This document shows positions 1-64,000 of a stretch of 64,000 nt of DNA, in pieces (position 1 is the stretch's first letter; each line of letters opens with the position of its first letter). The stretch is from Chrysemys picta bellii (Eukaryota): assembly GCF_011386835.1 (NCBI RefSeq), contig NC_088809.1, positions 12,896,001 through 12,960,000 on the forward strand. The letters run 5' to 3'. The position numbers and the translations under genes were made by a program. The notes under the pieces were generated by a model. It ran no database searches and was not told the DNA's origin. It saw only the letters and a program-made list of their open reading frames with translations.

Positions 1-13200: not shown

Positions 13201-14110
13201 CTGAATTGCCCTGGACTATTTGTTCTTTGTTACAACTTTTAGAGACTCGATCCCTGCATCTCTGCAGGATTTGGGGCCTTAATTAGATTTTCTTATTAAG
13301 AGATAAGACTTGGCATCTTTACTTCCACTCTTTTGTATTACATTTATGGGATTTTTCTAATACTCCTCTTTTGTAACTTTTCTAGTTACAGCACAATAGG
13401 TTAAAACAGATACATCCCTCCCCTATATCTGTGCTGGATACACATCTACTTTTCCTTTGTTTTACACGCTATTTGAATCATGAAGGACCCACTTTTCTTC
13501 CTCAGATATGGATTTTACCCCTACGTATTGGTTAAGAACCTCTCTCATGAAAGTCAATAGCAAAACTCTCATTGACTTCCCATTCCCCTTTGACTTCAAT
13601 AGGTGCTGGATTATGTGGTTTAAATGCACATGATTCTATTACTCATTTTATACAGAAGGTTTATGAAATGTTATAACAGGCTTACTGCTACAGTGTGGCA
13701 TTACTACTAATAAAATGAAATAACATATATAAACATATGAGTATAGGATTTCTACAATATTTTTAAAAAGTTTTAATTGTGTTACTTTAAATATAAGGCT
13801 ACAAAACTCAACAGATTCAGTTCCAGGGTTCAGACAATACAACATGGGAAAAACATCCTCCCCTGAATATTAAACTATATATAGATTTATTCTCTTAAAC
13901 ATCTTAATAAAGAAGAACCATTCTTAATTTTGTGACTGAGGTGGTAATTTTGACATTCTTGCTAAAGATAGGGCAAAACTGTGTATTAAGAAAATAAAAC
14001 ATTGAGAACACAGCTTAACTGTGATTTAAGTTTTTTTCCACATTATTTCTAATTGATAAATTCCCCAATTTTAAAATATCTCTGTCATTTTGGTGTTGGA
14101 AGTAATTCAG

Positions 14111-14234
14111 TTTATTATTTATTGTTACTAACAATAGAAAGATTTTACAACCTAAGACAATGGACACAACCAATCCCTCATGTAAAGATGAGAGGTAAAG
14201 CCCTCGGTTTATTGGCCTCTTCCCACCCTTTATT
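14111..14234 (-). terminator. MRPS17 polyadenylation signals (three AATAAA)
   Basis: Minus-strand AATAAA at 14229-14234 (overlaps the stop codon), 14208-14213 and 14111-14116. Confidence 0.5.
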
Positions 14235-15938
14235 TCTCTGTTGAGGAAACATTTAGTTCTTGGAGCTTTTCACTTAGATAGGTGGTGTCTGCCTCAGTTA
14301 GACTTTCTGAGTCTGTTAGACTTTCCAGGAACCTGGTTCCTGCGCAGGCCTTTCCAGTCACTGGGTCTATGACATTTCCAACCTTGAAAACAATCTCAGC
14401 CAGTTCATGTTTCACATTTTTGGTCCTCCGCTCAGGCAAAGCTTTTAGAAGAACAATGTCTCCGACGGCACAACTCTGCAATGGATCATGAGCGAAATAA
14501 GTTTTTCGCTTGTTAAAGAACTGTTGGAGAGAAGGAGAAAAGGAAACCCAGGCATTAGGACTCAAAACTAAAAGATGACCAGTAAACTTATGTTCAAAAG
14601 CAAAATGAATTGGAAGTTTCGTTATCAGGCTGATTGTGCAGGTATGCATAACTAACTGGGTTTTTGGCCAAGCAAAGCCACTGATGGATGCATATGGTAT
14701 AACAGTAGAACTGGGCAAATGTAACATTTGCTCTTCTTCACCCAGGATAGGTCTTTTGCCCTAGGTAGTGTCACTATTCACCAGTCCCTGACTCATCGAC
14801 TCCATTCTTGACCGCTAGTTACCTCTGGTTTATCATCTCAGTCCCTCCCATGCTTAAGAGGCACCAGAACGACAGTGCATCACATTCAGCAAAAAGGGTT
14901 GTCAAGGCTCTTCCAAGCCTAATAATAATTTGCATAAACTGCAGAGGGGAAGAGGTCAGGAAACTATATAATTCTCATCCTTCTCAATTCACCCAAGTCC
15001 CTATCACTGTGGTATTAGTGTTGCACCAATATCTCCCATATGAGCACATTTTAGTCCAGTTTTAGTAACTTTTATTGTCTGGGGAAAATATCAGGATTCA
15101 GACTATATCCTTTGAGAAGATTATGTAAATTATGATTGAAAAGTTGTGGAAAATGCACACTAAAAACAGAAAAGAGTCAATTACAAATCTAACCTACCTT
15201 CTTTTATCTTATAAAGTGCAGAATTGACTAAAGGGAGCATAGTTTCTCTTGAATCTAGTCTTTAATAATAACTGAGGGAGGCTTGCCTTATAAATAGTCC
15301 GATTATTTTATTATTGATAGATCTATATTGATTCAGTGGTTCAAATGCTAAAGAATATTTCTGCAATTACTTATTCAACAAAGTGGTTAGGAAAAAGATA
15401 TAGTAGGCAATTATTTTAATATCACCATATACAAAAACATTTTATTTTATAATTTCAAGCTTTCAAAATGGAGCAAAAACCCAGAAACTTATAAAAAATT
15501 TTTAAAAGGACTTTTCAAAAATCAAAGCACGAAATTAGTAGTCCACTTTCCCAGCTCAAATCAAAATGTGTGTTAACAGAATCATTCAAGGAAATGCACT
15601 TAATAGATAATCTGATACGGCAAATTTTATGTTTTTACACTGGTTTTTCTTTCTACGCAGTCATATTCAGAGCCAAATTACCACCCAATGTTCTTAATTA
15701 GTTAACAGTGTAAACAGTTTACATGAAATCCTAGTATTTCAGAAACTCAATACAATTTTCTTTGATAGTGAATATGAAAATGATCTTGCAAAGTAAGTTG
15801 GTGACCAGACCTTACCTTGAGTAAATAAGGATCCAGCACAAGCCTTGTCACTCTCACTTTGGCAGTTTTGTGCATTTTGGTTCCAATTACTTTCCCTATT
15901 ATCCATTTTGCATGGACAGCTCCACGTAGTCCAGACAT
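14230..15938 (-). CDS. MRPS17: Mitochondrial ribosomal protein uS17m (137 aa), two coding exons
   Basis: Coding exon A 15816-15938 ([41 protein letters not shown], acceptor at 15963 in the UTR, donor GTAAG). Exon B 14230-14520 ([61 protein letters not shown]...STEK*). Contains the S17 family signature. Confidence 0.97.
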
Positions 15939-16931
15939 TGTTTAGCTATGATCATCCAGTGCCTGGAAAGAAAACTGCAATGTTACTTGATAAAAAAAAT
16001 GAAGTGTTTTCTGATTAGTGCCAAAATGACAAACCTGGTCCCAACCCAATCTCTTTTAATCCTCAGAAGAGGTAAGGCACAGACAGCAGCAGTTCAAATT
16101 TCCCCACATTCCCCTTCCTCCCCCTTGTACCAAAACCTACAAGTAGGTGTGTAAATGTATGTCAGCCTCTACACCCAATCTTGAAGACAGCAACTGAGGT
16201 AGTGATTTCAGGGTGTAGACTTGGACCCCTTGTGTCCTCTGAAAAGTGACCTGCACCCAATTCATTTTACATGGCCCAAATAGCCTTCCGATTAAAATGC
16301 TGGATCCAAATTCGTAACCTAGAAATGAAAAACTAATTATGTTAATATGAACCTAATCCATATCCAAATGACTGTTCTTGTCTTACCTTTCTTTGGTATC
16401 TTCACTATAACCCCCTTACAATTTTATCTAACATGAATAGAATGATGTAGAACAGCAAAAAAACCAGAAACAAACAAAAGCCCCAAACAAAAAAACAAAA
16501 CTGCTACATGAAATATTCCACAGTTTTAGGGATAAAGATATTGTAAATTATGTCTGTATATTCCATGATTATTAATTCAGAAACTGAAACTTGAAAAAGA
16601 TGTCATGATACTTTCAAGATACACTGAGGGCTAACTAAGTTAAATGTTTTTTTTCTCACATCAGATGCATTCCATGAAATGACTACTTTTAAAATTAGTT
16701 CTGCTGTGCAAATAAGAGTGTGTGAATATCACACCGGTCCTGTCTAAACAGGGAAGAGTTTCTCTGCAGTTGCACATTACCTTGATGAGCCCGAAAGGAA
16801 AACCACATCTTCAGAAATAAAAATAAACTAGGGCAATTTAAAAATTATTAATTCAGTAAACACCTGTTCCCCTTGTCCAAATAAACTTTGCTAAAGACAG
16901 TTGTTAACACTAAAGGAATTATAATATAATA

Positions 16932-17119
16932 CATGGAGATATACCTATCTCATAGAACTGGAAGGGACCTCAAAAGGTCATTGAGTCCAGCCCCTTGCCT
17001 TCACTAGCAGTGTCAAAGTACTGATTTTGCCCCAGATCCCTAAGTGACCCCCTCAAGGATTGAACTCACAACCCTGGGTTTAGCAGGCCAATGCTCAAAC
17101 CACTGAGCTATCCCCCCCC
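16932..17119 (-). mobile_element. Tortoise Pol III/SINE (tRNA-derived head plus CR1 3' tail), full length
   Basis: Minus strand reads GGGGATAGCTCAGTGGTTTGAGCATTGGCCTGCTAAACCCAGGGTTGTGAGTTCAATCC (A and B boxes), followed by a CR1-like tail ...GGTCCCTTCCAGTTCTATGAG. Confidence 0.88.
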
Positions 17120-17405
17120 ACCTACCTTTTGTGTAATGTTATGCTTGGCTGAAGGGTCTCGCCAAAACCCCGGAGATACTTCCCTCTCTATTTTTTACTG
17201 TGATCGCCACATACCTATAAGATAAAACAAACAAACAAACGCACAGTTCAACATGGGAGTTAACAGCCAGATCTTCCCTGCACATTCACGCACAATAAAA
17301 ATATCAATTCTCAGTTGCATGGTCTAGTGGTTGGAGCATTAGACTGAGAGTCAGGATTCCTGGGTGCTACCTTGTTGAGTGAACACAGGGGACAATCATT
17401 TTCTG

Positions 17406-17707
17406 AGCCATTACAAACATTGAATCTATCTCTCCTTGTAAGTATTCTCACACTTGTTATCTAACTGTCTGTACTGGGCTAGCTTGATTATCACTTCAAA
17501 AGTTTTTTTTCTCTAAATTAATTAGCCTCTCAGAGGTGGTAAGACAACTCCCACCTGTTTATGCTCTCTGTATGTGTGTATATATATCTCCTCAATATAT
17601 GTTCCATTCTATATGCATCCGAAGAAGTGGGCTGTAGTCCACGAAAGCTTATGCTCTAATAAATTTGTTAGTCTCTAAGGTGCCACAAGTCCTCCTGTTC
17701 TTCTTTT
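17406..17707 (+). mobile_element. Penelope-like pLTR fragment with hammerhead variant (core CCGAAGA, 17615-17654), inserted in a MIR-like SINE in MRPS17 intron 1
   Basis: Same terminal sequence as 289-553. Confidence 0.8.
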
Positions 17708-17979
17708 TCCGTGACTGTAGCTCATCGGGGATAATGATACAGGAGTGTTGTGAAAGCTGAATCACTAGCGTTTATAAGGCATCAGAGATGCACTGGGAGA
17801 GAAAGTGCTGTAGGCAGGAAGGCCCAGACCCTTACAAGTATTTAGTCCCCTAACTCTCATTGATGTCAATGGGAGTAAACCACCTAAGTACTTTTGGAGG
17901 ATCTGGGCCGAAGCGGTCTCACCGGGAGGGGAAGCATTTAGGAAGAAAAAGCTCAAGTCAAGGCAGCTGTCGTGGCCCT

Positions 17980-18780
17980 GTCCTGAGAAGCCCCCAGAGC
18001 TCCCTCCCTGCGAGCACCCCGCCCCCAGAGTCCCCCTCTCCCGCCCTTAGAGCCCCTGCTGCCCCATCCCCCCTCCCTCCCTCCCTCCCTCGGCAAAGGC
18101 CAGCCCCAGAGCAGTCGTTCCCCCGACCCCAGCGCCGAGCAGAGGCCCGGGACCTTACAGCGGCCTCCGCTCTAGGCCGCGCTCCGCCCGCGGGCTCTGC
18201 CAGTGCAGCACGCCCCAGCGAAGCAGCGACCGAACGGCCAGCTCCTCAGCGGCCAACACTCCCGACTCACCTCACCGACCAGCCAAGGGGGAGGAGCCAG
18301 TGCCGGAAGGGGCGGGGCCAAACCCGGAAGGGATAGGACTGTCCCTGGGGCGCGACAAGGGGGCGTGGCTAACCGCTGTAGAGGAAGGGGAGGGGCCATT
18401 TAAAGGCACAGGGGCGGTCCATGCAGTAGCAGTGTTACCCCTGTCCTCAGGGGAGGAGAAAGGAAGGCCCCCGCTGTGGCAATGGGGGGAAGGAGCATGG
18501 AGGCGTATGGCTCCCTGCCTCCCCCGGGATTATAATGGGCTGGAACAGGAGGGGAGCTTGGGCTGCAGCCCTCAGGCAGGGGAGCTCTGTTGCTTGTCAT
18601 AAAGGGGAATCTAGGCTCAACTTCAACCCCTGCACCTGAGCAACAGGGTGCGCCCACCCGGGGGGCCGGGATGGAGGCCTGGTTGTGCGGGGTGGCTGGA
18701 CTTGGGCGGTTGGAATGGGGTGGCTGGGCTGGAAGGGCCTGAAGCAAAGGACAGGGAGGAAGAGAAAACAAGACCGGAGG
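17980..18780. promoter_or_regulatory. CpG island / MRPS17 promoter with non-coding first exon, possibly bidirectional
   Basis: CpG-rich. Two ETS/GABP CCGGAAG motifs (18303, 18325) and GC boxes. Minus-strand donors GTGAGT/GTGAG at 18265-18275 give a likely MRPS17 exon 1 end. Confidence 0.75.
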
Positions 18781-18843
18781 TGAGATGTTTCATCTTGCTT
18801 CCAGGAACGTCATGTAACCATGAGCTTGCTCTTGCGGTGTGTT

Positions 18844-18968
18844 CGGGGTGACCAGATGTCCCGATTTTATAGGGACAGTCCCGATTTTGGGGTCTTTTTC
18901 TTATATAGGCTCCGATTACCCCCCCACCCCTTGTCCCAATTTTTCACATTTGTTGTCTGGTCACCCTA
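18844..18968. mobile_element. hAT-family MITE (TAGGGTGACCAGA TIRs)
   Basis: TIR pair with a 7/8-matching 8-bp TSD, GGTGTGTT / GGCGTGTT. Confidence 0.8.
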
Positions 18969-19098
18969 GGCGTGTTTCTGGCAAGTACTTTCCATTTACC
19001 CACATTTTGCCACCTCCAAAGGTGGTTGAGGATTTTGAGTGTGCGCCCCCTACAATGTGGTCCGCCTGGGTGGCAGACAGAGAAGTCATGTCTTCTTA

Positions 19099-19408
19099 GA
19101 GCTGGTCTACACTGGGGGGGGGGGCGGGTCGATGTAAGATACCCAACTTCAGCTACGGGAATAGCGTAACTGAAGTCGACGTATCTTATTTCGACTTACC
19201 TTGGGTCCTCATGGCGCGGGATCGACGGCCACAGCTCCGCTGTCGACTCCGCCGTCGACTCCGCTACCGCCGCTCGCCCTGGTGGAGTTCCGGAATCGAC
19301 GGGAGCACGTTCAGGGATCGATATATCGCGTCTAGATGAGATGCGATATATCGATCCCTGATAGATCGATTACTACCCGCCGATTCGGCAGGTAGTCTGG
19401 ACGTACCC
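19099..19408. mobile_element. CpG-rich PIF/Harbinger-type MITE
   Basis: TIRs ..GGTCTACACT / GTAGTCTGGACGTACCC. Same family as 63175-63459 in the opposite orientation. Confidence 0.75.
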
Positions 19409-19893
19409 CTAATTTCCTTCGCTGGCCAGTACCGGCCCTGGGGAACTACTTTCTACAACGGAGGGGAAAACTGCAGTCTTGTGTCATGGGACCATTCTAA
19501 CCCTACCATTCCTTGCCACCTTTCCCATCGGGGCCAGCATCGCGTCAAGTCATGGTTCGAGCAGTCACAAAACCCCTCTCACAGATGGGTATGAGTAGAG
19601 CTGGTTGAACTCTTCATTGTGATTAACTTAGCTGAAGATTTTGTCAAATTATTCATAATTACATTTTTCATTATTCAGCCATGAGTGTATTTTGTGGATT
19701 CCTGGTTGAAGGTGCCCAAAGGAGATGAGGATGCAAAGGTGTAGGAACTGAGGTGCCTTGTTCCATTTCACCAGAGTCCCTGAAAAGAACTATGAAATAA
19801 GAAATAAAATACCCCTTTGTTTTATTGTGAAATGGTGTCCTTTTGCACCGGAGGAAAGCAGAATCTAATGAAATGGAGGCCTTTCTCAGAAGG

Positions 19894-20090
19894 TTTCAGA
19901 GTAGCAGCTGTGTTAGTCTGTATCCGCAAAAAGAAGAACAGGAGTACTTGTGGCACTTTAGAGACTAACAAATTTATTAGAGCATAAGCTTTCGTGGACT
20001 ACAGCCCACTTCTTCGGATGTAGTCCACGAAAGCTTATGCTCTAATAAATTTGTTAGTCTCTAAGGTGCCACAAGTACTCCTATTCTTCT
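19894..20090. mobile_element. Penelope-like inverted pLTR unit
   Basis: Roughly 70-bp inverted arms with 2 mismatches, tail on the left side. Flanking duplication TTTCTCAGAAGG (19882-19893, 20091-20102). Confidence 0.82.
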
Positions 20091-20290
20091 TTTCTCAGAA
20101 GGGTTTATTGGACCTCTGCTCATTCTCAGACCAAAATCAGATCAATGGGCCAAATTTTGCTGTTACACCTGTATAAAAGTTTACATTGGTGTAACAGACA
20201 CGGGAGTTTGGTCTATTGTCCTTGCTTATCCATTTCCTACTAGAATTTGGATATTTAAAAAATTGACTTATACTGTAGCTCAACTCTAAG

Positions 20291-20522
20291 GCCTGGTCCA
20301 CAACTAAAATTTAGGTTGATCTAGCTATGTTGCTCAGCAATATGAAAAACTCACACCCCTGAGAGATGTAGTTAAGCTGACCTAAATCCTGCTAGGTCGA
20401 TGGAACTATCTACCATCTCTTGGAGGGGTGGATTAACTACAGCAATGACAAAACCCTTCTATTGCTGTAGCATACGTCTACACTACAACGCTATGGTGGC
20501 ACAATTGCAGTGTTATAGCCCT
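20291..20522. mobile_element. Old Harbinger-type MITE remnant
   Basis: Degenerate GGCCTGGTCCACA start and internal GTCTACACTAC, similar to the 59375-59818 family. Confidence 0.5.
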
Positions 20523-23500
20523 AAGAATGGCAAAGGATAGCCTTGGTGAGTCTCTGCATACTGGGCAATGTGCTTTTGGCAGCTTGTTGGCACTGTTACC
20601 CCCATCCCATTTCTTTGGCTTTTCCTCCGATTTGGGGCTAGCTGAACTGCATTCAGTTTTGTTTCTGGGTAACTTTTGGTCCGTGATTATATTGGCCATT
20701 GCCCATTTCAGTGTCCTACTCTCTTTAGATTTTATCATCTCATCACATGTCACCACAGCAGGAAGTAGCAAGAGGCAGGGTGGTGTTTACCTAAGAAGAG
20801 TACACAGCACAATCTCCTTTTTTTAAGGTGGTTGGCTGCTTTGAGGTAAAGCTACTCTTTGTGATTGGGGATACTGTCAAAATAATACGATCAAATATCT
20901 TTAAAAGGGTTGTGACGCTCTACCAGTGTCTCTGATCAGTTTTTACATATGTGTGCATCAAGATTTACAGGCTTCTTCCTGAAGCACTCCTTATGTTTTA
21001 AGGTCTTGCTGCTTAAACTGCAGTGAACGGAAAATTGGGGAGGAGTCTAGCCAGCACAGGCAGGAAATGGTTAACAGCTATTCATATCACCTGGGAAAGC
21101 AATTCTTTGATTTGTCAGAGGGCGCTAACAGGCTGCAATTCATAGGAAACAAAGGAAAGGGAAGCCTGGATTCTTAATTTCAGTGACAGAACCGAGGAGC
21201 AAGGCTGGACCTTGATGTGTGCTGCAAAATGTGGAATTTGGGATTGAAAGTAATTTTTTTGTCCTATCTTGGTTCAGAGAGGAAACAGGGAAATAAATCT
21301 GGTTCCAACTGGAGAACTTAGACTCACGAGAAGTTATCTGAGAGGTAAGGAAATTATTTATATCTCACTCACATGTTAAAAATAATATTTAAGCAAATCA
21401 GGGTGGGGAGCACAGATAGAAATCTTTAAATTCAACTTTTGTAAAAGAAACAAAACACCATTTAGCTCTTAACTATCTGCATTCTGTTTATTTGCACTAA
21501 TTTCTGGTCTTAAAGTATAGAAACTTGGGAAACAGGAAAAACCGATGAGGCAGTGGAACTTGTGAATAAAAGTTGCAGTAAATACTTCAGTGATGATGAA
21601 GGCAAGAGCTTTTAAAAGCACTATATTGACAGAAACACTGTCTAACTTGAAAGTACTCTGCTCCTTTTACTGCAGGATCTCAAAGTGCTTCACAAACCTT
21701 AATTCATTAAACACCATTTCAAAGTGCCTGTGAGGCACAAATTTGGCGCCTGTGAAAAGAGTTTATCGGACATGCCTGAAGATTCTCATGGTTAGCCACA
21801 GACCACGTACAGCACAGTCATTGCCCCACCAATGTGTTTGAATCCTAATCTGAAAGAATTAATTAATCCTCATTAAAAGCTGACCCTTCTTGGCTCATTC
21901 ATTTCTTGGTTTATCTGCTGAGAAAACAAGGTTGCCAATTAAAGAGGTGTGTGAGAGAGAGAGACACACACACACACACACAGATGCTCTTCCACTTGGA
22001 TGTGTCTATGTTTGTGTGAGACACACTTGGATTTGGATTTGGACTGAGACTGCCAAATTATGATCTAGCCAGTAACACTTTTACTCACTATCTGTATCAG
22101 CCAGAGCTGGACTAAAGCAAGAGCCATATAGGTGAAAGCGTTTATATCCCATATACATTTTCATGAACAATCCGCTTACCTTAGTAGTACTAAATTAAAG
22201 GTGAATAAAACTCAGCTTCTTGGGAGGGGTTAATTACAGCGGCCTTGGTTGAGATATTTTGATACCCTGGTTTCTGTAATTGAATTACCTCTGGTAGCTA
22301 TATTATGACTAGCAGGATTACTGATTCCACTTTTTTTCCAATTCTGGTTTAGGTTGATGTCGTAAGTCTAACGATCTGGATTGTTTACACTTTTGACAAG
22401 CTCTTCAGAGCAGTGACATGTTCTGTTTTATATGTCTGTAAAGTGCAATGCACACCTATGTGCTGTATAAATAAACTGTAATCCTTGCAATGCTCCTGCA
22501 AGAGTTGCCTTGCCAGTTCTTCCTGCTGCTATTTTCCTTTATCGTTCTTCATCCTGATCCCTTGGTCCAGGTGCTAGTTTCTGGGTTTGTCCACGGGCTG
22601 TAGCAGGCAGGAAGAGGACTGTAGTTCAGTGAGGAGTGGCTGCTTGGGTCAATTCTGGAAGTTCAGAGTGCTTAGCAAACCACTTTCCTCAGTGATCTTG
22701 GTGAAAGGTGGGGCTATTATAATTTCGTTCCAGTAATTACATTAGATCACTGCATTTCGATTTCCACCTTTTCAAGCAGAGCTTATGTCATTCTTCAATG
22801 AGTTATGAGGGGGAGGAGGAAGTCCTGGAAATTCACCACTTCTCCACGGTTCCCTGGCTCTAAAATGTCAGTAATTTCCTACCCAGCCAATGACTGTGTT
22901 TTTCACCTAACCCTCTCTACGTACCTGCTGTGGCTTGCATTGTTATTTACTAAATATTATGACATACTTCTGTTTATCACAATTTGTAGCTTCTGTCGCT
23001 CCGGGAATTTCCTAAATAAATCATTGGAACTCAATGAAGGAGATCGTATTTTGATACAAGTTGCCCATGACTCACAGTCCAAAGTGGTTATTACTAGCAA
23101 GAAGACTTGACATTGTTTACCATTTTGTATTTCACAAAGGATTTCAAAACCTGATTATGCTGGCCTGCAAAGTTTCTTTTATTTGAAAAGGTTCCTTTGT
23201 TGCTAAGGGCCTGACTCTTCTCTCACTTACAAGGGTTTTAAACTGGTATTAGGGCTCAGTAGAGTTACTCTGGATTTAAACTGGTGTGAAAAAAATCAGC
23301 AGTAGGTCCTTGGATTAATCATTGCGGAAAACCTCTCCTCTTGTGTTCCTCAGAGTAGGTCTGGTTGAAACTAGGAAATTCCCTTTAGTGAGAAATTCTG
23401 ACATTTCAAAACTTGGGGCTGTGTAGTAATTTTTGTTGTCAGAAGGGGGTTGTGGTGCAATGAAGTTTGAGAACCCTTGGATTAGTGAATTCAAAGTATA

Positions 23501-25078
23501 CATTAAAAACAGATTACGTAACTTCTTGCTCTCTTGTCTCTAGCTACTGATTCTCTGTCTCTGCAGGACTGGGGATAGAAGGTTTCATTCCCCTGTTTCA
23601 CTTTGGTTCTGCTGTCATCTCCTGTACCAGTGCTAAGTACGTCTTCTGTAACACTCTATATGTGTTGTACTTTTTGGAAGTATTAGTTACCTTTATAAAA
23701 GGAAAAGCTGTGTGGGAGTGTCCTTTTGAATATACTAGACACACAAAGGTACTATTACCGTCATGTGCACTGGTGACGACATCTAGAACAGCTTGGAAGA
23801 TTGGGGCCTTAACAGGTATCGAAGTAGTAATTAAACACTTGTTTTCATATAGCTTCAGTTCAGATCCTTACTGAGACTTATGATGGTGGCTGAGCTGGCA
23901 AAATGTTAATTTCATCTTTTGACAGAAGTACAACTTTGTATACTAAATACAGAGACAGTATACTGTAGTGGTTAGAATGCAGGCTCCAATTGCCCTGTGG
24001 ACAATTTGGATTGGTTAGACTGGTGAAAAGTGGTCTCACCCCTCTAGGAAAATACTTCCAGTACAGGGATTGTTCTGGAGGTTTGAGTGAGAGGGTTTGG
24101 CTAGGGCACGTCCGTGTCCCAGCTGTTCCTCAACCACATTACAGCATGTCGGCCTTATAGCCAAGGCACAACTTGGCAGTGCTGATCTGTGCCTGAGCCT
24201 GAACCAGCCTCCAGCAGCCTCAGGATTGGGAGAGTGTGAGCCACGTCCCCATGATTTCTGCAATGGTCTCAGTGCTGGTGCAGGGATCGATTCTTCATTG
24301 AGAATCTATTCCCGACTCTGCCATTGTTTTTTGTGTTTTGTGTATTGGTTGTGTGACCTCGGGTACCTTACTAACCTGCTCTCTGCTTCTGTGTTCCCAT
24401 CAGTAAAAAGAGAATGTGCGTGCTTGAGATATTTGGTTGAAATGCAAAATACCTGGAAAATATTGTGTATCTTTGCCAATTTACAGCTTAATAGAAGAGA
24501 AAAAAGGAACAAAGATGCTTTATAAATTATTGGGAGGTTCAGACAAATGGACCTTTTCAATTTAAACTAGGACCTTCTTTAGGAATTTTTAAAGACAAGA
24601 TTGGAGGTTAGCTACACTATAAGAACAGCCTTAGTTTGTAAGAAACCAAGAACTCTGGGTCTCTTCTTGGCCTATATCGCCCTCAGATGTTAACTAGGCT
24701 GTGTATGTTTCAGGTCAAAGCTATTAATTCCTGTTTTTAGTTTATGAAACAAAACTTTATGGACTACTTTCCTACACTCATAAAATCTGAGGACAGCATA
24801 GTGCGGATCCATGTCCCACTGCCGAGCCCCCTGTTTGCAATGTTTAGTTGGGCTAGAATCGACAAAACCATCTGGCTATGGAAGTAACACACATTTTCCA
24901 TATAGTTTTACATATAGTACTCAGTCAACTGTATTTAAAATATATGTTATGTGGGCTTATGCAAAACTGAACTAAACTCACATCACAAGAACTCGTGTGA
25001 AAATAAATATTTAAATTACCTTACATCAATGAGGCTTAACTGATCTTTTAAATATATATCCTAGAGAAGTATTAAAAT

Positions 25079-25298
25079 GCAACAGAGGGTCCTGTGGCAC
25101 CTTTGAGACTAACAGAAGTACTGGGAGCATAAGCTTTCGTGGGTAAGAACCTCACTTCTTCAGACTTGCATCTGAAGAAGTGAGGTTCTTACCCACGAAA
25201 GCTTATGCTCCCAGTACTTCTGTTAGTCTCAAAGGTGCCACAGGACCCTCTGTTGCTTTTTACAGATTCAGACTAACACGGCTACCCCTCTGATACTT
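25079..25298. mobile_element. Penelope-like inverted pLTR unit forming an 86-bp perfect palindrome
   Basis: Arms 25079-25164 and 25171-25256 with loop CTTGCA, then tail ...CAGACTAACACGGCTACCCCTCTGATACTT. Flanking duplication GAAGTATTAAAATG (25066-25079, 25299-25312). Confidence 0.88.
25168..25208 (+). ncRNA. Minimal type I hammerhead ribozyme motif, canonical core
   Basis: GCAU-CUGAAGA-A-GUG(A)GGU(UCUU)ACCCAC-GAAA-GCUU-AUGC. Stem II differs from the copy at 462 but remains paired. Confidence 0.72.
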
Positions 25299-39400: not shown

Positions 39401-42400
39401 GCCTACAAAAGCCACCATGATTGGTTCCAGTTGCCCCTGTGGAGAAGCCAAGGATTGAATGATCCATGAAGACTGAACTCTGTCTTCATTTACAGAGCTA
39501 GTGCCTCCATCCTGACCTGGAGGGACCATGGCAAGAGAGGGCATGTAGGGAGGCATTGGCATTTTCTACCTGCACTCTATCTGTTCTGTGAATAAGTAGA
39601 AGACTTCCATCTCCAGAGCTATAAATCCAGCACATTTCATAAAAGTTCAGTTGGCTTTAAAGAGATTACAGATCATCCCCCATACAAAGAAGGGTGTGTG
39701 TGTGTGGAGGGGAAGGTGTGAGAGAGAGCAATATTTCAGTTAACTGGAAGACTGATCAGGAGAAAACATCAGCACTGGAATCCCCAGGAATTAACAATAA
39801 AAGCGGAGCATAGTCTGTCCCTTTCTTTTCAATGAGTCCTTTCAAATTGGGGTCCAAATTCTGCTCTGGTGTAAATCCAAAGTTAGAGGTGTGCATGTAT
39901 TAAAACATTCATTATCTTCTACGATTCAAACACAGCCTTGCTTTGGGCAAGATGTTTGAATGACTGTTACCCACAGAGTAAAATGAGCTATAACCAGTTT
40001 TATTTATAATCTCAGTGAAACCGTATCTGAAATCAGATGACCGGCGCTGAGATTATGCAACAAAATGCAAATGAGTGAATCGGAATAGAGTGCTAATTCA
40101 TGAGTCACAGCAAAGGCCAGGATCTAAAAGAAGGGAGCTGCTTTTATTGTACTGTTGAGTTGAATTCAACATAGGAAGTGAAACACTGTGCTGGCCCCCT
40201 TGCAATATAGCCCTTTTTCACTTACCCCTCAGAAAACAATTTGGGAGATGGACTCTGAATAAGGAAAAGTTCCGTGAACGGGTCCTGATGTCCAGATTTT
40301 ATCCTTCAGGCCTTTTGTTGTGTATTTCCTGTTTGTTTGGTTTATAACCAGAGTTAGGGTGACCAGACAGCAAGTGTGAAAAATCGGAATGGGGGTTGGG
40401 GATAATAGGAGCCTATATAAGAAAAAGACCCAAAAATCGGGACTGTCTATAAAATCAGGACATCTGGTCACCCTAACCAGAGTGGTGTTGGATACTTCAC
40501 AAGGGCAGGCTTGGAGTGTTAAATTTGTTAAAAAGACAACTTCTAGAGATTAATAATAACTTCATTATAATGATGACCATTGAATTTGATGGCCTCAATC
40601 CAGTTCATCACAAAGCCACTGTCACAGCTGGCACTAACTGGTCCCATTGCTGGCAGCTTCAACTTCTAAAATCCCTTAGCAATCTGATTGCAGGACTGGA
40701 AACCAAGAACTCTTGTTGTCTAATCCCAACTCTGGCTCCGATTCTCTGAGGTCTCGAGCAATCATTAACGTCTTGCCTCAATTTCCCCTCTATGCTGCGG
40801 ATAATACTTTCACGTAGGTGTGGGTTCGTTATTGTCTGCTGTAGAAATAGTATTCAGTAGTTTCAACTTTTTATTGATCCAGACTTTTCTGCTTCCTTTT
40901 TTTTTTCCCAGCTAACTATTAAACCTCTTGATAAAAAAGCAGAAGTTTTCAAATTCTTTTCCTCGCAGCTCAAAGTGAACAAACTGGTAAGTGGGCTGCT
41001 GCTCTTTTAAAAAATCTGAATGTAGTAACAATTTCAGTTGCATTGATTGATATCAGAATGAGAAATCTTATTCAGGATACCGCCATGGTCATGTGTGTCA
41101 TGAGTATTGGTACTTAAGAGGCCTAAAGCCATAATAAAAATTAGTGTTGCAGTGATTTAGTGACAACCCAGGGTTGTGAGTTCAATCCTTGAGGGGGCCA
41201 CTTAGGGATCTGGGGCAAAATCAGTACTTGGTCCTGCTAGTGAAGGCAGGGGGCTGGACTCAATGACCTCTCAGAGTCCCTTCCAGTTCTAGGAGATGGG
41301 ATATCTCCATTAATTTATTTATTTTATTTTATAAAAATTAATGAGAGAAACTGGTCTACCATATTGTGCCCTACATGAGAGAACCCACCCGGGGACCAAG
41401 AAACTTTGTCTGTCTGAACACTTGCTTTTTTCCTCTTAAATTATTCTGTTTGTGGGTGACTTTGCCCTCTTTTTTTAGAATGGGCATGGGAGGAGACTCA
41501 CCAACTGTGTAAAAGACCAGAGAGCCACAGGGAAATCCTGCAGATCTAAGGCAAGGGCATTGTGGGAAGGCAGGATGCCCCCTTTGCTTCCTCAGGAGCG
41601 GTGCTTCTGTGGATTCTCATTTCCTCAAGGAACAACAAGGAAAGGGAAGCAGCATACGATACTGCTGACTGGGTTGCCGTTATCTTTCATTGAAATATCC
41701 CTATGGGATTGATGGGGGAAGACACCGGCTCAGTCCTCTCCCTAGCTAACCATATCCTTTCCCAACCTGCAGAGCCCTCATCTTATTATGCACCTGTGGA
41801 GGGTCTTCTGCAGATGACCTGCCATGCCACTACTGCTCTTCTCCCTCATATGCCCCCACCCCGACTAGTTCCATTTCCCTCTCTTACACCAGCAGAACTG
41901 GAGGAGAAATTGGTGCCAGAGAAGGTGACTGAATAAGGAAAGAGACTTTCAGCCTGTTCTGAACCTGTCCAAATCATATATTTGCTGACTAAAGATGTGC
42001 CTTACCTTGACTTGCTAGGCTAGAAACCTACAAAACTAATTGTCACTTTTATTGGAGGGGGAGGAATTGCTAGCTCCTGATGACTCTGAAGTTCGCCCCC
42101 AAGTAGGAGATGTGTTTGCATTCCTGTGCGGTGCTCTTCACCCAGCTCACTGCAACTCACTTGTGTTGCAATTGCTTTGCTTTTTGCAGATTTTACAGTT
42201 GTGCATTGGAAACCATGACTTGTTCATGAGAAGGAGAAAAGTGGACTCCATCGAGATCCAGCAAATGAAAGCTCAGGCCAGGGAGGAAAAGGCTAGAAAA
42301 AAAGTAGGTTCCTTCTGCTCCTTGTTGCTGAAAGTATTTATTATTCCATTCACTACACATATGTTATTCTTCACCCTACTTGTTCATATCATGAGCAGAG

Positions 42401-45400
42401 ATGAATTTGTGTATGTGTGTGTGCGCTCTCAGTGGTGTCTGTGTTGATGCATGTGGAGGGACTGAGAATATGAGCAGCTGTGGGAGGTGTGGAATGTCAG
42501 AGGATACAGTATGTGTGTTGTGCATGGGTGGTATCTGTGGTAGAGGGATGCTCATGTGTCACTCCTCCCTTTGTACTACACCTGCGCAAGTGCTCCATAT
42601 GGACAGCACTTTTAAATAACCAGGCTCACCAGCTGTCGGATTCAATACAGATGAACTGCCCTGGCAATTTGCAAGATGCCCTGATAGTAGCAAATAGCCG
42701 TGCAGCAGCCGGACAGCTTTCAGTTCTCTAGAAATATTTACCCAGTTTGCTCTGCAGTCCCAGTCGGTGAGCGTCACTCATTATCTTTCCAGATGGAGAC
42801 TCAAAGGCTGGCCAGGGAGAAGCAGCTCAGAGAAGAAGCAGAGCGAGCCAAAGAAGAGCTGGAAAGGCGCCTCTTCCAGATGGAAGATGAAGCCAGGCAA
42901 GCCAACGAGGCACTGGTGAGCATTGCAGTAGTCTGTGAATGTCATCTGGCCTTGGGCGAAGTCAAGATTTATTAGCTCCTTTTCCTGTGGCGTTAGCTAG
43001 GACACTGAGGGAATATCTGTACTGCAATTAAAAACCTATGGGACTGAGTCTCAGAGCCCAGGTCAATTGACTCTGGGTCACAGGGCTCAGGCTGCAGGGC
43101 TAAAAATTGCAGTGTAGCTGTTTGGGCTCGGGCTGGAACACAGGCTTTGAGACCCTCTGTCCTCATGGGGTCTCAGACCCCGGGTTCCAGCCCAAGTTCG
43201 AACATTGACACTGCAATTTTTAGCTCTGCAGCCTGAGTTGGCTGACCGGGGCCAGCCACGGCAATGCCACAGGTCTCTTATTGCAGTGTAGATGTGCCCT
43301 GAGGGTTATTGTTAAGGAAAGGAGGGAGATTTTCTGGGAGGCAGGGCATGCTTGCACTCTTGCAGGGAGCCAGGCCTGCCCCCAATCTCAATTTGCTGGG
43401 TACCATCCACTTCCCCCTGATTTTTCTGCCAACACCTTGTTCAGGCCTGGAGCCAGAGGGAGAGGAAAGCAGGCTGCATCAGGAACTGAAGCTGTGGAGA
43501 AGCCGGTAGCAGGTGGGACTGGTAGCTGAAAGGAGGCAGGCAGAGTTCACTAGGCTCTGCCCATTTGGGAGACGTCTTAGTCCAGTGCTGAGTAAAGGAG
43601 GAGAGGTCTTATACGATGGAAGGAGTGAAGGAGAGTGGAAGGCAAGAATACTGGAGCAGAGGGAGACTAGACATCCTGGAAATGTTTACTTGGCTCTAGG
43701 CCCTCAGTAAAGAGGGCTAAGGACGAATATAATGATCCTTGGTATGTTAAGGGTTAATATTATGATGATCTGCAGGGGAAAGACCTCCTGCTTCTAAGCT
43801 GACTCTAGCTATTTTTCCTTTCTAAATGTTGCATCATAGTAGCTAAGATAAATCCGGTCTCTTTCTAGCTCCGGTCCCAGGAAACAGCAGAGCTGCTGGC
43901 CGAGAAAGCTCAGATTGCAGAAGAAGAGGCCAAACTGCTGGCCCAGAATGCTGCAGAAGCTGAGCAAGAGCGGCAGAGGTTGGAGATCACAGCACTGAAA
44001 ACCAAGGAGGAGAAGCGTCTGATGGAGCAGAAGATGCGGGAGACAGAGCTGATTGCAGTAAAACTGGTGAAAGAGTCTGATCGAAGGTTAGATTTGCTCG
44101 TGGGTCTGGTGGGTGGCATCTGTCAGCCATGGCACTTGTGGATATACTGTGGGACTATCTTCCTAGAGTTTACGTGTGGAAGGAGGAATTCCCCAGGTGA
44201 CACTTCACAGCTTTGTGCATCTTGTTCATTCCCACCTTGTACCAGTGAATTTGAAATTAGTGCCAGAAATTTTAACAAAAATTGCATCCTCAGCTGTAGA
44301 GTTTTAACTGTAACTATGCAGCCACTCCTCCTTAGCATTATCGAAAGACTGAGGGCTACTAATGGAGAGTCTAAACGTAAATGTAAAGCCTTGTGAACGC
44401 TAGAACCATGCTAATTAGAAGAGTTTAAACTTATAAGCGGTTTGCAGGATTCTATTATGGGGTTCCTAACCCAGTGTAATGCACTTAATATAGACACTGT
44501 TGTAGATTATGTATATTCTATTGTTCGCACATGTATAGAATGCGAGGGCTCAGTGCTATCCTAAAATACAGGGCGTGCCTCATGTTATTTGTTGTTGTTA
44601 CAGGTATTTGTAAAGTTCTTATCACCCTGGTACCTGATGGCACTTTACTTATGCTAGTATGGTGTTAAACAACATTTTCCCAAAACAGGGAGCACTTGCT
44701 TGTCTGAAAAGTATCCCAAAGAGGATCTTTGATGTCAGATAATGGTTGAGGGCCCAGAGATTACAAGAACTGGGCCCATAGGAATTAGAGATAGAAAAGA
44801 TCTATTAAATCAGCCAGCTAATGCAGGACTGTTCCCGCAATCACCTCTTCTTGTGCTTTGTCCAGTTTACAATGTCCCATGCAATCAGGCTTTAACCTGT
44901 GGAGACTATTTCGAAGGCTAACGGATGTCTCTCAGGAAACCAGCTAGGTGTATGAACTCAGTGTGTTGCCACATGTTTGAAATCTACCACCTAACGTTCA
45001 CAATATGTTTGTCTGACAGAGCCAAAGAAGCTGAACATCTAAAACAGGATCTGCATGAAGCCAGGGAAGCTGAACGAAAAGCAAAGCAGAAACTTCTGGA
45101 TGTAACTAAGCTTAATTATCTTGTAAGTTACCCAGTTTACATTCTGGGCAGCCCTTTATTGGAGAGTGGACAAATAACCAATCATCATTTCAATGTAGAT
45201 ACAATGTAACTAACAAGTAAATACACATTATCCATGAAGCTTGCTCAAGACACTTTGTTACCAAGCTGATGTATTTGTAACCTCTTTGTACTTTGCAGTC
45301 TTTGGACTTCACAATTTTAACATATCATGACAATTTAAGGAATATCTATCTATCACCATCACTGTTAATCACGTAGCATACACAGTACCCAGAGATGTTT

Positions 45401-46940
45401 GCAATTTAAGGATACCTGGATGTCGTACTGACAGAAGTGAAATATGGAAACTGAGTGACATTGAGAGAACTTTAGGAAGGGCTCAGAAAAGGAGCTTTGT
45501 GGATGAAAACTTGTCTGCGGCTTCAAACTTCTTTTGTATGCTCCAGTATAGCAAAAGAGGGAATCTGCATTGTCAAAACAGAGGATTGGGACAGTCGGGT
45601 TCTACTCCGTTCTTTGCCACTGTGTCACTATGTGAACTAGGGCAAGCAATTTAGGGTAAAATTTTCAAAAGCGTCCGAGTCCCATTTTCAAAAGTGCCAG
45701 ACTCCTCAGTACTTTAGCTTTTATTTTTGTGAGCATAACCGGATAAGATGAAAGTTTCTTCCTCCTGGCCTGTGTTTAAAGTAAAGCTGTGGGCTTGCAC
45801 AGAAGCAGTATTTGCCACTGTGACCTGAGGTGCCAGGAGCAAATGCCATTACTCCTTCTTATGGGGAAGCCAATCTATGCACATGCTGCACTCTGTGTGA
45901 TATCCACGAAGTTTAAAAACTAGATGGGAAACATTCCAGCCATGCTGCTTCTCTCGCATTGGCACACAGTCTGTATGCATTGTAATGTATTTCATTGAAG
46001 GCTAACATTTTATTTCAAAAAGATTTGTTTAGGGCCAGCCAGCCAGGGAGGAAAGGGATATGAATGCCTACAGCCATCTTTAGAATCAATGGGAAGACAT
46101 CAATTTGGGAGACCGCGTGTGAGATTTTTGTAGAAGCTAGAAATATACTTGAAATTAAAAACAAATGTTCTAATTTTATTGTTAATGGAACAAACTCTTT
46201 TTTTGATTATCTTGCATCTTTTAGCATGTGGCCCGGTATCCTCATCATTCACCTGCTGACACCAGAGATGTCAACTTTGACAAAGGATCTGTAAAGATGG
46301 ATTTAAAAGATGTAGATCTGAAGAGACTGTCCTTTGAGATAGAAAGAGAGAGGTACTGGAACACTCCTAAGATGTAAATAAACTAGGGAGTCTTAACCTG
46401 GGAAATTAGAGGTGGAAAATACCGGTTATGTCTCCTGATGTATCCTCCTACCAGTGCAGGATTGTTCCCCACAATACATATGGGTGATTGCCTTATACAG
46501 AAGTAATAGCATCAGCTCTGTAACACATTAGCTTTTTAGAAGGAGAAAAGATGTTTTCTTGGCATCTAGCCATGAAGAGTACAGAGATCTGGGATTTAAA
46601 GGAATACATTGTCTAGGGGCAAAGCACTATGCTCTGATATGAGTATGCAGGAGGATGGAAACAACTGACTGGTGCATTGAGAGGGCTTTCCTTTCCTTTG
46701 CCCCATTGTAGACTGTATACTGGACTACGGGAACCATTGTTCTGTTATGGTCTTTCCTACATTCCTGTGAAAAGTGGCTTTAAAAATCTACCAAAAGACT
46801 ATTCAAAATGTTCCTAGATATTACACTTGCTTGCCAACACAGATCTTGGAGAATATCAAGTTGGTTCTGTGGCTATCTTGAATGTTAAAATGGTTTATAA
46901 GCTGCATTGTGGGCAAATGGACATAAAGTGGCAAGACTCA

Positions 46941-46974
<34 letters not shown>

Positions 46975-49348
46975 TTTCACTCCGCATGCACTATAAAGTA
47001 TGCTATGCTTTCATAGAGTTTATCGTCAGAAGAGCCCATTAGTCAGCTAGCCTAACTTCCTGTATATCACAGCCCAGATACCCCCATATGGAGCCAAATA
47101 ACTTCAGCATTATCGGTATCTGACTGATTGAAATGCATTAATGTTCTGATAGTACATTAGCTGACAATGCAAGGAGCTAGTACACTTATTTGCATCATGG
47201 TTGTGCCTAGGACCCCAGCCATGGACCAGGACTCCATTGTGCTAGGCAATGTCCAGTCACAAAACAAACAGATGGTCCCTGCCCCCAAAGAGCTTATGAT
47301 CTAAGTAGAAGACCAGAGACAACAGATGGATGCAGACAGACTTTGTCTTACCTATACCTATTGTGGGACCCTCTATGATTCTGCAGATTCCTATATAAAG
47401 CTGGTTCTCCAACTGTTTAATAACACCTAACAGGAGATTCTGTGTGTGACTGCTGGATTTCTAGTTGAAAGGGAGCAGGTCTTGCTGTGATCATCTGGAA
47501 GTAAATGTTTCTTCACAGGTTTCCCATGCAGCCCATAGCCTGAGCTTACATTTCTAACCATTCCCCTTTGTTCTGACTTCTCCCAGTTAAAGCAAACCTC
47601 CCTCCGCAAGCAGACCCAAATCTGTAAACTTCCTGCTGGTGCTGTCAGCAGTTCAGAATGAATGTAATGACAACGAAAGAGAAGTCAGGGTCACTGAAAG
47701 CCTTTCCCTGTAATGAAACAATTGGAGAACAGAGGTCCAGGCCCATTTGGAGCAAATATCAGACTAAATAAAATACAAATCGGATGAAGTTATTGACTGT
47801 CAGTTGAATAACTTCAAGTGTCAAATTAATTTCTGATGTAAGATAAGTGGATTTACAATGGGGATGGGTTTTGCCCCAGAAGCTATGAATGAAAATGTCT
47901 TACAAATTGCCCTTACAAAATAGATGAATGTAAAAACTACAAAACCCTCCTTTAGAATCATAGAATATCAGGGTTGGAAGGGACCTCAGGAGGTCATCTA
48001 GTCCAACCCCCTGCTCAAAGCAGGACCAATTCCCAACTAAATCATCCCAGACAGGGCTTTGTCAAGCCTGACCTTAAAAACCTCTAAGGATGGAGATTCC
48101 ACCACCTCCCTAGGTAACGCATTCCAGTGCTTCACCACCCTACTAGTGAAAAAGTTTTTCCTAATATCCAACCTAAACCTCCCCCACTGCAACTTGAGAC
48201 CATTACTCCTTGTTCTGTCATCAGGTATCACTGAGAACAGTCTAGATCCATCCTCTTTGGAACCCCCTTTCAGGTAGTTGAAAGCAGCTATCAAATCCCC
48301 CCTCATTCTTCTCTTCTGGAGACTAAACAATCCCAGTTCCCTCAGCCTCTCCTCATAAGTCATGTGCTCCAGCCCCCTAATCATTTTTATTGCGCTCCAC
48401 TGGACCCTTTCCAATTTTTCCACATCCTTCTTGTGGTGTGGGGCCCAAAACTGGACACAGTACTCCAGATGAGGCCTCACCAATGTCAAATAGAGGGGAA
48501 TGATCACGTCCCTTGATCTGCTGGCAATGCCCTTACTTATACAGCCCAAAATGCCATTAGCCTTCTTGGCAACAAGGGCACACTGTCGACTCATATCCAG
48601 CTTCTCGTCCACTGTAACCCCTACGTCCTTTTCTGTAGAACTGCTTCCTAGCCATTCGGTCCCTAGTCTGTAACAATGAATGGGACTCTTCCGTCCTACT
48701 TGCAGGACTCTGCACTTGTCCTTTAGAGCTACCACTGGCTAATTAGATTCATATTTTGTCGTCTTCTCTCCCTGTGTGGCTTGCAGGTTAGATTACTTGG
48801 AAAAGAGCAAAAAATTTGAAGATCGATTGAAAGAGCTGAAGTCAGAAATCCATGCACTGAAACTAGAGGAAAAACAAAATGGGCTCTACTCTCACTGGAA
48901 TGAAGTTCTTGGATCCTTGGATCGTTCAATAGGAAATGTATGTAACCCTAAATATAGGTTTTATAATAAGAATAACAGATAAGCTTACTCATGCAGTAGA
49001 AACTAATAAATATAGAAGGTTCAGTTAACACCATAAACAAAGGGACATTAGAATCCCTATAATGTTTCTAAAAGCATATGCTAAACATATACTTCATATT
49101 TTGGTATGAAACACACATTCACTCTCTCTATTGATAATAAAATGTGAAAAGTGGGTCTGGAGACATTAAAAGTGGCATTTTCCGCTGGAAGCGTTTTATG
49201 GGAGGAATCCCCTCAAATGTATAACAGTCAAAGATTGTGAGCTCCCAGGAAGAGTCCCATAAAGGTTGAAGGCTGTTGGGCAAAATAAGCTCTTGCAAGC
49301 TCAAAACAGTTAAATGTGGCATAGTTGTAATCAGTCTCTTTCTACTTC

Positions 49349-49408
<60 letters not shown>

Positions 49409-51179
49409 GTCAGCTTTTTATGCTAGATTCTTTTGATTTAGCAAACAAACTTTTGAGCCCCTTTCTGGACCGGTGCAACAGTAATAGGCCCCAGCCCTTC
49501 CAGATTTCTCCAAACCTAGTAGAAATTTGTCTTAGACTTAGAGTAACACACATTAGAGACAAAAAAGGGAGGCTTGGGTGAGAGAAGGCTCCTATAATTT
49601 CAGGTCCATGTATTTATGCCTTTGGCTTAACGTGAGCTGATGGAGTGAGAACACTATTTCACATATTCTGTCCTTTAAAGGCTCCCTCATGGATGAAAAC
49701 CTTTGGAGCTGGAGACTTGTTGGATATAAATCTTGGAAAGCCCTTCCCAGCTTATCCATTAAATGCCACAAGCAGCTGGCCATGTACCAACAAGAATCAA
49801 CATACAGTGCCTGTGGAAAAGTCAACTTTTCAAACAAATACCTTGGTTGCCAGCAATGTGGGGACAGGAACTAGAAAACAGATTATAAAGGTAATGGGAT
49901 TTATATGTATTTTCCCAACATGTGAATGAATTTAGTGCTTGTGAAAGTAAGGAATTAATAGGTTGGGCAAGCTTCTCCCACCCAACTCTGCCAGTGCCCC
50001 TCAATCCCAAACTGTGAAGGACTGCTAGTTATTCTAGTCCTTCAGTTTCATGCCATTTAAGGCAGCTTGTAAGATGGGCATCACAGGGGCTAGGATGAGA
50101 TCAGCTGACTCCATTCCACCTGTGATCAAAGCTGGACTATGAATGAAAGATAAATCCTGTTAGACAACAAGAGGATTTGTATTCAATAGCTGTATTTTCT
50201 TTATAGTTTGACCAAGCTTGAAAGTAAATTAATATGTCCTCAGTGCTGGCATCAACAGTTTAAAACCTAAACATGATTCCCTTCTGCACTAGTATTTATG
50301 GCTGTGAAAACCTAACTTCCAGCATTAAGGGGCAGGTAATAAGATACCAGTAACAGAAATTGACCAGACCGCCTACAATTCAGCTCTTATGTGGCAATGG
50401 TCATAGAACACCGCCGCTCTATCAGCTGTTTCACACCAGTGCTGTGTGGGTCCATGAGGGAGACCCTGTGTTCTTGTATGGTTGGCTCCTTCCATGCGAG
50501 TGAATACATTGGGGGGGGGATATAAAAGCTCAGTCTGCTTCTAGAGTTGACTAACTGGAGTGAGGATTGGAGGGGTGTAGGAATCCTATTCTGAATGTGA
50601 GACTAGTTTAAGGGCAGGCAACTGTTACTGAACAGTTACCAACAAGTAACTTTATTTATGCACTACTAATTGTGCTGGTTGCCCGAGAACTAACTGGAGG
50701 TTTAAAGGAACATTTGTCTGTGAATGAGGCTAGGGCAAGAGTTTCTATTCTATGATCAATAAACTTGAGCTGTGCTTCGTATATTTATGGTAAAGATTTT
50801 TCAGAATCACTAGAGACTGTCACATGACCTTAACTTGCAGACTGTAGGCATAGAATTGTAAGATACAAAGTCCAATGCGGTTGGACAGAAGCAGCATCTT
50901 CCTAATGCAAATAATAAGGTAATTGTTTTAAGAAAATAGAATCCAAACTGCAAAGTAATGTCTGTCAGTGTGAAAACTTCCATGGGGAAGACAGGAAAAA
51001 AAGTCAAGCAATTTTGATGTGACTTCCTCAAGGCCACAGAGTTGATGTCAAAGCCAAGCTTAAGAGCTAAGGAATTCCTGGCTCCCACTCATATGCTTAA
51101 ACAGAACTTTAGGGTGGAAATAACTTCTTTGATTTGCACGTAGGTTCAGCAGCAAGACTCGGACGTGATCTACATTTGA
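26089..51179 (+). CDS. NF2L: Merlin-like / NF2-like FERM protein (paralogue of NF2), 17 coding exons, 648 aa
   Basis: Exons: 26089-26178, 29348-29473, 29860-29982, 35259-35342, 36329-36397, 36655-36737, 37973-38048, 38948-39085, 40912-40986, 42190-42303, 42793-42915, 43869-44086, 45020-45122, 46225-46352, 48787-48937, 49681-49890, 51144-51179. They sum to 1947 nt with an open frame and all GT-AG. Exons 2-7, 9-12 and 14 have the same lengths as I recall for human NF2. Merlin-specific motifs: [28 protein letters not shown] (blue box), [22 protein letters not shown]. The last two exons are supported by splice sites and frame only. The symbol follows the name I recall for the chicken gene. Confidence 0.92.
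26203..26231 (+). repeat. (GA)n microsatellite
   Basis: About 14 GA units, contiguous with the left TSD of the hAT MITE. Confidence 0.9.
26234..26536. mobile_element. GC-rich hAT-family MITE in NF2-like intron
   Basis: TIRs CAGGAGCGGCTC / GAGCCGCTCCTG and a perfect 8-bp TSD GAGAGAAC (26226-26233, 26537-26544). Confidence 0.9.
26790..27150 (+). mobile_element. LF-SINE (ancient lobe-finned-fish SINE) remnant
   Basis: Matches the recalled consensus blocks TGGTCTCAGT.CAGTTCC.AGTGGA, CTCAGCAGAGAGGCCAAGGATTGAAT, GGTCCCTCCA and GGGAAGCTTG..CTGCC. Confidence 0.72.
30404..30448 (+). repeat. (GA)n(GT)n microsatellite
   Basis: Direct inspection. Confidence 0.85.
31398..31615 (+). mobile_element. MIR/CORE-type SINE
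   Basis: tRNA-like head (GCATAGTGCAGTAG...GAGTCAGGACTCTGGGGTTC) followed by core GGCAAGTTGCTTA..CTCTGTGCCTGTTTCCCCTAT. Similar fragments lie at about 2290-2430, 10590-10740, 24330-24470 and 38100-38330. Confidence 0.6.
38347..38707. mobile_element. GC-rich hAT-family MITE
   Basis: TIRs CAGGGCTGCCCAGA / TCTGGGCGGCCCTG, a perfect 8-bp TSD GGTCACCT (38339-38346, 38708-38715) and an internal duplicated subrepeat. Confidence 0.92.
40355..40475. mobile_element. hAT-family MITE (same family as 18844-18968, opposite orientation)
   Basis: TIRs TAGGGTGACCAGA / TCTGGTCACCCTA and a perfect 8-bp TSD ACCAGAGT. Confidence 0.92.
41165..41330 (+). mobile_element. Tortoise Pol III/SINE, 5'-truncated
   Basis: Starts at AACCCAGGGTTGTGAGTTCAATCC (B box only) and is otherwise like 16932-17119, ending in an (ATTT)n tail. 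Confidence 0.85.
43011..43288. mobile_element. Harbinger-type MITE, older
   Basis: Terminal GGGAATATCTGTACTGCAAT / ATTGCAGTGTAGATGTGCCC with internal inverted subrepeats. Confidence 0.65.
47953..48722 (-). mobile_element. Young 5'-truncated CR1 LINE with uninterrupted RT C-terminal frame
   Basis: 232-aa ORF 48037-48735 ([23 protein letters not shown]...[13 protein letters not shown]...FKVRLDKAL). CR1 3' terminal repeat (ATTCTATGATTCTA on the minus strand) at 47953-47966. Candidate TSD TCCTTTAG (47948-47955, 48719-48726). Confidence 0.95.
49351..49400 (+). repeat. (TG)25 microsatellite
   Basis: Perfect 50-nt TG run followed by (AG)4. Confidence 0.95.
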
Positions 51180-54100
51180 AGCGTCTCTGCAATTCAGTAA
51201 TGCTTTCATCAAGAAGTGAATAGGCAGAACTTCGGAGTAATCCATTTGGCTGCCACAAGTTACTTACACAAAACCACTACATACCTTTAGCTACTCGATG
51301 TCAGCATCAAAACATATCCTGTAATGAGAGTGTGGTGCTGCTCAGTGTCCAGAGAGGCAGCGTATGCCTGTAGCACTGAAAATGACAAGCATCTTTCATA
51401 GTGGCAAACGTGAAATAATATAAGAGCCAAGTTACATCATTTGTGTTTCGTGAGAACATTTTACATTTAAAATGCCTTTTATCCTAAAGTGCTTTTTAAA
51501 CTACAGAGCACCGCTGAAATACAGGACCTTTTAAAGCAAAGAGAGTAGCAAATAGTCAGTGGAACACACTGGGGGAGGAGGAGATGTTTAGGAAAATTCC
51601 TGCTTTTATAAAAAAATTTACACAGAGCACACATGACTTTATGTTTTTAAGTCTTAGCAGCTGGTGGGACACTTCTAAAGCCTGTTTCAGCATAGTTAGT
51701 CCACAGAACATTTTTCACTTCTTATCCCTAAACATAACAGACTGTCCACATACTTGACTTGTATTTCTATTAGAGACAGTCCAATCCTAAATTTAGAATT
51801 AAGAGCTAGACAGGCTTTTTTGGTAGGTCTTAATACATCTATTTTGATGTCTCATGGAGATATGAATGAATCCTTAGTGTGGAAGTGCAAGGCTTCTGTT
51901 TCTATATGGTTTTTGTGATAGTGTGGAATACCTTTGTTGCTGCCACCTGTAGAAGACTGCATAACTTACTGGCTCAGAGAAGTTTAAGTACTAGAGACAA
52001 AGGACACCTAACTGGTATCTGCTAAAGAGGGACTCGTCTCTGATGAAGACTAAACATGGTATCTACCACCCAGCATCTACTTTATCAGTAGAACCACTTT
52101 ATACTTGAGGATGTTGTGCATTAAATGTATATTTAACTGAGATCTTCATACAGACTTCTATGGAAGTAGACAATACAAAATTGTAGCTAAAATATGTTGA
52201 ACATGCAGGACAGAGTAAAAATGGATGTTAATGTTCATAAACATCTACTCCTATAAGTTAAAAATCTAAAGTATATTGAATAAAGCTTCAATTCCTTCTA
52301 GCTGTCAGCTTTTTAAATGTGTATGTGTATATATTGCTTGGATTTAGCTTTAAAGGCAGAGTATGAACTACTGAAAGTTTTTCAGCTCTGAGCACTGACA
52401 AGGTAGGTGTACTACATGTGCTTCTTTACTAGTCTTCATCTCTACTTCCTCACTTAACTTGCTTATCCTCTAAACAGCAAGTTGACAATTAAAACCTCTA
52501 CATGTATCTTCTGGAAAAGAAATTGATTTGTATCCATATTCAGGAAAACACTGTGCAAGGAAGTACAGGTGTTAGTTGAAGTAGAGCTGAAAGTCAACAC
52601 ATGGGCTAGTCAACAACTTTAATAAGGTTTATTTTGATGTTGTCAGCCATTCTTCCTGACCCATAAATACTAAACAAACCAACTGTACATAAATTACAAA
52701 AAATCAAAAAGGAACTCCCTCTACTAAGAAAAAACCTGAACAATTCACCCAAATTCTAGAGAAGGCTTTACATGGAAATAGACTCCCCCCCTCCCTCCCC
52801 TCCCCAAGTTTGTGAACTGGATTCTGCTAAATTATGCAACTCCTCTTTCTCCTGCTAGCTCCCAAGTTTGCTCTTCAGAAACTATGCTTTATCCCTAAAG
52901 AAAAACAGCTCTAATCATTATGGATGCAGTGATGGCTGAAGCTGTCGGCAACCCAAAACACTAGATAAGAGTAATGAATTGCCCAGTTAATCTCAATGGG
53001 ATATTGATACTGATAAGTATCTTTGGTGCTCAACCATCTCAAAGATGAGCACAATCAATGGCTTATCAACATGGGGAAATGTGCCAGCTTAACTGTACTA
53101 GTATAGTTTGTGTGTAGCCACTTAGTCTAATGTATGTCCACATAAGAAGACATGGCAGCAAAATCACACAGGTAATTTCAATTTTCAAAATGCTTAATGA
53201 CTAAGGAACCCATATCCCACTGACTATCAGTGGGACTTAAACTCCAATGCAACTTAAGTACTTTTACATTTCTTATTGGCCTCCCCTGCAATCTGACCCA
53301 TGAACAAGCTCAGGCTGTCAAACTAAAGGGGAGGTAAATTCCTGAGGGGCACAGAGGGGCTTTGCTAGGTACTTGTGTGTTAGTTTATAACTACAACAAA
53401 CAGATATTGCTATCATCATCTAGGTCTTCACAGAAACTGTATGCATCAAATCAGAGGACAGCTGACACCTGTCACAAAATACATATGCCACTTCCCTCTA
53501 GGAGGCAGCAAGTGACCACAGTACTGGCTCATCCCCTAAACTAGGAAACAGAAATGGTACCAAACAACTAATGCATATTTTGCTGCATCATACTACTGTC
53601 ACAGAAGTTGATGTTTAATGCCAAGGGCTCCATTTAAACTCCATGTTTATCCTTGAACAATCCATGGATGGGTAGGCCAAGTTAATATCATTTACTCTTT
53701 CCCCACTATTGTGTATTCTGCCTCAGGAAGTATGAATACATCTTAGAGCTGCTTAGCTGTATTATTCATATACTATCTTGTTTGAAAAACTGTACTGTAA
53801 TTTTAGCAAAGTAGTTTAGAGTGCTGTCTTCTGCAGCAGGTGGGTTGGTAGAAAGTGTGTGTGGACATCAGCAAGACACACAAAGGGTTGAACATGAAGA
53901 TACTAGAGAGGTTTAAAGCATTTTGGCTTTTATCTTGGATAAGGAAAGGAACATATACAAGTCCAGCAGGGGAAAACTAAGGTACGCTGGGAGCTTCTCT
54001 ATCTCAAGGAGCAGATTCCTTTACCTAGTCTAGATCAGGTTTATTTTAGTAGTGAATTTTTGCATATTTTGGGAGCACAGCTTCAGCCTCACAGAAGCAT

Positions 54101-54601
54101 AAAGGACCACTACACTAGTGCCAGATCCTATAAAATACTTTATATATATTATAATTCATTTAACAGTTGAAAGAATGAATTAGGGGAACACTTTTCTCCA
54201 GGTTAGGATGTATATTTTGCATGTATCCCATGAATAAAATATATAAGAATGGTCTATTTACAAATAGTGAAATTTCTCTAGCAGTAGCATGTGGCAGTCT
54301 AGGTCACTCATGTTTAATGCTGCCATTAAACAAGGTTAATAATATACACAGTAACTCCATGCACTGTTTTAAGAGTGACACTTCATTTAATTCTTTTGTC
54401 TGTGCATGTTTCTCCTCATACGCAATAAACGGCTCTGGGATAGATGCAGCCTTCCACCCAGCACTAAATTAAAGGGAAAAGGGCTTGGTGCAGATGAACA
54501 CCAATATAATCAATACCCACACCAAAACAAAGCTAGTATAGCCTTTCACTGTTAAGTCCTATAACTTTATGCTTAGTGCAAATCGAACACTCAAACACCT
54601 C

Positions 54602-54607
54602 TTTATT
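54602..54607 (-). terminator. Candidate SBDS polyadenylation signal
   Basis: Minus-strand AATAAA about 185 nt after the stop codon. Confidence 0.45.
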
Positions 54608-54789
54608 AAAAGGCACTTGTTACCCAGACAAATGCAAGGAAACACGGCCTGGAATAATCCCAAATAGAGCTAGTGACAGCAATTATTTGGCAGCAATAGG
54701 TTGGAAAAACAAAAACCTTAACAGAATGAGGTGGCCTAACTCTGCCTCTTTATAGTGTTTGCCACAAAAGTGATGTTGGTGGAAGGGTT

Positions 54790-61700
<6,911 letters not shown>

Positions 61701-62423
61701 TGGATGCAAATGGCTTCTGCGTGGGGTTCATCAATAAGAGTGACATGCTGCAGAGGGTCGGCTGGCGTGGGTGACTGTACTCCTGGGATTGTGGGTGAGA
61801 AGGGGCTGAGAGTGGCTTGACTCTGTGTGGTTTTGTAGCGTGTGTTTCCCTGGCGGGCTGAGTTTCTGCTCCGTGCTTCAGTGTGTTTCTGTGACTGTGT
61901 TCATGGTATTCTGTTTCTATGCGATTGCGTGTGGGGTGTATCTGTAGGATCGGGCGCTCCCGCCTCCCGTGATTGTCTTTGCTGTATTAGGTTAGTATCC
62001 CATTTCTTTAGCCCGGTGAAGTTGCACTGCCTATCTGATGTTTTTGCGTCTGAGAGATTGTTTTTCTATGATTGTAAATGTTTAGAGTGTTTGTGATCGC
62101 GTGTGTTTTTGTTTTCTAGGCACGAGGAAGAAAACACTGCCACACCAGCCCTGAGCTCTGTATAGCTTCCTTTTCATCAGTAGCAATCTATAAAGTGAAG
62201 TGGGGAGGAAGGGGAAAAAACAAACGCCCAGACTCCCAGCATTCCTCTGCAAACAGCATGGCTGCCCCCAGGAGCTCGTGGGGATTTCTCTGTCCTAGTT
62301 AATTTTGTTACCTAAAACGTAGAAGGGTAGCTGCAAATTGCCACATCACGCTCTGGAATGCTGAATTTTTGGCTGGTGTTTCAGGTTCTAACTATCCTGG
62401 CTGCTTGTGCTGACGCTCATGCC

Positions 62424-63756
62424 ATGGGTAAGTACTATTGTGTAGAGATACCTGATGATTTTTAGGGGATCGTTGTAGTTAGTGCCTTGACAGAGGATAT
62501 AGCTCTTATTAAACTGAAACGACACTGATTTAACCGCAAAAAGAACAGGAGTACTTGTGGCACCTTAGAGACTAACATAATATGTTATGCATCCAAAGAA
62601 GTGGGCAGTAGCCCACGAAAGCTTATGCTCTAATAAATTTGTTAGTCTCTAAGGTGCCACAAGTACTCCTGTTCTTTTTGCGGATACAGACTAACACGGC
62701 TGCTACTCTGAAAACTGATTTAACCATAACACATCAGGAATAACCTGTTGTCCTGCTGCTCCCAGCAAGGTGGGAACGGGCTCACTTGCTTGCTACTGTT
62801 AGGTCTGCGTGCAACACACATTCAATTGCTTATTCTTTTAAAAAGAAGTCAAATTAGTGCCAAGCCTGGAAGGGGTGACCCCTGTGACCAATATCTTGAA
62901 ACCTTAGGGCTGCTGGGACCACTCGAGTGCAGGTTGGCTTTACAAATAGAAATGAGATTGGAACATGTCTCTGGTGGAAACACCCAGAGTGAAATCTGTT
63001 AGTATCAGAGAAATGTAGAAAACAATAATATAAAGGTAACCCTGAATTACTGCTGTGCCTTTCTCCAGTGGTGCTCCTGGGGAAGCACCTCTGAGCCAGC
63101 TAATGTTGGCTTTCGGGTGTTAATTTCCAGCCAGGGTTCAAGGGTGTTAATTACAGGCAGCTGAATGTATCTTAGGCTAGGTCTACACTACCCGCCTGAA
63201 TTGGCGGGTAGAAATCGACCTCTCGGGGATCGATTTATTGCGTCCCATCGGGACGCGACAATCGATCCCCGAATCGACGCTCTTACTCCATCAGCGGAGG
63301 TGGGAGTAAGCGCCGTCGACAGAAAGCCGCAGAAGTCGATTTTGCCGCCGTCCTCACAGCGGGGTAAGTCGGCTGCGATACGTCGAATTCAGCTACGCTA
63401 TTCACGTAGCTGAATTTGCGTATCTTAAATCGACTCCCCCCTGTAGTGTAGATGTACCCTTAAACTCCACAAAGGGAAGGTGTGTGTGATTGGGAGCAGT
63501 GAGCAACGGGAGAGGTGTAGGATGCTGTTTCTGCCGCTATATTGATGATGAAGGAAACTGCTGCTGCTTTTGCTGAGTTGGAAGAGGGCAGTCATGATTT
63601 ATTATCATTTTAGATGCATCAGCGGATACTTGGAGCTACTTCTACACTCATCTGATGTCCATATGGCTAAACAGGTTTTACATCTACTCTTGTGCGGCTT
63701 TTGGCATTGGTATTTGGATCTGCTTTCAGTTCATTGCCACCAAAGCCAAAAAGCAG
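62424..63756 (+). CDS. TYW1: tRNA wybutosine-synthesizing protein 1 (radical SAM), N-terminus only; continues beyond the right edge
   Basis: gccATGG|gtaagt at 62424-62427 splices to exon 63614-63756, giving MDASADTWSYFYTHLMSIWLNRFYIYSCAAFGIGIWICFQFIATKAKKQ. This resembles the human TYW1 N-terminus (MDPSADTW...LWINRFYIYLG) with its hydrophobic anchor. It is head-to-head with SBDS as in mammals. Confidence 0.9.
62536..62713. mobile_element. Penelope-like inverted pLTR unit in TYW1 intron; hammerhead core mutated (CCAAAGA)
   Basis: 42-bp perfect inverted arms (62536-62577, 62640-62681) plus tail. Flanking duplication ACTGATTTAACC (62524-62535, 62714-62725). Confidence 0.85.
63175..63459. mobile_element. 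CpG-rich PIF/Harbinger-type MITE
   Basis: TIRs GGCTAGGTCTACACTAC / GTAGTGTAGATGTACCC with a perfect TTA target duplication. Confidence 0.85.
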
Positions 63757-64000
63757 GTAAGTGAGACTCACAATTCTAGCATTTATATTCTTTCAACTGG
63801 CAGTATACAACAGTAATCCTTTAACCCACTACTGAAATGTATCCTCCTTTGGTGTGGGAGTGTGGCATTTCATTTCAGTATAGTCCACTCTAGGCCATGT
63901 GCAAGTTCTAACTTCTTAAAGTTTAAATGTGGTTTGGCATCCTCGAAAATCATAGTACTTGACGTGTGTTAGAAATATAACAAAAACATACCTGTTGACT

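What the first reader, a model, noticed from the sequence alone, without database searches (positions are those of the whole stretch)
49681..51179. Merlin paralogue has swapped the auto-inhibitory tail for a novel ~80-aa C-terminus ending in a PDZ-ligand-like motif
Seen: after exon 15 (…[12 protein letters not shown]) there is no LTLQSAKSRVAFFEEL-like exon. Instead a 210-nt in-frame exon (49681-49890, cctttaaag|GCT … AAG|gtaatg) encodes [71 protein letters not shown] final exon (51144-51179) encodes [11 protein letters not shown]. Established: the NF2 isoform-1 and ERM C-termini fold back on the FERM domain to control the open/closed state. Inference: this protein may be constitutively open or regulated differently. 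The terminal V-I-Y-I fits a class II PDZ-binding motif (hydrophobic-X-hydrophobic-COOH), suggesting different scaffolding partners.
Basis: partly seen in the sequence, partly recalled or inferred. Interest (0 to 1): 0.75.

Follow-up and report, generated by a model that had tools for sequence, protein, structure and literature searches.

The report
Merlin paralogue's conserved isoform-2-like tail
The two exons are real, spliced and conserved, and they end the turtle copy of nf2b ("merlin1"), a published NF2 paralogue lost in most placental mammals, whose tetrapod form carries an ancient 11-residue tail (…SDVIYI) in place of the last FERM-binding helix.

Summary
Transcript contigs from three studies and two turtle species carry both predicted GT..AG junctions, 48937>49681 and 49890>51144. 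I found no FFEEL-type exon in the window or in five other amniote loci.

The feature is not new. The gene is the tetrapod orthologue of fish nf2b. Shabardina et al. [quoted passage not shown] NCBI annotates it as "merlin-like" in many species, and 69 of the retrieved tetrapod proteins end in DVIYI.

- **Tail replacement is partial.** Only the last helix of the C-ERMAD is replaced. Pfam ERM_C still matches profile positions 3-40 of 77, and the Ser518-equivalent site (KRLS) is invariant.
- **The 210-nt exon is tetrapod-specific.** It is under moderate purifying selection (dN/dS 0.10-0.40).
- **The 11-codon last exon is ancient.** The same exon, …[DE][VI]IYI*, lies between exon 15 and the FFEEL-type exon in sturgeon and elephant shark nf2b, and bichirs have it as an annotated alternative isoform. 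This is the position, length and phase of NF2 exon 16 (isoform 2, …PICI).

Tetrapod nf2b therefore appears to be a constitutive isoform-2-type merlin. The PDZ-ligand idea fits the sequence but is untested.

The parts
26089..52295 (+). Whole nf2b / 'merlin1' / 'merlin-like' gene, 17 coding exons, from the start codon ([14 protein letters not shown]…) to the mRNA 3' end
   Evidence: tblastn of turtle proteins P0055 and P0042 recovers every exon at 90-100% identity. The 3' end comes from contig ends and the poly(A) signal.
46225..46352 (+). Exon 14 (start approximate). It ends …[12 protein letters not shown](R) and holds the Ser518-equivalent KRLS site.
   Evidence: tblastn. The loose ends of spliced contigs at 48785 read the end of this exon. 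R-L-S is invariant in 49 aligned merlins.
48787..48937 (+). Exon 15 (…LDYLEKSK…DRSIGN), the last part of the retained half of the C-ERMAD. The donor is |gtatgt.
   Evidence: Pfam ERM_C matches profile positions 3-40 of 77 in the proxy P0055.
49681..49890 (+). Tetrapod-specific insert exon, 70 codons, phase 0 at both ends. It has conserved islands (PSW, PF.., LN, GTGTRK.I.K) and is predicted disordered.
   Evidence: Junctions are seen in three studies. The same exon with AG..GT borders is present in bird, gecko, koala and echidna loci. dN/dS is 0.10-0.40. It has no Pfam family and no counterpart in sturgeon, shark or tilapia loci. pLDDT is below 35 in a poor model.
51144..51179 (+). Last coding exon segment: 11 codons plus stop, [11 protein letters not shown]. 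It is an exon-16-type (isoform-2-type) terminal exon.
   Evidence: The junction is. 69 retrieved tetrapod proteins end in DVIYI. The codons GTG ATC TAC ATT TGA are identical in turtle, birds, gecko and koala. Homologous 11-codon ORFs lie in sturgeon L006:18517-18552 and elephant shark L007:12356-12391.
51180..52295 (+). 3'UTR, with AATAAA at 52279-52284
   Evidence: Contigs of X5, X9 and X11 run unspliced from 51142 to 52225-52295. The signal is read.
52617..60987 (-). Neighbouring convergent gene SBDS (context and synteny marker). Its mRNA 3' end lies about 320 nt from the merlin-like 3' end.
   Evidence: Pfam SBDS_N, SBDS_domain_II and SBDS_C match minus-strand exons. Contigs start at 52617/52651, next to a TTTATT at 52628-52633.

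Best explanation
Shown:
- The two exons are the genuine 3' coding exons of the turtle orthologue of nf2b (= 'merlin1' of Shabardina et al. 2019, NCBI 'merlin-like'). This is the second gnathostome merlin gene, lying between MRPS17 and SBDS.
- The protein keeps the FERM domain, the coiled coil, the first half of the C-ERMAD and the KRLS phospho-site.
- After exon 15 it continues with (a) a tetrapod-specific 60-70-residue segment under moderate constraint and (b) an 11-residue terminal exon ending SDVIYI-COOH. That tail is invariant in all amniote clades sampled.
- The same 11-codon exon sits between exon 15 and the FFEEL-type exon in elephant shark and sturgeon nf2b, and it is an annotated alternative isoform in bichirs.
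- Amniotes have no recognisable FFEEL-type exon.

Inferred:
- The terminal exon is the counterpart of NF2 exon 16 (isoform 2, PQAQGRRPICI). Tetrapod nf2b would then be a constitutive isoform-2-type merlin that cannot form helix alpha4C, so the alpha4C site on FERM lobe F3 is not capped in the ERM manner (about 0.7).
- The disordered insert acts as a flexible spacer that presents the C-terminal carboxylate motif.
- The motif is a short linear ligand. The most likely partner is a class II PDZ domain (about 0.35-0.4). Otherwise it is a cis or trans ligand of the protein's own FERM domain (about 0.25).
For: - **Splicing.** Both junctions are present in contigs of three studies and two species, joined to upstream exons and to a polyadenylation-signal-bounded 3'UTR.
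- **Orthologues.** 94 tetrapod proteins were retrieved and 69 end in DVIYI: marsupials, monotremes, xenarthrans, birds, crocodilians, turtles, squamates and one of two frogs (the other ends DIIYI).
- **Exon structure.** The exon and intron layout is the same in bird, gecko, koala and echidna loci.
- **Selection.** Nei-Gojobori dN/dS is 0.10-0.40 for the insert exon and 0.04-0.14 for exon 15. The last four codons plus stop are identical at nucleotide level across amniotes, bar one synonymous change in echidna.
- **Region identities, turtle against finch / koala / gecko.** Insert exon 71 / 41 / 49%. Last exon 100 / 91 / 82%.
- **Domains.** ERM_C covers only profile positions 3-40 of 77, against 2-77 in sturgeon NF2.
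- **Fish tails.** Teleost, sturgeon and shark nf2b end in …FFEEV or …FLEEL. Bichirs have both …VYLEDV and VGHYDSEVIYI isoforms.
- **Unannotated exons.** Sturgeon has VGHYDSEVIYI* and elephant shark has AGSHEAEIIYI*. Both follow AG acceptors and lie between exon 15 and the FFEEL-type exon.
- **NF2 exon-16 tails.** Both are also 11 residues: sturgeon HVSQGRRPVCI and human PQAQGRRPICI (PMC6515277).
- **Tree and synteny.** These support orthology.
- **Literature.** The paralogue and its insertion are described in PMC6978628.
Against: - Sequence similarity between the NF2 exon-16 peptide and the nf2b …VIYI peptide is very weak: one identity plus V/I. Homology rests on position, length, phase and the hydrophobic-[C/Y]-I end.
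- MAFFT can equally align DVIYI with RVAFF of the FFEEL exon.
- Use of the shark and sturgeon exons in RNA was not checked.
- The genomic order in bichirs could not be fetched.
- No binding partner was tested.
- The AF2 model had pTM 0.25 and says nothing reliable about docking.
- Conservation of the KRLS site suggests that open/closed regulation persists, which argues against a simply 'constitutively open' protein.
- Run X1 shows unspliced contigs across introns 15 and 16, and sea-turtle annotations include read-through tails, so isoforms without DVIYI may exist.
Confidence: 0.8

Rival explanations
1. The SDVIYI tail is an intramolecular (or dimer-forming) ligand of the protein's own FERM domain. 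It would replace helix alpha4C, so auto-inhibition is kept by a different contact and is still switched by phosphorylation of the KRLS serine. On this reading it is not a PDZ ligand.
For: The first half of the C-ERMAD and R-L-S are invariant across 49 merlins, which suggests the head-to-tail machinery is still in use. MAFFT aligns D-V-I-Y-I with R-V-A-F-F of the alpha4C exon. The tail is more conserved than the FERM domain itself, as expected for a co-evolving internal contact.
Against: Eleven residues are too short for an alpha4C-like helix. A 60-70-residue disordered spacer separates the tail from the retained CTD helices. AF2 gave no confident docking, although the model is poor overall. 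The review on NF2 isoform 2 considers such a tail unlikely to form alpha4C (PMC6515277).
Confidence: 0.25
2. The last exon is a shortened derivative of the FFEEL-type exon (exon 17), in other words a degenerate alpha4C. It is not a counterpart of NF2 exon 16.
For: The alignment places DVIYI opposite RVAFF. Both exons follow a …I-[IK]-K| boundary in phase 0.
Against: Shark, sturgeon and bichir nf2b carry both exon types in one gene, with the …IYI exon upstream of the FFEEL-type exon. The …IYI exon therefore cannot be the tetrapod remnant of the FFEEL exon. An older tandem duplication of the exon is not excluded.
Confidence: 0.07
3. One reading: a lineage-specific novelty in which the paralogue swapped the whole auto-inhibitory tail for a new ~80-aa C-terminus, giving a constitutively open protein with new PDZ partners.
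For: The FFEEL-type exon is absent. The insert exon has no fish counterpart. I-Y-I-COOH fits the class II consensus.
Against: The tail was published and is annotated widely. Half of the C-ERMAD is retained. The last exon predates tetrapods by more than 100 million years.
Confidence: 0.1
4. The exons are non-functional: an annotation artefact, an NMD-targeted isoform or a decaying gene end.
For: Run X1 shows intron-retaining contigs. Some annotated isoforms end in read-through peptides.
Against: Spliced contigs come from three studies. The reading frame, splice sites and residues are conserved across amniotes with dN/dS well below 1. The stop lies in the last exon, so NMD is not expected.
Confidence: 0.02

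Closest known systems
'Merlin1' of Shabardina et al. 2019 (Genome Biol Evol, PMC6978628), which is NCBI 'merlin-like' in tetrapods and nf2b in fishes
   Same: It is the same gene. [quoted passage not shown] The window protein matches Chrysemys P0042 almost exactly.
   Different: The paper does not mention the exon structure, the invariant SDVIYI-COOH end, PDZ motifs or isoforms. It treats the segment as an insertion within a continuous C-terminal domain. Here the residues after the insertion are shown to come from an exon-16-type terminal exon, not from the FFEEL exon.
Human NF2 (merlin) isoform 2, with exon 16 included and C-terminus 580-PQAQGRRPICI-590
   Same: It is an 11-residue terminal exon with an in-frame stop, placed after exon 15 and before the FFEEL exon. 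It replaces helix alpha4C and ends hydrophobic-[C/Y]-I-COOH (PMC6515277).
   Different: In NF2 it is an alternative exon. In tetrapod nf2b it is the only annotated end and is preceded by an extra 60-70-residue exon. The peptides are barely similar in sequence. The review states that the exon-16 end is restricted to sarcopterygians, whereas a sturgeon NF2 isoform (P0223) and shark and sturgeon nf2b loci carry such exons.
Fish and shark nf2b proteins with a canonical end (…RNSAYMAQMAFFEEV, …LNLQSVAAKTQVAFLEEL)
   Same: They are orthologous by tree and by MRPS17-nf2b-SBDS synteny. FERM, coiled coil and exon 15 are closely similar.
   Different: They keep the FFEEL-type exon and lack the insert exon. 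Tilapia has no …IYI exon in the corresponding intron.
ERM C-ERMAD (Pfam ERM_C, PF00769)
   Same: The first half (profile positions 3-40) is present and scores above the gathering threshold.
   Different: The second half, including the F-actin and FERM-binding last helix, is not matched.
Class II PDZ ligands such as the neurexin/glycophorin C …EYYV, syndecan …EFYA and ephrin-B …YYKV ends (from my own knowledge, not tested)
   Same: A free C-terminus with hydrophobic residues at positions 0 and -2 and a tyrosine at -1.
   Different: No binding data exist for …VIYI. The resemblance is only a consensus match.

Membership tests
Merlin/ERM family | FERM_N + FERM_M + FERM_C lobes followed by the ERM alpha-helical domain | tested here: met
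   Pfam finds all four domains in the turtle proxy P0055. Every exon is recovered in the window at 90-100% identity.
Merlin/ERM family | Complete C-ERMAD (ERM_C), including the last FERM-binding helix alpha4C | tested here: not met
   ERM_C matches only profile positions 3-40 of 77 in P0055, against 2-77 in sturgeon NF2 P0221. No FFEEL-type exon is found.
nf2b / 'merlin1' orthology group | Groups with fish and shark nf2b, apart from NF2/nf2a, in a phylogeny | tested here: met
   The NF2 clade has support 100/100 and the tetrapod merlin-like clade 100/99. Rooted on the NF2 branch, the remaining side follows the species tree. No outgroup was available, so the root is assumed.
nf2b / 'merlin1' orthology group | Conserved neighbourhood MRPS17 - gene - SBDS (convergent) | tested here: met
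   Window: Ribosomal_S17 at 14233-14760 on the minus strand and SBDS at 55.6-61 kb on the minus strand. The same neighbours occur in sturgeon L006 and elephant shark L007, and SBDS is downstream in gecko and echidna.
NF2 exon-16-type (isoform 2) terminal exon | A short terminal exon with in-frame stop, phase 0, lying between exon 15 and the FFEEL-type exon | tested here: met
   The exon is 11 codons in turtle, birds, gecko, koala and echidna. In sturgeon (18517-18552, between 17774 and 20045) and elephant shark (12356-12391, between 11923 and 14404) it lies upstream of the FFEEL-type exon.
NF2 exon-16-type (isoform 2) terminal exon | Recognisable sequence similarity to NF2 exon 16 | tested here: inconclusive
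   Only the equal length and the hydrophobic-[C/Y]-I end are shared: HVSQGRRPVCI and PQAQGRRPICI against VGHYDSEVIYI and [11 protein letters not shown].
NF2 exon-16-type (isoform 2) terminal exon | Used as an alternative to the FFEEL exon in the same gene | tested here: met
   Polypterus isoforms X1 (…VYLEDV) and X2 (…SEVIYI) and Erpetoichthys X2 are annotated. RNA support was not checked here.
Class II PDZ-binding motif | C-terminal hydrophobic-x-hydrophobic-COOH | tested here: met
   I-Y-I-COOH, invariant in the 70 tetrapod proteins that end DVIYI or DIIYI.
Class II PDZ-binding motif | Actual binding to a PDZ domain | not testable with these tools
   No binding assay or complex prediction is available. 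AF2 on the monomer was uninformative.

The most novel reading that the evidence does not exclude
The isoform-2-type C-terminus (an 11-residue exon ending hydrophobic-[C/Y]-I-COOH, placed between exon 15 and the FFEEL exon) is an ancestral feature of both gnathostome merlin genes. It would predate the NF2/nf2b duplication and would not be a sarcopterygian novelty as currently written. Tetrapod nf2b made it the only ending and added a disordered spacer. Its conservation over roughly 450 million years, down to the codons ATC TAC ATT TGA, implies a specific ligand function such as class II PDZ or FERM binding. That function may carry over to the poorly understood NF2 isoform 2.
Probability: 0.35. 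Interest if true: 0.6.

Novelty: already known. Interest (0 to 1): 0.38.

Why it matters
What NF2 isoform 2 does, and whether merlin works in an open or closed state, are long-running questions. Tetrapod nf2b appears to be a natural merlin that has only the isoform-2-type end, and that end is more conserved than the FERM domain.

This gives a clean system for asking what such a tail binds. Chicken, Xenopus, turtles and marsupials all have the gene. It also explains part of what placental mammals lost with this gene.

The gene and its 68-residue insertion are already published and annotated, so the finding itself is not a discovery. The new elements are the exon-level origin of the tail and its depth in evolution.

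Tried and rejected
- **AlphaFold2 on the full-length proxy.** I folded P0055 with a 49-sequence alignment. The result was pTM 0.25, with even the FERM lobes poorly modelled and the tail 549-648 at pLDDT below 35. It cannot test a FERM-tail contact.
- **Possible FFEEL relic.** A profile scan gave LNLELRARQAFLVGL at 51787 in the 3'UTR. It recalls the shark LNLQS…AFLEEL exon, but it ranks 93rd among about 57,000 windows, has no following stop and is not matched in other amniotes. I rejected it as chance.
- **Ancestor of the insert exon.** tblastn of the turtle, frog and gecko insert peptides against the sturgeon, shark and tilapia loci gave only noise.
- **P-A-Y-P-L-N motif.** I considered that P-A-Y-P-L-N in the insert exon corresponds to the fish exon-15 end (PPYIPHSN, AYTPLSN). 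The motif is too short to decide, so this is left open.
- **[R/K]xxPxxP in the insert.** I considered it an SH3 site, but the last proline is not kept in birds or marsupials.
- **Failed genomic look-ups.** Polypterus, Erpetoichthys, Ascaphus and Leucoraja genes were not on record. The bichir exon order and the frog and skate loci are therefore untested.
- **Representative search.** It was run with exon 15 rather than the new exon so that orthologues would be found whatever their tails.
Full report
**1. Observation**

49681-49890 is 70 open codons between ..cctttaaag| and |gtaatg. 51144-51179 encodes [11 protein letters not shown] followed by TGA, after ..gcacgtag|. Exon 15 ends …DRSIGN|gtatgt at 48937.

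The window holds a complete 17-exon merlin-type gene on the plus strand, from the start codon at 26089. It was recovered exon by exon with turtle proteins.

**2. Transcript evidence**

Logan contigs of four runs from four studies were laid on 48500-54400.

- Three runs (X5, X9, X11) contain single contigs that join 48937 to 49681 and 49890 to 51144. X11 is labelled as another species. Both skipped parts are GT..AG.
- These contigs carry the end of exon 14 upstream ([10 protein letters not shown]).
- Downstream they run through the stop into a 3'UTR that ends near 52295, just after an AATAAA at 52279-52284.
- In these runs the introns have no or almost no depth, so the material behaves as mRNA.
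- The only difference inside the 210-nt exon is T>C at 49812, the third base of a proline codon, and it is synonymous.

Run X1 behaves differently. One contig splices exon 14 to exon 15 and then runs on into intron 15. Another is an unspliced 4.3-kb contig covering 49431-53704. Intron-retaining forms or another overlapping transcript therefore exist in that material.

**3. What the gene is**

A search of the protein representatives with exon 15 gave a full-length koala "merlin-like" protein and a partial protein of unidentified origin, both ending …DVIYI.

Word-index searches then returned 94 tetrapod relatives, mostly NCBI "merlin-like". Of these, 69 end in DVIYI: marsupials, monotremes, the xenarthrans Dasypus and Tamandua, birds, alligator, turtles, squamates and the frog Ascaphus. 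A second frog ends DIIYI. The rest are truncated or read-through models. Chrysemys picta bellii P0042 has the window's insert-exon and last-exon residues exactly, so the window comes from an emydid turtle or a close relative.

The fish counterparts are named nf2b. In a maximum-likelihood tree, NF2/nf2a forms one clade (100/100) and tetrapod merlin-like another (100/99). When the tree is rooted on the NF2 branch, the other side runs sharks, ray-finned fishes, coelacanth, tetrapods, as the species tree does.

Synteny agrees:
- The window has MRPS17 on the minus strand at 14.2-14.8 kb and a convergent SBDS at 52.6-61 kb.
- Sturgeon has NIPSNAP-MRPS17-nf2b-SBDS-TYW1, and elephant shark has MRPS17-nf2b-SBDS.
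- Gecko and echidna have SBDS downstream.

**4. Prior knowledge**

Shabardina et al. 2019 (PMC6978628) describe this paralogue as "merlin1". It is present in most vertebrates and lost in Eutheria except armadillos. [quoted passage not shown]

That paper contains no mention of VIYI, PDZ, exons or nf2b. A full-text search for DVIYI found nothing relevant. The core of the finding is therefore already known and annotated. The motif-level and exon-level points are not in the literature I could search.

**5. How much of the tail is replaced**

Pfam finds FERM_N, FERM_M, FERM_C and ERM_helical. It also finds ERM_C above threshold, but only over profile positions 3-40 of 77. Sturgeon NF2 matches positions 2-77. 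The residues R-L-S of the KRLS site, equivalent to Ser518 of human merlin, are invariant in all 49 aligned merlins.

So the protein lacks the last part of the C-ERMAD, which includes the terminal helix alpha4C, and not the whole auto-inhibitory domain.

**6. Conservation**

Identity of a sea-turtle proxy (P0055 Caretta) to finch, koala, gecko and Ascaphus:

| Region | Finch | Koala | Gecko | Ascaphus |
|---|---|---|---|---|
| FERM | 93% | 90% | 89% | 66% |
| Insert exon | 71% | 41% | 49% | 21% |
| Last exon | 100% | 91% | 82% | 55% |

The three-exon layout with AG..GT borders and phase 0 is the same in two birds, gecko, koala and echidna.

Nei-Gojobori dN/dS is 0.10-0.40 for the insert exon and 0.04-0.14 for exon 15. 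The last exon has few sites, but its final codons GTG ATC TAC ATT TGA are identical in turtle, birds, gecko and koala.

None of the six amniote loci has a FFEEL-type ORF downstream of exon 15.

**7. Origin of the last exon**

- Teleost and sturgeon nf2b end …AFFEEV or …AFLEEV, and sharks end …VAFLEEL.
- Bichir nf2b has two annotated isoforms after the same exon 15, one ending …STVYLEDV and one ending VGHYDSEVIYI.
- In the sturgeon locus an identical 11-codon ORF VGHYDSEVIYI* lies at L006:18517-18552. It sits behind ..tttgactgtag|, between exon 15 (ends 17774) and the FLEEV exon (20045-20083).
- In the elephant shark, AGSHEAEIIYI* lies at L007:12356-12391. It sits behind ..cactaactag|, between exon 15 (ends 11923) and the FLEEL exon (14404-14442).
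- Tilapia has nothing comparable in its 690-nt intron.

The chance of an [VI]IYI-stop ORF of exactly 11 codons after an AG in the right intron is of the order of 1 in 1000 by a rough estimate of mine.

This is the arrangement of NF2 exon 16. That exon adds 11 residues (human PQAQGRRPICI, PMC6515277; sturgeon HVSQGRRPVCI) and lies between exon 15 and the FFEEL exon 17. I infer, with a probability of about 0.7, that the two are homologous and that the alternative end predates the NF2/nf2b duplication.

The review's statement that the exon-16 end is confined to sarcopterygians does not fit the sturgeon NF2 isoform.

**8. Origin of the insert exon**

The insert exon is present in frogs in very diverged form and in all amniotes. 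It is absent from fish proteins, and tblastn finds no trace of it in sturgeon, shark or tilapia loci. It is therefore a tetrapod addition.

It has no Pfam family. Its composition and the low-confidence AF2 model suggest disorder.

**9. Mechanism**

*Shown:* the protein lacks alpha4C and ends in an invariant free-carboxylate motif on a variable spacer.

*Inferred:*
- Like NF2 isoform 2, it cannot cap lobe F3 in the ERM manner.
- The motif is a ligand. It most simply fits a class II PDZ domain, because I-Y-I fits hydrophobic-x-hydrophobic and resembles …EYYV and …EFYA ends that I know from the literature.
- Alternatively it binds the protein's own FERM domain.
- The conserved KRLS site argues that conformational regulation persists.

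None of these inferences could be tested with the tools available.

**10. Verdict**

The feature is already known at the level of the gene and its insertion. The new, testable point is that tetrapod nf2b uses an ancient exon-16-type tail as its only annotated ending.

Noticed in passing
window 14233-14760 (-), 26089-52295 (+), 52617-60987 (-); L006, L007: The gene order MRPS17 - nf2b - SBDS (with NIPSNAP before and TYW1 after in sturgeon) is conserved from elephant shark and sturgeon to the turtle. From memory, human NIPSNAP2/MRPS17 (7p11.2) and SBDS/TYW1 (7q11.21) lie on either side of the chromosome 7 centromere. If so, the eutherian loss of this merlin gene maps to that interval.
   Followed up: partly
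window 48785-49341 and 49431-53704 (run X1): In one study the contigs are not spliced at introns 15 and 16. One contig joins exon 14 to exon 15 and then reads into the intron, which would give …[19 protein letters not shown] 4.3-kb contig at higher depth spans intron 16, the 3'UTR and the gap to the SBDS 3' end. Sea-turtle annotations contain the matching read-through tails (…[14 protein letters not shown], …FYNKNNR).
   Followed up: partly
window 52279-52633: The merlin-like and SBDS mRNAs converge. AATAAA lies at 52279-52284 on the plus strand and TTTATT (AATAAA on the minus strand) at 52628-52633, with contig ends about 320 nt apart.
   Followed up: partly
P0223 (Acipenser ruthenus merlin isoform X2): A ray-finned fish NF2 proper has an annotated exon-16-type end, HVSQGRRPVCI. 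This contradicts the statement in PMC6515277 that this alternative C-terminus is found only in sarcopterygians.
   Followed up: partly
window 51165-51179; L006:18538-18552; L007:12377-12391: The last four codons plus stop (ATC TAC ATT TGA) are identical at nucleotide level in turtle, birds, gecko, koala, sturgeon and elephant shark, synonymous sites included. Echidna has a single ATT-to-ATC change. This may point to a constraint beyond the peptide, such as a splicing or 3'-end signal.
   Followed up: no
window 49355-49400: A (GT)n microsatellite followed by (GA)n lies in intron 15. Read contigs break there.
   Followed up: no
L003, and P0091-P0094 and P0101 (lacertid lizards): Lacertid 'merlin-like' isoforms of 715-749 residues end in a long unrelated, hydrophobic tail (…LNMKVPLTVALVINSH) instead of DVIYI. 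This is either an alternative 3' end or a fusion with a downstream gene model.
   Followed up: no
window 9500-10400, 17800-18700, 60200-61700: These GC-rich stretches have long open frames on both strands and look like CpG islands. The last one overlaps SBDS exon 1.
   Followed up: no
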